Source of the DNA: Alphaproteobacteria bacterium
Lineage (GTDB): Bacteria > Pseudomonadota > Alphaproteobacteria > Bin95
Assembly: GCA_022827685.1 (NCBI GenBank)
Contig: JAJEIH010000053.1
Coordinates: 56 to 64,055 of the forward strand
Reading direction: 5' to 3'
Length of the DNA stretch: 64,000 nt
Positions 1 to 64,000 of the stretch are shown one piece after another. The number at the start of each line of letters is the position of its first letter. Position 1 is the stretch's first letter. The position numbers and the translations under genes were made by a program. The notes beneath the pieces were generated by a model. That model had not been told where the DNA came from. It did no database searches and saw only the letters and a list, made by a program, of their open reading frames with translations.

Positions 1-235
1 TTGCGGCGGCGCGGTTCGCGCGCCTGATTGCGCGCGCGAGGCAGAGGGCGCACCTCTCCCGTCGGCTTCTCACGGGTTTTCAGAAAATGGCGCCGCCCGG
101 CCGCGCAACGCCCGGGACGCGGCTCCGGATGCCGCTTCCCTCGGGACCATCATAACACAATCCGCCAGATGTCAAGCCCAAAACACGAACAAAAAGCAAT
201 TTCACCAGATTTTTTTCATGTTTGCGACTTTGGAA
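1..235 (+). repeat. Copy A of a ~230-bp dispersed intergenic repeat (R1). It may extend upstream of the window.
   Basis: Aligns over ~230 bp (estimated ~70% identity) with 41962..42190. Shared blocks: cggcgcgg.tcg.gcgcctgattgc.cgcgcgcgaggcag; cacctc.cc.gtcggct; cttcc.tcgg.acccatcata.cac; atg.caagccc.aaaa; aatttca. An unusually A/T-rich tail is present in both copies. Confidence 0.7.
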
Positions 236-244
236 GAGAGCAGG

Positions 245-395
245 ATTCGTTCCGATAGAACCGTGCTCCGCTCCACGCACCAATCGTCGCCCCGGCCTTC
301 GAGCCGGGGGCCGGAACCGCCTTTGAAACCTGACGAGGCCCCGACGGGCTGGACCCCGGATCTCCGCTTCGCTCCGTCCGGGGTGACGAACAGGG
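245..395 (+). repeat. Copy A of a GC-rich hairpin-containing repeat (R2), downstream of the epimerase gene
   Basis: Shares ccgatagaa...gtcgccccggcc[ttc/ccc]gagccgggg...ggaccccggatctcc...gctccgtccggggtgacga with 1385..1553, and its 3' half with 22851..22916 (inverted). Contains the stem-loop ccccggcc-ttcgag-ccgggg. Confidence 0.65.
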
Positions 396-464
396 TTGCG
401 CATTCGATACCGTCTCAACCCGAACGGGTTGCGCTCTGGCGCGGCCCCCCGCCGGGAACGCGCC

Positions 465-1370
465 TCAGACTTCGGCCTGCACCGCCTCGATGATCTGGAG
501 CACGCGGTCCCGGAAGGGCGCGTATTGCAGGCCGAACTCCTCCACCAGGCGGCGGTTGTCGATCAGGAAATTGCCGGAGGCGGCGCGCCCGCCCGTCTCC
601 TGCTCGAAGGAGATGTCGGCGTCCGGCAGGAACTCGCGCACCAGCGCCGCGAGATCGCCCATCGAGATGGCATGGCCGCCCGTATTGTAGATCCGGTGCT
701 GCGGGGCCTCGGCGAGCGTGACGCGCGCGAACGCCTCCGCCACATCGTCCACATGGACGGGCGCGCGCATCGCGTCGGCATGGGGGAAGCTCACCGGCTC
801 GCCGCGGGCCGGGAAGGTGACGCAGCGTACATGGTCGATGGACCCGTAGATCTTGTCGGGCCCGGTCACGTTCGCCGGCCTGATGCCGGTGATCGCCATG
901 CCGTATTTCTCCGTGTAGTCCCGCGCCTGCCACTCGTTGAAAATCTTGTGCATGGCGTACTGGTTGTCGCCGTAGCGGTGGTCGTCCTCATCCGCCGCGC
1001 GCTCGCCGAAATGGCTCTGCAGGCCGCTGACCGCAAGCGAACTCGCATAGACGGTGTGCGCGACGCCGCCGAGCCGGGCCGCCTCGAAGCAGTTGCCCAT
1101 GCCGAGAATGTCGAGCTTGAGCGCGATGCGCGGCGGCAGCTCGCCGATGAAATAGGCGAGGTTGACGAGCCGGTCGGGCTTCGTCTCCGAGACAAGCGCC
1201 ATCACCTGGTCGAACTGCGTCACGTCGCCCTTGCGCGTCTCGGCCATGTCGGCGAAATCCGCCGCCTCGGGCGCGATGTCCATTGCGACGACCTCCGCGC
1301 CCTGCGCCGCTAGCAGCGGCACCAGCCGGCGCCCGATAAAGCCGGTTCCCCCGACCACCAGAACCTTCAT
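465..1370 (-). CDS. NAD-dependent epimerase/dehydratase family protein (SDR, Rossmann GxxGxxG)
   Basis: MKVLVVGGTGFIGRRLVPLL N-terminus and an extended-SDR-like body. The ATG at 1370 is preceded by GGAGAGGA. The ORF track's upstream M at 1412 adds 14 residues with no RBS. Confidence 0.85.
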   Translation of the reverse strand: MKVLVVGGTGFIGRRLVPLLAAQGAEVVAMDIAPEAADFADMAETRKGDVTQFDQVMALVSETKPDRLVNLAYFIGELPPRIALKLDILGMGNCFEAARLGGVAHTVYASSLAVSGLQSHFGERAADEDDHRYGDNQYAMHKIFNEWQARDYTEKYGMAITGIRPANVTGPDKIYGSIDHVRCVTFPARGEPVSFPHADAMRAPVHVDDVAEAFARVTLAEAPQHRIYNTGGHAISMGDLAALVREFLPDADISFEQETGGRAASGNFLIDNRRLVEEFGLQYAPFRDRVLQIIEAVQAEV

Positions 1371-1384
1371 GTCCCGTCCTCTCC

Positions 1385-1553
1385 CGTTCGAGTCGCCCCG
1401 ATAGAAGCACATTTCGATTCAGGCTCGAAACCGTCGCCCCGGCCCCCGAGCCGGGGCCAGCGCTGCCCTTTCAGGCCGGGAGATGGACCCCGGATCTCCC
1501 CCGGATCGGGTCCGGGGCAGGCTGCTGCGCTCCGTCCGGGGTGACGATCGGAG
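1385..1553 (+). repeat. Copy B of repeat R2, between the methyltransferase stop and the epimerase start
   Basis: See 245..395. It contains the hairpin cgccccggc-ccccga-gccggggc, which probably doubles as the terminator of the upstream NHase/MTase operon. Confidence 0.65.
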
Positions 1554-1589
1554 GGACCAATGCGAGGCCTCTCCACGCCTGCGCCATCG

Positions 1590-2870
1590 TCAATGCCATG
1601 CGGTTGCAGCTTGATCCGTCTTCCGCATCAGCACGATGCGGTTGGTGTTGGTGCCCTTGCGGTTGTTGGCCACGCCCCAGCAATTCGCCGTCTTGGTGAA
1701 TTTCTGCGCGTTCACCATGACGCCCTCGACGGCGAGCGGCAGGCCGCCGGCGGCCGCCACGACATGGTCCTCCAGCAGCACCCTGCCGCCCCGCACCTCG
1801 CCCACCTCGAAGGCGAGGAAGCCACCGGGGCGGAGCGTGCGCGCGATGTCCCGGAGGCTCGCATGGACGAAGGCCCGCCAGGCTTCCGGCGTCCTGTGCG
1901 CGGCGATCGGCACCGCGTCCTGGTCGATGCCGGCGAACCAGCAGCGCAACCAGTTGTCCGTGCGGTAGTCCACCACGTCGAGGAAGGGCGGCGAGGTGAC
2001 GACAAGATCGGCGGAGCCGTCCGGCACGAAGGCGGCATTGTCGGCCGGGGCCGCGCCGAGCAGCGCCGGCGGGTGCGGCGGCGGCGCGCCCGTCGAGAGC
2101 AGCGAGCGGCTCTTGCGCAGGATGAGCGCATCCACGTCGCGCGGGGGCGGCGTCTGCCCGCGCCTGGCGTTGATGCGGCGCTGCCGGTCCGCCCCGACCG
2201 CCTGGTTGGGCGGCATCGTATAGACCGAGAAGAAGCCCGGCGAATGGCCGGTGAGGCGGTTGAGGCAGACCATGCGGAGCCATTCGTCCACCGGGTCGAG
2301 CGCGCCCGACCGCTCGCGATCGATGAACCGGGCGCGCAGCGCGGCCAGGCGGGCAAGCACGGACTCGTGGAAGAAGACGCGCAGGTCGCCCAGCAGCGGT
2401 TCTTCCGGCAGGGCGGCGGAGGGAGGGATGTCCGCCAGCCGCGCGGCGATCTCTTCGAGGGAGGGCGGCGCGAGCCGGGGGCTGAGCAGCATGGCGGAGA
2501 GCGGGTTGATGTCGGAGCCGACCGGCCGGCGGCCCATCAGCGCGGCCTGCAAGGGCGTCGTGCCGCGCCCCATGAACGGGTCGTAAACCGCGTCGCCCGG
2601 CCGGGTCAGCCGCTCGATGAAGAAGGCCGGAAGCTGCGGCTTGAAACAGGCCCGGTAGCTGACCTCATGCAACCGGCTCGCCTTCCGCTGCCCGGAGGTC
2701 CAGAATTCGTTGGTGAAGCAGGGGATGCCGTTTCGTTCGGCGATGCGGGTGGCCCGTCCCCGATGGCTGAATGCGACCAGCTTGTCGGCAAAATTGAGCG
2801 GCCTCCCTGCCGCCGGAGGTTCCGCAACGGGCTGGAAGCCGTGGTCGGCCGGAAGGGCTGCGTCTTTCAA
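1590..2870 (-). CDS. DNA methyltransferase, N6_N4-MTase family. Motif I DPFMGRGTT comes before motif IV TSPPF, and the SPPF form suggests N4-cytosine or N6-adenine specificity. Start is TTG.
   Basis: Conserved FTNEFWTSGQR, YDPFMGRGTTPLQAALMGRRPVGSDINP and LVVTSPPFLDVVDY motifs. The only start-like codon upstream of the conserved N-terminus is the TTG at 2868-2870, which overlaps the NHase-alpha TGA (gagTTGAaag). Confidence 0.7.
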   Translation of the reverse strand: MKDAALPADHGFQPVAEPPAAGRPLNFADKLVAFSHRGRATRIAERNGIPCFTNEFWTSGQRKASRLHEVSYRACFKPQLPAFFIERLTRPGDAVYDPFMGRGTTPLQAALMGRRPVGSDINPLSAMLLSPRLAPPSLEEIAARLADIPPSAALPEEPLLGDLRVFFHESVLARLAALRARFIDRERSGALDPVDEWLRMVCLNRLTGHSPGFFSVYTMPPNQAVGADRQRRINARRGQTPPPRDVDALILRKSRSLLSTGAPPPHPPALLGAAPADNAAFVPDGSADLVVTSPPFLDVVDYRTDNWLRCWFAGIDQDAVPIAAHRTPEAWRAFVHASLRDIARTLRPGGFLAFEVGEVRGGRVLLEDHVVAAAGGLPLAVEGVMVNAQKFTKTANCWGVANNRKGTNTNRIVLMRKTDQAATAWH

Positions 2871-3499
2871 CTCTCGCCGGGCGCCCGCGCAGGGGCGGTG
2901 CCGATGAGGGCGTCTCGGGTGACGAGGGCGGCCAGTGCGTCCTCGTCCATGTCGTCGGTGCCTTCCGGGCGGCGCGGCAGCACGATGTAGCGGAGGTCGG
3001 CCGTGCTGTCGTGGACGCGGACTTCCACACCGTCGGGCAGCTCCGTGCCGAACTCCGCCAATACGGCGCGCGGCTCGCGGACGACGCGCGCGCGGTAGGC
3101 CTTCTTCTTGTACCAGGCGGGCGGCAGGCCCAGCACCATGCGCGGATAGCAGGAGCAGAGCGTGCAGACGATGACATTGTGGACATCGCCGGTGTTCTCG
3201 ACCACGCGCACGGTCGGGCTGTGCTCCAGCTCGAAGCCTTCCTCCGCCAGCAGGCCCGCCGCGTCCTCCAGCAGCCGGGCCTTGTAGGCCGGGTCGATCC
3301 AGGCGCGGGCGACGAGGCGCGCGCCGTTCGCCGGCGTCAGGCTGTCCATCGCCTCGATCCGGCGCTGGATGGCGGCGGCGTCGAGAATGCCCTTCTCGAT
3401 CAGCAGCTCGCGGATCGCGCGCTCCAGCGGCTCGTAACCGCTCGACGGGTCGTCAGCGGCAGGCGGGTGGCGATGAGAGTGGACGTGCGGGTCGTTCAT
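2867..3499 (-). CDS. Nitrile hydratase alpha subunit, cobalt type
   Basis: Near-complete alignment to characterised Co-NHase alpha. The metal-binding VCTLCSCYP motif has Thr (Co-type) rather than Ser (Fe-type). Also LGLPPAWYKKKAYRARVVREPR and YIVLPRRPEGTDDMDEDALAALVTRDALIG. GGAGGA RBS sits 7 nt upstream; the ATG overlaps the upstream gene's TGA (ATGA). Confidence 0.9.
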   Translation of the reverse strand: MNDPHVHSHRHPPAADDPSSGYEPLERAIRELLIEKGILDAAAIQRRIEAMDSLTPANGARLVARAWIDPAYKARLLEDAAGLLAEEGFELEHSPTVRVVENTGDVHNVIVCTLCSCYPRMVLGLPPAWYKKKAYRARVVREPRAVLAEFGTELPDGVEVRVHDSTADLRYIVLPRRPEGTDDMDEDALAALVTRDALIGTAPARAPGES

Positions 3500-3783
3500 G
3501 GCCTGTCCTCCAGCTGCTGGAGCCAGTGTTCGTAAATGTCCGCGTCGAGCGTGTCCGCCGGCCCGCCCGCATAGCCGTCCCAGAGGTCGGCCTGCCGGAA
3601 CCGCACCTGGTAGAGCGCCAGCGGCGGGTCGCCCGGCCGGAAATAGGCGAGCGCCTCGGGGTTCGGGAAGCGGCCGAGACAGGCCGTCACCACGCCCTCG
3701 CGGCCCTTGAGATAGCCGGGCACGCGGTGATGGCCGGCATGGAAGCGGTCGTCCACCCTGACCTTGGTGCCGTTCTCGATCAC
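3496..3783 (-). CDS. Small subunit homologous to the C-terminal domain of nitrile hydratase beta (ToyK- or SCNase-alpha-like). Start is GTG.
   Basis: VIENGTKVRVDDRFHAGHHRVPGYLKGREGVVTA...LYQVRFRQADLWDGYAGGPADTLDADIYEHWLQ matches the NHase-beta C-terminal SH3-like domain (GH.R.P.Y.RGK.G.V, LY.V.F...ELWG). AAGGAGG sits 10 nt upstream of the GTG. The GTGA overlaps the upstream gene's stop. The rest of the long ORF 3496..4272 is Arg/Gly-rich junk. Confidence 0.65.
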   Translation of the reverse strand: MIENGTKVRVDDRFHAGHHRVPGYLKGREGVVTACLGRFPNPEALAYFRPGDPPLALYQVRFRQADLWDGYAGGPADTLDADIYEHWLQQLEDRP

Positions 3784-4079
3784 GGGCCGCGCCCTCCTTC
3801 TTCGCCGGCAAGATGCGCCTCGATGTCGGCGCGGTCCAGAATGCCGAGCTCCTCCAGCGCGGCCCGGAGCGCCTGAAGCCGCCGGTCGTACCAGGCCGCG
3901 CCTTCCGACATATCCTGGCGGAGCGCCTCCATCGTCCGGCGGTGCGCCTCGACAAGCTCCGCCTCGCCGCTGTCCGCGAGCAGGGACAGCAGCGCCTCCA
4001 CCCGCCGCTCGTAGAGCGTCGGCTGGCGCGGCTCCGCCGCCGCGTCGATCCCGGCATGATCGTGCATGGGACCGAACAT
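3780..4079 (-). CDS. Small subunit homologous to the N-terminal domain of nitrile hydratase beta (ToyL- or SCNase-beta-like)
   Basis: MFGPMHDHAGIDAAAEPRQPTLYERRVEALLSLL...AAWYDRRLQALRAALEELGILDRADIEAHL shows distant but collinear similarity to the NHase-beta N-terminal helical domain (MNGVHD.GG...EP.F...WE..AFA...YY.HWI....L...G.I...EL). It ends with the TGA that overlaps the next gene's GTG start. An alternative ATG lies at 4067. Confidence 0.55.
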   Translation of the reverse strand: MFGPMHDHAGIDAAAEPRQPTLYERRVEALLSLLADSGEAELVEAHRRTMEALRQDMSEGAAWYDRRLQALRAALEELGILDRADIEAHLAGEEGGRGP

Positions 4080-4150
4080 AGCCGCACCTATGCGCCCGGA
4101 ACAGACTGTGCAAGACTCGGTCCTCGCGCGTATTTCGAGGAGGGAAGCCG

Positions 4151-5044
4151 ATGTCCGAGCGCCGCACCACACGCCTGAAACGCCTCGTGCAGGCGCCCGA
4201 AATCCTGGTCGCGCCGGGGGTCGTGGACGGCATCGGCGCGCGGCTGGTGGCGAAGGCCGGCTTCGATGCCATCTACATGACGGGCGCGGGCGCGACGGCA
4301 AGCCGGCTCGGCATGCCGGATGTCGGCCTGCTGACCATGACCGAGATGGCGGACAATGCCGGGCGCATCGCCGACGCCTCCGGCCTGCCGCTGGTGGCGG
4401 ACGCCGACACGGGCTATGGCGGCCCGGTGAATGTGCGCCGCACGGTGCAGGCCTATGAGCGCGCGGGCGTGGCGGGGCTGCATATCGAGGACCAGTCCTG
4501 GCCCAAGCGCTGCGGGCACCTGGCCGGCAAGACGGTGATCCCGAAGGCCGAAATGGTCGCGAAGATCATGGCGGCGTGCGACGCGCGCATCGACCCCGAC
4601 TTCCAGGTCATCGCGCGCTGCGACGCCATCGCGGTGGAAGGCTGGGAGCCGGCCATCGAGCGCGTGGAGGCCTATCAGGAAGCCGGCGCGGACATTCTCT
4701 TCGTCGAGGCGATGACCACGATGGAGCAGCTCGCCTTCGCGCCGAAGCATTTCCGCGCGCCGTGCCTGTTCAACATGGCCGGCAGCGGCAAGACGCCGGA
4801 CCTTTCGGCTGCGGAGATGGAAGCGCTCGGCTACGGCATCGCGATCTTCCCCGGCATCACGATCTCGGCGGCGATCCCCGCCATGACGCGCGCGCTCGAG
4901 ACGCTGCGGGAAACCGGCGACGTGCGCCCGATGCGCAACGAGTTCACGCCCTTCCGGGAGTATTTCGACCTGATGGGCATGGCCGAGGTGCAGGCGCTGG
5001 AGGACCGCTACGCGGTCGATGACGCCGCCCGCGTCGGCTATTGA
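4151..5044 (+). CDS. Isocitrate lyase / PEP mutase family enzyme (methylisocitrate-lyase or dimethylmalate-lyase-like, or oxaloacetate decarboxylase)
   Basis: Full-length match to the ICL/PEPM (beta/alpha)8 family: GAGATASRLGMPDVGLLT, DADTGYGG, HIEDQ..PKRCGH, ARCDA, AGADILFVEA. Confidence 0.85.
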   Translation: MSERRTTRLKRLVQAPEILVAPGVVDGIGARLVAKAGFDAIYMTGAGATASRLGMPDVGLLTMTEMADNAGRIADASGLPLVADADTGYGGPVNVRRTVQAYERAGVAGLHIEDQSWPKRCGHLAGKTVIPKAEMVAKIMAACDARIDPDFQVIARCDAIAVEGWEPAIERVEAYQEAGADILFVEAMTTMEQLAFAPKHFRAPCLFNMAGSGKTPDLSAAEMEALGYGIAIFPGITISAAIPAMTRALETLRETGDVRPMRNEFTPFREYFDLMGMAEVQALEDRYAVDDAARVGY

Positions 5045-5057
5045 GGATACAGCGCCC

Positions 5058-6452
5058 ATGCCAGCCACGATGTTCGACAAGATCTGGGACGCCCACGCGA
5101 TCCTGGAGCGCGAGGGCAACACCCTCCTGCATGTCGCCTTCCACCTCTGCCATGACGGCTCGGCCGGCGGCTTCGCCAATCTGAAGCAGCGCGGCCTCAA
5201 GGTGCGCCGGCCGGACCGCATGGCCGGCACGCCCGACCACTATGTGCCGACCACCAGCCGGCGCATCGAGGACCTCGCCACCGAGGACATGAGGCGCATC
5301 TTCCGCGTCTTCGGCGAGAACTTCACGGCCAACGGGATCACGCATTTCCCGGTGGAGGACGCGCGCCAGGGCATCATCCATGTCGTGGGCCCGGAGCAGG
5401 GCTTCACGCAGCCGGGGCTGGTGATCGTCTGCGGCGACAGCCACACCTCGACGCATGGCGCGGTCGGCGCCATCGCCTTCGGCATCGGCTCCTCGGAGGT
5501 CGCCCATGTCATGGCGACGCAGGCGCTCTGGCAGAAGCGGCCGAAGACCATGCGCATCACCGTCAACGGCGAGCGGCCCTTCGGCGTCACCGGCAAGGAC
5601 GCGATCCTGGCCATCATCGCCCATATCGGCGCCGTCGGCGGCACGGGCTACGCCGTGGAATATGCGGGCTCGCTCATCCGCGCCTTCTCGATGGAGGAGC
5701 GGCTCACGGTCTGCAACATGTCGATCGAGGCGGGCGCGCGCTGCGGCATGATCGCGCCGGACGACAAGACCTTCGACTACCTGAAGGGCCGGCCGTTCGC
5801 GCCCGCCGGCGCCGAATGGGACAAGGCCGTCGCCCACTGGCGGGGCCTGCCGTCGGACCCCGGCGCCGCCTTCGACCGCGAGGAGGCGCTGGACGGGGCC
5901 GCGCTCGCGCCGATGGTGACCTGGGGCACGAGCCCGGAGAACGCCGTCGCGGTGACGGACCGGGTGCCCGACCCGTCAAACGAGCCGGACGAAGAGCGCC
6001 GCGCCGCGCTGGAGGGCGCCATCGACTATATGGGCCTCGCCGCCGGGCAGGCGATCACGGATATCGAGGTGGACCGGGTGTTCATCGGGTCCTGCACCAA
6101 CAGCCGCATCGAGGATCTGCGCGCCGCCGCGAAGGTGGTGGAGGGGCGCCGGATCAGGGTCGGCCACGCCTTCGTCTCCCCCGGTTCCGGCCTCATCAAG
6201 AAACAGGCCGAGGAAGAGGGCCTCGACCGCATCTTCACCGAGGCGGGCTTCGAGTGGCGGGAGAGCGCGTGTTCGATGTGCGTCGGCATGAACGGCGACA
6301 TTGCGCGCCCCGGCGAGCGCACCGCGTCCACCTCCAACCGCAATTTCCGCGGGCGGCAGGGTCCGGGCGTGCGCACCCATCTGGTGAGCCCGGCCATGGC
6401 GGCCGCGGCGGCGGTCAGCGGCCGGTTCGCCGATGTGCGCGAATTCGGCTGA
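5058..6452 (+). CDS. 3-isopropylmalate dehydratase / aconitase-family large subunit (LeuC-like)
   Basis: Aconitase-family motifs VCGDSHTSTHGA, NMSIEAG, GSCTNSRIEDL and ACSMCVGMN. The ATG at 5058 is preceded by GAGGA. Confidence 0.85.
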   Translation: MPATMFDKIWDAHAILEREGNTLLHVAFHLCHDGSAGGFANLKQRGLKVRRPDRMAGTPDHYVPTTSRRIEDLATEDMRRIFRVFGENFTANGITHFPVEDARQGIIHVVGPEQGFTQPGLVIVCGDSHTSTHGAVGAIAFGIGSSEVAHVMATQALWQKRPKTMRITVNGERPFGVTGKDAILAIIAHIGAVGGTGYAVEYAGSLIRAFSMEERLTVCNMSIEAGARCGMIAPDDKTFDYLKGRPFAPAGAEWDKAVAHWRGLPSDPGAAFDREEALDGAALAPMVTWGTSPENAVAVTDRVPDPSNEPDEERRAALEGAIDYMGLAAGQAITDIEVDRVFIGSCTNSRIEDLRAAAKVVEGRRIRVGHAFVSPGSGLIKKQAEEEGLDRIFTEAGFEWRESACSMCVGMNGDIARPGERTASTSNRNFRGRQGPGVRTHLVSPAMAAAAAVSGRFADVREFG

Positions 6453-6468
6453 GCGGAGGACGAGGCAG

Positions 6469-7089
6469 ATGGAACCCTTCAAGACTTTCTCCGCCGTCGC
6501 CGCGCCGCTCGACATGCTGAATGTCGATACCGACCAGGTGATCCCCGCGCGCTTCCTCAGCCGCCCGCTGGACGAGCGCTACGGCACCTATCTCTTCCAC
6601 GACCTGCGCTTCGACGCCGACGGCAACGAGAAGCCGGATTTCGTGATGAACCGGGAGGGCTTCCGGGGGGCGCAGGTGCTGGTCGCCGACCGGAATTTCG
6701 GCTGTGGCTCCTCGCGCGAGAACGCGGTGACGGCGCTTGCCGCGGCCGGCTTCAGGGCGGTCATCGCGCCGTCCTTCGGCGACATCTTCTACAGCAACTC
6801 GCTGAAGAACGGCTTCCTGCCGATCCGCCTCGCCGACGAGACCTGCCGGCGGCTGCGCGAGATGCTGCATGAGGGGCCGGGCGGCGAGGTCACGGTCGAT
6901 CTGGAGAGCCAGACCGTCACCGCGCCCGACCAGTCCACCTGGAGCTTCGAGATCGACCCGTTCCAGAAGAACAAGGTGCTGCAGGGGCTCGACGACATCG
7001 ACTTCACCATGCAGTACCTCGGCGAGATCGAGGCCTTCGAGAAGGACTACGACGCCCGCATGACCTGGGTCACGACCCGTCCGGGCTAA
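6469..7089 (+). CDS. 3-isopropylmalate dehydratase / aconitase-family small subunit (LeuD-like)
   Basis: Aconitase C-terminal swivel domain (DTDQVIPARFL, NFGCGSSRE.A). It follows the LeuC-like gene after 16 nt. Confidence 0.85.
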   Translation: MEPFKTFSAVAAPLDMLNVDTDQVIPARFLSRPLDERYGTYLFHDLRFDADGNEKPDFVMNREGFRGAQVLVADRNFGCGSSRENAVTALAAAGFRAVIAPSFGDIFYSNSLKNGFLPIRLADETCRRLREMLHEGPGGEVTVDLESQTVTAPDQSTWSFEIDPFQKNKVLQGLDDIDFTMQYLGEIEAFEKDYDARMTWVTTRPG

Positions 7090-8297
7090 GCCCGCCGCCG
7101 TTCCGCCAGCGCGACGCCGGCCCCGATAAGCTGCTCGATCTCCGCTGCGGCGTAGCCGGCTTCGGCCAGCACCTCGCGGGTGGCGTTGCCGAAGAAGGGC
7201 GGGGCGGCGCGCACGCTGCCGGGTGTGCGCGAGAGCTTGGCGGCGATGCCGGGCGCCTCCCACTCGTCGCCTTCCACCGACGCGCGCATGCCCCGGTGCA
7301 GCGTGTGCGGGTGGGTGAAGACTTCGGGGATGGCGTTGACGGGCCCCGCCGGGACGCCCTGGCGCAGCAGCGTCTCGCAGAGCGCGTCGCACTCGAAATC
7401 CGCAAGCTTCGCCTCCAGCAGCGGCTTGAGTTCGGCGCGGTTGCGCGAGCGGGAGGCGTTGTCCGCAAAGCGCGCATCCTCCGCCAGATCGCCCGCGCCG
7501 ATGGCGTTGCAGAAGCGCGCCCACTGGCCGTTGTTGCCGATGGCGAGGAAGGCCTGCTTGTCGCGCGTGCGGAAGGCGTCATAGGGGTAGATGTTGGGGT
7601 GCGCATTGCCGGTGATCGCCGGCGCCCTGCCGGACATGAGCCAGTTCGGCGCCTGGGGGTGCAGCAGGGCGACGGCGCAGTCGTAGAGCGTGAGGTCGAG
7701 GAACTGGCCGCGCCCGGAGCGCTCGCGTTCGAGCAGCGCCATGAGGATGGCGATGACGGCGTTCAGGCCGGTGCCCATATCGACCATCGGCGTGCCGACG
7801 CGCACGGGTCCGCTCTCGGGCGAGCCGTTGACGCTCATCATGCCGGACATCGCCTGTATCACGGCGTCGTAGCCGGGGAAGCCGCCGAGCGGCCCGTCGG
7901 CGCCGAATCCCGTGATCCGGCAATGCACCAGCCTGGGGAAGCGCCGGCTCAGCACCTCCTCGTAGCCGAGGCCCCATTTCTCCAGCGTGCCGGGCTTGAA
8001 GTTCTCGGCGATGACGTCCGCGCCCTCCAGCAGGCGCATCAGCACCGCCTTGCCCTCGTCCTTCGACAGGTCGAGGCCGATGGAGCGCTTGTTGCGGTTG
8101 ACGCCCTGGAAATAGGCGGCCTCGCCGTCGGCGCGGAAGGGCGGCCCCCAGTCCCGCGTCTCGTCGCCCTGCGGCGGCTCGACCTTGATGACCTCGGCGC
8201 CGTGGTCGGCGAGGATCATGGTGCAGTAGGGGCCGCCGAGCACCCGCGTGCAGTCGATTACGCGATAGCCGGCGAGCGCGCCTCCGGAATGCGGCAT
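7086..8297 (-). CDS. Family III CoA-transferase (CaiB/BaiF/Frc family)
   Basis: RVIDCTRVLGGPYCTMILADHGAEVIKVEPP N-terminus and family-III signature throughout. The ATG at 8297 has GAGGAG 11 nt upstream. Its stop overlaps the convergent LeuD-like gene's stop by 4 nt. Confidence 0.85.
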   Translation of the reverse strand: MPHSGGALAGYRVIDCTRVLGGPYCTMILADHGAEVIKVEPPQGDETRDWGPPFRADGEAAYFQGVNRNKRSIGLDLSKDEGKAVLMRLLEGADVIAENFKPGTLEKWGLGYEEVLSRRFPRLVHCRITGFGADGPLGGFPGYDAVIQAMSGMMSVNGSPESGPVRVGTPMVDMGTGLNAVIAILMALLERERSGRGQFLDLTLYDCAVALLHPQAPNWLMSGRAPAITGNAHPNIYPYDAFRTRDKQAFLAIGNNGQWARFCNAIGAGDLAEDARFADNASRSRNRAELKPLLEAKLADFECDALCETLLRQGVPAGPVNAIPEVFTHPHTLHRGMRASVEGDEWEAPGIAAKLSRTPGSVRAAPPFFGNATREVLAEAGYAAAEIEQLIGAGVALAERRRA

Positions 8298-8426
8298 GGG
8301 AGCGGAACTCCTCAAGAGAAGCAGAAGAGACGCGAAACCTAGCGACTGCGGCTGCGGCTCGAAAGCCTGTCTTGATGCGGCCTGCCGCGTCGTCTAGCTA
8401 CAGGGACAGCGGAGCGGGAGGCGAGG

Positions 8427-9767
8427 ATGAACCTGTCCAGAATGCTGGCGGCGCGGGCCGCCGAGGGAAGGCCCGTGCGGGTCGGCGTCATCGGCTGCGG
8501 CAAGTTCGGGGCCATGTTCCTCGCCCAGGCCGGGCGGACGACGGGCATGCATGTCGTCGGGGTGGCCGACCTGGACCCGGAACGGGCGCGCTCGCAACTG
8601 GCGCGCATCAACTGGCCGGCGGAGCGCTACGGCGCCGCGTCCTTCGCCGAAGCCTTCAGGGACGGCACGACCTTCCTCACCGAAGACGCGCAGGAGCTCA
8701 TCCGGACCGACGGCATCGAGGTGGTCGTGGAAGCGACGGGCAACCCGGCCGCCGGCATCCGCCATGCGCTCGCCTGCTTCGAGGCCGGGCGGCATATCGT
8801 CATGGTGAATGTCGAGGCCGATGTGCTCGCCGGGCCGCTGCTCGCGCGAAAGGCGGAGGAGGCGGGCGTGGCCTGCGCCATGGCCTATGGCGACCAGCCG
8901 GCGCTGATCTACGAGATGGTGGACTGGGCGCGCACCTGCGGGCTCGAGGTCGTGGCGGCCGGCAAGGGCACCAAGCACATGGCGCATTACCACCAGTCCA
9001 CGCCGGAGACCGTGTGGGAGTATTACGGCATCGACGCCGAACGGGCGGCGCTGGGCGGCATGAATGCGCAGATGTTCAACTCCTTCGTGGACGGCACCAA
9101 GTCCGGGATCGAGATGGCGGCCGTCGCCAATGCCACCGGGCTGGGTGTGCCACGCAAGGGCCTCTCCTTCCGCCCCGCCTCCGTTTACGAACTCGCCGAC
9201 CTGCTGAAACCCGAGGCCGACGGCGGCACGCTGGAAGGCCGCGGCGGCTATGTGGAGGTGATCTCGTGTTTCGGCGCGAACGGCCAGGAGGTGCCGCACA
9301 ACCTGCGCCAGGGGGTCTATGTCACCTTCGCCGGGGCGGACGAGTATGTGCAGCGCTGCTTCGCCGAATACCACGTCTCCACGGACGAGAGCGGGGAATA
9401 TGCGGCGCTCTGGCGGCCTTCGCACCTGATCGGGCTGGAACTCGGCGTGTCGGTGGCGACGGCGGCGCTGCGCGGCGAGTCGACCGGCCATGCGGAGGGC
9501 TGGGCCGGCGATGTCGTCGCCACGGCCAAGCGCGACCTGAAGGCCGGCGAGGTGCTGGACGGGGAGGGCGGCTATTGCGTCTGGGGCAAGCTGATGCCGT
9601 CGGCCGACTCGCTGGCGCTCGGCGGCCTGCCCATCGGCCTCGCCCACGGCGTCCGGCTCCGCAACGCCATACCCTTCGGCCGGCCGGTGACCTGGGACGA
9701 TGTCGAGATCGACCCGAAGGACCCGACCGTCGCCTTCCGGCGCGAGATGGAACGCGCCTTCGCTTGA
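8427..9767 (+). CDS. NAD(P)-binding oxidoreductase with C-terminal SAF domain (homoserine-dehydrogenase-like)
   Basis: N-terminal Rossmann VRVGVIGCGKFG plus a C-terminal SAF-like region (KAGEVLDGEGGY). Confidence 0.6.
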   Translation: MNLSRMLAARAAEGRPVRVGVIGCGKFGAMFLAQAGRTTGMHVVGVADLDPERARSQLARINWPAERYGAASFAEAFRDGTTFLTEDAQELIRTDGIEVVVEATGNPAAGIRHALACFEAGRHIVMVNVEADVLAGPLLARKAEEAGVACAMAYGDQPALIYEMVDWARTCGLEVVAAGKGTKHMAHYHQSTPETVWEYYGIDAERAALGGMNAQMFNSFVDGTKSGIEMAAVANATGLGVPRKGLSFRPASVYELADLLKPEADGGTLEGRGGYVEVISCFGANGQEVPHNLRQGVYVTFAGADEYVQRCFAEYHVSTDESGEYAALWRPSHLIGLELGVSVATAALRGESTGHAEGWAGDVVATAKRDLKAGEVLDGEGGYCVWGKLMPSADSLALGGLPIGLAHGVRLRNAIPFGRPVTWDDVEIDPKDPTVAFRREMERAFA

Positions 9768-10905
9768 CGGAAAGCCCGTGTCCGAGTCCACCGCAGGGCC
9801 GCTGGCGGCGTGGCGCGCGCAGGTCGCGGCGAAGGCGCTGAGCGGCGACCCCGACCAGGAAATCTGCGCGCGGGCGCTCCAGGACCTGCATGACGCCCTG
9901 GGGGCCTTCGCCGCCGCCGGCAGGACGGGCGGGCTTCTGGCCCGGCTCGGCCTCGCGCGCCGGAGCGAGCCGGCGGCGGAGGCGCCGAAGGGCATCTACA
10001 TCCACGGGGCGGTCGGGCGCGGCAAGTCCATGCTGATGGACCTCTTCTTCGAGACCGCGCCGGTCGTTCGTAAGCGCCGGGTGCATTTCCACGCCTTCAT
10101 GACCGGAGTGCATGACCGCGCCCACCGGATGCGGAAGCGCGCCGGCGATCCGATTCCGGGCCTCGCCGCGGCCATCGCGGAAGAGGCGGCCCTGCTCTGC
10201 TTCGACGAGTTCCAGGTGGACAATATCGCCGATGCGATGATCCTCGGCCGCCTGTTCGAAGCGCTGCTGGCGCGGGGCGTGGTCGTGGTCGCAACGTCCA
10301 ACACCCCGCCGGCGGACCTCTACCGCAACGGCCTGCAGCGCGAGCGCTTCCTGCCCTTCATCGACATATTGCAGCAGCGCCTGCGCGTGCTCGAACTGGC
10401 CGGAGAGGGGGACCACCGGCTGGCGCGTCTGAGAGGGCGGCAGGTCTATCACGCGCCGCTCGACGCCGGGGCGGCCGCCGAACTCGACCGGGCGTTCCGC
10501 GACCTCACGGACCTGGAGCGGGGCGCGCCGGATACCGTGTCGGTCCGGGGGCGCGAGGTCGCCGTGCCGGAAGCCGCGCGCGGCGTGGCGCGCTTCCATT
10601 TCGACGACCTTTGCCGCCAGCCGCTCGGCGCCGGCGACTATCTGGCGCTGGCCGGGCGGTTCCACACATTCATCCTCGCCGGCGTGCCGGCGATGCGCCC
10701 GGAAGACCGCAACGAGGCGCGGCGCTTCATCAACCTGATCGACGCGCTTTACGAGGCGCGTTGCAACCTCGTGCTGTCGGCCGCGGCCGGCCCCGACAGG
10801 CTCTATCCCCTGGGCCTCGGAGCCGACATATTTCGCCGCACGACATCGCGCTTGATCGAAATGCAGGCGGAGGACTATATCGCGCGCCGCCATCTGGCTG
10901 CCTGA
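9700..10905 (+). CDS. zapE: ZapE/AFG1-family ATPase (cell division protein ZapE)
   Basis: Walker A GAVGRGKSMLMD, Walker B LLCFDEF, and AFG1-family body. The start is uncertain: the ATG at 9700 overlaps the upstream gene by 68 nt, and a GTG at 9778 is an alternative. Confidence 0.75.
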   Translation: MSRSTRRTRPSPSGARWNAPSLDGKPVSESTAGPLAAWRAQVAAKALSGDPDQEICARALQDLHDALGAFAAAGRTGGLLARLGLARRSEPAAEAPKGIYIHGAVGRGKSMLMDLFFETAPVVRKRRVHFHAFMTGVHDRAHRMRKRAGDPIPGLAAAIAEEAALLCFDEFQVDNIADAMILGRLFEALLARGVVVVATSNTPPADLYRNGLQRERFLPFIDILQQRLRVLELAGEGDHRLARLRGRQVYHAPLDAGAAAELDRAFRDLTDLERGAPDTVSVRGREVAVPEAARGVARFHFDDLCRQPLGAGDYLALAGRFHTFILAGVPAMRPEDRNEARRFINLIDALYEARCNLVLSAAAGPDRLYPLGLGADIFRRTTSRLIEMQAEDYIARRHLAA

Positions 10906-10947
10906 ACCGCGCGCGCCCTGTCGCCGTCCTCCCCGCGAGGTGCCCTC

Positions 10948-12216
10948 ATGCCCGCTTATCTGGGGCCTATCCTGCCGATTCTGGCAGCGGCGGCGTTGCT
11001 GCAACTGGGCAATGGGCTGCTCGCCACCCTTATCGGCGTGCGGCTGGAAGGCGCCGGCTTCGCCGCGTCCGTGACCGGGCTGGTGACCACGGCCTACTTC
11101 GCCGGGCAGCTTGCCGGGTCCAGCCTGTCCGGCGGCGTCATCAACCGCGTCGGCCACATTCGCGCCTTCGCCAGCTTTGCGACGGTGCTCTCGGCGGCGG
11201 CGCTGATCTACGCGCTCGCCGGCGGGCCGTTCGTCTGGTCCGCGGTGCGGTTCGCCAACGGCTTTGCGATGGCGGGCGTGCTGCTGGCGATGGAGAGCTG
11301 GCTCAACCATGTCTCCGGCAACGCCAGGCGGGGCTCCGCGCTCTCGACCTACATGGCGGTGTGCTATGCGGCCCTCAGCGTCGGGCCGCTGCTGATGATG
11401 GTCGAGGAGCCGGAGGGGTTCGCGCTGTTCAGCATCGCTTCGATACTGATGGGCCTGTCGCTGCTTCCGATGTCGCTCTCGAACCGGGCGCAGCCCGGCG
11501 TCGCCCAGCCCTCGCGGCTGCGCTTCCGGGACCTCGTGCGCATCTCGCCGCTCGGGATTGCGGGCGCCGTGCTGGCCGGGGCGATGATTGCGCCCCTGGT
11601 CGGCCTGAGTTCGGTCTATGCGGTATCCGCCGGCCACGGCGTTTCCGGCGCGGCGGCGTTCTGGCTGGCCCTGATCGGCGGCGGGTTCGCGCTTTCCTTC
11701 CCCATCGGCCGGCTCTCGGACCGCATTGAGCGGCGTCTCGTGCTGGCGGGCATCTGCTTCGCGGCGCTTGCGGCCGTGCTCCTGTTCCGGGTCATCGGCG
11801 ACGGTTCGCTCGAGGTGTTGATGGTCTTCGGGGCTGTATTCGGCGGCCTTGTCTTCGCCGCCTATCCGCTCGCGGCGGCCCATACCAACGACCATCTTCC
11901 GCCGGAAGACAGCGTGCCGGCAGCGGCCGGGCTGCTGATCGCCTTCGGCGCGGGCGCGGTTGCGGGGCCGCCGGTCGCGGCGCTTGCCATGGACCTTGCC
12001 GGTCCCGGGGCGCTGTTCGACAGCGTGGCCGCGATCGCCGCCGGGCTCGGCGCGTTCGCGCTCTACCGGCGCTCCCGCCGGGCGGACGTCGATGAGGCCG
12101 ACAAGGGCGCCTTCGTCGTGCTGCCGCGAACGAGCCCTGCCGCCTATGAAATGGACCCCTGGTCAGGCGATGCATCCGCTGGCGAGCCGCTTGTCGGAGG
12201 CGACGAAAGCCAGTAG
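10948..12216 (+). CDS. MFS transporter
   Basis: 12-TM profile and MFS-like loops. No substrate can be inferred. Confidence 0.7.
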   Translation: MPAYLGPILPILAAAALLQLGNGLLATLIGVRLEGAGFAASVTGLVTTAYFAGQLAGSSLSGGVINRVGHIRAFASFATVLSAAALIYALAGGPFVWSAVRFANGFAMAGVLLAMESWLNHVSGNARRGSALSTYMAVCYAALSVGPLLMMVEEPEGFALFSIASILMGLSLLPMSLSNRAQPGVAQPSRLRFRDLVRISPLGIAGAVLAGAMIAPLVGLSSVYAVSAGHGVSGAAAFWLALIGGGFALSFPIGRLSDRIERRLVLAGICFAALAAVLLFRVIGDGSLEVLMVFGAVFGGLVFAAYPLAAAHTNDHLPPEDSVPAAAGLLIAFGAGAVAGPPVAALAMDLAGPGALFDSVAAIAAGLGAFALYRRSRRADVDEADKGAFVVLPRTSPAAYEMDPWSGDASAGEPLVGGDESQ

Positions 12217-13224
<1,008 letters not shown>

Positions 13225-13339
13225 CGAGAACGATGGGGCCGGTTTCCCCGATGCGGGCAATCGCCTCGCCGCCCCGGCGGCAAAAGAGAGAAGACGGAGC
13301 GGGTCGCATGGCATTGGCGCGCACGCGGCGCAGCGTCGG

Positions 13340-14506
13340 ATGAACATTCACGAATACCAGGCGAAGGGCGTGCTGGCGCGCTTCGAGGTGCCGGTGCCGC
13401 GCGGCCATGTGGCCTACACGGTGGATGAGGCCGTGGAGGGCGCGGAGAAGCTCGGTGGGCCGGTCTGGGTCGTCAAGGCGCAGATCCATGCCGGCGGGCG
13501 CGGCAAGGCCGGCGGCGTCAAGGTGGTGCGCTCGGTCGCGGAAGTGCGCGACGCGGCGGCCGGCCTGCTGGGCCGAACGCTCGTGACCCACCAGACCGGG
13601 CCGGACGGCCAGGCGGTCAAGCGCATCTATGTGGAGGAAGGCTGCGACATTGCCCGCGAGCTTTACCTTTCCATGCTCGTGGACCGGACCCTCGGGCGCG
13701 TGACCGTCGTCGCATCCACCGAGGGCGGCATGAATATCGAGGAGGTGGCCGAGGCGACGCCGGAGAAGATCGTCACCTTTTCGATCGACCCCGCGACGGG
13801 CGTGCAGCCGCATCACGGCCGCCGCCTTGCATCCGCCTTCGGGCTCGGGGCGGCGGAGGTCCGCGGGGCGGCGGGGCTGCTCGCCAATCTCTACAGGGCG
13901 TTCACGGAGCTCGACGCCGGGCTCATCGAGATCAATCCGCTCGTCGTGACCGGAAGCGGCGGGCTGCTTGCGCTCGATGCGAAGATGAGCTTCGACGACA
14001 ATGCGCTCTTCCGCCAGCCCGGCGTGGACGAACTGCGCGACGAGGACGAGGAGACGCCGGTGGAGCGGCAGGCGGAGGCGCTCGGCTTCAGCTATGTCAA
14101 GCTGGACGGCAATATCGGCTGCATGGTGAACGGCGCCGGACTCGCCATGGCGACGATGGACATCATCAAGCTGCAGGGGGCGGAGCCTGCCAACTTCCTT
14201 GATGTCGGCGGCGGCGCGGACAAGGAGCGCGTCATCAGCGCCTTCAAGATCATCCTGTCCGACCCCAATGTCGAGGCGATCCTGGTCAATATCTTCGGCG
14301 GCATCATGCAGTGCGACGTGATCGCGGAGGGCGTCGTCGAAGCCGCGCATGAGGTCAGCCTCGACGTGCCGCTGGTGGTGCGCCTCGAAGGCACGAATGT
14401 CGAGCAGGGCAAGCGTATCCTCGCGCGGTCCGGGCTGCCGATCACCGCCGCGGACGACCTCGGCGAGGCGGCGGCCAGGGTCGTCGCCGCGGTCGGGGAG
14501 GGCTGA
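13340..14506 (+). CDS. sucC: Succinyl-CoA ligase (ADP-forming) beta subunit
   Basis: [23 protein letters not shown]-terminus and ATP-grasp body. Confidence 0.95.
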
Positions 14507-14510
14507 GGCC

Positions 14511-15386
14511 ATGGCGGTGCTGATCGACGAGAACACCCGCGTGATCTGCCAGGGAATCACGGGCAGGCAGGGCACCTTCCATTCCCAGCAGGCCATCGAC
14601 TACGGCACGCGGATGGTCGGCGGGGTGGCGCCGGGCAAGGGCGGGCGCCGCCATCTCGGCCTGCCGGTGTTCGACACCGTATCCGACGCGAAGGCCGAGA
14701 CCGGGGCCGACGCGACGGTCATCTATGTGCCGCCGCCCTTCGCGGCCGACGCGATGCTGGAGGCGGCGGCCGCGGAGATCCCGCTCATCGTCTGCATCAC
14801 TGAAGGCGTGCCGGTGCTCGACATGGTGCGCGTCAAGCGGGCCCTTGCCGGCTCCGGCTCGCGGCTGATCGGACCCAATTGCCCGGGCGCCATCACGCCC
14901 GACGCGTGCAAGATCGGCATCATGCCGGGCCATATCCACCGACGCGGGCGGATCGGCATCGTCTCCCGTTCCGGCACGCTGACCTATGAGGCCGTCGCGC
15001 AGACCACCGCCGCCGGCCTCGGCCAGTCCACCTGCATCGGTATCGGCGGCGACCCGGTGAACGGCACCGACTTCATCGATTGCCTGAGGCTCTTCCATGA
15101 CGACCCGGAAACGGAGGGCATCGTCATCATCGGGGAGATAGGCGGCAGCGCGGAGGAAGACGCGGCCGCGTTTTACGCCGGCCTGCCGGAGCGCAAGCCG
15201 GCCGTGGGCTTCATCGCCGGGGCGTCGGCGCCGCCCGGCAAGCGCATGGGCCATGCCGGGGCCATCGTGTCCGGCGGCAAGGGCACGGCGGAAAACAAGA
15301 TCGAAGCCTTTACCGACGCCGGAATTCTGGTAAGCCGCTCGCCGGCTGCGCTGGGCGAGACCATGCTCGAGGCCCTTGGCCGCTGA
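14511..15386 (+). CDS. sucD: Succinyl-CoA ligase alpha subunit
   Basis: [24 protein letters not shown], and the active His in [25 protein letters not shown]. Confidence 0.95.
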
Positions 15387-15421
15387 CGCGCCGGCGAAGA
15401 GGCGGAAGGAGGTAACTGGCA

Positions 15422-18274
15422 ATGGCGGTATCTTCCGAGGCGGATGATTTCCTGCATGGCGGCAATGCCGTCTTCATCGCGGAACTCTACGAGCAATATC
15501 TGCGCGACCCGGGTTCGGTGGACGAAAGCTGGGCGGGTTTCTTCGCCGAGCTGAAATCGAACGGGCGCGCGGACCGGGCCCCCGCGCCGGCCGCCTGGGG
15601 CCGGATGCGCCCGCAGGTGATCGGCAACGGCCACGACGCGGCGCCCGCGGGCAACGGAGCCGTTGCGGAATCCGGCGAGGGCGGGCGGCAGGCGACGCAT
15701 GACTCGATTCGCGCGCTGATGCTCATCCGCGCCTACCGGGTGCGCGGCCATCTCTATGCGAGGCTCGATCCGCTCGGCCTGCACGAACCGGAACACCACC
15801 CCGAGCTCGACCCCGCGACCTACGGCTTCGGCGAGGACGACTGGGACCGCCCGATCTTCATCGACGGCGTGCTCGGCCGCGAACACGCCACCATGCGCGA
15901 GATCGAGGCGGCGCTGCATGACATATACAGTTCGAGCATCGGGGTGGAATTCATGCATATCCAGGATCCGGACCAGAAGGCCTGGATCCAGAGGCGTATC
16001 GAGCAGCCGCTGAACCGCACCCAGTTCACCGAGCGCGGCCGCCGCGCCATCCTGGAGCGGCTGACGGAGGCAGAGGTCTTCGAACACTTCCTCGACCGCA
16101 AATATATCGGCACCAAGCGCTTCGGGCTGGAAGGCGGCGAGGCGCTGATCCCGGCGCTGGAGCAGATCATCAAGCGCGGCGGCGAGATGGGGCTGGAAGA
16201 AGCGGTGATCGGCATGGCCCACCGGGGGCGGCTGAACGTGCTCGCCAATTTCATGGGCAAGCCCTTCCAGGCGATCTTCTCCGAGTTCCAGGGCCAGCCG
16301 GCGAACCCCGAGGACGTGCAGGGCTCGGGCGATGTGAAATACCATCTCGGCACATCGTCGGACCGCGAGTTCGACGGCAATGTCATCCATCTCTCGCTCT
16401 GCCCGAATCCCAGCCATCTGGAGATCGTCAACCCGGTCGTCATCGGGCGGGCGCGGGCCAAGCAGGAGCAGCGCGGCGACGATGAGCGCGACAAGGTCAT
16501 GCCGATCCTGCTGCATGGTGACGCCGCCTTCATCGGGCAGGGCCTCGTGGCGGAGACCTTCGAGCTCTCCGAGCTCAAGGGCTACAAGGTCGGCGGCACC
16601 ATCCATGTGGTCATCAACAACCAGATCGGCTTCACCACCTCGCCGACGGATTCGCGCTCCAGCCCCTATTGCTCCGGCATGGCGCAGATCGTCCAGGCGC
16701 CCGTCTTCCATGTGAACGGCGACGATCCCGAGGCGGTGGTGCATGTTGCGCGGATCGCCACCGAGTTCCGCTTCCGCTTCAAGCGCGATGTCGTCATCGA
16801 CATGTATTGCTACCGTCGCCAGGGGCACAATGAGGCGGACGAGCCGGCTTTCACCCAGCCGATCATGTATGACGCCATCGACAGGCACGCGACCACGAGG
16901 GCGATCTACGCCGACCGTCTGGCCGCGGAGGGCCTTATCGGGCCCGACGAGGCGGACGGCATCGTCGAAGACTTCCGCGCCAAGCTGGACCGCGATTTCG
17001 ACGCCGCGAACAGCTACAAGCCCAACAAGGCCGACTGGCTGGAAGGGGCGTGGAGCGGCATCGAGGTGGCGAGCGAAGGGGACCGGCGCGGCTCGACCGC
17101 CGTGCCCCTCGACCGGTTGCAGGCGGTCGGCAGCCGCCTGACGACAGTGCCGGAGGGCTTCAATCTCAATCCCAAGATCGCCCGCCAGTTCCGGCAGCGG
17201 GCGAAGGTCTTCGAGACCGGCGAAGGGCTCGACTGGGCGACGGCCGAAGCGCTGGCCTTCGGCACGCTCGCCGAGGAAGGGATTCCGGTGCGCCTCTCCG
17301 GGCAGGACTGCGGGCGGGGCACCTTCTCGCAGCGCCATGCCGTGCTGCGCGACCAGGTGGATGAGAGCAAATACACGCCGCTCCAGCATATCGGACCCGA
17401 ACAGGGCCGGGTCGAGATCATCGACAGCCCGCTGGCCGAGGCGTCGGTGCTCGGATTCGAATACGGCTATTCGCAGAGCGAACCGCATGCGCTGGTGATG
17501 TGGGAGGCGCAATTCGGCGATTTCGCCAACGGCGCGCAGGTGGTGATGGACCAGTTCATCTCCTCCGGCGAGTCGAAATGGCTGCGCATGTCCGGCCTGG
17601 TCATGCTGTTGCCGCACGGCTATGAGGGCCAGGGGCCAGAGCATTCCTCGGCGCGGCTGGAGCGCTATCTCCAGCTTTGCGCGGAAGACAACATGCAGGT
17701 CATCTACCCGACCACGCCGGCCAACTACTTCCATGCGCTGCGCCGGCAGGTGAGGCGGGAGTTCCGCAAGCCGCTGATCGTGATGACGCCGAAATCGCTG
17801 CTGCGGCACAGGCTCTGCGTATCGGGGCTCGGCGAGCTTGCCGACGGCTCCTCTTTCCACCGGGTCAATCCGGAAGTCGACGAGATCGCCGAAGGCGAGG
17901 CGGTCCGCCGTGTGGTGCTCTGCTCCGGCAAGGTCTATTACGACCTGCTGCAGCAGCGCCGGGAGGAGGGTGTCCGCGATGTGGCGCTGCTGCGCGTCGA
18001 GCAGCTCTATCCCTTCCCCGAAGGCACGCTCGCCGAGGAGCTCGCCCGCTACCCGAAGGCCGAGATCGTCTGGTGCCAGGAAGAGCCGGAGAACATGGGG
18101 GCCTGGACCTTCGTGGACCGGCGCATCGAGGCGGTGCTGGAGGATATGGGCGCGAGCGCGCGCCGGCCCCGTTACGTCGGCAGGCCGGCAGCGGCGTCGC
18201 CGGCGACCGGGCTGCTGACGCGGCATAATTTCGAGCAGAAGGCGCTGGTCGCCGAAGCGCTTGGCGCGGGCTGA
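15422..18274 (+). CDS. sucA: 2-oxoglutarate dehydrogenase E1 component
   Basis: 950 aa with SucA hallmarks ([24 protein letters not shown], transketolase-like C-terminus). Confidence 0.95.
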
Positions 18275-18293
18275 CCGGAGGAGAGACCAGGCG

Positions 18294-19487
18294 ATGGCGA
18301 TCGAGATCCAGGTGCCGCAGCTCGGCGAGAGCATCAGCGAGGCGACGGTCGCCCGCTGGATGAAGGCGCCGGGCGACGCGGTGGAGGCGGACGAGCCGCT
18401 GGTCGAACTCGAAACCGACAAGGTCACGGTCGAAGTGCCGGCGCCCCGGAGCGGTGTGCTGGAAGAGATTCTGGCCGGCGAGGGCGAGGAAGTGGAAGTG
18501 GGCGCCGTGCTGGGCCGGATGGCGGCGGGCGCCGCGCCTGCGAAGGCCGCTCCCGCGCCGAAGGCCCGGGAATCGGCCCCGGCTGCCGCCGACGCTCCGC
18601 CGCTATCGCCGGCGGCGCGCAAGCTGCTGGCCGACAACGCGCTTGCGCCCGAGGCGGTCGCCGGCACCGGCAAGGACGGGCGGATCACCAAGGCCGACGT
18701 GCTTGCCCATCTCGAGTCCGCCGCCGCGCCGCCGCCTGCGCTGGCCCCTGCCGCTCCGGCTGCGCCAAAAGTGCCGCGCCCGGACCATCCGCGCGAGGAG
18801 CGGGTGCGGATGTCGCGCCTGCGCCGGCGCATCGCCGAGCGGCTCAAGGACGCCCAGAACACCGCCGCCATGCTCACCACCTTCAACGAGGCGGACATGA
18901 GCGGCGTGGTGGCGCTGCGCCGGCGCTACCGCGAGGCGTTCGAGACGCGCCACGGCGTGCGGCTCGGCTTCATGTCCTTCTTCGTCAAGGCCTGCATCGG
19001 CGCGCTCAAGGAAATCCCCGCGGTCAATGCCGAGATCGACGGCGACGACGTCATCTACAAGAACCACTACGACATCGGCGTGGCCGTCGGCACGGCGCAG
19101 GGCCTGGTGGTGCCGGTGCTGAAGGACGCCGACGCCATGAGCTTCGCCGAGGTCGAGCGCAGCATCGGCGATCTCGGCGCCAGGGCGCGGGACGGCAAGC
19201 TCTCCATGGACGACCTCACCGGCGGCACCTTCACGATCTCGAACGGCGGGGTTTACGGCTCGCTCATGTCGGCGCCGATCCTCAACCCGCCGCAGTCCGG
19301 CATTCTCGGCATGCACAAGATCGAGGACCGCCCGGTGGCGGTGGACGGCAAGGTGGAGATCCGGCCGATGATGTATCTGGCGCTCTCCTACGACCACCGG
19401 ATCATCGACGGGTCGGAGTCCGTCACCTTCCTGGTGCGCGTCAAGGAAGCGATCGAGAATCCCGAGCGCCTGCTGCTCGACGTCTGA
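18294..19487 (+). CDS. sucB: Dihydrolipoyllysine-residue succinyltransferase (E2 of OGDH)
   Basis: Lipoyl domain [12 protein letters not shown], Ala/Pro linker, and the catalytic C-terminus DHRIIDG. GGAGGAG RBS is present. Confidence 0.95.
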
Positions 19488-19502
19488 GGAACGGGGAACT
19501 CC

Positions 19503-20912
19503 ATGACCGACAGCTTCGATACCGTCGTCATCGGCGGCGGGCCGGGCGGCTATGTGGCGGCGATCCGGGCGGCGCAGCTCGGCATGCGCACCGCCTGCGT
19601 CGAGAAGCGGGCGACGCTCGGCGGCACCTGCCTGAATGTCGGCTGCATTCCCTCGAAGGAACTGCTGCACAGCACGCACCTGTTCGAGCAGGCGCGCGAC
19701 GGCTTCGCGAAGCGCGGCATCCTCGCCCCCGGCGGCGTCGAGGTCGATCTGGCGGCGATGATGGCCGGCAAGGACAAGGTGGTGCGCGACCTTACGAAAG
19801 GCATCGGCTTCCTGTTCCGCAAGAACAAGGTGGAGCATGTTGCGGGCACCGGCCGCATTGCCGGGCCGGGCCGCGTCGAGGTTACTCCCGAAGACGGGGA
19901 GCCCCGCGTGCTGGAGGCCCGCAATATCGTCATCGCCACGGGGTCCGAGCCGGCGGGCCTGCCGGGCATCGGGATCGACGAGAAGCGCATCCTCTCCTCC
20001 ACCGGCGCGCTTGCGCTGGAGGCGGTGCCGGAGCATCTGGCCGTCATCGGCGGCGGTTACATCGGGCTGGAGATGGCGGTCGTCTGGAGCCGGCTCGGCG
20101 CGAAGGTGACGGTGATCGAGTTCCTCGACCGCATCCTTCCCAACATGGACGGCGACGTGGCCAAGGGGATGCACCGCATCCTGAAGAAGAAGGGCTTCGC
20201 GTTCATGCTCGGTCACAAGGTGGCCGGCGCGGCGACCGGCAAGGCAGGCGTGACGCTTTCGGTCGAGAAGCTGGCGTCGGGGGAGGCCTCGACCGTCGAG
20301 GCGGACGCGGTGCTGGTGGCGGTCGGGCGTCGCCCGTACACGGCGGGGCTCGGCCTCGAAAGCGTCGGCATCGAGACGGACGCGCAGGGGCGGATCGGGA
20401 TCGATGACTGTTTCCGCACGAGCGCGGAGGGCATCTATGCCATCGGCGATGTGGTGCGCGGGCCGATGCTGGCGCACAAGGCCGAGGACGAAGGGGCGGT
20501 GTGCGCCGAGATCGTCGCCGGCCAGTCCGGCCATATCGACTACGACGCGATTCCGGGCGTGGTCTATACATGGCCGGAAGCGGCGGCGGTCGGCCGGACG
20601 GAGGAAGCGCTGAAGGAGGCGGGGATCGACTACGCCGTCGGGCGCTTCCCGTTCCAGGCCAACAGCCGGGCCCGCTGCAGCGGCGAGACCGAGGGCTTCG
20701 TCAAGATTCTGGCCGACAGGCGCACTGACCGGGTGCTCGGCGTGCATATCCTGGGCGCGGATGCCGGCACGATGATCGCCGAGGCGGCGCTGGCGATGGA
20801 GTTCGGCGCCTCGGCCGAGGACGTCGCGCGAACCTGCCACGCCCATCCCACTCTCAACGAGGCGGTCAAGGAAGCGGCGCTCGCCGTGGACGGCCGCCCG
20901 ATCCATGTCTGA
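19503..20912 (+). CDS. lpdA: Dihydrolipoyl dehydrogenase (E3)
   Basis: VVIGGGPGGYVAAIRAAQLG, GGTCLNVGCIPSK redox-active disulfide, and HAHPTL. Confidence 0.95.
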   Translation: MTDSFDTVVIGGGPGGYVAAIRAAQLGMRTACVEKRATLGGTCLNVGCIPSKELLHSTHLFEQARDGFAKRGILAPGGVEVDLAAMMAGKDKVVRDLTKGIGFLFRKNKVEHVAGTGRIAGPGRVEVTPEDGEPRVLEARNIVIATGSEPAGLPGIGIDEKRILSSTGALALEAVPEHLAVIGGGYIGLEMAVVWSRLGAKVTVIEFLDRILPNMDGDVAKGMHRILKKKGFAFMLGHKVAGAATGKAGVTLSVEKLASGEASTVEADAVLVAVGRRPYTAGLGLESVGIETDAQGRIGIDDCFRTSAEGIYAIGDVVRGPMLAHKAEDEGAVCAEIVAGQSGHIDYDAIPGVVYTWPEAAAVGRTEEALKEAGIDYAVGRFPFQANSRARCSGETEGFVKILADRRTDRVLGVHILGADAGTMIAEAALAMEFGASAEDVARTCHAHPTLNEAVKEAALAVDGRPIHV

Positions 20913-20945
20913 ACAGCAAGGACCCGGCAAGGAAGGATATCCCCC

Positions 20946-21554
20946 ATGAAGCTCTACACATCCATCGGGCCGAACCCGCATGTCGTGCGCATGTTCATGG
21001 CCGAGGCCGGTATCGAGGTGCCCGAGGAGAAGGTCGATATCCTCAAGGGCGTCAACCGGGAAGACGAGTATCTCTCGAAGAACCCGTCCGGCCAGAGCCC
21101 CTGCCTGGAACTCGATGACGGCAGCCATATCGCCGAGATCACGGCGATCTGCGAATATCTGGCGGACCGGCAGGGCGGCTCGCCGCTGATCGGCTCGACG
21201 CCGGAGGAGCGCGCCGAAACCCGGATGTGGACCCGCCGCGTCGATCTCAATATCTGCGAGCCGCTCGCCAACGGCTTCCGCTATGGCGAGGGGCTGAGGA
21301 TGTTCCAGAGCCGGATGCGCTGCCTGCCGGAGGCGTCCGACGGCCTGAAGGCCATCGCCCAGGACAAGATCGCCTGGCTGGACGCGCAGATGGGCGACAG
21401 GCAGTTCCTCTGCGGCGACCGTATCAGCCTCGCCGACATCCTGCTCTACTGCTTCCTCGCCTTCGGCAAGACGGTCGGCCAGAACGTCGCGCCCGAGAAC
21501 GGGAAGGTGACCGCCTGGTTCGAGCGCATGGAGGCGCGCCCCACCTCCGCCTGA
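20946..21554 (+). CDS. Glutathione S-transferase
   Basis: GST N-terminal thioredoxin fold (MKLYTSIGPNPHVVRMFMAE...SPCLELDDG) and C-terminal helical domain. Confidence 0.8.
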   Translation: MKLYTSIGPNPHVVRMFMAEAGIEVPEEKVDILKGVNREDEYLSKNPSGQSPCLELDDGSHIAEITAICEYLADRQGGSPLIGSTPEERAETRMWTRRVDLNICEPLANGFRYGEGLRMFQSRMRCLPEASDGLKAIAQDKIAWLDAQMGDRQFLCGDRISLADILLYCFLAFGKTVGQNVAPENGKVTAWFERMEARPTSA

Positions 21555-21697
21555 GCGGAGCTCATGCCGGTGGCGGCCTGCCTGCGGGCCGCCCGTCGTC
21601 CCATGTCGGAAATCTGCAAGTGTTTGTTCGGCAGCAGGAAAATTTCGCCGGCGCACCCGAGTGATCTTCGCCCCCGTTCTCGCGGCCGGGGGACGTC

Positions 21698-22813
21698 ATG
21701 GACCTGTCCCTGCATAGCATTATCGGGGCCCGCTCTCTTGGAGAGTTCGACGCGCCGGCCCCCGTGGCGCGCGGACTGCCTGCTTCGGCCTATACCAGCG
21801 AGGCGTTCTTCGCGCTCGAGAACGAACGGATTTTCGCCTCTTCATGGGTGTTCGCCGGCTTCGTGCATGAGCTGGCCCGGCCGGGCGACGCCGTTCCCGT
21901 CACCGTCGCGGGCCGGCCCGTGCTGCTGCTGCGCGACACGGCTGGCGGGATCAGGGCGTTCCACAATGTCTGCCGCCACCGCTGCCTCAAGCTTGTGGAC
22001 CGGCCCGGAAATCTCGGGCGGGCGATCCGCTGCCCCTACCACGCCTGGACATACGGGCTCGACGGCGGGTTGCGCGCCGCGCCTTATTTCGGCGGGCGCG
22101 AGCCGCGCGCCGCTCCGGCTGGCTTCGACCGCAGCGAGCACGGGCTGGCGCCGGTCCGGGCGGCGGCATGGCACGACTGGATTTTCGTCAATCTGGACGG
22201 CGCGGCGCCGCCGTTCGAGGAGTTCGTGGCGCCGCTCCGGAAGCGGCTCGACGGGCTCGACCTCTCGCGGATGCAGCATCTTGCCACCATCGATTTCGGC
22301 GAGATCGCCGCGAACTGGAAGCTCCTCATCGAGAACTTCATCGAGCCTTATCATGTGCAATTCGTGCATGCCCGCACCACCGACCAGCCGCTTGGCGACC
22401 ATTACACGGTGAATGAACCGGGCTGCCTCGGCTGCGCCGTCGATGTCTCCCGCGAGGCGAGAAAGGCGGATGTCCTGTCCGGGGACTCGCGTTTCCTGAC
22501 GTTGTTTCCGAACTTCGTGTTCGGGCTCTACCTGCCGGACCAGCTGGGCGTGCATCTCGACACGCCGCTGGCGCCCGGCCGCACCCTGCAAAGGCGCGCG
22601 ATCTACAGCCTGGACCCGGCGCCGGACTCGAACGGGCGGGCCGAGCGGCTTGCAGCACTCTGGCGGGAGGTGCATCGCGAAGACCACGCCATGTGCGAGC
22701 GGCTCCAGCAGGGGCGGGCCAGCGATGTGGCCGCTGCCGGCGGCGTCCTCTCGCCGGTCTGGGAGGATTCGGTGCGAAACTTCCAGAACCTCGTGATCGA
22801 ACGCTTGCGGTAG
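21698..22813 (+). CDS. Rieske [2Fe-2S] non-haem iron oxygenase alpha subunit (aromatic ring-hydroxylating or demethylase type)
   Basis: Rieske motif CRHRC...CPYHAW, and a catalytic-domain His pair (EPYHVQFVH). Confidence 0.8.
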   Translation: MDLSLHSIIGARSLGEFDAPAPVARGLPASAYTSEAFFALENERIFASSWVFAGFVHELARPGDAVPVTVAGRPVLLLRDTAGGIRAFHNVCRHRCLKLVDRPGNLGRAIRCPYHAWTYGLDGGLRAAPYFGGREPRAAPAGFDRSEHGLAPVRAAAWHDWIFVNLDGAAPPFEEFVAPLRKRLDGLDLSRMQHLATIDFGEIAANWKLLIENFIEPYHVQFVHARTTDQPLGDHYTVNEPGCLGCAVDVSREARKADVLSGDSRFLTLFPNFVFGLYLPDQLGVHLDTPLAPGRTLQRRAIYSLDPAPDSNGRAERLAALWREVHREDHAMCERLQQGRASDVAAAGGVLSPVWEDSVRNFQNLVIERLR

Positions 22814-22850
22814 AGCGCCGTCCGTTCGAGCCAAAACGGGCGCATCCGCA

Positions 22851-22916
22851 GGGCCTCGAACGTCGCCCCGTAAGGAGCGAAGCAGCCTGCCCGGTCTCGA
22901 TCCGGGGCAGGTCCGG
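22851..22916 (-). repeat. Partial inverted copy (copy C) of repeat R2
   Basis: The reverse complement reads ccccggatcgagaccgggcaggctgcttcgctccttacggggcgacgttcgagg. In copy B the equivalent is cccccggatcgggtccggggcaggctgctgcgctccgtccggggtgacgatcggagg. Confidence 0.6.
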
Positions 22917-23052
22917 AACAAGGATTTCGGGCTCGGCCCGGGATGCATCTCCATCGGAACGAATTCCGCTTTGGCATATGCCACCTTGTCCAATGATGCA
23001 TAACGATGATGTATAACAGGCATTCCAAACTCTATGCCGAGGGTATCGCGGA

Positions 23053-23541
23053 ATGCATACCGGCGCAGGACGAGCGCCGAAGGAAGGCCGGAACATCCGG
23101 TTCGCGGCGGCGGCAATCGGGCTTGCGGCGTCGCTGTTGGCCGCGCCCCTGTCGGCGGCGGACTATTCCTGGCCCGTCGTCCGCGTCATCGACGGCGACA
23201 CGGTCAAGGTCGATGCCGGCGCGGACCTGCCGCCGGAGCTCGCCTCGCTCTCCGTCCGGCTGCGCGGCGTCGATACGCCGGAGAAGGGCAGGCGGGCGAA
23301 ATGCGAGGCCGAGCGGCAGGCGGGCCGCGCCGCGACCGCCTTCACCGAAGCGGCGGTCGCCGGGGCCGGCAGCATCCTCGTCCGCGACCCCGCCTGGGGC
23401 AAATGGGGCGGCCGCGTCATCGCCGACCTCATACTGGACGGCAGGTCGCTGTCGGCGGCCCTGCTCGAAACAGGCCACGGGCGGGCCTATGGCGGCGGCC
23501 GGCGTGGGAGCTGGTGTCCGAAAGCAGCGCCGGTGAACTGA
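23053..23541 (+). CDS. Secreted thermonuclease (SNase/micrococcal-nuclease-like) protein
   Basis: Signal-peptide-like N-terminus (AAAAIGLAASLLAAPLSAADY), then VIDGDTVKV...RLRGVDTPE..., characteristic of the SNase fold. Confidence 0.7.
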   Translation: MHTGAGRAPKEGRNIRFAAAAIGLAASLLAAPLSAADYSWPVVRVIDGDTVKVDAGADLPPELASLSVRLRGVDTPEKGRRAKCEAERQAGRAATAFTEAAVAGAGSILVRDPAWGKWGGRVIADLILDGRSLSAALLETGHGRAYGGGRRGSWCPKAAPVN

Positions 23542-23765
23542 CAGGCGGCAGTCTCCGAGGACGCTGACGGGCGCGCGGCGGGGCATATCGTATTGTCTTG
23601 CGCACAGGGTCGGGTCGGGTACGAGAGGCCGCTCCGGGCCTCGAACTGCCGTCCGGGCGCCGGCGTCGGTTGGAGGCGCCGCTCCAATCGGATTGAATGT
23701 CGCGTTATCGTATATTCGGTCCATGTAAAATCTCGTCACTGCCGACAACGAAGGAAACTGTCCTC

Positions 23766-24563
23766 ATGGCGGGAAGACGGGAAAGGAATCGCCGGGCCGA
23801 AAGAAAAGGCGCGGCCCCGGCGGTCTCCTCGTCGGGCGCGATCCCGCGCATTGCACTCGTGGATTTCCTCCGGGGCGCGGCCTTGTTCGGCATGACCGTC
23901 TTCCATTTCGTTTTCGACCTTGAGTTTTTCGGCCTGGAAGAACAGGGCTACTCGGAGCAGCTCCATTGGTGGACGCTTGCGACCATTGTCGCCGGCAGCT
24001 TTCTCTTTCTCACGGGCGCGAGCCTTTATCTCGCGCACAGCGGCGGGATCCGGTGGAGACCATGGAGGCGGCGCTTCGTCATCGTCGTGCTTGCTGCACT
24101 CGCGATCACCGCCGTGACCCGGTTCGTGACGCCGGAGACCTACATCTTCTTCGGCATCCTGCACATGATCGCGATTGCGAGCATCGCCGGGCTCGCATTT
24201 CTCCGGGCTCCGTGGTGGTTGGCCGTCGCATTCGCGGCTGCGGTCTTCGCGGTCGATGAGCTCATTGCAATGGAGTGGCTGAACGCATCGGCGCTTAGCT
24301 GGCTCGGCCTCGGGAGCGTCGCGCCCGCGGCAAGCGATTTCCGCCCCGTGTTTCCCTGGCTCGCGCCGGCGCTTCTGGGCGTGGGAGCGGCGAAATTGTG
24401 CCATCGGGCAGGCTGGCTGCAGGTTCTGGCGGTGCCAAGACTTGAGGGATGGTCCGGAAACGCCGTTCGCTTCATCGGCCGCCACAGCCTCGTTTACTAC
24501 CTGCTGCACCAGCCGGTGCTCTTCGCCCTTTTCTGGGCATGGCTTCAGCTCGCGGGGCGTTAA
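23766..24563 (+). CDS. DUF1624 / heparan-alpha-glucosaminide N-acetyltransferase-like membrane protein
   Basis: Multi-TM protein with the LVDFLRGAALFGMTVFHF motif. AAGGAA RBS precedes the ATG at 23766. Confidence 0.65.
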   Translation: MAGRRERNRRAERKGAAPAVSSSGAIPRIALVDFLRGAALFGMTVFHFVFDLEFFGLEEQGYSEQLHWWTLATIVAGSFLFLTGASLYLAHSGGIRWRPWRRRFVIVVLAALAITAVTRFVTPETYIFFGILHMIAIASIAGLAFLRAPWWLAVAFAAAVFAVDELIAMEWLNASALSWLGLGSVAPAASDFRPVFPWLAPALLGVGAAKLCHRAGWLQVLAVPRLEGWSGNAVRFIGRHSLVYYLLHQPVLFALFWAWLQLAGR

Positions 24564-26971
24564 CCCCGCAGCACGGCCCCCGTGGCCTTTGCTACGGCGG
24601 CGACGATGCGGGCGGACGCGGCTTCGAGGTCGGCGTCGGTCAGGGTGGCGTCCTGCGGCTGGAGGGTGACGGCGACGGCGAGCGACTTGCGGCCCTGCTC
24701 GATGCCCTTGCCGCGATAGACATCGAACACCGTCGCGTCCGCGATCAGCGCCTTGTCCGCATTGCGCACCGCGCGCAGCACGCTGTCGGCCTCGATCTCC
24801 TCGGCGACCACGAAGGCGAAGTCGCGCTCGACCGGCTGGAAGGCGGAGCGGCTGAGAGCCGGGCGGAGCTTGCCGCCGGCCTTCGCCCTCGGCACCGGCA
24901 CGGCGTCGGGGAAGGCCTCGAAGGCCGCCAGGGGGCCCGCCGCATCGAAGGCCTCCAGCACGCGGGGATGCAGCTCGCCGAACCAGGCCAGCGGGACCGC
25001 GCCAAGCCTGAGCGCGCCCGAGCGGCCGGGATGGAACCAGGCCGGCGCATCGGCGGTAACGCGCAGCTTGTCCACGGGCGCCTCGAGCGCCTTCAACGCC
25101 GTGAGCGCGTCCGCCTTGGCGTCGAGCGCATCGACGGGGCGCGGGCGCTGGCTCCAGTGGCGGGGCGTGGCGCCCCATCTGACGCCGCCGGCGGCCTGTA
25201 GCTGCCCTTCCGGCTCGATGGCCGCGGCCTCCGGGCGGAACACAGGCCCCACCTCGAACAGCGCGCCCGCCGCCCGCCCGCCATCGGCGTTGCGCCGGGC
25301 GGCGTCCAGCAGGTTCGGCAGGATGGAGGGGCGCATGCAGTCGAGATCGGTGCTGATCGGGTTGTCGAGCCGGAGCAGGGCGTCGCCGCCGCCGAACAGC
25401 GCCGCATGGCCCGCCGGCATGAAGGAGAAAGTGACGGCCTCGGCCATGCCGGCCGCCGCGAGCGCCCGGCGCAGCTTCGCCGCGTGCGCCGCCGCGCGGG
25501 TGAGCGCCGGGGCCGGCAGCACGGCCGGGGCCGGGAAGTCGGCCACCGGAATGTGCTCGAAGCCATGGACCCGGAGCACCTCCTCCACAAGGTCGGCCTC
25601 GCCCAGAATGTCCGGCCGCCAGGGCGGCGGGGCGACCGACATCGCGCCGTCCTCGACCCCGAAGCCGAGCGCCCGGAGGATTTCGACGCTGCGCGCCGCC
25701 GGCACCGCAACGCCGCCCAGGCCCTCCACCCGCTCCGGGCGGAAACGGTAGCGCCGCCGCCAGTCCGGCTCCCCGCCCGCCACGACCGGCAGGCTCGCCT
25801 CGCCGCCGCAGAAGTCGAGGATCATGCGCGTGGCGGCCTCCATGCCGGCCACGGCCGAGGTCGGATCGACGCCGCGCTCGAAGCGGTAGCGGGCATCGCT
25901 CTGCACGCCGATCCTGCGGCCGGTGGCGGCGGTGCGCAGCGGGTCGAACAGCGCGCTTTCGAGGAAGACATTGACCGTGTCCTCCGTGCAGCCCGTCGCT
26001 TCGCCGCCCATGATGCCGCCGAAGGCGTTGCCCTTCGCCTCGTCGCAAATGAGCGTCATGTCCGCGTCGGCGGTGTAGCTGCGCCCGTCCAGCGCGGCGA
26101 TTTCCTCGCCGTCCCGGCCCATGCGCACCACCACGTCGCCCTCGAGCCTGTCCGCATCGAAGACATGCAGCGGGCGGCCCATGTCCAGGGTGAAATAATT
26201 GGTGATATCGACCAGCGCGGAGATCGGGCGCAGGCCCACGGCGCGCAGGCGGTCCTGGACCCATTTCGGCGACGGGCCGTTGCTCACGCCCCGGACGTAG
26301 CGCCCGGCGAAGAGCGGGCAGGCCTCCGGCCGGTCGCCGAGTTCGAGGCGCACGGCGACCGGGCTCTCGAAGGCGCCCGGCACGGTCTCGCCCCAGCCGG
26401 GCACGCCCTTGAGCGCGCCGAGGCCCCTTGCGGCGAGGTCGCGGGCGATGCCGCGAATGCCGGCGCAGTCGCCGCGATTGGGCGTGAGCCCGATCTCGAT
26501 CACGGGGTCGTCGAGCCCCGCAATCCGCGCATAAGGCGCCCCGAGCGGGGTGTCCGCCGGCAGTTCGACGATGCCCTCATGCTCGTCCGAGACGCCGAGT
26601 TCGCGCTCCGAAAGCAGCATGCCGTTGCTCTCGACGCCGCGAATGGTCGTCTTCTTCAGCCGGAGATCCGTGCCCGGTATCCAGCTTCCGGAAGGCGCGA
26701 ACACGCCCATCATGCCGGTGCGCGCGTTCGGCGCGCCGCAGACGACCTGCACCTCTTCCGCGCCCGTATCCACCAGGCAGACGCGGAGGCGGTCCGCCTG
26801 CGGATGCGGCTCGGCGGAGAGCACGCGGGCGGTTGTGAAGGCGGCCAGGTCCCGCGCGCGGTCCTCCACGCCGTCCACCTCGAGGCCCAGCATGGTCAGC
26901 GCCTCGCAGACCTCGTCGAGCGACGCCTCCGTGTCGAGATGGTCCTTCAGCCAGGAGAAAGTGAACTTCAC
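24560..26971 (-). CDS. pheT: Phenylalanine-tRNA ligase beta subunit
   Basis: (M/V)[14 protein letters not shown]-terminus (GTG start with GGAGG RBS), tRNA-binding and B3/4 domains, 803 aa. The upstream 1195-aa ORF extension in this frame is an artefact. Confidence 0.95.
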
Positions 26972-28044
26972 TCTGCCGCCTCCGCGATCAGGCCGGGAAT
27001 GTCCAGCGGCGGGAAGCCGTAATGGCGGAGCCAGCGCAGGTCCGAGTCGAACATCGTGCGCAGGTCCGGGATGCCGTATTTCAGCATCGCGATCCGCTCG
27101 ATCCCCATGCCGAAGGCGAAGCCCTGCCACTCTTCCGGGTCGAGGCCGCAATTGGCGATCACCTTCGGATGCACCATGCCGGAGCCGAGAATCTCGAGCC
27201 AGTCGCCGCCCGCGCCGATGCGCAGCTGCCCGCCCTCGCGCGTGCAGCCGATATCGACCTCCGCCGAGGGCTCCGTAAACGGGAAATGGCTCGGCCGGAA
27301 ACGCACCGGCAGGTCGGCCACGCCGAAAAAGGCGCGGCAGAATTCGATCAGGCAGCCCTTGAGGTGGCCCATATGGATCGCCTTGCCGATCGCCAGCCCC
27401 TCGACCTGGTGGAACATGGGCGAGTGGGTGGCGTCGTGGTCCGAGCGGTAGGTGCGGCCCGGAACGATGACCCGGAGCGGCGGCGGCGCGGCCTGCATGG
27501 TGCGGATCTGCACCGGGCTCGTATGGGTGCGCAGCACCGGCCGCGACCCGGCCTCGCCGGCGAGGTAGAAGGTGTCCATCTCCTGGCGCGCGGGATGCTC
27601 GGGCGGAATGTTGAGGGCGGTGAAATTGTGCCAGTCGTCCTCGATGTCCGGCCCCTCGGCCCAGCGGAAGCCCATCTCGCCGAATATCTGGGTGACTTCG
27701 TCGATGGTCTGCGAAATCGGATGCAGGCTGCCTTCCGGCGCGGGCCGGACGGGCAGCGTGACGTCGATGCGCTCGGAGGCGAGGCGGCGCTCCAGCTCCG
27801 CCTCCGCGAGCGCCGCCCTGCGCGCGTCGATGGCGTCCGAAACCGCCTGCTTCAGCAGGTTGAGGGCCTGGCCCCGCTCGCGCCGCTCCTCGGGCGCGGA
27901 CCGGCCGAGGCTCTTCATCAGCCCGGTGACGGCGCCGCGCCGGCCGAGCGCGCGCACCCGCACATCCTCCAGCGCCTCCAGGCTGTCGGCCGCCTGCACG
28001 GCACCCTCCAGCTCGTCCCGGAGCGCCGTCAATTCGTCCGACAT
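26968..28044 (-). CDS. pheS: Phenylalanine-tRNA ligase alpha subunit
   Basis: Class II aaRS core (FPFTEPS, GCGMVHP). The stop overlaps the pheT start. Confidence 0.95.
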
Positions 28045-28073
28045 GGAAGGCCCTCTTTACCCGGGAAACGCCT

Positions 28074-28430
28074 TCAGGCGCGCGCGGCCCGCGCCTGCTC
28101 CACCAGCGCCTTGAAGGACTCCGGCTCGCGGACGGCGAGGTCGGCAAGCACCTTGCGGTCCACCTCGATGCCCGCCTTGGCGATGCCGTCCATGAAGGCG
28201 GAATAGGTGAGCCCGTGCTCGCGGGCGGCGGCGTTGATGCGCTGGATCCAGAGCGAGCGGAAGTTGCGCTTGCGCGTCCGGCGGTCCCGGTAGGCGTATT
28301 GCAGCCCGCGCTCGACGCGCTCGATGGCGATGCGGAAGTTGTTCTTCGCCCGGCCGCGATAGCCTTTCGCCTGGGCCAGGACCTTCTTGTGCCGGCGGCG
28401 GTTGCCGGCGCCGCCCTTGATGCGGGACAT
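28074..28430 (-). CDS. rplT: 50S ribosomal protein L20
   Basis: [22 protein letters not shown]...[26 protein letters not shown]. Confidence 0.95.
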
Positions 28431-28448
28431 GGGTTGCGATCCTCCCGC

Positions 28449-28646
28449 TCAGGCGTATGGCATGAAGCGGAGCACGACCTTCGCGTCCGGCTTCGACATC
28501 GCCGTGGTTCCGCGCGCCTGGCGCTTCATCCGCTTCGACTTGTTGGCGAGGCAGTGGCGCTTGTAGGCGTGGTTCATCAGCACCTTGCCGGAGCCGGTCT
28601 TCTTGAACCGGCCCTTCGTGCTGCTCTTCGTCTTGAGCTTGGGCAT
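28449..28646 (-). CDS. rpmI: 50S ribosomal protein L35
   Basis: [22 protein letters not shown]..., 65 aa. Confidence 0.95.
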
Positions 28647-28816
28647 TTTCCTGTCCTTGCAGCAAAGGCGGATTCAGGACGGCCGGGCATGCCCTCATAC
28701 GCGCCGGACCGTCCGTTCCGAAGGCGCGGGATATAGCCGGCCCCGGAGCGGGGCGCAAGGCCGGCGCGGCGGCTATGCCGTCGCACCCGCCGGCGATTGC
28801 AAATGCCGGCGAAGGG

Positions 28817-29353
28817 TCAGCGCGGCGACATCACCATGACCATCTGCCGCCCTTCCATCTTGGGGAACTGCTCGACCTTGACCAGGTCGCCGAGCTCGGT
28901 CTGCACCCGTTGCAGGACGGCGCGGCCGACTTCCTGATGGGCCAGCTCCCGTCCGCGGAAGCGCAGGGTCACCTTCACCTTGTCGCCTTCGTCGAGGAAC
29001 CGCCGGACCGAGCGCATCTTGGTGTCGTAATCATGCTGCTCGATCCCGGGGCGCATCTTGATTTCCTTGACCTCGATGGTCTTCTGCTTCTTGCGCGCCT
29101 CGTTCTTCTTCTTCTGCGCTTCGTATTTGAAACGCCCGTAATCGAGGACCTTGCAAACCGGCGGCTCCGCATTGGGCGAGACCTCCACCAGATCGAGGCC
29201 CGCGGCCTCGGCCGCTCCCAGCGCTTCGTCGATCTCCACAACACCGAGCATGCTGCCGTCAGCGCCGACCAGGCGGACCGACCGCGCTTCGATGTCCTCA
29301 TTCACGCGCGGCCCTTCCTTCTTGGGCGGCACTGTAGACGTGTATCGAGCTAT
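28817..29353 (-). CDS. infC: Translation initiation factor IF-3, probably with a non-canonical AUA start
   Basis: IF3 N- and C-domains (VRLVGADGSMLGVV...PPVCKVLDYGRFKYE...KEIKMRPGIEQHDY). The track start is a GTG at 29332. An in-frame ATA at 29351-29353 sits 7 nt downstream of GAAGGAG and would give a 178-aa protein like canonical IF3. Confidence 0.85.
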   Translation of the reverse strand: MARYTSTVPPKKEGPRVNEDIEARSVRLVGADGSMLGVVEIDEALGAAEAAGLDLVEVSPNAEPPVCKVLDYGRFKYEAQKKKNEARKKQKTIEVKEIKMRPGIEQHDYDTKMRSVRRFLDEGDKVKVTLRFRGRELAHQEVGRAVLQRVQTELGDLVKVEQFPKMEGRQMVMVMSPR

Positions 29354-29380
29354 GGACCGTCTCCTTCTCGCTCTTTCCCG

Positions 29381-31309
29381 CTAGCGGCCCCGGCTCGGGA
29401 CCGCCGCTTCTTCCAACAGGGTATGTATCGAGTCGGCAACTGCAAGCATTTCTTGCTCCTTCGACCCGAGCCGGCGCAGCGCGACCGTTCCCTGCTCGGC
29501 CTCGCGGCGCCCGACGACAAGCATGACCGGCACCTTCGCGACCGAATGTTCGCGGACCTTGTAGCCGATTTTCTCGTTGCGCAGGTCGAGCTCGGCGCGA
29601 AGCCCCGCCTCCCTCAGCCGGGCGAACACCTCGCGCGCATAACCGTCGGCATCGCTGGTGATCGTGGCCACCACCGCCTGCACCGGCGCCAGCCAGAGCG
29701 GAAACCGCCCGGCATAGTGCTCGATGAGCACGCCGATGAAGCGCTCGAACGAGCCGAGAATGGCCCGGTGCAGCATGACCGGCCGGCGCCGCTCGCCGCT
29801 CTCGTCCACATAGGTGGCGTTCAGCCGCTCGGGCAGCACGAAATCGACCTGGAAGGTGCCGCACTGCCAGTCCCGCCCGATGGCGTCGCGCAGCACGAAT
29901 TCGAGCTTGGGGCCGTAGAACGCGCCCTCGCCGGGGTTCAGCTCGACTTCGAGCCCGGCAGCGTTGACGGCGTCCAGCAGCGCGGTCTCGGCCTTGTCCC
30001 AGACCTCGTCTTCACCGGCGCGCACCTCCGGGCGGTCGGAGAATTTCACCAGCACGTCGTCAAAGCCGAAATCCGCGTAGATGCTGGTCAGCAGCGCGCA
30101 GAAGCGCTCCGTCTCCGCCGTCACCTGGTCCTCGGTTGCGAAGATGTGGGCGTCATCCTGGGTAAAGGCGCGCACCCGCATGATGCCGTGCAGCGCGCCG
30201 GAGGGTTCGTTGCGGTGGCAGGCGCCGAACTCCGCCATGCGCAGCGGCAGGTCGCGGTAGCTCTTGATGCCCTGCTTGAATATCTGCACATGGCCGGGGC
30301 AGTTCATCGGCTTGAGCGCGAACAGCCGGTCCTCCGCCGCCTCGGCCACGAACATGTGCTCGCGGAACTTCTCCCAGTGGCCGGACGCCTCCCAGAGCGC
30401 GCGGTCGAGGAGCTGCGGCGTCTTCACCTCGACATAGCCGTTCGCGTCGAGGCGCCTGCGCATGTAGTCCTCGCAGACGCGGAACAGCGTCCAGCCCTTG
30501 GGCATCCAGAAGACGGAGCCGGCGGCCTCTTCCTGGAGGTGGAACAGGCCCATCTCGCGGCCGAGGCGGCGGTGGTCGCGTCGTTCGGCCTCCTCCAGCC
30601 GCTCCAGATAGGTCCTGAGCTCCTTCTCGTTGCGCCACGCCGTGCCGTAAATGCGCTGCAGCATCTCGTTGCGGTGGTCGCCGCGCCAATAGGCCCCGGC
30701 GACGCTCATCAGCTTGAATGCCTTGCCGAGCTTGCCCGTAGAGGGCAGGTGCGGCCCCCGGCAGAGGTCGAGGAAGCCGCCCTGGCGGTAGAGCGTGATC
30801 GGCTCCTCCGACGGGATCGAGCGGATGATCTCCGCCTTGTAGTGCTCGCCTTCGCCCTCGAAGAAGCGGGCCGCCTCGTCGCGGTCCCAGACCTCGCGGG
30901 CGATGGGCTCATCGCGGTCCACGATCTCGCGCATCCGCTCTTCCAGCAACGCCAGGTCGTCCGGCGTGAACGGCTCGGCGCGCGAGAAATCGTAGTAGAA
31001 GCCGTTCTCGATCACCGGGCCGATGGTGATCTGGATCTCCGGATAGAGCTCCTTCGCCGCCTCGGCGAGCGCATGGGCGGCATCGTGCCGTATGAGGTCG
31101 AGGCCGTCCGGGTCGTCGCGCGTCACGATCTCGACGGCGCCGTCCTCGGTGAGCGGCTCGGCGAGGTCGCGCAGCGCGCCGCCCACGCGGATGGCGACCG
31201 CGCGCCTGGCGAGGCTTCTGGAAATGGCCGCCGCAAGGTCGGCGCCGGTGTCCCCGCGCACGAAGGGGCGCACGGAGCCGTCGGGCATTGTCAGGGCGAT
31301 CTCGCTCAT
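29381..31309 (-). CDS. thrS: Threonine-tRNA ligase
   Basis: TGS domain at the N-terminus, class II core and anticodon-binding domain. It heads the classic thrS-infC-rpmI-rplT-pheST array. Confidence 0.95.
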
Positions 31310-31448
31310 CGGATGCGCAAATGTCCCGGAACCAGGAAAGGGCGCAATCTAGAAACAGGCTCCGCCGCGTCAAGCAAAGATACGCGGCCCGCAGGACAGC
31401 CGCGTCCCGGCGCTGGCCCTCCGGGCCCCTCTTTTCCGCTTTCGGACG

Positions 31449-32783
31449 CTAGCCCGTCTCGTAGGGGAAACTGTCCAGGCGCTCGCAGCCGGTGTCGGTC
31501 ACCAGCACCTGGGTTTCCAGCTTGACGCTTTCCGAGTCCCGTTCGCCCACCAGGCTTTCGACGCAGACCACCATTCCGGGCTCGAACCGCCCGGACATGG
31601 CCAGATCGGACCAGTCCACATGCAGCGGCACCACCGGCCATTCATCGGCCATGCCGACGCCGTGGACGGCCAGCGTGTAGCGATACGGCACATGCCGCTC
31701 CGGGATCCGCCAGCTCTTCTCGTTGAACTCGGCGAAGTCCGTGCCCGGGCGCACGAGGTCCAGATTGTGCCGGATCTGGTCGAGCGCAGTCTCGTAGAGC
31801 CGGCGCTGGCGGCCGGTCATGGGGGTGTAGCCGCAGGTCCAGGACCGCGAGACATCGGCGCAATATCCGTAAGGGCCGATCATGTCGGTATCGAGCGCGA
31901 TCATCTCGCCTGCCCGGCACTCCCTGTCCGAGCACTCCTGGTACCAGGGATTCGTGCGCGGACCGGCAGTGAGAAGCTTGGTTTCCAGCCAGTCGCCGCC
32001 CGAGCGGGCATTCTCGAAATGGAGGTGGGCCCAGAGTTCGCGCTCCGTCGCGCCGGGCAGGGAGTGGTCGTAAACCCGGGCCATGCCAGCCTCGCAGACG
32101 CGCATCGTCCAGCGCATCAGCTCGATCTCGTCCCCGGACTTGATCGACCGTGCGATCTCGGTAATGCGGGTGCCCTCGACATAGGTCAGGCCGCGCGCCT
32201 CCAGCGCCTGCGCGCCGGCGCCGTCCAGCCGGTCGCAGGCGAGTCGCCGGTTGCCGCCGCCATGCACACGCACGAGGCCGGCGATCTCGTCGGCCCAGGC
32301 GGCCATGGCGGCTTCGGACCTGTCCCCCAGCGCCATGAACATCCATGTCCTCGCCATGCGCAACTCGTCGATGCCAGGCAGTCCCTCCGATTGCCTCATG
32401 CAGCCCTTGAGTTCGAACATGATCGCCGGGCCGTCGGCGAATATCAGCGCGTAGCGCAAGGGGCTGTGCAGGCACCAGACCTGCATGTTCGAGCAATCGA
32501 AGGCGTATCGGATATTGGTGGAATCGTAGAGCAGCAAGGCTGCGCAATCGGCGGCAGCGCACCCGTCGCGAAGCCGTTGCAGGCGATAGCTGCGGGCGCG
32601 GTCCAGCACCTCACGCGGCACCGGGCTCTTCAGCGGCTTCCCGGTGCCCTCCGGATTCAGATAGGCCGCCTTGCGGCTGTCCTTGAAGACAGGTCCGCGC
32701 CCCGTGTCGGGGTTGATCCGGTATCCCGCCGGGTCGATGACGTCTTCCATGCCCTGCGGTGCTATGGACTTGCTGTCCCGCAA
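31449..32783 (-). CDS. M24-family metallohydrolase (creatinase / Xaa-Pro aminopeptidase-like; DddP and DoeA also belong to this fold)
   Basis: Creatinase-like N-domain plus pita-bread catalytic domain (HGVGMADEWP, metal ligands D/D/H/E/E spaced as in M24). Confidence 0.7.
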   Translation of the reverse strand: MRDSKSIAPQGMEDVIDPAGYRINPDTGRGPVFKDSRKAAYLNPEGTGKPLKSPVPREVLDRARSYRLQRLRDGCAAADCAALLLYDSTNIRYAFDCSNMQVWCLHSPLRYALIFADGPAIMFELKGCMRQSEGLPGIDELRMARTWMFMALGDRSEAAMAAWADEIAGLVRVHGGGNRRLACDRLDGAGAQALEARGLTYVEGTRITEIARSIKSGDEIELMRWTMRVCEAGMARVYDHSLPGATERELWAHLHFENARSGGDWLETKLLTAGPRTNPWYQECSDRECRAGEMIALDTDMIGPYGYCADVSRSWTCGYTPMTGRQRRLYETALDQIRHNLDLVRPGTDFAEFNEKSWRIPERHVPYRYTLAVHGVGMADEWPVVPLHVDWSDLAMSGRFEPGMVVCVESLVGERDSESVKLETQVLVTDTGCERLDSFPYETG

Positions 32784-32833
32784 GCAATAGATTATCTATT
32801 TATGGACCCTTAGAAATTCTTTCGACAGGGGAC

Positions 32834-33712
32834 ATGACGGATACCCCCCTCAAACCGCTTCGCGCCTTCGAGGCGGCAGCGCGGACAGGTTCCTTCGCCG
32901 CCGCCGCCCGTGAGCTCAGGGTCACTTCGGCCGCGGTCAGCCAGCAGGTGAAGGTCCTGGAGCATTTCTGGGGCCGCACGCTCTTCCTGCGCCAGGGCAA
33001 CCGGCTGTCGCTGACCGAAGCGGGGCTGAGCGCTTATCCGCCGCTGGCCAACGCGCTCACGTCGATCGGCGATCTTTCCGAGCGGATGCAGGGGGTCACC
33101 CGGCGCGCGCGCTTCGTGCTGAGCGCGCTGCCTTCCGTGGCCGAAACCTGGCTCCCCTTGCGGCTGGCCGACTGGCTCGCGGACGACGGCGACCGGCAGG
33201 TGGATATCAGGATCGAGGACGATCCGGTCGACTTCAACCGCGACCGCGTACACATGCGGATTTTCCACGGCCATTCGCTCTATGCGGACTATTGCACGGA
33301 GGTGCTGTTCCGCGACCGGATCATCGCCATCGCAACACCGGCCGTCATCGCCTGTTACGGCGCATCGGTGCCGGCATTGCCCGACAAGGCGCTGATCCAT
33401 ACGGACTGGGGAACCGACTACGCAACAAGCCCGAACTGGAGCGACTTTCTTTCCGGCGGGCGGGTTATCGACGCCGGCGCCGGACTGCGCGTCACGACCA
33501 GCAGCGCGGCGATTCAGTGCGCTCTCGCCGGGCTTGGCGTCGCGCTGGTTCCGGCGATGACGGCGGCGCACCATCTGGAAGCCGGGCGGCTTCGGCGCGT
33601 CGAAGCCCCGGAAATGCGGATCGACCGGCCCTACTCCGTGGCCTACCCGCACGCCATCGCGGGCTGGCCGGTCGTCGCCAGCCTGGTGGAATGCCTCAGG
33701 CGCCCGGCGTGA
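32834..33712 (+). CDS. LysR-family transcriptional regulator
   Basis: N-terminal HTH LRAFEAAARTGSFAAAARELRVTSAAVSQQVKVLE. It is divergent from the M24 hydrolase gene. Confidence 0.85.
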   Translation: MTDTPLKPLRAFEAAARTGSFAAAARELRVTSAAVSQQVKVLEHFWGRTLFLRQGNRLSLTEAGLSAYPPLANALTSIGDLSERMQGVTRRARFVLSALPSVAETWLPLRLADWLADDGDRQVDIRIEDDPVDFNRDRVHMRIFHGHSLYADYCTEVLFRDRIIAIATPAVIACYGASVPALPDKALIHTDWGTDYATSPNWSDFLSGGRVIDAGAGLRVTTSSAAIQCALAGLGVALVPAMTAAHHLEAGRLRRVEAPEMRIDRPYSVAYPHAIAGWPVVASLVECLRRPA

Positions 33713-33736
33713 GGGCTTCGGGTATCGACCGTGCGA

Positions 33737-34618
33737 CTACGGCACGACCTTTACGTCCGAATTGCGCTCCACGGTACGTATCAGTTCGGTCACGTCGGCC
33801 TCCTGGCCGAGATGGGCGAGCGAGGCCTGGTGCAGCTCGCGCACGACATTGGCGACGAACATGGGCGCGGCGCTGTCCGCGCCGAGCTGGGTCGCCAGGC
33901 GCACGTCCTTGTGCATCAGCGCGAGCCCGAAGCCGAACGGGTGCGGCCCCTCGACCTGGGCCGCCAGCATGACTTCGGACATGTAGGTCCGGCCCGAGCC
34001 CTTGTTCAGCACCTCGACGGCCTTGGAGAATTCAAGCCCGTTCTTGACGCCCATCGCAACCGCCTCGCAGGACACAGCGTAGGCCGACGCTGCGACCACA
34101 TTGTTCACCAGCTTCATGACATGGCCCGTGCCGATGCCGCCGCAGTGGAAGACATTGGGGCTGATGGCGTGCAGCATCGGCAGCACCTCGGCATAGTCGG
34201 CGTCGTCGGCGCCGACCATGATCGCGATGGTGCCGGCATCCGCGCCCTGCCTGCCGCCGGAGACCGGCGCGTCGATCAGCCGGATACCGCGCTCGGCGAG
34301 TTCCGCCGCCATGGCGCGCGTCGCGTTCGGGTCGCCGGTGGTCTGGTCGAGGATGATGCCGCCCGCGCTCATGCCTTCGGCGAGCCCGCCCGGCCCGAAC
34401 ACCGCGCGGCGCACATCGTCCGAGGTCGGCAGGCAGGTCAGCACCGTGCCGCATTCCGCGCCCAGCGCGGCGGCGGACTGGACGGGCGTGCAATTCCGCT
34501 CCGCCAGCGCCTGCATCGCCTCCGGGCGCAGGTCGAAGACGCGCAGCGGGTGCGTGAGCGCGAGGCGGCGGGCCAGCGCCCCGCCCATATTGCCGAGGCC
34601 GACATAGCCGATGCTCAT
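33737..34618 (-). CDS. NAD(P)-dependent 3-hydroxyisobutyrate dehydrogenase / tartronate-semialdehyde reductase family (HIBADH)
   Basis: MSIGYVGLGNMGGALARRL Rossmann fold, with the catalytic Lys region GTGHVMKLVNN. Confidence 0.85.
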   Translation of the reverse strand: MSIGYVGLGNMGGALARRLALTHPLRVFDLRPEAMQALAERNCTPVQSAAALGAECGTVLTCLPTSDDVRRAVFGPGGLAEGMSAGGIILDQTTGDPNATRAMAAELAERGIRLIDAPVSGGRQGADAGTIAIMVGADDADYAEVLPMLHAISPNVFHCGGIGTGHVMKLVNNVVAASAYAVSCEAVAMGVKNGLEFSKAVEVLNKGSGRTYMSEVMLAAQVEGPHPFGFGLALMHKDVRLATQLGADSAAPMFVANVVRELHQASLAHLGQEADVTELIRTVERNSDVKVVP

Positions 34619-34729
34619 GGAAGCGGTTCCTTCGCTTGCGGATTTCGGGCTATCCTATGCGGAATTCGCGCGCCGGAAAGCACCGCAGCCGATTTGCGAC
34701 CGCCCGCGGGCGACGGAGGAGTTCACGCC

Positions 34730-35500
34730 ATGCCCGATTCGCATGCCGCCGAGTATTCGATACAGGACCGCGTCAGCCCGGAGGAATGGGCGATACGGGT
34801 CGATCTCGCCGCGCTTTACCGCCTCTGCGCCCGGCACGGCATGACCGATCTCACCTACACGCATCTCTCGGCGCGCGTGCCCGGGGACGAGGACGCCTTC
34901 CTCCTCAACCCCTGGGGCCTCCTGTTCGAGCAGGTGACGGCGTCGAACCTCGTCAAGGTGGACACGGAGGGCAATCTGCTCGGCGAGAACCGCTACGGGG
35001 TCAATGCCGCCGGCTTCACCATCCATTCGGCGGTCCACATGGCGCGGCCGGACCTCGCCTGCGTCGCGCACACCCACACCCGCACCGGCATCGCCCTGGC
35101 GGCGCTGCCGCAGGGGCTGAGGCCGCTCAACCAGAAGGCGATGCAGTTCCACGGGCGCATCGCCTATCACGGTTATGAGGGAATCGCCTTCGACCTCGAC
35201 GAGCGCGAGCGGCTGATCGCCGACATGGGCGATGCGGATGTCATGGTGCTGAAGAACCACGGGTTCCTCGTCGGCGGACGCAGCGTGCGCGAGGCCTGGG
35301 CCCGGCTCTACGACCTGGAGAAGGCCGCGAAGACGCAGATGCTTGCGGAAGCGACGGGCGCACCGCTCGCCACGCTTTCCGACGCCTTCCTCGACGAGCA
35401 TGAGAGGCGCCCGAGGGCCAACCGCAGCTACAACCCCTATGACGGCTGGGAGTCGCAGCTTCGCCTGCTCGACCGGGCCGACTCCTCCTGGCGGCACTGA
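34730..35500 (+). CDS. Class II aldolase/adducin-domain protein (paralogue 1)
   Basis: Aldolase_II fold with the His triad context (TIHSAVH...AHTHT, FHGRIAYHGYEG). GGAGGA RBS is present. Confidence 0.8.
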   Translation: MPDSHAAEYSIQDRVSPEEWAIRVDLAALYRLCARHGMTDLTYTHLSARVPGDEDAFLLNPWGLLFEQVTASNLVKVDTEGNLLGENRYGVNAAGFTIHSAVHMARPDLACVAHTHTRTGIALAALPQGLRPLNQKAMQFHGRIAYHGYEGIAFDLDERERLIADMGDADVMVLKNHGFLVGGRSVREAWARLYDLEKAAKTQMLAEATGAPLATLSDAFLDEHERRPRANRSYNPYDGWESQLRLLDRADSSWRH

Positions 35501-35513
35501 GCGGGGAGCATCC

Positions 35514-36281
35514 ATGCCCGATATCCGTTCCCGCGTTTCCGAAGCCGAATGGGAGGCGCGCGTCAACCTGGCGGCCGTCTTCCGGCTGGCGGCGAAGCAC
35601 GACCTCTCCGATCTGGCGCTGACGCACTTCTCGGCGCGTATCCCGGACGAGCCCGACCGCTTCCTCCTCAACCCCTACGGCCTTATGTTCGAGGAAATCA
35701 CGGCATCCTCCCTGGTCAAGACCGACCGCGAGGGCGGCGATCCGCTGGAGACGGGCAGCCCGCTCAACGCGGTCGGCATCATGCTGCATTCGGCGGTGCT
35801 CGACGCCCGGCCCGATGTGGCCTGTACGGCGCACACCCACACCGTGCAGGGCATGGCGCTTTCCTCGCTGGACACCGAACTGCTGCCCGCCTCGCAGACG
35901 GCGCTCGCCTTCCACGGGCGCGTCGGCTACCACGACTGGGAGAGCGACGAGACGGAGCTGGACGAGCGCGAGCGGATTGCGCGGGACATCGGCCCGAACG
36001 GACGCGCGCTGGTGCTGAAGAACCACGGCCTGCTCGCCGCCGGCCCGTCGATCCCGAGCACCTGGATGCTGCTCCATGCGCTGGAGCGCGCCTGCGCCTC
36101 GCAGCTGGACGCGATGGCCGCCGCCCATGCCTCCGGCAACGGGCTCGACATGCCCTCGGCCGAGGTCTGCGAGAGGACGGCCCGGCAGTTCGACGAGTTC
36201 CTGGCCCGGCCCGGCCGGGACGACGACTGGTCCGCCTATCTGGAGCTGCTCGACAGGGACGACCCGGGCTACCGGGAATAG
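35514..36281 (+). CDS. Class II aldolase/adducin-domain protein (paralogue 2, tandem)
   Basis: About 45% identical and collinear to the preceding gene (EWEARVNLAAVFRLAAKHDLSDLALTHFSARIP..., AHTHT). Confidence 0.8.
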   Translation: MPDIRSRVSEAEWEARVNLAAVFRLAAKHDLSDLALTHFSARIPDEPDRFLLNPYGLMFEEITASSLVKTDREGGDPLETGSPLNAVGIMLHSAVLDARPDVACTAHTHTVQGMALSSLDTELLPASQTALAFHGRVGYHDWESDETELDERERIARDIGPNGRALVLKNHGLLAAGPSIPSTWMLLHALERACASQLDAMAAAHASGNGLDMPSAEVCERTARQFDEFLARPGRDDDWSAYLELLDRDDPGYRE

Positions 36282-36335
36282 GCCGCACGAAACCCCAGGA
36301 ACCGGAGAACAGCCGCAAGGCTGCGCAGCCAAGCC

Positions 36336-37178
36336 ATGAACATGACCGAATCGAAAATTGCGCTCGACTACGCCCGCGACGGGTTCGTCTTCCCGCTCGA
36401 TATCGTGACTGAGGCGGAAGCAGGGGAGCTGCGCGCCGACCTTGAGCGGGGCGAGGCCGAACTGGCGGACGACCCGAAGCGGCTCGGCCTGCTGCGCGGC
36501 TTCCCGGCCCGCTTCCTGCCGTCCTTCGACCGGCTGGTCCGCCATCCGAAGATGGTCGAGGCGGCGCAGGCGGTGCTGGGTCCCGATGTCATGGTCTGGG
36601 GGTCGGGGCTGTTCATCAAGGAAGCGAACACGCCGAGCTACGTCTCCTGGCACCAGGACCTGACCTATTGGGGCCTCGACAAGGCGGAGGAGACGACGCT
36701 CTGGGTGGCGCTCTCGCCGGCGACGGAGGAGAGCGGCTGCATGCGCTTCATCCCGGGCAGCCACCGGGAGCGCATCGTGCCGCATGCCGACAGCTTCGCC
36801 GCCGACAACCTGCTGACGCGGGGGCAGGAAATCCAGGTGGAGGTGGACGAGGAGGCCGCGGTCGATGTCGTGCTCCGGCCGGGGCAGGCCTCGCTGCATC
36901 ACGGCCACCTGTTCCACGCCTCCGGCCCGAACGGCACCGGCGACCGGCGCATCGGGGCTGCCATCCGCTATATCGCGCCGACCATGCGCGCGCGCTCCGG
37001 CCCGGAAACGGAAGTGGCGCTGGTGGCCGGCGAGGACCGCTTCGGGCATTTCGCCATCGTGCCGCCGCCGGCCCGCCGGATGGACGACGCCGATTTCGGG
37101 ACGGTGGCGGCCGACGCCGAACGGCGCGAGCAGATCCTGTTCGACGGAACGGGCGGGCGCCGGCGCAAGCCGCGCTAG
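36336..37178 (+). CDS. Phytanoyl-CoA dioxygenase (PhyH) family Fe(II)/2-oxoglutarate oxygenase
   Basis: PhyH-family pattern WHQDLTYW, with the HxD...H facial triad context. Confidence 0.75.
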   Translation: MNMTESKIALDYARDGFVFPLDIVTEAEAGELRADLERGEAELADDPKRLGLLRGFPARFLPSFDRLVRHPKMVEAAQAVLGPDVMVWGSGLFIKEANTPSYVSWHQDLTYWGLDKAEETTLWVALSPATEESGCMRFIPGSHRERIVPHADSFAADNLLTRGQEIQVEVDEEAAVDVVLRPGQASLHHGHLFHASGPNGTGDRRIGAAIRYIAPTMRARSGPETEVALVAGEDRFGHFAIVPPPARRMDDADFGTVAADAERREQILFDGTGGRRRKPR

Positions 37179-37200
37179 CTCCGGGCGGCCGCGCGCGCCC

Positions 37201-38184
37201 ATGCGCATAGCCATCGACGAGGCCCATGCCCTGCTGACGCGGGTGATGGCGAAGCTTGGCTACGAGGCGGGCGACATCCCGTCCATCGTGGACCACCTGA
37301 TCGACTGCGAGCTGCGGGGCGTTTCCTATGGCGGCCTCGCGCGCGCCGTGTCGATCACGGAGCGGATCGGACGCACCGGCCAGCCTTCCCGGCCCATCAC
37401 GGTCACGCATGAAACGCCGGTCTCGGCCCGCATCGACGGCGCGGACCATGTCGGCTACATCGTCGGCCAGCGCGCGACCGACATGGCCATCGGGAAGGCG
37501 AACGCGATGGGCCTCTCCGCCATCGGCGCGGTCGATACCTGGTACACGGGCATGCTGAGCTACTTCGCCGAGCAGGCAGCCGCCCATGACCTCGTGACCA
37601 TGATCGCGTCCAATGCCACGCCCTGGGTCGCACCCCATGGCGCCGCCGAGGGGCGGTTCGGCACCAACCCGATCTGCTTCGGCTTTCCCTCGGCGGACCG
37701 CCCCATCGTCTGGGACATCGGCACCAGCACCATCATGCATGCGGAGGTGCTGCTCGCGCGCCGCACGGGCCGGCCGCTGCCGGAGGGCCGCGCCTTCGGC
37801 CCCGACGGCCGGCCGACCACGGACCCGGACACGGCGCTCACAGGAGCGTTCACGGCCTGGGGCGGGCACAAGGGCTCCGGACTCGGCCTCGTGGTGCAGA
37901 TGCTGGGCGTGCTGGCGGGCTCGGAGGGCATCACGCCGGACCTTGCCGGCTTCGGCATGGTGATCGTCGCCATCCGCCCGGACATTTTCGGCGACACGGA
38001 GGGCTTCAAGCAGCGCATCGCCGACTACGCCGGGGCCGTGCGGACCGCGAGGCCGGCGGACCCGGCCAGTCCCGTCCGCATGCCCTTCGACCGCTCCCGG
38101 GCGGTGCGCGAGGCGGCGCGGGCCTCGGGCGGCTTCGAGGCGGACGGGGCCATTGTCGAGCGGCTTCGGGCCTTCGCCGGATAG
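37201..38184 (+). CDS. Ldh2-family (malate/L-lactate dehydrogenase type 2; Pyr2C/Pip2C-reductase-like) NAD(P)H oxidoreductase
   Basis: Family signatures SYGGLARA, GTNPICFGFP, AWGGHKGSGLGL. Confidence 0.8.
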   Translation: MRIAIDEAHALLTRVMAKLGYEAGDIPSIVDHLIDCELRGVSYGGLARAVSITERIGRTGQPSRPITVTHETPVSARIDGADHVGYIVGQRATDMAIGKANAMGLSAIGAVDTWYTGMLSYFAEQAAAHDLVTMIASNATPWVAPHGAAEGRFGTNPICFGFPSADRPIVWDIGTSTIMHAEVLLARRTGRPLPEGRAFGPDGRPTTDPDTALTGAFTAWGGHKGSGLGLVVQMLGVLAGSEGITPDLAGFGMVIVAIRPDIFGDTEGFKQRIADYAGAVRTARPADPASPVRMPFDRSRAVREAARASGGFEADGAIVERLRAFAG

Positions 38185-38196
38185 GAAGGCCGGAAC

Positions 38197-38709
38197 ATGG
38201 GGGCCGCGGAGCCGGCTGCGATTGTCGAAGCCTCGACGCCGGCCGAAATCGCCGAAGTTCGGGCGCTCTTCGCCGAATACCAGCAATGGCTCGGCGCCGA
38301 TCTCTCTTTCCAGAATTTTTCTGCCGAACTGGACTCGCTGGCCAAGCTGTATGCGCCGCCGGGAGGGCTGCTGCTGCTCGCCCGGGCCCCCGACGGTTCG
38401 GCCGCTGGCGGTGTCGGCATGAAAGGACTGGAGCCCGGCATCTGCGAGATGAAGCGCCTCTATGTGCGCCCGCGCTGGCGCGGCCTCGGCCTTGGGCGGA
38501 GGCTGGCGGCGGCGATCGTGCAGGCGGGCGCGGACGCCGGCTACGGGTCCATGCGCCTCGACACGCTGACCCGTCTGCATGAAGCGGTTGCGCTTTACCG
38601 GTCGATGGGCTTCCGCGAAATCCCGGCCTATTACGACAACCCGATGGAAGGCGTGTTCTATATGGAAAAGCCACTCGCCGGCCGTCGTCGGGCAAAGGCC
38701 CGGGAGTGA
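38197..38709 (+). CDS. GNAT-family N-acetyltransferase
   Basis: Acetyl-CoA-binding motif RLYVRPRWRGLGLGRRL. Confidence 0.8.
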   Translation: MGAAEPAAIVEASTPAEIAEVRALFAEYQQWLGADLSFQNFSAELDSLAKLYAPPGGLLLLARAPDGSAAGGVGMKGLEPGICEMKRLYVRPRWRGLGLGRRLAAAIVQAGADAGYGSMRLDTLTRLHEAVALYRSMGFREIPAYYDNPMEGVFYMEKPLAGRRRAKARE

Positions 38710-38829
38710 CGGCGGCGCGGCGTCCCCGCCGCTTGCCGCAGAGGCTTCGGCAATGCTATCGCAAGGGAAACCACGATCCGCGCCGCGCCCGAGCGAACGG
38801 AATCTGCAATCGAGGGGAGGAACCTCCAC

Positions 38830-39216
38830 ATGGCCGGTCAACCGATATTGCCCAAGGGCTCTCCGCCCCCGCTCGCGCCCTATTCGCCGGGCTTCCGCTC
38901 CGGCGGGCTCGTCTGCACGGCGGGCATGCTGGCGCTCGATACCTCCGGAACCCTCATCGGCGAGGGAGACGCCGGCGCGCAGACCCGGCAGGTGCTGGAG
39001 AACATCAGGGAGATCCTCGAAGAGGCCGGCGGCTCCATGCAGGACATCGTGTACAACACGATCTACCTCAAGGACCTCGCCGACTACGCCGCGATGAACG
39101 AGGTTTACGCCTCCTACTTCCCCGAGAACCCGCCGGCGCGCGCCTGTGTGCAAGCCGGCCTCGTGCGACCCGAATTCCTGGTGGAAATCGCCGCCATGGC
39201 CGTGATCGACGGTTAG
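38830..39216 (+). CDS. RidA/YjgF-family enamine/imine deaminase
   Basis: 128 aa. APYSPG...GLVCTAGM...PARACVQAGLV, typical of RidA. Confidence 0.85.
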   Translation: MAGQPILPKGSPPPLAPYSPGFRSGGLVCTAGMLALDTSGTLIGEGDAGAQTRQVLENIREILEEAGGSMQDIVYNTIYLKDLADYAAMNEVYASYFPENPPARACVQAGLVRPEFLVEIAAMAVIDG

Positions 39217-39249
39217 CGCGCACCGCACCGGGGGCGGAGAGGGGGCGGC

Positions 39250-40656
39250 GTGACGGCGCTTCGGGGCACGCTCGGGACCTATCTCGAGCGGCGCATGGCG
39301 CGCATCCTGCTGCTGGGCATCGTCAGCGGCTTCCCCTGGGTGCTCATCGGCAGCAGCCTCAACCTCTGGCTGAAGGAGGACGGGCTCAGCCGCAGCGCCA
39401 TCGGCTGGGCGGGGCTCATTTTCGGCGTCTATGCCTTCAACTTCCTCTGGGCGCCGCTGATCGACCGGATCCGCCTGCCCTGGATCGCGGACCGGCTCGG
39501 CCATCGCCGGTCGTGGATCGTGGCGCTGCAGGCGGTCATCCTTGTCTGCCTGGTGTTGTGGAGCACGGTCGAGCCCTCCGCCGATCTCGGCCTCGTGGTC
39601 GCGATCGGGCTCGCCATCGCCGTCGCGTCCGCCACCCAGGACATCGCCGTCGATGCGCTCCGGATCGAGCAGATCGGCAGGGACGAGGGCGAAGCCATGG
39701 CCGCGGGCGCAGCCGTCGCCGTGGTCGGCTGGTGGACGGGCTACAAGCTCGGCGGCGTCGTCGCGCTGGAGGCGGCGCAGTATTTCGAGCAGGCGGGCGT
39801 CGAGCATTACTGGCAGGCGACCTTCCTCGTGCTCGGCATACTGGTCGTGCTTTGCAATCTCGGCCTGGCCTTCGTGCCGGAGCCCTCCGCCGCCGCCCGC
39901 GTCGCCGCGCAGGAGCGGGACGAGCAGGCGCTCGCCTCGCGCCTCGGCGTCCCCGGCGCGGCCGGCCGGGTCTCCGGCTGGCTTGCGGGAACCCTGGTCG
40001 GGCCGCTGATGAGCTTTTTCCGGCAGAACGGCGTCGCCATCGCGGCCGCCGTGCTCGGCTTCATCTTCCTCTTCAAGATCGGCGAGGCCTTCATGGGCCG
40101 CATGTCGCTCATCTTCTACAAGGAGGTGGGCTTCTCGAAGTCGGACATCGCCGTCTATTCCAAGGGCCTCGGCTGGATTACCACCGTGGCCTTCACCGTG
40201 CTGGGCGGCCTGTTCGCCATCCGCATCGGGCTCATCAGGGCGATGTTCGTCTCCGGCATCGCCATGGCGGCGACCAACCTCCTGTTCGCGCTGATGGCGT
40301 GGTCCGGCAAGTCGGAACTCCTGTTCGCGACCGCCGTCGTCATGGACGACCTCACCAGCGCGTTCGCCACCGTCACTTTCGTCGCCTTCATCTCGATGCT
40401 GGTGGACCGGACCTACACCGCGACCCAGTATGCGCTGCTCGCTTCCATCGGCACGGCCGGGCGGACGATCTTCGCCGCCTCCTCGGGCGAGCTGGTGGAC
40501 TGGCTGGAAGGCGACTGGGGCACATTCTTCGTCATCACCACGCTGATGGTCCTGCCCTCGCTCGTCTGCCTCTGGGCGATCCGCAACCGGCTCGCCGACC
40601 TGCTCGCCGGCGCCAGGGTCCGCCTGTTCGGCAAGGAGGCGGACGCGGCCGCCTGA
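39250..40656 (+). CDS. ampG: AmpG-family muropeptide permease (MFS)
   Basis: LLLGIVSGFPWVLIGSSLNLWLKEDGLSRSAIGWAGLIFGVYAFNFLWAPLIDR matches the AmpG signature. Start is GTG at 39250 or ATG at 39295. Confidence 0.8.
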   Translation: MTALRGTLGTYLERRMARILLLGIVSGFPWVLIGSSLNLWLKEDGLSRSAIGWAGLIFGVYAFNFLWAPLIDRIRLPWIADRLGHRRSWIVALQAVILVCLVLWSTVEPSADLGLVVAIGLAIAVASATQDIAVDALRIEQIGRDEGEAMAAGAAVAVVGWWTGYKLGGVVALEAAQYFEQAGVEHYWQATFLVLGILVVLCNLGLAFVPEPSAAARVAAQERDEQALASRLGVPGAAGRVSGWLAGTLVGPLMSFFRQNGVAIAAAVLGFIFLFKIGEAFMGRMSLIFYKEVGFSKSDIAVYSKGLGWITTVAFTVLGGLFAIRIGLIRAMFVSGIAMAATNLLFALMAWSGKSELLFATAVVMDDLTSAFATVTFVAFISMLVDRTYTATQYALLASIGTAGRTIFAASSGELVDWLEGDWGTFFVITTLMVLPSLVCLWAIRNRLADLLAGARVRLFGKEADAAA

Positions 40657-40722
40657 GCGGCTTGCCGAAAGCGCCGGCCGGGGCCATAAGGGGGCGCTCA
40701 TCGCAAAAGAGGTCCGGCCGCC

Positions 40723-41463
40723 ATGACCCTGCTCTCCCGCGCCGTTCTCGCCTTCCTCCTCGCCGCGCTCGCCTGCCTGCCCTGGACCGCCCGCGAGGCG
40801 CGGGCCGACACCGAGCAGGAGGTCGCGGCCATCACCGAATATCTCCGCCAGAAGGATCCCGAAATCGTTCTCAAGGCCGTGCAGGCCTGGTGGGACGAGC
40901 AGGAGGACTACCGGCGACAGCAGCAGGTCGGGCGCATCGCCGCCAATTGGGAGGCGCTGGCGCGCGCCGGGGGCGACCCCGCCATCGGGCCGGAAGACGC
41001 CGACGCGGTGCTCGTCGAGTTCTTCGACTATCGCTGCGGCTTCTGCAAGCGCGTGCTGGGCGATGTGATGGCGCTGGCGGCTGCCGACAACCGGCTGCGC
41101 ATCGTCTTCAAGGAGTTCCCCATTCTGGGCGAGGTATCCGTGATCGCTGCCCGCGCTTCGCTCGCCGCCGACAGGCAGGGCAAATGGCCCGAGTTCCATG
41201 TCGCGCTCATGTCCGCCCCGGGCGAGCTCGACGAGGACCGGATCATGGATATCGCCGCCGAAACCGGCCTCGACATCGCGCAATTGCGCACCGACATGGA
41301 GAGCGAGGCCGTGACGGCGATCATCGAGCGCAACCACGCCCTTGCCCAAACGCTCGGCATTCGCGGCACCCCGGCCTTCCTGGTGAAAAACGCCATCGTC
41401 CCCGGCGCCGCCTCGCAGGAGGACCTGGCCAGACTCGTCGCGGGAGCGCGCGAGGCGGGGTAG
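40723..41463 (+). CDS. DsbA-family periplasmic thiol:disulfide oxidoreductase
   Basis: Signal peptide, and a CGFC active site in a thioredoxin fold (LVEFFDYRCGFCKR). Confidence 0.85.
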   Translation: MTLLSRAVLAFLLAALACLPWTAREARADTEQEVAAITEYLRQKDPEIVLKAVQAWWDEQEDYRRQQQVGRIAANWEALARAGGDPAIGPEDADAVLVEFFDYRCGFCKRVLGDVMALAAADNRLRIVFKEFPILGEVSVIAARASLAADRQGKWPEFHVALMSAPGELDEDRIMDIAAETGLDIAQLRTDMESEAVTAIIERNHALAQTLGIRGTPAFLVKNAIVPGAASQEDLARLVAGAREAG

Positions 41464-41470
41464 CGTCGGC

Positions 41471-41496
41471 GTCATGAGATGTCATGTTTCGTCATG
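41471..41496 (+). repeat. Triplet of 10-bp-periodic GTCATG direct repeats (cluster X1)
   Basis: GTCATGagatGTCATGtttcGTCATG, followed by the hairpin ggggcgg-gtct-ccgcccc (41497..41514), the likely dsbA terminator. Confidence 0.8.
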
Positions 41497-41590
41497 GGGC
41501 GGGTCTCCGCCCCGGTCGTTTGCAAGGCATTGCAGCCTCCTTGACGGTCTGCGGTCCCGGACGCCCCGCTGCCGGAAGGGCGCTCCCCTC

Positions 41591-41607
41591 GCGCGCATAA
41601 TGCGCGC
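41591..41607. promoter_or_regulatory. Perfect 17-bp palindrome GCGCGCATAATGCGCGC (candidate dimeric-regulator operator)
   Basis: Eight-bp arms around a single central A, lying between repeat clusters X1 and X2. Confidence 0.4.
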
Positions 41608-41666
41608 CCGGCTGCGCCCGCGCGCCCGCCTGCGCGAGGCGCGGAACCGGCCTCTCCACGGTGGAT

Positions 41667-41692
41667 GTCATGCAATGTCATGTTTCGTCATG
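41667..41692 (+). repeat. Triplet of 10-bp-periodic GTCATG direct repeats (cluster X2)
   Basis: GTCATGcaatGTCATGtttcGTCATG. Confidence 0.8.
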
Positions 41693-41718
41693 AGGAACTG
41701 CGGAACAGCGTCCGGTCT

Positions 41719-41757
41719 GTCATGAGATGTCATGTTCTGCATGCGCATGGCGCATGT
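41719..41757 (+). repeat. GTCATG direct-repeat cluster X3 (two exact units, then degenerate GCATG units)
   Basis: GTCATGagatGTCATGttctGCATGcGCATGgcGCATG. Confidence 0.7.
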
Positions 41758-41961
41758 CCCGCGGCTGGTTCCGGCATGGGATGGTCGTTTCGAGCGGGGT
41801 TCCGGGTATTCCATCCTGTTTTCCGGGTTCTGCATCTTCGGCATGGGGCCTTCCTTCCGGTCCGTCTTCGTTCCGTCCTTGCCGCCCGGCTTGTCCGAGC
41901 GGCGGGACTCTGATTCGCGCGTATCCTGCGCGCGCGCCTGCGCCGGCGGGGGCGGGCGTAT

Positions 41962-42190
41962 CGCGCCGGCGCGGCTCGTGCGCCTGATTGCCCGCGCGCG
42001 AGGCAGGCACAGGACACACCTCGCCTGTCGGCTGAATCGGGGTCGTTCCGCACCGGGCCGGCGCGGGCGGGAAGCGGTCCGCGCGGACTTCGCCTTCCTC
42101 GGACCCATCATACCACTGTTTCTGAGAATGCAAGCCCCAAAAAGAGAAATATTACTTAAATTTCAGGAACAATTTGCCGGAGCACAAGCC
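41962..42190 (+). repeat. Copy B of the ~230-bp dispersed repeat R1
   Basis: See 1..235. Confidence 0.7.
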
Positions 42191-42373
42191 ATTCAGGTTG
42201 AGACGACCCTGTTGGCAGAGTCCCGAATCGTCCGCCGCAGAGGCAGTGCTGCATCGAGTCCGCAGCCTCGCAGGAGGATCTGTGGCCAAACTCGCTGCGG
42301 GAGCGCAAGGGGCGGGGTGACGCCGGCGGCGGGGCCTTGAACGATCCGGTGGAGCAGGCTGCCCGGGGCCGGT

Positions 42374-43234
42374 TCAGCGCCCCGGCCGGGCTTCGCGCAT
42401 GGCGATATAGGTCGCGCTCGCAAAGACGAGGATGCCGCCGGCGACGGTCCAGACATCGGGGACTTCGCCGTAGAGCATGAGGCCGCCCAGCGCGGCGAAG
42501 GGCAGGCGGAGGAAGTCGAACGGCATGACCGCGCCGGCCTCGCCGGTCGCGAGCGCGCGCGTCAGGCACATATGCGCGGCGAAGCCGGAGCCCGCGAGCA
42601 GCGCAATCCAGGGCAGCGCGTCGAGCGACGGCGTGACCCACATGAGCGCCGTGGGCGCGGCCGAGAAGGCAAGCAGCAGCGCGTTCACCGTGAACACCAT
42701 GCGCGTCGGGGATTCGGTGTCCGCCATCGCCTTCACGCAGATATTGCTGACCGCGTAGCAGAGCGCCGCGCCGAGCAGCATGGCCGTGGGCAGGCCGACC
42801 GCCGCGAAGCCGGGCCGCACGATCACCAGCACGCCGGCGAAGCCCGCGAGCGTCGCCAGCCAGCGGCGGATTCCGGGGCGCTCGGCGAACAGCAGCATCG
42901 CCAGCAGGATCGTGAACAGCGGATAGGCCGACTGGATCGCCACCGCATCGGCGAGCGGCACGATGCCGATGGCGTGGAACCACATCATCATGGCGGCGAA
43001 GGTGCTGACTCCGCGCAGCAGGTTGGGCCAGGGACGCCGGATGCGCAGCCCGTCCCGGCCGGCCCGCACCGCCCAGGGGACCAGCAGCACCATGGTGAAC
43101 AGGCAGCGGAAGAACAGGATTTCCGGCGTCGGCAGGCTTGCGGACAGCTCCCGGACGCAAATGACGAGCAGGCTGAAGGCCGCCGCCGCGCCGACCATCC
43201 AGGCGACGGCGCCGAGATTGCGCTGCGGCTGCAT
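42374..43234 (-). CDS. EamA/DMT-family transporter
   Basis: Ten-TM DMT topology with duplicated EamA domains. Confidence 0.75.
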   Translation of the reverse strand: MQPQRNLGAVAWMVGAAAAFSLLVICVRELSASLPTPEILFFRCLFTMVLLVPWAVRAGRDGLRIRRPWPNLLRGVSTFAAMMMWFHAIGIVPLADAVAIQSAYPLFTILLAMLLFAERPGIRRWLATLAGFAGVLVIVRPGFAAVGLPTAMLLGAALCYAVSNICVKAMADTESPTRMVFTVNALLLAFSAAPTALMWVTPSLDALPWIALLAGSGFAAHMCLTRALATGEAGAVMPFDFLRLPFAALGGLMLYGEVPDVWTVAGGILVFASATYIAMREARPGR

Positions 43235-43254
43235 GGGCGCTGCGGGCCGGCCGC

Positions 43255-44484
43255 TCAGTGCCGGCCGAGCGTCCCGCTCGCGCGCAGCGCCGCGATGCGC
43301 GCCTCGTCGTAACCGAGGCCGCGCAGCACGGCTTCGGTATCGCCTCCATGGAGCGGCGGCGGCGCGGCATCGACCCGGACCGGCGTGTCGCTGAAATGGA
43401 TGGGCGAGCCCAGAATCCGGATCGGCCCGGCTGACGGGTGCTCGATGGCGCGCACCATGCCGCGATGGGCGACCTCTTCCGATTCCAGCGCCTCCGCGAG
43501 GCTCCGCACCGGTCCGGCCGGCAGGTGGCGCATCTTCGAAAGCCAGTGGCTGCGGGGTTCAGCGCCGAAAATACCGTTCAGGATGGCGAACAGTTCCGGC
43601 CGGTTTGCGAGCCGCGCGGCCGGCGAGGCGAAGCGCGGGTCGTCGGCCAGGTCGGGCCGCTCCAGCACGTCGCGGCACAACTGGCCGAACAGCCGGTCGG
43701 TGCCGAGCGCCATGTAGAGCGGGCCGTCGGCCGCCTGGAACAGGTTGGTCGGCGTCGAGGTGATATGGCTGTTGCCGGTGCGCGGGGGCGGCTCGCCGCT
43801 GCAAAGATAGTAGAGGCCCGCATTGCCGAGCGCGGCCACGGCGACATCGGCGAGCGCGAGCTCGATATACTGGCCCCGGCCCGTATCGCGCCGCGCGAGC
43901 AGGGCCGCGTTGACGGAGGCGGCGGCATAGAGCGCCGTCATCGTGTCGATGAGCGAGAGCGGGTGGCGCATGGGCCTTCCGTCCGGTTCGCCCGTCAGCG
44001 ACATCATGCCGAATTCCGCCTGCAATACCGGGTCGAAGCCGGGGCGGTCCGCCATCGGCCCGTCCTGCCCGTAGGCGGAGACGGAGAGATAGACCAGCTG
44101 CGGGAAGCGCTCGGCGAGGGAGGCGTAGTCGAGGCCGAAGCGCTTCATCACGCCCACGCGGAAGTTCTCGACGACAACATCGGCGTCCGCCAGCAGGTCG
44201 AGCACCACCTGCTTGCCTTCCGGCGTGCGCACATCGAGGGCGAGGCTCTTCTTGTTGCGGTTGTAGGCGAGGAAGAAATGGCTCTCCCCCGCCGCGCCGG
44301 GCTCGGCCATCCGGCGGGTGTCGTCGCCCGTCTCCGGGTTCTCGATCTTGACGACCTCGGCGCCCATATCGGCCAGAATCTGCGTGCAGAGCGGGCCCGC
44401 GATGACGCGCGAGAAATCCACCACCTTAACGCCCTTGAGCGGGGGCGCGCCCGATTGCGGCATTGGCATGTCGTGTCCGTCCAT
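43255..44484 (-). CDS. Family III CoA-transferase (paralogue of 7086..8297)
   Basis: GVKVVDFSRVIAGPLCTQILADMGAEVVKIE, and a collinear match to the other copy. Confidence 0.85.
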   Translation of the reverse strand: MDGHDMPMPQSGAPPLKGVKVVDFSRVIAGPLCTQILADMGAEVVKIENPETGDDTRRMAEPGAAGESHFFLAYNRNKKSLALDVRTPEGKQVVLDLLADADVVVENFRVGVMKRFGLDYASLAERFPQLVYLSVSAYGQDGPMADRPGFDPVLQAEFGMMSLTGEPDGRPMRHPLSLIDTMTALYAAASVNAALLARRDTGRGQYIELALADVAVAALGNAGLYYLCSGEPPPRTGNSHITSTPTNLFQAADGPLYMALGTDRLFGQLCRDVLERPDLADDPRFASPAARLANRPELFAILNGIFGAEPRSHWLSKMRHLPAGPVRSLAEALESEEVAHRGMVRAIEHPSAGPIRILGSPIHFSDTPVRVDAAPPPLHGGDTEAVLRGLGYDEARIAALRASGTLGRH

Positions 44485-44511
44485 GTTCCGGGGAGGCCCG
44501 CAGGCGGGGAA

Positions 44512-45723
44512 TCAACCGAAGTCGTTGTCGTGCCGGTCCAGATAGCCGGTAATGCGGTGGAGCGCGGTTTCGAGCTGCTCGCCCGACCGCGCGAAACAGA
44601 GGCGGAAGTTCTCCTCGTTGCCGGGGCCGAAAGTGAAGCCCGGCGCCGTGCCGACATCCTCTTCCGCCAGCAGGCCCTGCGAGAAGTCCATGCTCGACCT
44701 GAGGCCCCGGACGCGCGGAAAGGCGTAGAACGCGCCTTCGGGCATTTGCAGTTCGATGCGAGGGTGGGGCGCCAGGATCTTCATCACCGAGTCCCGCCCC
44801 GCCCGGTAGCGTTCGCGCAGTTCCCGTATCAGCGGTTCGCCCTGCTCCAGCGCGGCGATGCCGGCGCTCTGCACGACAGGCGGCGCGCCCGTGTTCACAC
44901 ATTCCGAATAGGCGGCCATCTGCTCGCGGTAGCCGGAGGGCACGACCATCCAGCCGAGCCGCCAGCCGGTCATGGCGAAGGCCTTGGAGAAGCCGTTGAC
45001 GACGATGAGCGGATCGCCGGGAGCGGCGATCTGGAGGAAGGAGGGCGCAACATCGCCGTCGAATATGTTCCGGTGATAGACCTCGTCGGCGAGGATGACG
45101 ATGCCCCGCTCGCGGCAGAAATCGAGCAGGCGCCGCTGTTCCGAGGCCGGCATGACCCATCCGGTCGGGTTGCAGGGCGTGTTGATGAACAGCGCGCGCG
45201 TGTTCGGGCGGGCCGCCTCGAACACATCCTCCAGATGCAGTTTCCAGCCGTCCGGGTCGAGCCGCTGGCGCACGAAATCGAACGCCGCGCCCGTCATCTG
45301 GAAGGCGCGGTCGATATTCGGCCAGTTGGGGCTCACGATCAGCGCATGGTCGCCCGCGCCCGCGCACATGCGCGCCGCCATGAAGATGCCGAGCATGGTC
45401 GAGCCGGGGACGACGATGCGGTCCGGGTCGAGGTCGAGGTCGTAGATGCGGTCGAGATAGGCCTTGATGGCCGCGAGCAGCTCCGCGCGGCCGCTCGGAT
45501 GGTTGTAGAAGGTGAGCCCGTCGTCGATGGCCTGCTTGGCCGCCTCGCGGATGAAGGCGGGCGTGACGAGGTCGCCCTCCCCGAACCAGAGGGGGATGAC
45601 GTTCGGATCGTTGATCCGGGGCAGCGCCACACCCGTGATCCCGTTCTGCTCAAGCGTCTCGAATTCCTGCCGCAACAACCTTGCATCCCCGCTTCGTCGT
45701 TGGCGCACCATAGCGGCAAGCAT
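44512..45723 (-). CDS. PLP-dependent aminotransferase, class I/II
   Basis: AAT-fold signatures (NTPCNPTGWV, FSKAFAMTGWRLGW, catalytic Lys in SKAF). Confidence 0.85.
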   Translation of the reverse strand: MLAAMVRQRRSGDARLLRQEFETLEQNGITGVALPRINDPNVIPLWFGEGDLVTPAFIREAAKQAIDDGLTFYNHPSGRAELLAAIKAYLDRIYDLDLDPDRIVVPGSTMLGIFMAARMCAGAGDHALIVSPNWPNIDRAFQMTGAAFDFVRQRLDPDGWKLHLEDVFEAARPNTRALFINTPCNPTGWVMPASEQRRLLDFCRERGIVILADEVYHRNIFDGDVAPSFLQIAAPGDPLIVVNGFSKAFAMTGWRLGWMVVPSGYREQMAAYSECVNTGAPPVVQSAGIAALEQGEPLIRELRERYRAGRDSVMKILAPHPRIELQMPEGAFYAFPRVRGLRSSMDFSQGLLAEEDVGTAPGFTFGPGNEENFRLCFARSGEQLETALHRITGYLDRHDNDFG

Positions 45724-45790
45724 GCCGCGGGCCTATGCCTCGCGCCCGGAGTGCCAACCGTGCCATATTGGGGCGGGGGGAGAATCGGGA

Positions 45791-46573
45791 ATGCTGCAGC
45801 AGGCAATCGACTTGCGCGAGGAGGGCGCCGCACTCCACGCCTTCCTGGCCGGGCTGGAGGATGCGGACTGGGCGCGGCCGACGCCCTTCAAGGACTGGAC
45901 GGTCAACGCCGTCATGCAGCATCTCCATTTCGGCGACTGGATGGCGTCGGTCTCGCTGGAGGACCCGGACCGCTTCGCACGGGTCGTCGAGGCGCGCCGG
46001 GCGGGCGGGGCTCCGGATGATGCCCCGGACATGCGTGAAGGCCGGGCGCTGCTGGACCAGTGGTGGGACCGCCTCTCGCGTCTCTGCGACCTGATGGAGG
46101 GGGAGGACCCCGACCGCCGCGTCGCCTGGGTCGGCCCCGATATGGGGCTGCGCTCCTTCGCCACGGCCCGCCAGATGGAGACCTGGGCGCACGGGCAGGA
46201 CATCTATGACCTGCTGCAGGCGCCGCGCGAGCATTTCGACCGGCTGGCGAATATCTGCGTTCTCGGCTGCCAGACCTTCGGCTGGACCTTCCGCAATCGC
46301 GGCCTGGAGCCGCCGGCGCCGGTCCCTCATGTGCGGCTCACGCTCCCTTCCGGCGCGCTGTGGCAGCGGGGCGCGGAGAGCGCGACGGACCGGGTGGAGG
46401 GCACGGCGCTCGACTTCTGCCGCGTCGTGACGCAGGGCCGCAATATCGCCGATGTCGATCTGGAGGTCGCGGGCGAACCGGCGCGGGCCTGGATGGCGGT
46501 TGCGCAATGCTTCGCCGGACCGCCCAACGATCCACCGGCGCCCGGCGCGCGGGCCTGGGAACGGCGCTCGTGA
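45791..46573 (+). CDS. DinB/maleylpyruvate-isomerase-N-terminal-domain-like protein (TIGR03084-type)
   Basis: TIGR03084-like pattern WTVNAVMQHLHFGDWMA...ETWAHGQDIYDLL. This family is often paired with LLM oxidoreductases, as it is here. Confidence 0.6.
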   Translation: MLQQAIDLREEGAALHAFLAGLEDADWARPTPFKDWTVNAVMQHLHFGDWMASVSLEDPDRFARVVEARRAGGAPDDAPDMREGRALLDQWWDRLSRLCDLMEGEDPDRRVAWVGPDMGLRSFATARQMETWAHGQDIYDLLQAPREHFDRLANICVLGCQTFGWTFRNRGLEPPAPVPHVRLTLPSGALWQRGAESATDRVEGTALDFCRVVTQGRNIADVDLEVAGEPARAWMAVAQCFAGPPNDPPAPGARAWERRS

Positions 46574-47577
46574 AATTCGGCGTCCTGCAGTTCTTCTCCT
46601 GGCCCGGCCGGCGCGCGGCGCTCACCGAGGTGTACCGCCGCGCCATGGACCGCATCCGCATCATGGACGAGACCGGCTACGACGCCGTCTGGCTGGCGGA
46701 GCACCATTTCACGGATTACAGCGTCTGCCCGTCGGTCCACATGATCGGCGTGCAGGTGGCGGAGCGCACCAGCCGGCTGCGCATCGGCACGGCGGTGTCG
46801 CTCGCCCCCTTCTACCATCCGCTGCGGCTTGCCGAGGAAGTGGCGCTGCTGGACCAGCTCTCCGGCGGGCGGGTGAGCTGGGGCGCGGGCCGGGGCTTCG
46901 ACCCGGACGAGTTCCGCACCTTCGGCGTGCCTATCGGGGAAAGCCGGGCGCGGTTCCAGGAAGCGGTCGAGATCGTGCTGGCCGCATGGCGGAACGAGCG
47001 GCTGGACTGGGACGGCGAATACTGGTCCTTCGAGAATGTGGAGGTGCTGCCGAAGCCGGCGCAACAGCCGCATCCGCCGGTCTGGGCGGCCTGCGGCTCC
47101 CCCGACGCCGCCGCCTGGGCCGGCAGGGCGGGGCTCGCGCCGCTGCTCGGCCCCCATGCGACCTTCGAGGGGCTGAACGGGATCCGGGACACATGGCGGC
47201 GGGCGCGCGACGGTGCCGGACATCCCGCGTCCGGCCAGGATATCCCGACGGCGCGGCTTCTGGCGGTCGCCGACAGCGACGGGGAAGCGGCGGAGATCGT
47301 CCGGCGCGGCGCCGCCTGGATCGTCGCGACCTACAAGAACGAGTCCAAGGGCACGGCAAACCCGACCGAGCAGGTGCTGGCGGACGGCACCGTCGAGGCC
47401 GTCGATCCTGTCGAGCGCTATCTCGACAATGTGGCGATCTGGGGCTCCCCCGCCCGCGTCGCCGACCAGCTTTGCCGCCTGAGGGAAGAGATCGACCTGC
47501 ATTACCTGATGTGCGCGCCGCTCAGCCATTCCTCCTTCCTCGGTTTCACCGAGAAGGTGCTGCCGAAATTCCTTTAG
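46570..47577 (+). CDS. LLM-class (luciferase-like) flavin-dependent oxidoreductase
   Basis: Bacterial luciferase TIM-barrel pattern (DAVWLAEHHF, RLRIGTAV, VSWGAGRGF). The GTG start overlaps the upstream gene's TGA (GTGA). Confidence 0.8.
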   Translation: MKFGVLQFFSWPGRRAALTEVYRRAMDRIRIMDETGYDAVWLAEHHFTDYSVCPSVHMIGVQVAERTSRLRIGTAVSLAPFYHPLRLAEEVALLDQLSGGRVSWGAGRGFDPDEFRTFGVPIGESRARFQEAVEIVLAAWRNERLDWDGEYWSFENVEVLPKPAQQPHPPVWAACGSPDAAAWAGRAGLAPLLGPHATFEGLNGIRDTWRRARDGAGHPASGQDIPTARLLAVADSDGEAAEIVRRGAAWIVATYKNESKGTANPTEQVLADGTVEAVDPVERYLDNVAIWGSPARVADQLCRLREEIDLHYLMCAPLSHSSFLGFTEKVLPKFL

Positions 47578-47635
47578 GCGGAGGGGTCGGGACGGGGTAA
47601 ACAGGGCAATCCAAGCCAGCGCGGAGACCGTTCCA

Positions 47636-48286
47636 ATGAAGCTCTACTACGACCCGATCACCGTGAATTGCCGCAAGGTCGTCGCCGGCCTCGACCTCAT
47701 CGGCGCCGGCTACGAGGACGAGTTGCTCAGCTATTTCGGCGGCGACCACAAGCAGCCGGAATTCCGCAAGGTCAATCCGAACGCCGAACTGCCCGCGCTG
47801 GTGGACGGCGACCTCGTGCTGTGGGAATCCAACGCCATCCTCGTCTATGGGGCGGAGAAGACCGGCAACAGGACGGCCTATCCGGCCGATGCGAAGATCC
47901 GCGCCGACATCGCGCGCTGGCTGCTCTGGGAATGCAGCAAGTGGTTCGACGCCTGCTACGTCTATCTGGTCCAGAATGTCGTCAATCCCATTCTGGACAG
48001 CACGCCGGACCAGGCGGTGCTGGACGAGCATGAGCCGGCGTTCCGGGGTCTCGCCTCGATCCTGGAGACGGCGCTCGAAGGGCGCGAATGGCTGTGCGCC
48101 GATAATCCGACCATCGCCGACATCGCGGTCGCCGCGCCGATGCACCTGCATGCCGTGCAGAAGCTGCCGCTCGACGACTACCCGAACATAAGGGGCTGGA
48201 TCGCCCGGGTGGAGGGCCTGCCCTGCTGGCAGAACTCGGACCCGGTTCCGCACATCCCGGCGGAGCTGCTGGCCAAGCTCGCCTGA
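47636..48286 (+). CDS. Glutathione S-transferase (second copy)
   Basis: MKLYYDPITVNCRKV...ELPALVDGDLVLWESNAIL, a GST N-domain. Confidence 0.8.
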   Translation: MKLYYDPITVNCRKVVAGLDLIGAGYEDELLSYFGGDHKQPEFRKVNPNAELPALVDGDLVLWESNAILVYGAEKTGNRTAYPADAKIRADIARWLLWECSKWFDACYVYLVQNVVNPILDSTPDQAVLDEHEPAFRGLASILETALEGREWLCADNPTIADIAVAAPMHLHAVQKLPLDDYPNIRGWIARVEGLPCWQNSDPVPHIPAELLAKLA

Positions 48287-48333
48287 TTTGCGGGACGGCT
48301 AAGCCGGGCCGGGATGCCGGCCCGGGATGCCCG

Positions 48334-50061
48334 TCAGGCGTCGGCGTAGCCGTTCTCCACCATCCAGTCGCGCATGACGAATTTCTGCGGCTTGCCGGTG
48401 ACGGTCATCGGCAGTTCGTCAACGATGAGCACATGCTTCGGCACCTTGAAATGCGCGATCCGGCCCCGGCAGAACGCGACCACGTCCTCAGGCGCGAGCG
48501 CCGCGCCCTCATGCGGCACGACCCAGGCGCAGACCTGCTCGCCGAACCGCCGGTCCGGGATGCCGAACACCTGCGCCTCCCTGATGTCGGGATGGCGGAA
48601 CAGATAGTCCTCGATCTCGCGCGGATAGACGTTCTCGCCGCCGCGGATGATCATGTCCTTCACCCGCCCGACAATGCAGCAGAAGCCCTCCTCGTCGAGC
48701 GTCGCAAGGTCGCCGGAATGCATCCATCCGTCGATAATGCTCTCGCGGGTCCGCTCGTCGTCGCCCCAGTAGCCGCGCATCACCGAATAGCCGCGTGTGC
48801 ATAGTTCCCCGGACTCGCCGACCGGGACGATCCTGCCCTCGGCATCGACGATCTTGACCTCCAGATGCGGATGGACGCGCCCCACCGTCGTCACGCGCTT
48901 GTCGATCGGGTCGTCCACGAAGCTCTGGAACGAGACAGGCGAGGTCTCGGTCATGCCGTAGCAGATGGTGACCTCCTCCATGTTCATCTCGTCGATCACC
49001 CGCTGCATCACCTCGATGGGGCAGCTCGCGCCCGCCATGACGCCGGTTCGGAGCGAGGACAGGTCATAGTTGCCCCGTCCGGCCTCCTCCAGCATGGCGA
49101 CGAACATTGTCGGCACGCCGTAGAGCGCGGCGCAGCGGGCCTCGGAAACCGCATACAGCGTTTCCGCCGCATCGAAGCCTTCGCCCGGAAACACCATCGC
49201 CGCGCCCTGCGTGACGCAGCCCAGCACGCCCATCACCATGCCGAAACAGTGGTAGAGCGGCACCGGGATGCACAAGGCGTCCTGCTCGGTCAGCCGGATG
49301 CGGCCGGTGACGAAGCGCGCATTGTTGACGATATTGCGGTGGGTGAGCGTGGCGCCCTTGGGCGAGCCGGTAGTGCCGGAAGTGAACTGGATATTGATCG
49401 GGTCGTCCGGGCTGAGAGATGCGGTGAGCGCGTCCAGCCGCGACATCTCTGCCGGTCCTCCGAGCCCCACCACGTCCTCGAAACGGAACAACCCGGGGCC
49501 CGGGTTATCGCTCATCGCGACCGCGATTTCGAGATGCGGCAGTCTCGACGACCGGAGCCTGCCCGGCTCGCAGCGTTCCAGTTCGGGCGCAAGCTCGCGC
49601 AGCATGTCGATATAGCGCGACGACTTGAAGGCTTCTGCCGCAATGAGCGCCTTGCACCCGACCGCATTCAGCGCGTATTCGAGCTCGAACGGCCGGTAGG
49701 CGGGGTTGATGTTGACGAGTATCGCGCCGAAGCGGGCGGTGGCGAACTGGGTCAGTATCCATTCGAGCCGGTTGGGCGACCAGATGCCGACGCGGTCGCC
49801 CTTGCCGAGGCCGAGCGCGAGCAGCCCGGCGGCGAGCGCGTCCACCTGCCGGTCGAACTCCTCATAGGTCAGCGTCCGGCCCTCCTGCGGCAGCACGACC
49901 GCCCGACGCCGGCCGTGGCGGGAAACCGCCTCGCCGAGCGCCTGCGGAATGGTCTCGTTTCTAAGCGGCGGCGCCGGCTCGCCCGCGACATGGGACAGGC
50001 CGCCCCGCGGCGCGCCGGGTTCTGCGAGGCGGGCAGCCGGGCTTTCGGCGAGAGTCGACAT
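48334..50061 (-). CDS. AMP-forming acyl-CoA synthetase / fatty-acid-CoA ligase
   Basis: AMP-binding signature [39 protein letters not shown]. The ATG at 50061 has GAGGAGGAG upstream. Confidence 0.85.
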
Positions 50062-50211
50062 GGGGGCTCCTCCTCTGCAAGGCGCCGGCCGTTCGGCGGA
50101 GAGTGCGCCAGTATGGAGTTCCGCCATTTTCTTCGCCAGCCCGCAGGCCATGACACCGGCGAGACATCCGGGCTAGGCTGCCGCCGCCGCTTGCACAACC
50201 GGAGGAACGGC

Positions 50212-51000
50212 GTGACCGACAAACTGCTTTTCGATGTCAGCGACAGAATCGCGACCATCACCTTCAACAACCCGGACAGGCTGAACGCCTTCACGCATGA
50301 GATGCTGACGGGATACCTGGACCGGCTGGAGGAATGCCGGACGCGCGAGGATGTCTGGGCGGTGATCGTCACCGCCGCCGGGCGCGGCTTCTGCGCCGGC
50401 GGGGACACCCGGCAGATGGGCAGCGACAAGCCGCCGACGCCGCTGGAGATCAAGTCGGGCCTCTGGGACCTGATCCAGAAGCTTTCGCTCAAGATTCAGG
50501 AAATCGACAAGCCCGTGATCGCGGCCGTGAACGGCGTCGCCGTCGGCGCCGGCATGGACATGAGCCTGCATGCCGACCTGCGCTTCGCCGCCGAGAGCGC
50601 GCGCTTCGCGGAGACCTATGTGCGCGTCGGCCTCGTGCCGGGCAATGGCGGGGCGTGGTTCCTGCCTCGCATCGTCGGGGTGCCGAAGGCGCTGGAACTG
50701 CTCTGGAGCGCGGATTTCCTCTCCGCGCAGGAGGCGCTGGAGATCGGCCTGGTCAACAAGGTCTTCCCGGACGACGAGCTGCAGGCGGGCACCCGCGCCT
50801 ATGTCGAAAAGCTGGTGAACTCCTCGCCGATCTCGATCCGGCTCATCAAGCGCGCCATGTATGCCGGGCTCGACATGGACCTGCGCAGCGCGCTGGACAT
50901 GGTGTCGTCCCACATGGTGCTGGCGCGCTCCAGCGAGGACCACAAGGAAGCCATCGCCGCCTGGCGCGACAAACGGGCCGGGAACTACAACAACCGCTGA
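50212..51000 (+). CDS. Enoyl-CoA hydratase/isomerase (crotonase) family protein
   Basis: Crotonase fold (GRGFCAGGD, AAVNGVAVGAGMDM). GTG start 7 nt after GGAGGA. Confidence 0.8.
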   Translation: MTDKLLFDVSDRIATITFNNPDRLNAFTHEMLTGYLDRLEECRTREDVWAVIVTAAGRGFCAGGDTRQMGSDKPPTPLEIKSGLWDLIQKLSLKIQEIDKPVIAAVNGVAVGAGMDMSLHADLRFAAESARFAETYVRVGLVPGNGGAWFLPRIVGVPKALELLWSADFLSAQEALEIGLVNKVFPDDELQAGTRAYVEKLVNSSPISIRLIKRAMYAGLDMDLRSALDMVSSHMVLARSSEDHKEAIAAWRDKRAGNYNNR

Positions 51001-51015
51001 CCCGCCGCCGACGCC

Positions 51016-51906
51016 CTACATCGCCGCTTCTTCGCCGGATTGCGCAGCGAAGATCGAACTGTAGCCGCCCGACCAGTCCGGCGGAATCGGGCAGGGGCGG
51101 GGGTCGTGCCGGGCGATCCGCGCGGGCGCGCCGCGGACGACTTCGCCGGTATGGCAGGAAGGGTCGGGATGCGGCGTGTAGGGCCGGGCGTCGGCGGCCG
51201 CGAAGGCGTTGAGCAGCAGCGGGCGACCCGCATCGGTCCGGCTCGGACAGGAATAGTGCAGCGTGCGGCAATTGTGGATCGTGACCGCGCCGCGCCGGCA
51301 GGTGAGGGTCTCGGCCTCGCCCGTCGCCAGGCCGGCGGCGTCTTCGGCCCGCAGGTGGCCCGCCCAATTCCCGTCCGCGCTGTAGAGGTCGTAAAGCGGT
51401 CCCCTGTGGCTGCCGGGGATCATGGACATGGGGCCGTTCTCGGGCCCCGTGTCCGACAGGTAGGCGCCGATGGTCAGGTGGTCGTAATTGGTATGCGGAT
51501 AGAACTGGATATCCTGGTGCCACTTGACCTCGTCGCCGCCCTCGAACCATTTGAAGTTCAGCTTGGAATGGTGGAACACGACGTCCGGGCCCAGCAGGTC
51601 GGCCGCGATGTCGGCCAGCACCTCCTGCACGAAGGCCCAGTAGGTCTCGTGCTGCTCGTCCGGGCGCTTGATGCGGCGCACGCGGGGATTGTCCGGGCCG
51701 TGTTCGGGCGCGATGTCGAAGACATGACCCGACTCCTGCTCCGAACGGCTCGCCTCCACCATGCGCCCGGTGACCGCCAGCAGCCGGTCGATCCACTCTT
51801 CGGGCACCGCATCCTCGACCAGCGCGAAACCCTTCTCGAAATAGTCGATGCGCGCCTGTTGCGGCAGGACCCGCGGCGGCTCGGCCAGAATGCGTTCGGG
51901 CGTCAT
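51016..51906 (-). CDS. Phytanoyl-CoA dioxygenase (PhyH) family oxygenase (second copy)
   Basis: PhyH-type pattern HQDIQFYPHTNYDHLTIGAYL...HNCRTLH. GGAGG RBS is present. Confidence 0.75.
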   Translation of the reverse strand: MTPERILAEPPRVLPQQARIDYFEKGFALVEDAVPEEWIDRLLAVTGRMVEASRSEQESGHVFDIAPEHGPDNPRVRRIKRPDEQHETYWAFVQEVLADIAADLLGPDVVFHHSKLNFKWFEGGDEVKWHQDIQFYPHTNYDHLTIGAYLSDTGPENGPMSMIPGSHRGPLYDLYSADGNWAGHLRAEDAAGLATGEAETLTCRRGAVTIHNCRTLHYSCPSRTDAGRPLLLNAFAAADARPYTPHPDPSCHTGEVVRGAPARIARHDPRPCPIPPDWSGGYSSIFAAQSGEEAAM

Positions 51907-51980
51907 GGGACAGGCCTCCGATGCTCCATTGCCCCGACTCTTGCAGCAGCCGGCCCCGCGCCGCAAGCCGGGAGGGCGGC

Positions 51981-52337
51981 ATGAACGATCTCTGGTTCCG
52001 CATTCTGCTCTTCGTCTTCTCGCCGCGCTGCTATGTGCTGCTGGCGGCGCTCGGGCTTGGGTTCCTGTTCGGCCTCGTCATGCTTTCCATCCCCGGCGCC
52101 CTCGTCTCCGACGCCGTGACCCGGTTCTTCTTCGGCGCGCCCGCGCCGGATGAGGCCCGGTGGCCGGCCGCCATCGCGGTAAGCTGGGCGGCGCCCTGGT
52201 GCATTCCCCTGCTTTACTGGAGCCGCCGGGCCGTTCGCCGCTGGCCGCGCCGGGTGCAGTGGGCGTTCCGCATCGCCGCCGCCCTCGCCTGGACCGTCGC
52301 CGTGGCGCTGGCGGTGGAAGCCTGGCGCCGCTGGTGA
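51981..52337 (+). CDS. Small hypothetical membrane protein (about 3 TM segments)
   Basis: Hydrophobic 118-aa ORF with a good RBS (GGGAGGG). No family recognised. Confidence 0.4.
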   Translation: MNDLWFRILLFVFSPRCYVLLAALGLGFLFGLVMLSIPGALVSDAVTRFFFGAPAPDEARWPAAIAVSWAAPWCIPLLYWSRRAVRRWPRRVQWAFRIAAALAWTVAVALAVEAWRRW

Positions 52338-52467
52338 GTTCCGGAATCGCCTAATTTTTGTCTCTGCCTACTTCTTAGGCGAATTTTACGAGGCGGCCGC
52401 CTGAAAATCAGTCTTCGCTGCTCTCGGGAACATTGCCCCGCCGGTTCCGGCGCCCGCTTCCGGAGTT

Positions 52468-52483
52468 TGGCACGCGGCTTGCT
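52468..52483 (+). promoter_or_regulatory. Sigma54 (-24/-12) promoter upstream of urtA
   Basis: TGGCACgcggcTTGCT exactly matches TGGCAC-N5-TTGCW. It lies 42 nt upstream of the urtA ATG, consistent with NtrC/sigma54 nitrogen control of urea uptake. Confidence 0.6.
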
Positions 52484-52524
52484 TTCCATGTTGCAGTGCA
52501 AACCGCACGCGGAGTCGAAACGCG

Positions 52525-53808
52525 ATGAACACGATGATGAGCCGCATTCGGAACCTTGCGGCGGCCGGCCTTTTGGCCGGAGCGGCAATGGTGTCGGCGG
52601 CGCCGGCCATGGCCGAGACGATCAAGGTGGGAATCCTGCATTCCCTTTCCGGCACGATGGCGATCAGCGAGACGACGCTGAAGGACGCCATGCTGATGCT
52701 CATAGACGACCTCAACAAGAACGGCGGCCTGCTCGGCAAGCAGGTGGAGCCGGTTGTGGTCGATCCGGCGTCGGACTGGCCGCTCTTCGCCGAGAAGGCG
52801 CGCGAACTGATCGAGAAGGAGAAGGTCGCCGTCGTCTTCGGCTGCTGGACCTCGGTCAGCCGCAAGTCCGTGCTGCCGGTGTTCGAGGAGCTGAACGGGC
52901 TGCTGTTCTATCCGGTGCAGTATGAGGGCGAGGAGTCCTCCCGCAATGTCTTCTATACGGGCGCGGCGCCGAACCAGCAGGCGATCCCGGCCGTCGAATA
53001 CCTGATGAGCGAGGACGGCGGCGGCGCCGAGCGTTTCGCCCTGCTCGGCACCGACTATGTCTATCCGCGCACGACCAACAAGATCCTGCGCGCCTTCCTG
53101 CATTCCAAGGGAATTTCCGACGATGACATCCTCGAGGAATACACGCCCTTCGGGCATTCCGACTGGCAGACGATCGTCTCGAAGGTCCGCGCGTTTGCGA
53201 GCGAGGGCAAGAAGACCGCCATCGTCTCGACGATCAACGGCGACGCCAATGTGCCCTTCTACAAGGAACTCGCCAACCAGGGCGTGATGGCCGAGGACCT
53301 GCCCGTCGTCGCCTTCTCCGTCGGCGAGGAAGAGCTTGCCGGCATCGATACCGCCCCGCTGGTCGGCCATCTCGCCGCGTGGAACTACTTCATGTCGGTG
53401 GAGACGCCCGAGAACGAGGCCTTCATCGAGAAGTGGCACGCCTTCATCGGCGACGAGGACCGCGTCACCAACGACCCGATGGAAGCCCACTATATCGGCT
53501 TCAAGATGTGGGTGCAGGCGGTGAACCAGGCCGGCAGCACCGATGTCGATGCGGTCCGGCAGGCCATGTACGGCCAGACCGTCCCCTCGCTGACCGGCAC
53601 CACGGCGCTGATGAACGTCAACCACCACCTCTCCAAGCCGGTGCTGATCGGCGAGGTGCAGGACGACGGGCAGTTCGAGGTCGTCTGGGAGACCGACGGC
53701 CCGGTCGTGGGCGACGCCTGGTCCGACTACATCCCGGAAAGCGCCAAGCTCACCGCCGACTGGACCTATCCGTGGGTCTGCGGCAACTGCGAAAAGCCGA
53801 TGTTCTGA
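52525..53808 (+). CDS. urtA: Urea ABC transporter substrate-binding protein
   Basis: Signal peptide plus the UrtA-specific LivJ-like body (ETIKVGILHSLSGTMAISE, C-terminal WVCGNCEKPMF). Confidence 0.9.
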   Translation: MNTMMSRIRNLAAAGLLAGAAMVSAAPAMAETIKVGILHSLSGTMAISETTLKDAMLMLIDDLNKNGGLLGKQVEPVVVDPASDWPLFAEKARELIEKEKVAVVFGCWTSVSRKSVLPVFEELNGLLFYPVQYEGEESSRNVFYTGAAPNQQAIPAVEYLMSEDGGGAERFALLGTDYVYPRTTNKILRAFLHSKGISDDDILEEYTPFGHSDWQTIVSKVRAFASEGKKTAIVSTINGDANVPFYKELANQGVMAEDLPVVAFSVGEEELAGIDTAPLVGHLAAWNYFMSVETPENEAFIEKWHAFIGDEDRVTNDPMEAHYIGFKMWVQAVNQAGSTDVDAVRQAMYGQTVPSLTGTTALMNVNHHLSKPVLIGEVQDDGQFEVVWETDGPVVGDAWSDYIPESAKLTADWTYPWVCGNCEKPMF

Positions 53809-53814
53809 CCGGGA

Positions 53815-55500
53815 TTGCGGCGGCTCCGACCGCCGCAGCCTTCCCGCGACACGGGGTGTGGAGCCTTGGCAGTCCGCAACGCTATCTTCCGTTTGGTCCT
53901 TGTCCTGTTCGCCGCCGGAGCCTGTCTGGCTCCCGGCGGCGGCAGCGCGTCCGGGGGGTTCGATGCGGCGCTCGTGCTGCTGGCCGGGAAATCGGCCAAG
54001 AAGCGCATGGCGGGCATCGAGGCGCTGGCGGCGTCGGCACATCCGGCCGCCGCGCCGATCCTCTCGGCCATGGTCGATGGCAGGCTGTACTACCGCAAGG
54101 ACGACAAGCGGCTGTTCGTCGTGGCCAAGCGGGGCCGCGAATTCGACCTGTTCGACCCGGTCGCGGGCGAACAGGCCGGGACGGCGCCGTCAAAATCGCT
54201 GAAGAAGGTCAAGGTCAACAACCGGCTGAGACGGGCGATCCGCAAGGCGCTCGCCGGGCTCAACCTCACCCATGCCGACCGCGCCATACGGCTCGAAGCG
54301 GCGGCCGGCCTGTTGAAATCCGCGGACCCCGGCCTTCGTCCGGCGCTGGTTGCCGCGCTGGAGCGCGAAGCCGGTGGGGATGTGCGGGCCGCCATGGAGC
54401 TTGCGCTTGCGGCGGTCGATATCGGTCCGGATTCGACACCGGCGGTCCGCATTGCGGCCGCGGAACGGCTGGGCGCCAGCGAATCGCCGGAGGCGCGCGC
54501 GCTTCTCGGGCGGGTCGTCGGCGACGCGAAGACCGACGCCGCCGTCAGGGAGGCCGCCCGGGCCGCCCTGCAGCAGATCGAGGACCGGCTTGAGCTCTAC
54601 CGCCAGTTCGGCGCGGTGTTCCAGGGCATCAGCCTGGGCTCGGTGCTGCTGCTGGCGGCGGTCGGGCTTGCGATCACCTTCGGCGTCATGGGCGTCATCA
54701 ACATGGCGCATGGCGAGATGGTGATGGTCGGCGCCTACGCCACCTTCGTGGTCCAGGAGCTGTTCCGTACCTTCGCGCCGGAATTCTTCGGCCTGTCGCT
54801 CGCCGTTGCGGTGCCGGCGGCATTCCTTGCCGCAGCGGCGCTCGGCGTCGGGCTGGAGCGGTCCGTGATCCGGTGGCTCTACGGGCGGCCGCTGGAAACC
54901 CTGCTCGCCACCTGGGGTGTCAGCCTCGTCCTGCGCCAGGCGGTCCGGACGATCTTCGGGCCGACCAACCGCGAGGTGGGCAGCCCCGAATGGATGAGCG
55001 GCGCCATGGAGCTCGCGGGCGGCGTCGCGATCACCTACAACCGCATCTGGATCATCCTGTTCTCGCTCGCCGTGCTGGCCGCGGTCATGGCGGTCATCCG
55101 CTACACCGCCTTCGGCCTCGAAATGCGCGCGGTGACGCAGAACCGGCCGATGGCGAACGCCATGGGCATCCGCTCGCGCAAGGTGGACTCGATGACCTTC
55201 GCGCTCGGCTCGGGCGTGGCGGGCATGGCCGGCGTGGCGCTCAGCCAGATCGACAATGTGAGCCCCAATCTGGGCCAAGCCTACATCGTCGACAGCTTCA
55301 TGGTCATCGTGTTCGGCGGCGTCGGCAATCTCTGGGGCGTGCTGGTCGGCGCGATGTCGCTCGGCGTCGTCAACAAGTTCATCGAACCCTTCTCCGGCGC
55401 GGTGCTCGGCAAGATCGTCATCCTGGTCGCGCTCATCCTGTTCATTCAGCGCCGTCCGCAGGGCCTCTTCGCCATGCGCGGGCGGGCGGCGGAGCTCTGA
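53815..55500 (+). CDS. urtB: Urea ABC transporter permease UrtB, with a ~230-aa N-terminal helical (HEAT-like) extension
   Basis: The C-terminal ~300 aa are a branched-chain-type permease (LivH-like). The exact start is uncertain. Confidence 0.85.
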   Translation: MRRLRPPQPSRDTGCGALAVRNAIFRLVLVLFAAGACLAPGGGSASGGFDAALVLLAGKSAKKRMAGIEALAASAHPAAAPILSAMVDGRLYYRKDDKRLFVVAKRGREFDLFDPVAGEQAGTAPSKSLKKVKVNNRLRRAIRKALAGLNLTHADRAIRLEAAAGLLKSADPGLRPALVAALEREAGGDVRAAMELALAAVDIGPDSTPAVRIAAAERLGASESPEARALLGRVVGDAKTDAAVREAARAALQQIEDRLELYRQFGAVFQGISLGSVLLLAAVGLAITFGVMGVINMAHGEMVMVGAYATFVVQELFRTFAPEFFGLSLAVAVPAAFLAAAALGVGLERSVIRWLYGRPLETLLATWGVSLVLRQAVRTIFGPTNREVGSPEWMSGAMELAGGVAITYNRIWIILFSLAVLAAVMAVIRYTAFGLEMRAVTQNRPMANAMGIRSRKVDSMTFALGSGVAGMAGVALSQIDNVSPNLGQAYIVDSFMVIVFGGVGNLWGVLVGAMSLGVVNKFIEPFSGAVLGKIVILVALILFIQRRPQGLFAMRGRAAEL

Positions 55501-55504
55501 TCCC

Positions 55505-56602
55505 GTGCGCCTGCTCGACCTCAAGGGACGCATTTTCCTGGCGGCGCTGGCGGTGCTTGCGGCCGGCGCGGCGCTGCTGAACCTTGCACTCCCGGAAAGC
55601 GCGGCGCTGCATGTGCCGAACTATGCGGTCGGCCTGATCGGCAAGTATCTTTGCTTCGCCCTGCTGGCGCTCAGCGTCGATCTCGTCTGGGGCTTCGCCG
55701 GCATTCTCAGCCTCGGCCACGGCGCCTTCTTCGCGCTGGGCGGCTACGCCATGGGCATGCACCTGATGCGCCAGATCGGCGAGCGCGGCGTCTATGGCCA
55801 CCCCGAGCTGCCCGACTTCATGGTGTTCCTCGACTGGAAGGAGCTGCCCTGGTACTGGCACGGCTTCGATTCGGCCTGGTTCGCGCTGCCGATGTGTCTG
55901 GTCGTGCCCGGCGCGCTGGCCTTCCTGTTCGGCTGGCTCACCTTCCGCAGCCGCGTCACCGGCGTCTATCTCTCGATCATCAGCCAGGCGATGACCTTCG
56001 CGCTGATGCTCGCCTTCTTCCGCAACGACATGGGCTTCGGCGGCAATAACGGCCTGACCGACTTCAAGGACCTGTTCGGCCTCGACCTGAAGGACGCCGG
56101 GATGCGGGCCGGCCTGCTGCTTGCCTCAGCCGCCGCGCTTGCCGGAGGCTACCTGCTCTGCCGCTGGATGACGGTCGGCAAGTTCGGGCGCGTGCTGGTT
56201 GCGGTCCGGGACGCCGAGCAGCGCACGCGCTTCCTCGGCTACCGGCCGGAGCACTACAAGATTCTCGCCTTCACTGTCTCCGCGATGATGGCGGGCGTGG
56301 CCGGTGCCCTTTATGTGCCGCAGGTCGGCATCATCAACCCCGGCGAATTCTCGCCCGCCAACTCCATCGAGATCGTTATCTGGGTGGCGGTCGGCGGCCG
56401 GGGCACGCTGGTGGGCGCGGCGCTCGGCGCGGTGCTGGTCAACTACGCCAAGAGCTTCCTGACGGGCGCGGCCCCGGAGATGTGGCTCTTCGTGCTGGGC
56501 GGCCTGTTCGTCGCCGTCACGCTGTTCGTCCCGAAAGGCATTCTCGGCGAAATCCCGGGGCTCCGGGCCCGCTGGCGGGAAAGGCGGGACGGCCATGGCT
56601 GA
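55505..56602 (+). CDS. urtC: Urea ABC transporter permease
   Basis: LivM-like permease. GTG start. Confidence 0.85.
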   Translation: MRLLDLKGRIFLAALAVLAAGAALLNLALPESAALHVPNYAVGLIGKYLCFALLALSVDLVWGFAGILSLGHGAFFALGGYAMGMHLMRQIGERGVYGHPELPDFMVFLDWKELPWYWHGFDSAWFALPMCLVVPGALAFLFGWLTFRSRVTGVYLSIISQAMTFALMLAFFRNDMGFGGNNGLTDFKDLFGLDLKDAGMRAGLLLASAAALAGGYLLCRWMTVGKFGRVLVAVRDAEQRTRFLGYRPEHYKILAFTVSAMMAGVAGALYVPQVGIINPGEFSPANSIEIVIWVAVGGRGTLVGAALGAVLVNYAKSFLTGAAPEMWLFVLGGLFVAVTLFVPKGILGEIPGLRARWRERRDGHG

Positions 56603-57356
56603 ACATCCCGCGATCAGCACTGCCGCGCTCTATCTGGACGGCATCACCGTCAGCTTCGACGGCTTCAGGGCGCTCAACCGGCTCAGCCTCTATCTGGAAC
56701 CGGGCGAGCTCAGGGCCGTCATCGGGCCGAACGGCGCCGGCAAATCGACCATGATGGATGTCGTCACCGGCAAGACGCAGCCGGACGAGGGGCAGGTGCT
56801 GCTGCACGGCCGCCACGACCTGACCCGCCTCGACGAGGCCGCCATCGCCGGGCTCGGCGTCGGACGCAAATTCCAGCGCCCGACCGTGTTCGAGGCGCAT
56901 AGCGTGTTCGAGAACCTGGAGCTCGCCTGCCGCGCCGACCGCCGCGCCCGGCGAACGCTGTTTGCGCGCCTGTCCGGCGAGCAGCGCGAGCGCATCGACG
57001 AAGTGCTGGACCTCATCGCGCTCCGCGAGCGGGCGGGCGACCGCGCCGGCCTGCTCAGCCACGGCCAGAAGCAGTGGCTGGAGATCGGGATGCTGCTGGT
57101 TCAGGACCCGAGCATCCTGCTGATCGACGAACCCGCCGCCGGCATGACGGATGCGGAAACCATGCGGACCGCGCGGCTGCTGAAGCGGATCGCAGGGGGT
57201 GAGCGCTCCGTCATCGTGGTCGAGCACGACATGGAGTTCGTGCGTGCGCTCGACTGCCGGGTAACGGCGCTGCACGAGGGCGCGATGCTGGCCGAAGGCA
57301 CGCTCGACGCGGTCTCGGCCAACGACGCCGTGATCGAAGTCTATCTGGGGCGCTGA
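56595..57356 (+). CDS. urtD: Urea ABC transporter ATP-binding protein
   Basis: Walker A GPNGAGKST, signature LSHGQKQWLEIG, Walker B LLIDEPAAGM. Confidence 0.9.
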   Translation: MAEHPAISTAALYLDGITVSFDGFRALNRLSLYLEPGELRAVIGPNGAGKSTMMDVVTGKTQPDEGQVLLHGRHDLTRLDEAAIAGLGVGRKFQRPTVFEAHSVFENLELACRADRRARRTLFARLSGEQRERIDEVLDLIALRERAGDRAGLLSHGQKQWLEIGMLLVQDPSILLIDEPAAGMTDAETMRTARLLKRIAGGERSVIVVEHDMEFVRALDCRVTALHEGAMLAEGTLDAVSANDAVIEVYLGR

Positions 57357-57371
57357 GGCGATGGCGAGACC

Positions 57372-58067
57372 ATGCTGACGATCCGCGACGCCGACCTCTA
57401 TTACGGCGCCAGCCAGGCGCTGAAGGGCGTGTCGCTCACTGCGCTGAAGGGCGAGGTCACCTGCGTGCTCGGCCGCAACGGCGTCGGCAAGACCAGCCTC
57501 ATCCGGGGGCTTGTCGGCCATGTTCCGCTGCGCCGGGGCAGGGTGGAGTGGGAAGGCGCGGACATTACCCGCCTGACAGCGGCCGACCGCGCCCGCGCGG
57601 GGCTTGCCCTGGTGCCGCAGGGGCGGGAAATCTTCCCGCTGCTCACGGTCGAGGAAAACCTGAGGACCGGCCTCGGCATGCTGCCGCGCGCCGAGCGGAC
57701 GGTGCCCGAGGGCGTCTTCAAGCTGTTCCCCGTGCTGCGCGACATGCTGCGCCGGCGGGGCGGCGACCTTTCCGGCGGGCAGCAGCAGCAATTGGCCATC
57801 GGCCGGGCGCTGGCCACCCGCCCGCGCCTCCTGGTGCTGGACGAGCCGACCGAAGGCATCCAGCCCTCGATCATCAAGCAGATCGGCGCGGCCATCTCGC
57901 AGCTCGCCGCACGCGGCGACATCGCCATCCTGCTCGTCGAGCAGTTTTTCGATTTCGCGCGGGAACTCGCCGACCGGTTCGTCGTGATGGACCGGGGCGA
58001 AGTCGTCATGCAGGGGCGTCCGGGGGAGCTCGATGAAGACGAATTGCAGCGCCGTCTCAGCGTCTGA
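57372..58067 (+). CDS. urtE: Urea ABC transporter ATP-binding protein
   Basis: GRNGVGKTS, LSGGQQQQLAIGRAL, LLVLDEPTEG. Confidence 0.9.
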   Translation: MLTIRDADLYYGASQALKGVSLTALKGEVTCVLGRNGVGKTSLIRGLVGHVPLRRGRVEWEGADITRLTAADRARAGLALVPQGREIFPLLTVEENLRTGLGMLPRAERTVPEGVFKLFPVLRDMLRRRGGDLSGGQQQQLAIGRALATRPRLLVLDEPTEGIQPSIIKQIGAAISQLAARGDIAILLVEQFFDFARELADRFVVMDRGEVVMQGRPGELDEDELQRRLSV

Positions 58068-58893
58068 CCTCGCGCTCCAGCGGAGCCGGGGTCGGGCGGT
58101 GCTGCGCTTCGAGGCGCGGGAGGGCAGCAGCGCGCTCGTCGAGCGCTATTCCCGCGCGCCGATGCGAATCCTGACGCCGCGCCCCGCGAACGGCGTGCCG
58201 GAAGCGGTGCTCGCAAATCTGGCGGGCGGCATCGCCGGCGGAGACCGTTGCGAGGTCGGGGTGGCGGCCGGGCCGGGGGTGGAGGCCGTCGTGACCGGCC
58301 AGGCGGCCGAGAAAGTGTATCGCGCCATCGACGCGCCGGCGGAATGGGTGACGCGGCTCACCCTCGGGCCGGGTGCTGCGCTGGAATGGCTGCCGCAGGA
58401 AACGATCCTGTTCGACGGCGCGCGGCTCAACCGCCGGATCGAGGTTGACATGGCCGGCGATGCGCGGCTGCTGGCGGTCGAGACGCTGGTGTTCGGCCGC
58501 GCCGCGCATGGCGAGCGGATGGTGGATGGCGGCCTTGCCGACCGCTGGCGGATCGACCGGGACGGCCGGCCCGTCTGGCGGGATGCGCTTCGCATCGGCA
58601 GCGGCGCGTTCGGGCCTGCGGCCGCATCGGAGGCCGGCCTTCGCGGCGCGCGCGTCTCGGCGACGCTGATCTATGCCGCGCCGGATGCGCCGGACCGCCT
58701 GGAGGAGCTTCGCGGCCTGCTGGCGGACATGTCGGCCTTCGCGGGCGCGAGCGCGGTCCGGGGGCTGGTGGCGGTGCGGTTCCTCGCCTGCGAGGGCGGC
58801 GCGTTCAAGCGCGAACTTGGCAAGCTGCTGGGCCTGTTCCGCGCGTGCGCATTCGGCCGTCCGGCGCTCGCCCCGCGCGTCTGGCTTTGCTGA
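58033..58893 (+). CDS. ureD: Urease accessory protein UreD
   Basis: UreD/UreH family. It lies immediately upstream of ureABC. The ATG at 58033 overlaps the urtE 3' end by 35 nt. Confidence 0.8.
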
Positions 58894-58910
58894 AGGAGAA
58901 CGGTCTTCTC

Positions 58911-59213
58911 ATGCGTCTTACCCCGCGGGAAAAGGACAAGCTGCTGGTCGCCATGGCCGCCATCGTCGCCCGCCGCCGGCTGGAGCGCGGCGTGCGGCTC
59001 AACCACCCCGAAGCCGTCGCCCTCATTTCCGACTTCGTCGTCGAGGGCGCGCGCGACGGGCGGCGCGTCGCCGAACTGATGGAAGCGGGCGCGCATGTGC
59101 TGTCGCGGGAGCAGGTGATGGAGGGCGTGGCCGAGATGATCCACGACGTGCAGGTGGAGGCGACCTTTCCCGACGGGGTGAAGCTGGTCACTGTCCACAA
59201 CCCGATCCGCTGA
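58911..59213 (+). CDS. ureA: Urease subunit gamma
   Basis: [39 protein letters not shown], 100 aa. AAGGAGA RBS is present. Confidence 0.95.
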
Positions 59214-59225
59214 GGGGGAGATGCG

Positions 59226-59543
59226 ATGATTCCGGGCGAAATCCTGACTGCCGAGGGCGAACTCCTGCTCAATCCAGGCCTTGAGACCAGGGAGATCGAG
59301 GTTGCGAACGGCGGCGACCGGCCCGTACAGGTCGGCAGCCACTTCCATTTCTTCGAGGTCAATCCGGCGCTGCAGTTCGACCGCGAACAAGCGCGGGGGT
59401 GGCGCCTCGACATCCCCGCCGGCACCGCCATGCGCTTCGAGCCGGGCCAGACGCGCCTTGCGCCGCTGGTCCCCTATCGCGGCACCCGGCGCGCCGTCGG
59501 CTTCAACGCGCGTGTCATGGGCGCGCTCGACGGAAAGCGCTGA
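59226..59543 (+). CDS. ureB: Urease subunit beta
   Basis: [18 protein letters not shown]...[11 protein letters not shown], 105 aa. Confidence 0.95.
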
Positions 59544-59544
59544 C

Positions 59545-61242
59545 ATGGCTTATGCGATCCCCCGCCGCGACTATGCGGACATGTTCGGGCCGACTGTGGG
59601 CGACCGGGTACGCCTTGCCGACACCGAGCTGTTCATCGAGGTCGAGCGCGACTTCACCGCCTATGGCGACGAGGTGAAATTCGGCGGCGGGAAGGTCATT
59701 CGCGACGGCATGGGCCAGTCCCAGGCGACGCGGGCCGAGGGCGCGGCCGACACGGTGGTGACCAACGCGCTGATCCTCGATCACTGGGGAGTCGTCAAGG
59801 CCGATATCGGCATCCGCGACGGGCGCATCCTGGCCGTCGGCAAGGCGGGGAACCCCGACATCCAGGACGGCGTGGACATCGTCATCGGACCCGGCACCGA
59901 GATCGTCGCCGGCGAGGGCAAGATCGTCACCGCCGGCGGCTTCGACTGCCATATCCATTTCATCTGCCCGCAGCAGATCGAGGAGGCGCTGGCCTCCGGC
60001 ATCACGACGATGATGGGCGGCGGCACCGGCCCCGCCACCGGCACCAACGCCACCACCTGCACGCCGGGCCCCTGGCACCTGCAGAGGATGATCGAGGCCG
60101 CCGACGGCTTCGCCATGAATCTCGGTTTCGCCGGCAAGGGCAATGCAAGCCTGCCGGCCGCGCTGGAGGAGCAGGTGCAGGCCGGCGCCTGCGCGCTCAA
60201 GCTCCACGAGGACTGGGGCACGACGCCGGCCGCCATCGACACCTGCCTCGGCGTTGCCGATGCGATGGACGTCCAAGTGATGATCCACACCGACACGCTC
60301 AACGAGTCCGGCTTCGTCGAACACACTGTCGCCGCCTTCAAGGGCCGCACGATCCACGCCTTCCACACCGAAGGAGCGGGCGGCGGCCATGCGCCGGACA
60401 TCATCAAGGTCTGCGGGCTCGACAATGTGATCCCGTCCTCGACCAACCCGACGCGCCCCTACACGGTCAACACAGTCGATGAGCATCTCGACATGCTCAT
60501 GGTCTGCCACCATCTGGACCCGCGCATCGCCGAGGACGTGGCCTTCGCCGAGAGCCGCATCCGCAAGGAGACCATCGCAGCCGAGGACATCCTGCACGAC
60601 ATGGGGGCGTTCTCGATCATCGCGTCGGACAGCCAGGCGATGGGCCGGGTCGGCGAGGTCCCGATCCGCACATGGCAGACGGCCGACAAGATGAAGCGCC
60701 AGTTCGGCCGGCTTGAGGGCGAGAGCGGCGAAAACGACAATCTGCGCGCCCGGCGCTATATCGCCAAATACACCATCAACCCCGCCATAGCGCACGGCAT
60801 GGCGGACCATATCGGCTCGATCGAGGCCGGCAAGCTGGCCGACCTCGTCGTCTGGTCTCCGGCTTTCTTCGGCGTGAAACCGGACCTGGTGGTGAAGGGG
60901 GGCATGATCGCAGCCGCCGTCATGGGAGACCCCAACGCCTCCATCCCGACGCCGCAGCCGGAGCATTTCCGGCCGATGTTCGCAGGCTTCGGGCGGGCGC
61001 GGCCGGCAACCTCCGTCACCTTCGTCAGCGAGGCCGGGCTCGATGCGGGTTTCGACACCGCCCGGCGGCTGGAGCCCGTTCGCCGCACGAGAACCATCGG
61101 AAAGGGGGACATGATGTTGAACGACCTCATGCCCGATATCGAAGTCGATCCCGAAACCTACGAGGTGCGCGCGGGCGGCGCGCTGCTCACCTGCGAGCCG
61201 GCGGAAGTGCTGTCCATGGCGCAGCGCTACTTCCTGTTCTAG
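59545..61242 (+). CDS. ureC: Urease subunit alpha
   Basis: Nickel-centre residues (HIHFICPQ, carbamylated-Lys context [26 protein letters not shown]). Confidence 0.95.
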
Positions 61243-61246
61243 GGCG

Positions 61247-61729
61247 ATGCGGCGCGCTGTCGAACATCGCCCGCGCGGGCACTGGCCGGAGCACGAGGCG
61301 GCGGGGCGCGTCAGCCTCGCCTTCGACGACCGGCACCGCCGCCGGCTCAGGCTGGAGACGGTCGAGGGCGAGGCGGTCCTGCTCGACCTGCCGAAGGCGG
61401 TCGCGATGGCGGAGGGAGACGGGCTGCGCTGCGCCGACGGCGGCTGGATCGCGGTCGCCGCCCGGCCCGAGCCCGTCCTGCGGATAGCCGCGGCCGCGCC
61501 GGAGCTGGCGGCGCGGCTTGCCTGGCATCTCGGCAACCGGCACACGCCGGCGGAGATTCGCGCGGACGCCATCCTGATCCGCCCGGACCATGTGCTGGCG
61601 GACATGCTGCGAAATCTCGGCGGCGCGGTGACGGAAACGGTCGAGCCATTCCAGCCCGAGGGCGGCGCCTATTCCGGCCACAGTCATGGCCACGAGCACG
61701 ACCATGGCCACGATCACGATCACACATGA
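61247..61729 (+). CDS. ureE: Urease accessory protein UreE, with a His-rich C-terminal tail
   Basis: UreE fold, with the C-terminus GHSHGHEHDHGHDHDH. Confidence 0.85.
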   Translation: MRRAVEHRPRGHWPEHEAAGRVSLAFDDRHRRRLRLETVEGEAVLLDLPKAVAMAEGDGLRCADGGWIAVAARPEPVLRIAAAAPELAARLAWHLGNRHTPAEIRADAILIRPDHVLADMLRNLGGAVTETVEPFQPEGGAYSGHSHGHEHDHGHDHDHT

Positions 61730-62399
61730 TTGGCCCCGGCGACCTCCCGCGGCTCCAGGCCTGGTTCTCGCCCGCCTTCCCGGTTGGCGGCTTCGCCTAC
61801 AGCCACGGCCTCGAAGCGGCGGTCGAAGCGGGCACGGTCCACGACCGGCAAAGCCTTGCCCGGTGGACGGAATGGCTGCTGCTGCACGGCGCAGGGCAGG
61901 TGGACGGGGTGTTCTTCGCCGCCGCGCACAGGGCCGGACCGGATGCCATTGCGGCTGCCGCGCTGGCGGACGAGGCCCGCGCCTGGACCGGAACCGCCGA
62001 GTTCGCGCTTGAGTCCGAGCGCCAGGGCGAGGCGTTCCTGAAAACGCTTGGCGCCGCGTGGCCCCATCCGGCCATCGGCATGCTCGCCGAAATGCTGGAG
62101 GAGCGGCCGCCGCTCAGCGTGGCCGCCGGCTTTGCGTCCTCCGCGCATGGCGTTGCGCTGGAGCCGGCGCTCACCTGCTATCTGCACGCCTTTGCAGCCA
62201 TGATCGTCTCGGCGGGGGTCCGGCTCGTGCCGCTCGGCCAGACCGACGGCCAGAAGATCACGGCCGCCCTGGAGCCCGCAGTTCTCAAGGCGGCGGCGCT
62301 TGCCGCCGCGACGCCGCCGGAGGAAGCCGGCGCGGCCGCTCCGGCGGCCGACATCTTCTCCATGCGCCACGAAACCCAGTATTCGAGGATTTTCAGATC

Positions 62400-62403
<4 letters not shown>
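61726..62403 (+). CDS. ureF: Urease accessory protein UreF
   Basis: UreF-family helical protein. ATGA overlap with ureE. Confidence 0.85.
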
Positions 62404-63032
<629 letters not shown>

Positions 63033-63175
63033 ATCGCACGCCGGCGGTCCTGCCGCCGGAGCGGCGGCTTCCCCCGGGCCTCGTTGACACGGCGGCGGTT
63101 TCCGCCCAAACCGGGCCGCCGGGTCCGCATCCGGCTTTCGCGGGCCCGGTTTCGGCCGCGTCTGGAAAGGCCCCA

Positions 63176-64000
63176 TGCATCTGGAACTTCGCCTCTGGCG
63201 CTTCACCGAGGGCGTTCGCGGGCGCATCTTCTTCTCGATGGCGGTCGGGCTGCTAGCGGCGGCGCTCGGCGCGGCGCGGCTGGCGCTGCTCGGCTGGCTG
63301 ATCGGGCGCGTGTTCGCCGGCGCCACGGCCGCCGAACTGGTCTGGCCCATTCTCGGCATCGCTGTCGTCATGGCCGCGCGCGGCGTCTGCGAGCACTGGC
63401 GGACCATCGTCGCGCACAGGACCGCCGCGCTCGTCCAGAAGCGGCTCCGGCGCATGCTGTTCGACCGCATCGCGGCGCTCGGGCCCTCCTATGCCGGCCA
63501 GCGGCGCTCGGGGGCGCTCACGCTCTCGCTGGTGGACGGCGTCGAGCAGCTCGAAACCTATTTCGGGCAGTATCTGCCGCAATTGCTGGTGTCCTTCCTG
63601 ACGCCTCTGCTCATCTTCGCCTTCGTGGCCTTTATCGACCTTCCGGTGGCGGCGGTGCTGTTCGCCTTCGCGCTCGCCGCGCTCTTGCTGCCCGCCGCCT
63701 GGCACAGCCGCGACGTGATGAACTCGCGCAGCCGGCAGCGCTCCTATGCCGATTTTGCCGCCGAGTTCCTCGATTCCATCCAGGGCCTCGGCACGCTCAA
63801 GGCCTTCGGGCAGAGCACGGCGCGCGCCGACCTCCTGACCGCGAAGGCGCGCGAGCTGTTCCGGCGCACCATGTGGGTGCTCGGCACGAACACGCTCGCC
63901 CGCGGCATCACCGACTGCATGATCGCCATAGGCGCGGCCGCGGCGCTGGCGCTCGGCGCGTCGCGCGTCGCCTCGGGCGAGATGGCGCTCGCCAGCCTGC
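63176..64000 (+). CDS. ABC transporter transmembrane/ATPase fusion, CydD-like (thiol-reductant exporter type); 5' partial, runs off the window
   Basis: The N-terminal six-helix ABC exporter domain resembles CydD. There is no stop before the window end. Confidence 0.6.

Follow-up and report, generated by a model that had tools for sequence, protein, structure and literature searches.

Two similar intergenic stretches as probable 5' modules of an undescribed dispersed element in an alphaproteobacterial genome

Two similar intergenic stretches in the 64,000 nucleotides of alphaproteobacterial DNA analysed here (the window) are probably 5' modules of an undescribed dispersed element of high copy number and represent two of its members, one gene-bearing (copy A, at the window start) and the other gene-less (copy B, ending near position 42175). 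We put the probability of this reading at roughly 0.7. Read 5' to 3', a unit of the element would comprise an A/T-rich tract, a promoter, a leader of ~215 nt, a Shine-Dalgarno sequence with its ATG, variable cargo and a 3' module built around CATGAC hexamers. An earlier note on this DNA had interpreted the two stretches as paralogous small-RNA genes with A/T-rich tails. Its view of them as real, non-coding, paralogous and probably transcribed holds up; the stand-alone sRNA genes, the strand and the meaning given to the tail do not.

The similarity itself is firm. Positions 1 to ~215 and 41961-42175 are ~72-75% identical, and a MAFFT alignment of 1-300 with 41950-42260 has a mean column identity of 75%, with the likeness fading past ~215 and 42175. 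Local alignment of 1-235 with 41951-42200 by Smith-Waterman scores 77, compared with 20.2 +/- 2.9 (maximum 31) for dinucleotide shuffles (n=500) and at most 40 for other real segments of the window (n=400). Searched with an nhmmer profile of 72 non-redundant units of the family, the 64-kb window gives two minus-strand matches and no others: copy B at 42102..41887 (E=2.4e-35) and copy A at 143..2 (E=3.2e-28), the latter clipped by the window start. The two stretches of ~230 bp are thus where the earlier note had placed them, to within ~15 bases, and every shared block that it listed is present in both copies.

The likeness is not, however, confined to ~230 bp at the window edge, as had been thought. 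What lies beyond that edge was read from two close relatives rather than from the window's own genome: L140 (GCA_022820525.1), 98.4% identical to window positions 3-1417, and L007, 94.8% identical to the window. In both, the similarity to copy B continues through the leader and resumes in the 3' module. The strand implied earlier was also the wrong one, as promoter, Shine-Dalgarno/ATG and ORF direction all have the element reading on the minus strand (Table 1).

Table 1. Features assigned to the two units inside the window; promoter, leader and hairpin assignments are predictions
Feature	Position	Strand	Details
Copy A, A/T-rich UP-like region	176..209	-	contains TTTTTGTTCG; approximate element 5' edge near 209
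Copy A, predicted -35 TTGACA	170..175	-	from window sequence and family pattern
Copy A, predicted extended -10 TGtTATGAT	149..157	-	15-nt spacer from -35; TATGAT at 154..149
Copy A, leader inside the window	1..143	-	ACGGGAGAGGUGCGCC at about 45-60; core CAATCAGGCGCGCGAACCGCGCCG at 30..7
Copy A, hairpin P1	114..140	-	arms GGGAAGCGGC..GCCGCGTCCC; predicted transcript 5' end
Copy A, hairpin P2, then AUUUUCUGAA	79..112	-	terminator scan call at 112..89
Copy B, A/T-rich upstream region	42134..42175	-	element 5' edge about 42169-42175
Copy B, predicted promoter	42107..42133	-	-35 TTGCAT 42133..42128; 15-nt TGg spacer; -10 TATGAT 42112..42107
Copy B, leader	41862..42101	-	~215-240 nt; core CAATCAGGCGCACGAGCCGCGCCG at 41990..41967, plus GCAGGATACGCGCGAATCAG
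Copy B, hairpin P1	42070..42098	-	GGAAGGCG..CGCTTCC, inner GTCCGCGCGGAC
Copy B, Shine-Dalgarno-like GGAAGGAAGG	41858..41849	-	ATG at 41844
Copy B, 58-codon ORF MPKMQNPENRMEYPEP...	41668..41858	-	range includes Shine-Dalgarno; GGA-rich, T-poor stretch
Copy B, 3' module	41647..41790	-	pre-cluster block ATGCCGGAACC..GCGCATGCAGAA
Copy B, CATGAC-N4-CATGAC	41734..41719	-	within 3' module
Copy B, CATGAC x3	41692..41667	-	within 3' module
Copy B, TGGAGAGGCCGG	41658..41647	-	corresponds to family 3' end TGGAGTGGGCCCC
Copy B, extra ~150-nt module	41471..41646	-	palindrome GCGCGCATTATGCGCGC; third CATGAC x3 cluster 41496..41471

Promoter and structured leader

The A/T-rich stretches are genuine features of the family: the 45 nt 5' of the -35 hexamer average 62% A+T family-wide, against 31% for the whole window. 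Rather than a tail at the 3' end, they form the region upstream of a predicted promoter, where they resemble an UP element. The motifs TTTGTTC and AATTCC mark the point at which units from different loci begin to resemble one another. In L008, an IS1595-type element starts at the equivalent of window 209/210; in a strain variant of copy B (L002), the element is retained next to a flank that differs from about window 42169 outwards.

Both copies had been described as lying outside promoter positions, yet each has a predicted promoter of its own, and copy A faces a gene just outside the window. From a predicted start at about 142-141, the copy A promoter would fire leftwards, out of the window, into the gene for a 147-aa protein. 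The family consensus is TTGACn-N15-TGnTAnnAT, and 50 of 88 non-redundant units score at least 8/12 against it. Among these 50, the -35 hexamer is TTGACC, TTGACA or TTGACT in 40 and TG stands at -15/-14 in 45, while the -10 alternates among TATGAT, TAGAAT and TACAAT across relatives with TAnnAT constant. Conserved hexamers combined with variation at the less critical -10 positions are what selection on a promoter is expected to leave behind. Judged by sequence, the region has the hexamers, the workable spacing and the conservation above its surroundings that mark a sigma-70-type promoter, and we infer that it is active. A generic promoter scan picked up neither copy's promoter, since it needs a spacer of 16-18 nt and is blind to the 15 nt found here.

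From the promoter, a GC-rich leader of ~215 nt (up to ~240) runs leftwards to the Shine-Dalgarno sequence and ATG. Its parts follow one another in a fixed order: hairpin P1 (~7 nt past the -10), hairpin P2, ACGGGAGAGGUGCGCC, an insert of variable length, the core CAAUCAGGCGCGCGAACCGCGCCG and GCAGGAUACGCGCGAA. Because indels within it are not multiples of three, and because the homologues of the downstream protein start at MTATD, we take it to be a non-coding 5' leader; a 199-aa extended ORF that a gene caller drew across it was rejected on the same two grounds. In genomes labelled 'MAG: Alphaproteobacteria bacterium', the leader is 72-87% identical ahead of protein homologues that are themselves only 43-69% identical.

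The earlier note had proposed looking for compensatory substitutions between copies, and across the family P1 shows such changes. With 72 non-redundant leaders aligned by plain MAFFT, 9 of its 10 pairs have changed on both sides, giving 37 compensatory cells where shuffled alignments give 15.6 +/- 3.1 and none of 500 reaches 37. P1 is also present in the minimum-free-energy fold of the copy B sense strand. As its A-C cells are as numerous as its G-U cells, P1 alone separates neither an RNA from a DNA palindrome nor one strand from the other. Around the core, GUGCGC and GCGCGC would form a second helix, 99.5% paired and varying through one-sided C/U changes only; its 109 G-U cells, against 2 of the A-C type, are compatible with the sense strand only. 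This support is partly circular, since the alignment that supplies it is also the source of the helix, and an alternative register is equally possible. For the other helices, (GC)n repeats leave the register ambiguous. A local hairpin, CGCGCGCG-CAATCAGG-CGCGCG, did not beat shuffles and was dropped. By folding energy, too, the leader did not stand out from its shuffles (z = -1.2 on the sense strand and -1.95 on the antisense), a measure that is uninformative at 75% G+C.

P2 forms a hairpin in all units, with a sequence that falls into three types. The P2 of copy A, followed by its U-run, looks terminator-like and could be an attenuator. Overall, the evidence that the leader is structured is real but limited. 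Together with the family-wide conservation of the promoter, the compensatory changes in P1 suggest that the element is very probably transcribed into a structured RNA. The position of P1 at the predicted 5' terminus points to a leader that would act as a 5' UTR, stabilising or controlling its own transcript; the terminator-like P2 of A-type units could attenuate it, and the transcript may also function as a structured RNA.

Gene-bearing and gene-less units

In L140 and L007, the copy A leader reaches a Shine-Dalgarno sequence and start codon, GAAGGAGGAACG-ATG, followed by a 147-aa ORF to the left of the window. Behind the ORF come a GC-rich inverted repeat and a conserved block ending in CATGACATCTCATGAC, and the end of the unit adjoins a convergent CoA-transferase gene. 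The 147-aa protein has 137 homologues, all of which start with MTATDPRP and lie directly behind GAAGGAGG, and this conservation identifies the ORF as a real gene of an unannotated multi-copy family. For five family proteins, the longest contig reported is 3,605,959 bp in each case, most simply one and the same contig. No Pfam domain was found in the MTATD protein or its 137 homologues, no PDB relative was found by sequence, and an AlphaFold model (pLDDT 76) returned no Foldseek match in PDB or BFVD. The N-terminal domain does match phrog_31793, a PHROG with no assigned function, albeit weakly (E=2.9e-5). Gene callers draw spurious ORFs of ~200 aa over units on either strand, and the genuine family protein of 150-210 aa carries no annotation.

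Copy B has the same promoter and leader, and behind its Shine-Dalgarno-like sequence stands an ORF of 58 codons that is probably not a conserved protein. Substitutions in the short ORFs show no excess at third positions (32/55/44 across the three positions in copy B's ORF class, and also 34/34/39), which argues against conserved proteins. This variable stretch is rich in GGA, with 10 occurrences in 140 nt in copy B. Family-wide it contains 5.3 GGA per 100 nt, against 1.8 in the window, and 9% T; the family GGA count is 408, where shuffling gives 249 +/- 13. A terminator scan called no intrinsic terminator in copy B or in most other units.

The two units also share their 3' module, in which copy B is 80% identical to the unit of copy A. 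Across the family this module consists of a block ATGCCCGAAAC..CATATGAGCCTTGCGCATGCAGAA, two to four CATGAC hexamers at an exact 10-bp period and the end sequence AYYYCGCTGGAGTGGGCCCC, beyond which sequences are unrelated. The motif CATGACNNNNCATGAC matches the window five times, with 0.23 matches expected, and all five lie in the copy B unit. In most units (the short ones) the array lies 150-370 nt past the core, and solo 3' modules exist as well, for example at L007 13559 and L100 8718. Three hexamers with a 10-nt period place TGA, and also ATG, in all three frames, and many cargo ORFs terminate within the array. Copy B carries, in addition, an extra module whose third CATGAC x3 cluster abuts the stop codon of a convergent dsbA-like gene, so that both window copies point at convergent genes; this module recurs in the relative L142 and is read through in one protein (P0120). 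Taken as a whole, the sequence of copy B is that of a gene-less derivative: the same promoter and leader, a short non-conserved ORF, and CATGAC modules.

Dispersal and alternative explanations

Metagenomes from about ten projects contain the 24-nt leader core in at least 120 contigs, and promoter and leader also occur in several 'MAG: Alphaproteobacteria bacterium' genomes; two units (L013 and L014) lie on one 5.46-Mb contig. Units measure 450-1100 bp and differ in what they carry. One class encodes the MTATD protein or its truncated, internally deleted or frameshifted remnants. Another encodes a 320-aa protein with an N-terminal Terminase_2 domain (Pfam E=1.1e-12, above the curated cut-off), or remnants of it; no relation was detected between the MTATD protein and the C-terminal part of this TerS-like cargo. 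A third carries an isochorismatase (E=1e-29), and several more have only non-conserved ORFs of 15-60 codons. One promoter and leader thus precede non-homologous genes, though not necessarily within one genome, and no functionally coherent set of downstream genes emerged, the cargo being unrelated and many units gene-less. We also considered the unit as a promoter of the next host gene and set this aside, because that gene is co-oriented with the unit in just 31 of 49 cases by a crude GC-frame gene caller.

Comparison of related genomes shows sites with and without the element. Between the stop codons of the epimerase and CoA-transferase genes that flank copy A there are ~1.3 kb in the window's lineage, compared with 7 nt in L141, whose epimerase is 86% identical. 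A 92% relative, L142, carries a different type of unit at that site, with a type-2 5' end, an MTATN remnant, the extra module known from copy B, and CATGAC x3 plus GGAGTGGGCCC. At the copy B locus, no unit is found 3' of eamA in L143, L145 or L147 (86-92% identical), and in L145 the next gene follows directly behind eamA. The strain variant L002 has copy B with a chimeric P1 as well as its different flank. Contig ends fall inside units in several assemblies and for both copies (L003, L004, L006, L009-L012), and family-wide a contig end is no more than 600 nt away in 58 of 121 units, where 36 are expected.

Many transposase-less copies (at least 120 loci) combined with empty sites in related genomes is MITE-like behaviour, and here the element behaves more like a dispersed intergenic mosaic, the option which the earlier note had ranked below sRNA genes. 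We found no terminal inverted repeats in the whole copy B unit or in the copy A unit as read from L140, only internal GC-rich palindromes, and no transposase or integrase within or beside the units examined. Target-site duplications were not evident when the empty site of L141 was compared with the filled sites of L140 and L142, a comparison made between relatives of 86-92% identity that have extra DNA flanking the units. At this distance, the absence of a unit may instead mean loss or rearrangement, and at the copy B locus the far-side synteny of the empty-site genomes differs too. Since the promoter and the tract upstream of it are copied along with the rest, the element would spread as DNA and not via its transcript, and its units would decay by internal deletion.

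Stand-alone, trans-acting small-RNA genes on the minus strand are the explanation closest to the earlier proposal. The promoter would then yield a discrete structured RNA, either a P1+P2 RNA of ~60-85 nt from copy A, with the terminator-like P2 as its 3' end, or a longer, GGA-rich copy B RNA that, like CsrB/RsmZ, titrates an RNA-binding protein. The strong-looking promoter, the hairpin with covariation, the terminator score of the copy A P2 with its U-run, and the GGA enrichment of a copy B without a conserved ORF all fit such genes. On the other hand, a conserved protein gene, with its Shine-Dalgarno sequence (GAAGGAGG) and ATG, follows directly on the copy A leader; no terminator was called in copy B or in most units; and a family of over 100 copies, with remnants left by deletion and diverse protein cargo, is foreign to sRNA genes. 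Nor did a search of Rfam, which the earlier note had suggested, recover a family at either copy or at 10 other units. At the gathering score the single match in the whole window was 5_ureB_sRNA, outside both copies; at E<=10 the copies gave chance-level matches only, and the 10 other units gave nothing at the units at E<=1. An aspS match in copy B (22 bits against a gathering score of 42.5, E=0.38) did not recur in other units and was discarded. A look-up of CsrA and Hfq genes found none in the 0.95 Mb searchable, too little to be informative. We regard small-RNA genes as unlikely. The ~215 nt might also be a cis-regulatory leader, a riboswitch or attenuator retained upstream of the genes of a regulon without having spread. 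Its conserved hairpins, the terminator-like P2 of A-type units, the mutually exclusive GC helices around the core and the 31 co-oriented genes would all suit this role, which nevertheless seems quite improbable: nucleotide-level conservation extends from the leader to the promoter, the A/T tract and a separate 3' module, the cargo is unrelated and often no real gene at all, both window copies face convergent genes, and the unit is missing beside the same flanking genes in related genomes.

A further possibility is that the units are remnants or satellites of phage or gene-transfer-agent packaging loci, with promoter and leader opening a late operon and with the phased CATGAC hexamers serving as sites for a small-terminase-like protein. 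In lambda cosB, the R sites are bound by gpNu1, and direct repeats on one face of the helix typify protein-binding sites; the three CATGAC repeats have this arrangement. The Terminase_2 protein and its remnants in some units, and the weak phrog_31793 match of the MTATD N-terminal domain, point the same way. Against this, no large terminase, portal or capsid gene stands beside any unit examined, and a copy number above 100 is unlike that of prophage remnants. The copy B unit had no BLAST match among 72,556 plasmids and 50,697 phage records, and the leader core had none in 2.9 million viral contigs. We consider a packaging origin very improbable.

The dispersed element that we favour would, if the reading is right, have brought about 100 or more near-consensus promoters with long leaders into the intergenic DNA of the lineage. 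They would be a major source of transcriptional noise and rewiring, including antisense transcription and read-through into convergent genes, as at both loci in the window. Units would also drive rearrangement, as synteny breaks, strain variants and contig ends coincide with them. The element is directional and has neither terminal inverted repeats nor a recognisable recombinase. Its conserved leader and CATGAC array offer concrete sequences for experiment. A bolder idea, to which we give only an outside chance, is that the units are self-contained 'expression cassettes' in which a portable strong promoter, structured 5' RNA, a translated or titrating GGA-rich stretch and the CATGAC array work as one machine and in which proteins of the element itself mediate copying or recombination by a route other than that of known transposases. 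In one version, the array would be a putative three-frame stop as well as a putative binding site for the MTATD protein or the TerS-like HTH protein, and hundreds of copies would rewire transcription and genome order in this uncultured alphaproteobacterial lineage.

Comparison with known systems

No literature match was found for the exact motif strings of the element, and its nearest counterparts each share some of its properties. The alphaproteobacterial sRNAs in Rfam are likewise intergenic, with promoters of their own, GC-rich hairpins and paralogous copies. The element differs from them in a copy number two orders of magnitude higher, in an RNA continuous with a translated or translatable region, in having no covariance-model match at any threshold, and in the terminator that copy B lacks. 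Densities of GGA of ~5 per 100 nt lie within the range of CsrB-type RNAs, and the variable stretch of the element, at about 5 per 100 nt, resembles CsrB/RsmZ in this respect; within a unit, however, no part is less conserved than the GGA-rich one. REP/BIME and RIME sequences are modular, palindromic, GC-rich repeats of 35-150 bp that lie between convergent genes and have no promoter or cargo. The element is likewise modular, GC-rich, palindromic and intergenic between convergent genes, and is set apart, on that general description of those repeats, by its promoter, Shine-Dalgarno/ATG and cargo. Integron attC sites are imperfect inverted repeats, whereas the CATGAC repeats are direct.

Two further groups come closer. 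'Putative mobile promoters' are near-identical promoter regions found ahead of non-homologous genes (PMC3575422), much as one promoter and leader here precede the MTATD protein, the TerS-like protein, the isochorismatase and short ORFs. Mobile promoters consist of the promoter segment alone, whereas the element adds a 215-nt leader and a 3' CATGAC module, and most of its copies have no gene to drive. The Correia repeat-enclosed elements of Neisseria and promoter-bearing MITEs are short, non-autonomous intergenic repeats that are present in at least 100 copies and carry promoter elements (PMC10969869, PMC3184786). Like the element, they reach high copy number, often sit at the 3' ends of genes, alter local transcription and break assemblies. 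They are about 100-300 bp long and bounded by terminal inverted repeats and target-site duplications; the element is directional, 450-1100 bp in length, and has a structured leader, a Shine-Dalgarno/ATG, cargo and a distinct 3' module. As the terminal inverted repeats that define MITEs were sought and are missing from it, we class the element as a promoter-carrying dispersed intergenic repeat rather than as a MITE.

Possible rearrangements and insertion sequences at the units

In L002, a strain variant, dsbA (the convergent gene beside copy B) and copy B itself are kept, but past the unit's 5' edge the DNA is unrelated to the window and reaches a DctPQM transporter, in the place that eamA occupies in the window. 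The P1 hairpin of this copy B unit is of the copy-A type, which suggests recombination between units.

On one MAG contig, L008, an IS1595-family element carrying a transposase gene starts precisely where copy A's unit has its 5' edge, at the equivalent of window position ~209/210. Its first bases are GGGGCTTATATC, and the contig stops short of its second end. Apart from this IS1595-type element, two further repeated sequences (..TGGAGTGGGACCCTGGGTCCGGACAGTTTGGTTGAAGGAAATTGACAGGTGCGCGGGCATTGGAAGGATCACA and ..CACTAGTGTCCGGTTGAGTTGCGGGATTTTGGAGAAAAGTGG) adjoin or break CATGAC arrays; such repeats are found in L048, L070, L081, L100, L109 and L026, and in L030, L084, L111 and L130. Both look like insertion-sequence ends, either targeting the 3' module or trapped there.

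Coordinates of the features described in this part
Feature	Sequence	Positions	Strand
Strain variant	L002	3380-5200	
IS1595-family element	L008	11162-12206	
Its transposase gene	L008	11233-12177	
Repeat at CATGAC array	L100	8718	
Spacer beside copy A	window	236-464	
Inverted repeat	L140	1985-2119	
~200-aa ORF over unit	window	41732-42340	+
~200-aa ORF over unit	L001	5010-5612	+
~200-aa ORF over unit	L007	11298-11897	+
5_ureB_sRNA match	window	59697-59986	-
Urease large-subunit ORF	window	59281..61242	+

Possible small repeats around copy A

The epimerase stop is separated from copy A's unit by ~230 nt, a stretch likewise missing at the empty site of the related genome L141. It holds a GC-rich motif of GATCCGGGG..-type, which may represent another small repeat family; one of the family proteins, P0011, has a similar 24-nt motif as an in-frame insertion ('PRIGSGAG'). 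In L140, immediately to the left of where the window begins, a REP-like 42-nt GC-rich inverted repeat (74% complementary, arms 51 nt apart) separates the 147-aa ORF of the copy A unit from that unit's 3' module.

ORF and Rfam calls

Gene callers and the ORF list draw ~200-aa ORFs across units on either strand, with a 200-aa call on the wrong strand overlying copy B and a 199-aa extension overlying the copy A leader. Such calls are artefacts of high G+C content. Across the window, Rfam gives a single match that reaches gathering score, to 5_ureB_sRNA (103.8 bits). It is antisense to the 5' portion of the gene for the urease large subunit, and is most simply read as a match to conserved urease coding sequence, not as evidence of an sRNA.

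Units with a different 5' region

Two units, in L111 and L134, lack the usual promoter and carry ..CATTGTTCGTATTATGTTCCATTCC... instead. This sequence includes GTTC-N7-GTTC, which matches the direct-repeat form of the alphaproteobacterial LexA box.

Follow-up and report, generated by a model that had tools for sequence, protein, structure and literature searches.

Introduction

In two-subunit nitrile hydratases (NHases) of the cobalt type, the beta subunit is one chain of ~220 aa, and in alpha subunits a C(T/S)LCSC metal motif with Thr and Tyr (VCTLCSCY) is typical of cobalt rather than Fe enzymes. Two described relatives are instead built of three polypeptides. Toyocamycin nitrile hydratase, ToyJKL of Streptomyces rimosus, acts on a 7-cyano-7-deazapurine and assembles as an (alpha-beta-gamma)2 hexamer, while in thiocyanate hydrolase (SCNase; ScnB/ScnA/ScnC of Thiobacillus thioparus, PDB 2DD4) the beta and alpha subunits correspond to the N- and C-terminal halves of NHase beta respectively. 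Here we analyse a 64,000-nt stretch of DNA from an Alphaproteobacteria bacterium (hereafter, the window), in which minus-strand genes for the two beta domains (betaN and betaC), an NHase alpha subunit and an N6_N4-family DNA methyltransferase (the methylase) follow one another in that order, and which a sequence-only reading had speculated to be an operon coupling nitrile chemistry to DNA modification. The comparative evidence leads us to conclude, with a probability of about 0.85, that these are two unrelated modules lying head to tail and that their juxtaposition is incidental.

Organization of the locus and translation signals

The operon and its flanks are laid out as follows (positions are those of the window).

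465..1412, epimerase ORF (the scaffold gene call starts at 1370)
1413..1589, spacer between the methylase and the epimerase ORF, where nothing comparable to the restriction-enzyme gene or low-GC insert of sister genomes remains
1590..2870, minus strand, methylase: solitary Type II amino-methyltransferase of the N6_N4 family, 426 aa, 46.5 kDa
2867..3499, minus strand, alpha: Co-type NHase alpha with the motif VCTLCSCYP, 210 aa, 23.1 kDa
3496..3783, minus strand, betaC: stand-alone homologue of the C-terminal domain of NHase beta, 95 aa, 10.8 kDa
3780..4079, minus strand, betaN: stand-alone homologue of the N-terminal domain of NHase beta, 99 aa, 10.9 kDa
4080..4150, divergent intergenic region between betaN and the lyase-like gene, 71 bp by coordinates
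4151..5044, plus strand, divergent from the NHase: gene of the PEP-mutase/isocitrate-lyase family (lyase-like), 297 aa, PF13714 at E 1e-46
5058..7089, plus strand, LeuC-like (464 aa) and LeuD-like (206 aa) subunits of an aconitase-family hydratase, by Pfam Aconitase and Aconitase_C/LeuD

The four ORFs and three 4-nt stop/start overlaps described earlier (GTGA between betaN and betaC, ATGA between betaC and alpha, TTGA between alpha and the methylase) are all present, and an identical metagenome scaffold, gene-called independently, carries the same four genes of 99, 95, 210 and 426 aa. Translation of betaN may instead begin at the second ATG (4067; 95 aa), as in most homologues. The betaC GTG is preceded 9 nt upstream by AAGGAGG, with a predicted anti-Shine-Dalgarno (anti-SD) pairing of −12.2 kcal/mol, and the alpha ATG 6 nt upstream by GGAGGA (−9.3 kcal/mol), in comparison with merely −4.0 kcal/mol at the methylase TTG, a weak SD. 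This TTG, at 2870, is nonetheless the only usable methylase start, as had been claimed: no other canonical start (ATG, GTG or TTG) lies 5′ of the conserved core, and the next in-frame ones, a TTG at codon 67 and an ATG at codon 100, both fall within invariant sequence. The TTGA overlap consists of the last base of alpha plus the alpha stop codon, and it is no special feature, since relatives whose methylase start lies 22, 33 or 1170 nt beyond also have an alpha ending in xxT-TGA. Putative promoters of both divergent operons presumably lie within 4080..4150. Our consensus scan of positions 1200–4400 for promoters and terminators returned no promoter; of terminator-like sites it gave two where 1.1 were expected, and both fall within the methylase ORF.

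A cobalt-type nitrile hydratase of three polypeptides

We found that alpha matches NHase_alpha (PF02979) with an E-value of 1.2e-80 and passes the NHase-alpha model TIGR01323 (262.6 bits; cut-off 249.85) but fails the thiocyanate-hydrolase gamma model TIGR03887 (208.4 bits; cut-off 291.45). Its closest solved relatives are Co-type NHase alphas (E 4.5e-68) and its translation contains VCTLCSCYP, bearing out its earlier assignment as a Co-type NHase alpha, with putative nitrile-to-amide activity. As also noted before, no separate NHase accessory, activator or metallochaperone gene is seen at the locus.

Both beta domains are recognisable. BetaC matches NHase_beta_C (E 2e-20) and aligns to residues 134–217 of the Co-NHase beta chains 3QXE/3QYG, including GHxR(x)PxY, its GHHRVPGY standing opposite the GHTRMPRY of the solved beta. 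As a single sequence betaN matches Pfam NHase_beta_N only at E 0.0018, which is under the Pfam cut-off, and a PDB search with that single sequence gave matches to apolipoprotein and Noc that we consider due to chance, so that a profile was needed instead. The betaN family profile matches Co-type NHase beta over residues 2–97 (E 5e-12) and SCNase beta (E 5.8e-9), PF21006 is matched by 23 of 25 family members, and the FRHSIERM of solved beta chains, including that of 3QXE, lies opposite the near-invariant R47/R48 region in the alignment. The two beta segments whose Arg residues contact the oxidised cysteines thus both appear, from these alignments, to be represented in betaN and betaC. We considered betaN as a possible NHase activator and rejected this, since the accessory model fits family members much less well than does the beta model (7.3e-5 versus 1.2e-18): 24 of the 25 match the beta model, 16 also match the accessory-protein model TIGR03889 weakly (best E 7e-5), and the betaN of the window matches the beta model only.

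Ordinary NHases having a single beta chain, the two halves might be one beta gene that was frameshifted, pseudogenised or broken by an assembly error, a case that the sequence-only reading had itself raised. We examined this in related loci found by a pattern scan with the betaC alignment; for betaN, a word-indexed homologue search reached the close clade only and an exhaustive profile search ~30 representative clusters. Separate betaN and betaC ORFs occur in 46 of 56 related loci and a fused gene in none, and every one of the 46 loci with both halves is split, each half having a separate start, with an SD where the two join. Moreover, the split is present in independent assemblies, and both halves are under purifying selection (dN/dS 0.25–0.35 for betaN and 0.12–0.25 for betaC). 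We therefore give next to no credence to an error; the division of beta into two ~11-kDa polypeptides is genuine. Three-polypeptide NHases are in fact common in soil and aquatic metagenomes, where the gene order is always betaN-betaC-alpha.

A solitary methylase of a restriction-modification family

Identification of the last gene as an N6_N4 DNA methylase was upheld by its matches to PF01555 (E 1e-13) and, over residues 27–417, to PADLOC MTase_II PDLC03325 (E 2.1e-160). Motif I (FMGRGTT, at about residues 99–105) and motif IV (SPPF, 293–296) are both invariant in the family alignment, and the family profile matches the N4C/N6A methylases TTHA0409, N4CMT, M.PvuII and CcrM, with permuted motif order. 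The SPPF motif and the top PDB matches suggest that the enzyme is an N4-cytosine (m4C) methylase. Its invariant residues are intact, with dN/dS of 0.13–0.21. The closest plasmid homologue, from Sulfitobacter and 42% identical, adjoins IS66.

Orthologues occur at a minimum of 598 genome loci. Among the best 80, a homologue of PADLOC REase_II (E 5.7e-25) lies immediately downstream of the methylase in eight, one of them in the sister genome L003, which also bears the NHase and where the restriction-enzyme (REase) gene is fragmented. A tblastn search with the REase homologue found none in the window. Given a restriction-modification (R-M) family some of whose members elsewhere adjoin an REase that is missing here, we take the window copy to be a solitary R-M-family methylase. 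The L003 methylase has a dS of 0.93, compared with 0.26–0.28 in its flanks, indicating an independent history. The fragmented REase gene of L003 occupies the position of the methylase/epimerase spacer of the window, where another sister genome, L002, has 1.6 kb of low-GC DNA, as judged by GC profile and ORFs. A 28-nt GC-rich element at 1431–1458, single-copy in the window, recurs in L002.

Linkage of nitrile hydratase and methylase across genomes

According to the sequence-only reading, the NHase and the methylase form one system, in which hydration of a nitrile-bearing base or nucleoside, such as preQ0 or a toyocamycin-like compound, is tied to DNA modification through stoichiometric co-expression. 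The four genes do overlap from stop to start with no other usable start for the methylase, and the NHase has the architecture of an enzyme acting on a 7-cyano-7-deazapurine. The directly abutting form, moreover, is found in at least three genomes, those of the window, L140 and L141 (the last with a different downstream context), whose methylases are 81–85% identical to that of the window, so the arrangement has been stable for some time. However, of the best 80 methylase loci, 77, drawn from five or more phyla, are without an NHase within 10 kb. Split-beta NHase operons that are more distant, with alpha subunits 77% and 70% identical, keep the divergent lyase and LeuCD genes but carry no methylase. 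In metagenomes, 28 NHase loci extend far enough downstream to be informative, and just two of these have the methylase, both from the close clade. A methylase behind the NHase is thus restricted to one narrow clade. Within it, alpha is invariably followed by the methylase in the same orientation, yet the distance from alpha stop to methylase start takes values of −4, −4, −4 (or +14), +22, +33, +920, +1170 and +2729 nt, the larger gaps being filled by low-GC ORFs and an IS1380 transposase. Close relatives therefore carry 0.9–2.7 kb of foreign DNA between an NHase and a methylase that are both intact.

Further evidence speaks against a shared chemistry. Over the stretch for which genes were called, from the start of the window to ~24.5 kb, we found no genes for preQ0 synthesis, QueC/QueD/QueE, TGT or Dpd, and no Pfam domain of a Dpd-type 7-deazaguanine DNA modification system occurs in a called gene up to ~20 kb away from the operon; the neighbours belong rather to the TCA cycle. 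The weak SD before the methylase argues against stoichiometric co-expression. The lack of conserved linkage and the REase neighbours of a standard Type II R-M family are the two findings that the sequence-only reading had itself named as telling against functional coupling, which is left unsupported, as is the proposed conversion of a nitrile-bearing base for DNA modification. We regard a single system of this kind as very improbable. Had it been real, such a link between an enzyme for nitrile-bearing bases and DNA modification would have represented a novel type of system.

Co-transcription of the two modules in the window is likely, which makes some regulatory dependence of the methylase on the NHase promoter possible. 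Abutting methylases could then have become dependent on that promoter, so that methylation follows induction of the nitrile pathway, as a side-effect or a switch, with no chemistry in common. In favour of this, the window and L140 leave neither a start codon nor promoter room between alpha and the methylase, which is itself under purifying selection, and the abutting form has outlasted the divergence of these methylases; a promoter may nonetheless lie inside alpha, and separate arrangements suffice in relatives. We consider such regulatory capture unlikely.

Conserved neighbours of the nitrile hydratase

The lyase-like gene adjoins the NHase in ten related loci, L140 and L141 included. It scores 282 bits with the prpB model, which is under the cut-off of that model, and among solved structures it is closest to 2,3-dimethylmalate lyase (E 1.9e-64). 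The LeuCD-like genes, in the same divergent operon, are kept with the NHase in four of these loci, from closer relatives (L082, L084, L140 and L141). Other called neighbours are a CoA-transferase and the TCA-cycle genes mdh, sucCDAB and lpd. For distant split-beta NHases (alpha 50–63% identical), clustering of neighbours gave no consistent partner, the clusters being dominated by spurious high-GC ORFs. The conserved lyase-like partner, together with the LeuCD-like genes of closer relatives, suggests small-acid catabolism and not nucleic-acid chemistry, and provides a lead to the NHase substrate.

Discussion

The preferred reading is of two incidentally juxtaposed modules. The analysis shows what the genes are, that beta is split, how the linkage is distributed phylogenetically, that REases adjoin some orthologous methylases and that purifying selection acts, whereas the stoichiometry of the complex, its substrate, the base that is methylated and the way the genes are expressed are inferred. 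The first module is a three-polypeptide cobalt NHase of betaN, betaC and alpha, translationally coupled via GTGA and ATGA with good SD sites. By analogy with toyocamycin nitrile hydratase, it would assemble as (alpha-betaN-betaC)n and hydrate a small-molecule nitrile to its amide. The second is a solitary Type II DNA amino-methyltransferase, probably the remainder of an R-M cassette that inserted behind alpha in the common ancestor of a single genus-level clade and whose REase was later lost. In the window, low-level expression of the methylase probably results from read-through and re-initiation, the TTG used overlapping the alpha stop by chance. Sitting less easily with this two-module reading are the recurrence of the abutting form in three or more genomes, the purifying selection on the methylase and the probable co-transcription.

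A more speculative extension, which we think improbable, is that in the window and L140 capture of the methylase by the NHase operon yields a metabolite-linked epigenetic state and, separately, that the NHase with the lyase (and LeuCD) may mark an undescribed nitrile-to-organic-acid pathway. As it stands, the locus is an example of a stop/start overlap arising by accident as an R-M remnant settles behind an operon, and tight gene overlap by itself is no proof of functional coupling. The NHase is of a known but little-studied type, and both modules are ordinary.

Comparison with known systems

Comparison with Type II N6_N4 methylases (M.PvuII, TTHA0409) reveals the FxGxG SAM-binding and SPPF catalytic motifs in the window methylase, but with motif I before motif IV and ~190 residues between them, the reverse of solved beta-class enzymes. 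Unlike the methylases of Type II R-M systems, it is solitary, without an REase and without a start or SD of its own. With two-subunit Co-type NHases (3QXE, 2DPP) the locus shares a highly similar alpha (E 1e-62 to 1e-68) containing CTLCSC, as well as both beta domains with their Arg segments, these being encoded here by two ORFs. Thiocyanate hydrolase has three subunits, as here, and its alpha is matched by betaC (E 0.0013), but its subunits, whose solved chains have 157, 126 and 243 residues, are larger, and the window alpha passes the model for NHase alpha and not that for thiocyanate hydrolase gamma.

The split architecture equals that of ToyJKL, in line with the earlier reading, which had named both thiocyanate hydrolase and ToyJKL as precedents: ToyJKL likewise comprises three polypeptides with the same Pfam domains (alpha PF02979, gamma PF02211, beta PF21006) and similar sizes (21.2, 10 and 11.4 kDa, versus 23.1, 10.8 and 10.9 kDa here). 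ToyJKL has no solved structure, and the likeness is one of domain set and subunit sizes. The genomic settings differ, ToyJKL being encoded in a 7-deazapurine biosynthetic cluster (toyA-M) whereas the window operon lies beside lyase-like, LeuCD-like and TCA-cycle genes. No such three-polypeptide NHase besides ToyJKL appears to have been characterised, and the present data reveal that enzymes built like ToyJKL are no Streptomyces oddity.

Architecture of the four-gene run

The four overlapped minus-strand genes described in the sequence-only reading were borne out. Their ORFs and the stop/start junctions GTGA, ATGA and TTGA are present in the window sequence, and gene calling on an identical metagenome scaffold yielded exactly the same four genes. 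These agreements, together with the family matches below, therefore confirm the layout, with only two corrections: betaN has an alternative start at 4067, and the TTGA overlap has a different status (see below).

Genes of the four-gene run
4079..3780, minus strand: betaN, homologous to the N-terminal domain of nitrile hydratase (NHase) beta, 99 aa
3783..3496, minus strand: betaC, homologous to the C-terminal domain of NHase beta, 95 aa, GTG start
3499..2867, minus strand: NHase alpha, 210 aa
2870..1590, minus strand: DNA methyltransferase (methylase), 426 aa, TTG start

We consider, at a probability of about 0.85, that the run comprises two independent modules, a ToyJKL-type three-polypeptide cobalt NHase and a solitary Type II methylase. 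The first would be associated with a gene cluster for small-acid catabolism. The second would be what remains of a restriction-modification (R-M) cassette inserted downstream of alpha in the common ancestor of a single genus-level clade.

A genuinely split NHase beta

Alpha scored above the cut-off of the curated NHase-alpha model (262.6 versus 249.85 bits) and below that of the thiocyanate-hydrolase gamma model (208 versus 291 bits), contains VCTLCSCYP, and has Co-type NHase alphas as its best solved relatives. BetaC matched the C-terminal beta domain (E 2e-20), its alignment spanning residues 134–217 of Co-type beta, GHxRxPxY included. As a single sequence betaN gave a marginal domain match (E 0.0018); an exhaustive profile search gathered about 30 representative clusters of 86–145-aa relatives, PF21006 was matched by 23 of 25 relatives, and the family profile aligned with residues 2–97 of Co-type beta (E 5e-12) and with thiocyanate hydrolase beta (E 5.8e-9).

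The division of beta into two polypeptides is real. Among 56 NHase loci (50 from a betaC-alignment scan of metagenome contigs and six fetched via alpha homologues), separate ORFs in the order betaN–betaC–alpha occur in 46 and a fused betaN–betaC in none, while betaN was not found in 10. Purifying selection acts on each of the three NHase genes (dN/dS 0.10–0.35). A frameshifted single beta gene is excluded by the split and fused counts.

Some loci, mostly aquatic, carry only betaC (95 aa) and alpha (~220 aa) (L086, 5721–6663; also L087, L103, L104, L111, L116 and L121), with no betaN ORF detected even by six-frame profile search. These adjoin the lyase-like gene described below, followed in five by an alpha/beta hydrolase.

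A methylase of R-M ancestry

The methylase matched the PADLOC Type II methyltransferase model PDLC03325 over its full length (E 2.1e-160), and FxGxG (FMGRGTT) and SPPF are invariant in its family alignment. The family profile matches the solved N4C/N6A enzymes TTHA0409, N4CMT, M.PvuII and CcrM, from which the methylase differs in motif order, its motif I region preceding motif IV. From SPPF and the top solved matches, we infer N4-cytosine as the putative target. Homologues are abundant (>8000 database matches), with orthologues at no fewer than 598 loci in a one-genome-per-species collection, and those 53–65% identical occur in Alpha-, Beta- and Gammaproteobacteria, Acidobacteriota, Verrucomicrobiota, Planctomycetota, Dehalococcoidia and a Chlorobi MAG. 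The gene is intact and under purifying selection (dN/dS 0.13–0.21).

We surveyed the best 80 of the at least 598 genome loci (L001–L080), with up to 10 kb of flank each. In eight, an ORF homologous to a 234-aa protein lies directly downstream of the methylase; this protein matches the PADLOC Type II restriction enzyme model PDLC03511 (E 5.7e-25) and has a PD...EVK motif. In the NHase-bearing L003 this restriction endonuclease (REase) gene is in pieces in different frames, which may reflect decay or assembly error. The window holds no trace of an REase gene, which leaves its methylase as a solitary representative of an R-M family.

Across these 80 loci the family is mostly solitary; by holding 53–65% identity over at least five phyla it is unusually well conserved for an orphan Type II methylase. 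In 13 of the loci it is preceded, at a distance of about 27 nt, by an MBL-fold hydrolase gene.

Linkage is confined to one clade among the loci surveyed

The sequence-only reading had proposed functional coupling of the NHase to the methylase. This now appears very improbable, since two findings it had itself named as refuting were obtained: the methylase belongs to an R-M family, with an REase homologue beside some relatives, and the adjacency is not kept outside the close clade. NHase genes were absent from 77 of the best 80 methylase loci, occurring only in L001–L003, Alphaproteobacteria MAGs whose methylases are 77–86% identical to that of the window. The next-nearest alphas (77% identical in L082/L083, 70% in L084/L085) belong to betaN–betaC–alpha operons with divergent lyase-like and LeuCD-like genes, as in the window, and are followed by convergent unrelated genes with no methylase. 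At about 67–68% alpha identity there is betaC–alpha only, beside the lyase-like gene and then an alpha/beta hydrolase. Where at least 1.5 kb follows alpha, a methylase was present in 2 of 28 NHase loci, both from the close clade.

Within the clade with both modules (alpha 87–100% identical), the junction itself is variable.

Gap from alpha stop to methylase start
Window: −4 nt, TTG start
L140: −4 nt, TTG start
L141: −4 nt, or +14 nt from an in-frame ATG
L089: +22 nt
L003: +33 nt, own ATG
L088: +920 nt, two low-GC ORFs in gap
L001: +1170 nt, two low-GC ORFs in gap
L002: +2729 nt, two low-GC ORFs and an IS1380-family transposase in gap

Alpha also ends in xxT-TGA in L001, L003 and L089, where the methylase starts elsewhere, which makes the TTGA overlap a by-product of the stop codon of alpha itself. 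Against its clade relatives, the window loses DNA similarity exactly at the alpha stop codon and regains it some 45 codons inside the methylase. The two internal NHase junctions have predicted anti-SD pairing of −12.2 and −9.3 kcal/mol, and the methylase TTG has −4.0. Under the two-module reading, the window methylase would have lost its own start and ribosome-binding site, and its low-level production would probably draw on the NHase transcript; we regard it as unlikely that the NHase promoter has captured the methylase in a purely regulatory way.

The two intervening ORFs (L001, 2853–3800; L002, 9001–9996; L088), of 113–128 and 198 aa and with GC 39–57% versus about 70% in the flanks, gave no significant NCBIfam or PADLOC match, and could be accessory to the methylase cassette. 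The 198-aa ORF encodes a predicted membrane protein and overlaps the methylase start. The insertions altered the alpha 3′ end in L002 (6432–7256) and L088 (1150–1845), where the ORF continues into inserted DNA for about 70 and 26 codons, respectively, beyond its normal end. In L003, dS against the window is 0.93 for the methylase (9956–11218) and 0.26–0.28 for the flanking alpha and epimerase genes, indicating allele replacement; recombination appears to have swapped the methylase, together with the REase remnant, separately from the genes around it.

Downstream of the L002 methylase (11127–12601) comes 1.6 kb of 35–46% GC DNA with three ORFs, read by eye, of 277, 131 and 101 aa; the first includes an HNH-like CPTHHKVVDK segment and the third a nucleotidyltransferase-like DLDILVVYD segment. 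This region resembles a variable defence islet. The methylase–epimerase spacer holds a 28-nt GC-rich element (window 1431–1458, minus strand) that is single-copy in the window; an identical copy occurs in L002 (14406–14433), but past the epimerase rather than between it and the methylase. The L141 methylase has a urease operon as its immediate neighbour.

Catabolic neighbourhood

Beyond betaN lie the following genes, of which the three on the plus strand are divergent from the NHase genes.

Neighbouring genes
4151-5044, plus strand: lyase-like, PEP-mutase/ICL family
5058-6452, plus strand: LeuC-like subunit
6469-7089, plus strand: LeuD-like subunit
7086-8297, minus strand: family III CoA-transferase

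From the window start to about 24.5 kb, the called genes also comprise the epimerase, a DRL/SAF protein, AFG1, an MFS transporter, mdh, sucCDAB, lpd, GST and a Rieske oxygenase, and none has a QueC/D/E, TGT or Dpd domain. The closest solved structure to the lyase-like protein is 2,3-dimethylmalate lyase (E 1.9e-64). The lyase-like and LeuCD-like genes are kept with the split-beta NHase down to 70% alpha identity, and the lyase-like gene alone to about 67%; the pairing could signal a nitrile-to-alkylmalate catabolic route that has yet to be described. Elsewhere, the Rfam family 5_ureB_sRNA is matched over its full length at 59697–59986 (minus strand; 103.8 bits, E 3.5e-26), with a urease gene as its presumed antisense target; a scan of all 64 kb gave no tRNA gene.

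Comparison with known systems

Both modules belong to known kinds, and their pairing is itself of low interest; of modest interest is the widespread, uncharacterised split-beta NHase family with its conserved lyase-like neighbour. Toyocamycin nitrile hydratase (ToyJKL), whose three subunits are described as unusual among NHases (PMC12648386), is an (alpha-beta-gamma)2 hexamer of 21.2-, 10- and 11.4-kDa subunits (PMC8574189) with domains PF02979, PF21006 and PF02211 (bioRxiv 10.64898/2026.04.15.718813). The likeness to this architecture put forward earlier holds by described domains and masses: the domain set corresponds, and the calculated masses in the window are 23.1 (alpha), 10.8 (betaC) and 10.9 kDa (betaN).

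Follow-up and report, generated by a model that had tools for sequence, protein, structure and literature searches.

Probable relic of a dispersed terS-like cassette in the phased hexamer clusters between dsbA and an EamA gene of an alphaproteobacterium

The three clusters of phased hexamers that lie between dsbA and an EamA gene in the 64,000-nucleotide stretch of alphaproteobacterial DNA analysed here (the window) are the tail end of a decayed cassette copy, and not a gene switch for the dsbA-EamA locus. Comparison with related loci shows that positions 41472 to ~42169, read on the minus strand, correspond to a composite copy, lacking the gene, of a chromosomal cassette that occurs many times per genome. 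The copy is one unit plus a 5'-truncated second unit, with clusters X3 and X2 ending the former and X1 ending the latter (Table 1). In our judgement the clusters are probably the relic of a dispersed cassette carrying a terS-like gene, in which the array is a putative recognition site for a TerS-like protein. The family appears to be undescribed, and all of its sampled members come from uncultured, largely sponge-associated Alphaproteobacteria.

Re-reading of the window bore out the cluster coordinates, the sequences, and the exact 10-bp spacing given by the sequence-only reading, and the start-to-start distances between clusters are 196 and 52 bp. The pattern GTCATG-N4-GTCATG, with at most one mismatch, occurs five times in the 64-kb window, always within the clusters, versus 0.17 occurrences expected from shuffles (0/100 shuffles reached five). 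The region between the two convergent genes is also gene-free, as had been proposed, comprising a 910-bp stretch without coding signal. Open reading frames (ORFs) in 41464-42373 have GC3 values of 0.48-0.76, as against 0.87-0.94 in real genes, and the codon-position GC signature of coding sequence is absent from every one of them. Public annotations place an ORF of 200-202 aa in this spacer, which is, judged by its sequence, probably spurious. A 58-aa frame beginning with MPKMQ and the seven-codon MTxHDIx-stop frames created by the arrays were likewise discarded as protein and peptides, as they lack the coding GC3 signal and their conservation is that of a nucleotide repeat.

Table 1. Features of the dsbA-EamA locus and of the cassette copies in the window
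Feature	Position	Strand	Remarks
Second leader copy	2..183	-	Different subfamily; nhmmer E = 1.3e-37; cut by window edge
dsbA (DsbA)	40723-41463	+	Pfam-supported; TAG stop 41461-41463
dsbA 3' end, copy 1 of direct duplication	41405..41471	+	Last ~68 bp including TAG; abuts X1; z = 17.9
Cluster X1	41471..41496	-	GTCATGagatGTCATGtttcGTCATG; three CATGAC units, 10-bp period, minus-strand reading
Type A spacer module	41497..41646	-	Hairpin GGGGCGGGTCTCCGCCCC beside X1; palindrome GCGCGCATAATGCGCGC
Terminal motif of unit 1	41647..41666	-	atccacc (7 nt) + GTGGAGAGGCCGG, past X2 in transcript direction
Cluster X2	41667..41692	-	GTCATGcaatGTCATGtttcGTCATG; three CATGAC units, 10-bp period
Cluster X3	41719..41757	-	Two exact units 41719-41734 GTCATGagatGTCATG, then degenerate GCATG sequence to ~41757
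Type B spacer, leader to clusters	41758..41941	-	Conserved in L025, L096, L062, L103, L005, L072, L104
Conserved ~200-nt leader	41942..42143	-	nhmmer profile match E = 3.9e-35; includes near-invariant block GGCAATCAGGCGCACGAGCCGCGCCGGCGC
5' hairpin of leader	42069..42098	-	Alifold on leader alignment; covariation-supported
Putative sigma-70-type promoter	42107..42133	-	-35 TTGCAT 42133..42128, 15-nt spacer, -10 TATGAT 42112..42107
AT-rich upstream arm	42134..42169	-	Among the window's low-GC spots
Segment between element boundary and dsbA remnant	42170..42259	.	~90 bp; unlike upstream dsbA sequence, z = -0.8
dsbA 3' end, decayed copy 2	42260..42328	+	80% identical, one 1-nt indel, TGA stop
EamA gene	42374-43234	-	Pfam-supported; convergent with dsbA

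Similarity to other loci covers 41445-42150, more than the hexamers, and a profile of the leader gave 62 matches down to E = 1e-45, two of them inside the window. The sequence-only reading had passed over this similarity across the whole ~700 bp, as well as the second leader copy at 2-183; it had also missed that reading the opposite strand puts the clusters downstream of a conserved promoter-like element and leader. The second leader copy has an AT-rich arm, a low-GC spot, just upstream, at a position equal to that in L104 and L042. A search of Rfam 15 returned only a sub-threshold aspS match (22 bits versus a gathering score of 42.5, E = 0.7).

At the 5' end of the leader fall promoter-like hexamers, which in the window copy point toward dsbA and have a weakened -35 (TTGCAT). 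Both hexamers and their spacing are found in 34/34 full-length copies, mostly as TTGACA-N15-TATGAT, an element that a generic promoter scanner requiring a spacer of 16-18 nt does not call. Such conservation suggests that the pair is a putative sigma-70-like promoter. The hairpin in the leader is 91.5% paired across the alignment, with 32 compensatory cells versus 12.6 in shuffles (0/500), and it beats all slid controls in pair counts. For the AT-rich arm, LexA-box (GAAC-N7-GAAC) and CtrA-box readings were set aside by eye for misfits of spacing or sequence. A 98%-identical strain (L117) diverges past 42169.

Between the leader and the clusters lies the type B spacer, whose conserved flank is X3 in the family alignment. 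The spacer keeps a relic ribosome-binding site and an ATG (41844..41842) where terS-like genes start, a match made by eye against the terS start of L040, and holds no ORF with a coding signature by the GC3 test. Past X2, the arrangement CATGAC-N7-TGGAGTGGGCCCC is common to ~10 loci, and the homology of the paralogues L027 and L090 stops at CATGAC-N7-GAGGGGG. The type A spacer is 70-75% identical to seven other loci (L009, L033, L085, L089, L062, L035, L103) and matches the 3' end of the leader region of unit 1 at 82% over 34 nt; a leader profile search of 41497..41646 gave no significant match. We regard this module, with moderate confidence based on these alignments, as the probable body of the 5'-truncated second unit. 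X1 is the outer end of the composite element, with the dsbA stop 8 bp away.

The sequence-only reading also overlooked a second copy of the final ~68 bp of dsbA, 857 bp downstream of the first (z = 13.1 for the control alignment). The two copies of this 68-bp stretch bracket the insertion in the dsbA-EamA spacer. The TGA stop of the decayed copy matches that of two orthologues (L122 and L123), and this copy runs on into the ancestral dsbA-EamA spacer. Extension of the duplication back to the element boundary was rejected, since the segment between the two has no similarity to upstream dsbA. An integrase/att-site origin was dismissed as well, there being no integrase nearby and the flanks of other copies being unrelated to the duplication. 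A VR/TR pair of a diversity-generating retroelement does not fit either, as the mismatches fall at all bases and are not adenine-specific; no reverse-transcriptase domain was found among the neighbouring genes of the locus. Neither dsbA nor EamA is regulated by the cassette copy, whose promoter would at most send antisense transcription into the dsbA 3' end.

A complete cassette is ~1.4 kb long and runs from an AT-rich arm through the -35/-10 pair (TTGACA-N15-TATGAT) and a ~200-nt hairpin leader to a gene and an array of two to four CATGAC(A)NNN units exactly 10 bp apart, which stands ~14-30 nt short of the end of the unit. Two pairs of paralogues within one genome (L022/L023 and L027/L090; 94.5-99% identical) lose homology ~30-55 bp upstream of the -35 and ~14 nt past the last CATGAC. 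Recent paralogue duplicates were sought in the metagenome sample to refine these ends, and only orthologous or rearranged pairs were found. Two candidate features of the ends did not hold up: a degenerate array at the promoter-side end, hinted at by ACATCGCA in L022/L023, is not general, and the flank duplications of L062-type copies, considered as target duplications, are actually another REP-like repeat.

The initial set of loci was chosen by the hexamer pattern and is biased, a bias that the protein-selected and leader-selected tests correct. At ~45 loci, every cluster is co-oriented with the leader and distal to it. Among leader-selected metagenome loci, a co-oriented array lies within 2 kb downstream in 52/58 (median 219 bp), none is anti-oriented, and arrays upstream of the leader number 0/75; across the family, the distance from the leader is 120-1080 bp, never upstream. 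The helical-turn geometry of three or so head-to-tail sites, which the sequence-only reading had recognized in the window, is kept family-wide, with 144 of 160 neighbouring units at exactly 10 bp and one at 11 bp. The 7-bp core is invariant, the 3-nt spacers are A/T-rich and differ in a conserved order, and, of the leader-selected copies, which differ by 15-30% elsewhere, 90% keep their arrays.

Gene-less derivatives consisting of promoter, leader and arrays far outnumber gene-carrying copies and form their own amplified subfamily (56/58). Each genome has at least 5-9 pattern-positive blocks, and the cassettes are intergenic, beside unrelated genes and in either orientation relative to them. 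Their presence or absence is polymorphic between 95%-identical relatives, and a 93% relative has a different insertion in the same dsbA-EamA spacer. A distant blastn search of a plasmid collection gave no match, and viral contigs yielded no family members, only relatives of the helix-turn-helix (HTH) at 31-36%. In one phage fragment, an anecdotal case, the same array is found 22 bp from the fragment end, upstream of terL.

Intact copies carry a solitary terS-like gene (Pfam Terminase_2 E = 2.8e-13; phrog_51 E = 2.4e-15), whose product also matches the DNA-binding domains of SF6/SPP1 TerS in the PDB (4zc3, 2cmp, 3zqp; E = 0.004-0.016). The protein comprises an SF6/SPP1-type small-terminase HTH, a helical oligomerisation region and an acidic tail, and its AF2 model is all-alpha, with pLDDT 92-97 in the HTH and no catalytic fold. 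There are 299 homologues, with 3-5 paralogues per Mb contig, and dN/dS is 0.07-0.37 in the DNA-binding part; as judged from these sequences, the protein appears to be kept under purifying selection in several paralogues per genome. The gene stands alone among metabolic genes in seven loci (L126, L127, L143, L040, L087, L090, L027), and no large terminase or other packaging gene was found near any cassette copy examined. The window copy has lost the gene, which was not found anywhere in the 64 kb.

The array is physically joined to this gene, supplying its last two to four codons and the TGA stop. The C-terminus HDxx, found in 101/120 homologues, corresponds to CAT GAC Axx xCA TGA with the observed spacers, and 84% of protein-selected members keep at least the first two array units. 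In all three loci selected by protein alone, the leader precedes a gene that is solitary among metabolic genes and whose stop codon is overlapped by the array. The array is not exclusive to terS, because a second, unrelated cargo, an acidic protein of ~200 aa without Pfam matches, uses the same frame of promoter, leader and array. Neither PADLOC nor NCBIfam returned anything for either cargo protein.

By analogy with phage packaging, the most likely function of the array would be that of a pac-like phased binding array for an oligomeric TerS-like protein. It would be a cis-acting recognition site, as are the pac direct repeats in SPP1/SF6-type phages, and the strict 10-bp geometry speaks for an oligomeric protein that binds cooperatively along one face of the DNA. 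With 7-bp cores one helical turn apart and A/T-rich spacers between them, successive sites would be presented on the same face, where a ring or filament of HTH domains could bind and wrap them. Protein made from intact copies could act in trans on gene-less copies such as that in the window.

The pac site of these phages is a group of short direct repeats in physical linkage with terS (PMC4737164). The cassette is similar in that the N-terminal HTH of its cargo matches Terminase_2, in that its repeat set lies beside a terS-like gene and overlaps its stop, with binding being putative, and in its fixed polarity. It differs in the place of the repeats, which close the gene at its 3' end and provide the stop codon, whereas those of SPP1 are at the 5' end, a point that speaks against the TerS-array reading. 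Furthermore, the cassette gene stands alone, terL, portal and capsid genes being absent from its surroundings; there are 3-5 or more paralogues per contig and most sites have lost the gene; and the protein carries a long acidic tail. The assignment of the repeats as TerS sites is insecure even in the model system, because pac DNA is reported to be bound weakly, and with little discrimination of sequence, by the DNA-binding domain of SF6 in isolation (PMC4737164).

Among the alternatives, the one that fares best, though unlikely, is that the arrays are subterminal sites for a transposase or recombinase encoded elsewhere in the genome, which would move cassettes with and without a gene alike, with the TerS-like and acidic proteins as passengers. 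The multicopy, dispersed and intergenic occurrence in either orientation, the polymorphism between relatives, and the amplified gene-less subfamily all fit a transposable element, as do the fixed distance between the arrays and a short GC-rich terminal motif and the sharing of one frame by two different cargo genes. Several loci have an end of an IS3-family insertion sequence (IS) always 7 nt from the array, and at one locus a complete IS3-type transposase is the array's neighbour. Multiple phased transposase sites at one end are a feature of Tn7, Mu and Tn402-type elements. The suggestion of a MITE-like remnant, raised as a side possibility in the sequence-only reading, came close to the result: like MITEs, the non-coding copies of 0.5-0.8 kb are multicopy and intergenic, differ in presence between close relatives, outnumber gene-carrying relatives and share their ends. 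However, unlike MITEs, the cassette has no terminal inverted repeats, the promoter-side end lacking inverted copies of array and terminal motif and carrying no arrays in either orientation (0/75). There is no regular target-site duplication: convincing flank repeats, of 58 and 68 bp, are found in only 2 of ~45 copies, and none is seen at the occupied-versus-empty site of L104 and the window or at L027/L090. A survey of 395 neighbouring genes turned up no recurrent recombinase family. Most copies lack the IS3-like repeat, which where present is external to the array, and the 'autonomous' partner encodes a DNA-binding protein without a catalytic domain instead of a transposase.

It is more doubtful still that the arrays work at the level of RNA or translation, as a 3' module providing stops and starts in three frames or as a 3'-UTR signal for binding, stability or termination. 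Three CATGAC at 10 nt do put TGA and ATG in all three frames, and the arrays end the ORFs of both cargo families; they are always downstream of and co-oriented with promoter and leader and are therefore probably transcribed, and an excess of G·U over A·C cells in the leader hairpin supports transcription of that strand. However, a single TGA would suffice to end an ORF, and gene-less copies retain arrays though nothing needs terminating. No U-tract or terminator lies past the arrays, and RNA folding gave no particular structure there. A repeated 7-mer with a strict 10-nt period and A/T-rich spacers has a natural meaning for B-DNA; we know of none for RNA.

The interpretation favoured in the sequence-only reading, a Pho-box-like cooperative operator for an OmpR/PhoB-family regulator controlling a nearby small RNA or small ORF, now appears very improbable. 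The core TGTCAT resembles the Pho-box half-site CTGTCAT, and OmpR-family regulators typically bind head-to-tail sites ~10 bp apart. As to the unannotated unit that had been supposed nearby, a conserved and probably transcribed one is indeed present, but its only conserved promoter-like element is 280-640 bp upstream of the clusters, which occupy the distal 3' end of the unit, beyond the leader. The array, with a TGTCATG core and 3-bp spacers, has a period of 10 bp and not the 11 bp of the Pho box (144 units versus 1), whose CTGTCAT repeats are separated by 4 bp. A Pho box replaces the -35, with a -10 ~10 bp downstream; no -10 follows the clusters on the plus strand, and a generic scan called no promoter-like site adjoining them on either strand. 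No response-regulator gene recurs among the genes neighbouring cassette copies, nor is there a link to phosphate or envelope genes. The motif overlaps the stop codon of terS-like genes and belongs to a multicopy element dispersed beside unrelated genes in either orientation; the sequence-only reading had itself named confinement to IS or MITE ends as evidence against an operator. A mini-satellite of decamers that has no function and travels with a pseudogenised gene family, for which the variable unit number (2 to 4) and the plain GTCATG-containing tandem decamers of unrelated taxa might speak, is scarcely credible given the invariant core beside spacers that differ in conserved order, and the retention of arrays in both the leader-selected and the protein-selected copies.

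Other families of intergenic repeats offer partial parallels. Pneumococcal BOX, Neisseria Correia/NIME and enterobacterial BIME elements are modular intergenic repeats with promoter-like sequences and stable hairpins, whose mobility is unknown or indirect. The cassette is similarly modular (arm, leader, spacer modules, variable array number) and intergenic, but it is much larger and clearly derived from a protein-coding cassette, and those elements have no counterpart of its strictly phased heptamer array. In Beggiatoaceae, likewise uncultured marine bacteria, 169 sets of intergenic TAACTGA direct repeats are described (PMC4679880); these too are heptamers in many sets per genome and of unknown function, but the available part of that report indicates no frame of promoter, leader and gene.

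A bolder version of the preferred terS-like reading, which we put forward as speculation and hold to be quite unlikely, is that the cassette is a minimal selfish 'terS plus pac' unit forming a distributed, built-in lateral-transduction system. The TerS-like protein, produced by a few intact copies, would occupy phased arrays at dozens of places on the chromosome, pac-only parasites without the gene among them, and bring in a large terminase supplied by a resident phage or gene-transfer agent; packaging would start in situ at the array, in a direction set by it, and the cassette would spread by recombination of co-packaged flanks. Among known systems, chromosomal satellites of the PICI/SaPI type carry their own terS and pac and redirect the packaging machinery of a helper, and in lateral transduction packaging can start in situ and take adjacent host DNA (PMC8575950). 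Those islands are 5-15 kb long, with an integrase, regulators, replication functions and one or few att sites, unlike the cassette of ~1.4 kb with its one gene and many unrelated sites. If true, the scheme would mean that the whole symbiont chromosome is mobilised, and it would explain why insertions lack transposon footprints and why the dsbA end is present twice, as a homeologous 68-bp duplication.

The analysis removes a false lead, in that the repeats are not a regulatory site of dsbA, EamA or a local small RNA gene, and it defines an apparently undescribed repeat family in sponge-symbiont Alphaproteobacteria, with a small-terminase-like DNA-binding protein as its only conserved product. 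Such a family raises the questions of what copies a cassette that encodes no recombinase and what role a terS without a terminase has at so many places in the chromosome. In practice it also endangers assembly and binning, because its copies are points where contigs break or switch, as in L117. Should the arrays be packaging or recognition sites, distributed entry points for DNA packaging would exist in these genomes, which would bear on chromosomal gene exchange among uncultured symbionts.

The three GTCATG clusters X1, X2 and X3 (CATGAC on the minus strand) are terminal arrays belonging to a dispersed cassette, a repeat unit consisting of an AT-rich arm, a promoter-like pair, a ~200-nt leader, an optional gene and a terminal CATGAC array. 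These arrays are tied to a terS-like gene (terS and terL being the genes for the small and large terminase subunits), and the copy in the window is a gene-less relic. The clusters lie where the sequence-only reading had placed them, and their start-to-start distances were re-measured as 196 and 52 bp. With at most one mismatch allowed, GTCATG-N4-GTCATG is found five times in the 64-kb window (expected, 0.17), each time in the cluster region. As DsbA is encoded on the plus strand and EamA on the minus strand, the flanking genes are convergent, and the space between them is gene-free, both as previously described: ORFs within 41464-42373 show no third-position GC bias (GC3 0.48-0.76 versus 0.87-0.94 in real genes; genome GC, 69%), and a GC3-based gene caller found zero genes there, yet recovered all Pfam-supported neighbours. 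In near-identical contigs a hypothetical protein of 200-202 aa is publicly annotated here (window 41732-42340, plus strand; L116 7010-7612; L120 1688-2296; L-numbers denote loci outside the window). This ORF spans the leader on the opposite strand, has a GC3 of 0.70 versus 0.87-0.94 for real genes and has no Pfam match; it is probably an annotation artefact arising from a conserved non-coding repeat.

In ~45 loci the clusters all lie downstream of the leader in the same orientation (CATGAC in the leader direction), and the next host gene past the arrays, often 8-70 bp away, has either orientation (~25 co-oriented versus 17 convergent). Because these loci had been chosen by the hexamer pattern, the test was repeated on 120 metagenome loci chosen solely by the invariant leader block. 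A co-oriented array was present within 2 kb (median 219 bp) in 52 of the 58 loci with at least 1.7 kb downstream, an anti-oriented one in none of them, and no array was seen upstream in any of the 75 loci with at least 2 kb on that side. In same-genome paralogues (L022/L023 at 98-99%; L027/L090 at 94.5% over 1,358 bp), homology is lost ~30-55 bp upstream of the -35 and ~14 nt past the last CATGAC, directly after CATGAC-N7-GAGGGGG. Together with the downstream position of the arrays, these ends show the arrays to be the last module of a discrete unit.

Array units are spaced by exactly 10 bp in 144 of 160 neighbouring pairs and by 9 or 11 bp in three; 50 arrays hold three units, 17 hold two and nine hold four, and the A/T-rich spacers are conserved in order. 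CATGAC repeated three times at a 10-nt period places ATG and TGA in all three frames of the transcript strand (e.g., 41471-41496); an ORF that runs into an array is closed after at most 26 nt, and the repeats also create a frame of seven codons, MT(K/E)HD(I/T)(S/P) plus stop. This three-frame content is probably a by-product of array geometry. X2 is followed by 7 nt and GTGGAGAGGCCGG, a terminal motif also present in ~10 other loci, and the X2-to-X1 segment is weakly similar to the 3' end of the leader region (82% over 34 nt). From these two features we read the window element as one unit ending in X3 and X2, plus a putative 5'-truncated second unit ending in X1. Gene-less copies usually have two arrays, separated by 200-320 bp.

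Similarity between the window and the family loci goes beyond the hexamers and is found in modules over 41445-42150. An nhmmer profile of the most widely shared module gave 62 matches (best E = 1e-45), two of them in the window. The second window copy is cut by the window edge, and its arrays would therefore fall outside; it is downstream of an NAD-dependent epimerase gene. Leaders of its subfamily have a terminator-like hairpin at ~70-95 nt, which may act as an attenuator or form the 3' terminus of a short RNA; the U-tract of this hairpin is missing from the leader of the copy near dsbA. Promoter-like hexamers, usually TTGACA-N15-TATGAT (= CTTGAC-N16-TATGAT), are found at the upstream end of the module in all 34 full-length copies. 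An AT-rich arm precedes them, and the two arms are the sole low-GC spots of the window. A generic sigma-70 scan requiring a 16-18-nt spacer did not call the element in either window copy or in L022, and so it is from conservation and position that we infer a putative promoter. In the hairpin that follows, 91.5% of cells are paired, with 32 compensatory cells versus 12.6 in shuffles (0/500 as high), and the pairing is better than in every slid control. The excess of G·U over A·C cells (~20 versus ~8) favours the minus (leader) strand as the one folded, and hence presumably transcribed. Further along the leader lies a near-invariant block, CGCGCGCGCAATCAGGCGCGCGAACCGCGCCGGCGC; Rfam contained no family matching the leader or element.

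Features of the cassette copies and their surroundings in the window
Feature	Position	Strand	Basis or remark
Second promoter/leader copy	2-183, arm to ~260	-	nhmmer E = 1.3e-37, clipped at window edge
Terminator-like hairpin, second copy	89-112	-	U-rich tail
NAD-dependent epimerase gene	465-1418	-
DsbA	40723-41463	+
dsbA terminal ~68 bp	41405-41471		stops exactly at X1
X1	41471-41496
X2	41667-41692
X3	41719-41734		then degenerate GCATG units
Module used for leader profile	41942-42143
5' hairpin of leader	42098..42069	-	directly downstream of hexamers; stem sequence varies among copies
Putative promoter, window copy	TTGCAT 42133..42128, TATGAT 42112..42107	-	conservation, position
dsbA remnant	42260-42328		repeats the dsbA end
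EamA	42374-43234	-

The dsbA end is repeated beyond the element at 80% identity with a 1-nt indel, and this copy has its own TGA stop and continues into the EamA-proximal spacer. As the two copies flank the region, ~790 bp were inserted between them. The remnant terminates in GGGGTGACG, as do the gene ends of L122 and L123, which suggests that it is the end of the resident gene, moved away by the insertion. The 68-bp duplication stops short of the element boundary, with no similarity to upstream dsbA sequence in 42170-42259; it may represent a long duplication of the target or a scar left by Campbell-type/homeologous recombination. Strains 98-100% identical to the window also have the element at this locus. 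In L117 (98% identical) dsbA and the element are retained, but past window 42169/70 (L117 4090 onward) the right flank is a TRAP-transporter region rather than the remnant followed by EamA; this change of flank at the promoter-side end of the element may reflect either a genuine rearrangement or a switch made in assembly across the repeat. In L122, a syntenic 93% orthologue, the dsbA-EamA spacer has neither element nor remnant and instead holds a low-GC insertion of ~1 kb (4742-5804) encoding a 280-aa multi-pass membrane-like protein. This spacer is an insertion hot spot; in more distant orthologues dsbA lies 16-22 bp from a different convergent gene. Nothing indicates that the window element influences the expression of dsbA or EamA.

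The triple hexamer occurs in many 8-kb blocks of uncultured alphaproteobacterial MAGs, with at least 5-9 blocks per genome, the pattern scan having covered one genome per species. The family copies have in common a repeat unit, TGTCATG followed by three spacer nucleotides, and recurring flanks of the types found after X1 and X3. Members were found in Aplysina aerophoba sponge data (MKWU01, bin65) and in a Spongia bin, and none in the plasmid and viral collections searched; MKWU01 is the Illumina-only metagenome assembly of the A. aerophoba study, in which bin65 is an uncultured Rhodospirillaceae (PMC5649159). The epimerase-side copy at the left edge of the window is common to L104 and L042, and therefore some insertions are old; this one is both old and inherited. 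L104 (95% identical) also carries a copy within a terminator-like hairpin, a site that is empty in the window (about 1449-1460).

The commoner cargo between leader and array is a ~320-aa protein, residues 11-82 of which match Pfam Terminase_2 (E = 2.8e-13) as well as PHROG terminase-small-subunit families. The nearest solved structures are the SF6/SPP1 small-terminase DNA-binding domains 4zc3, 2cmp and 3zqp (E = 0.004-0.016). An all-alpha AlphaFold model built with 60 homologues shows a confidently predicted HTH bundle (pLDDT 92-97) and long helices extending to ~residue 106, beyond which the chain is acidic and mostly disordered; the model contains neither a nuclease nor a recombinase fold. 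All 299 homologues at E <= 1e-5 come from uncultured Alphaproteobacteria assemblies, and single megabase contigs carry 3-5 distinct paralogues. Three loci retrieved via the protein alone have the leader upstream of the gene (L126, E = 1e-40; L127, 1e-43; L143, 3e-9) and the array over its stop codon; each gene is solitary amid metabolic genes, with no large terminase beside it. In 101 of 120 homologues the C-terminus is HD plus two residues (HDIA, HDIS, HDRT, HDKT, HDIP and others), which corresponds exactly to CAT GAC Axx xCA TGA with the observed spacers, so that throughout the family the array forms an integral part of the 3' end of the gene. Purifying selection acts on the terS-like genes, with dN/dS of 0.07-0.37 across the first 110 codons and 0.39-0.70 in the tail. 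A second cargo, an acidic ~200-aa protein beginning MTATDPRP, occupies the same promoter-leader-array frame in four loci (L022, L023, L031, L082); it has a weak phrog_31793 match and no Pfam match, and its short remnants persist in otherwise gene-less copies (L042 6454-6552, L008 6165-6266). Neither cargo matched PADLOC or NCBIfam models. Among leader-selected copies, 56 of 58 lack a gene, a proportion that the selection pattern may inflate by favouring a gene-less subfamily.

We infer that the TerS-like protein would recognise the arrays as its site, because the sole conserved protein of the family is a small-terminase-type DNA binder, because such proteins work as HTH-domain rings on pac sites, and because one-turn phasing with A/T-rich spacers fits selection for binding or wrapping on one face. 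In SPP1, too, pac is made up of direct-repeat sets at terS (PMC4737164), whereas the cassette array lies at the opposite end of the gene. This reading is tempered by the little specificity with which the isolated SF6 domain binds (PMC4737164), by the lack of a terminase partner in view and by the different cargo sharing the frame. That the arrays are instead end sites of a transposase encoded elsewhere is possible but doubtful. The cassette does share features with non-autonomous repeat families, and to this extent the earlier suggestion of a MITE-like remnant stands; unlike MITEs, however, it lacks inverted repeats, target duplication and a transposase partner. No recombinase or transposase family recurs among the 395 genes called around the copies, terminal inverted repeats and a promoter-side array are absent, and the L104 insertion replaced 11 bp without duplication. 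Convincing flank repeats occur in only two of ~45 copies (window, 68 bp; L009, 58 bp), the weaker ones being an unrelated REP-like repeat. An RNA- or translation-level 3' module we consider improbable. The response-regulator operator originally proposed is highly improbable, as the arrays differ from a Pho box in both period and promoter position, and a functionless mini-satellite is hardly credible.

Other repeats occur near the cassettes. An IS3/IS150-group-like terminal inverted repeat (TGGAGTGGGCCCCTTGGGTCGGACAGTTTC) adjoins arrays at a constant 7 nt (L035 ~4645-5900, L018 216, L107 7099 and ~10 more); L035 has a full IS3-type DDE transposase beside an array, and many loci retain just the outer 13 nt, which suggests either targeted IS insertion beside arrays or a shared terminal motif. 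GC-rich REP-like repeats (…CCCCGGATCGGGTCCGGGGCAGGCTGC…CCGGGGTGACG; GAGCTTGTCGAAGGGGACCCC) are common intergenically in these genomes, often beside cassettes (window 378 and 1485-1546; upstream arms of L028, L096, L062, L008, L076 and L043). Plain tandem decamers containing GTCATG, such as multiples of GTCATGGATT or GTCATGGGCC, are found in Dyadobacter (L020, L052, L061, L070, L112), Streptomyces (L004, L046, L055) and Planctomycetota (L017, L041, L056), and their flanks have nothing in common with the alphaproteobacterial family. L141, an unrelated phage fragment of low GC, contains TGTCATGAAATGTCATGTTCTGTCATG with family-typical spacers at 23-49, 22 bp from the contig end, and a large-terminase gene (2557-3849; phrog_2, E = 9e-45) 2.5 kb downstream of the array; as an anecdote, this favours a packaging connection. 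Comparable arrays lie close to the contig ends in the viral contigs L133 and L136, and form an inverted pair in L138.

We found no description of this cassette family in the searchable literature. It shares working features with both pac/TerS systems and non-autonomous repeat families, and differs from phage packaging modules and satellites in having no terL, integrase or replication genes. A more radical and decidedly doubtful reading is that the copies would be pac sites distributed over the chromosome on which the product of an orphan terS acts. We rate the cassette as an intergenic repeat, modular and dispersed, that descends from a selfish gene cassette.
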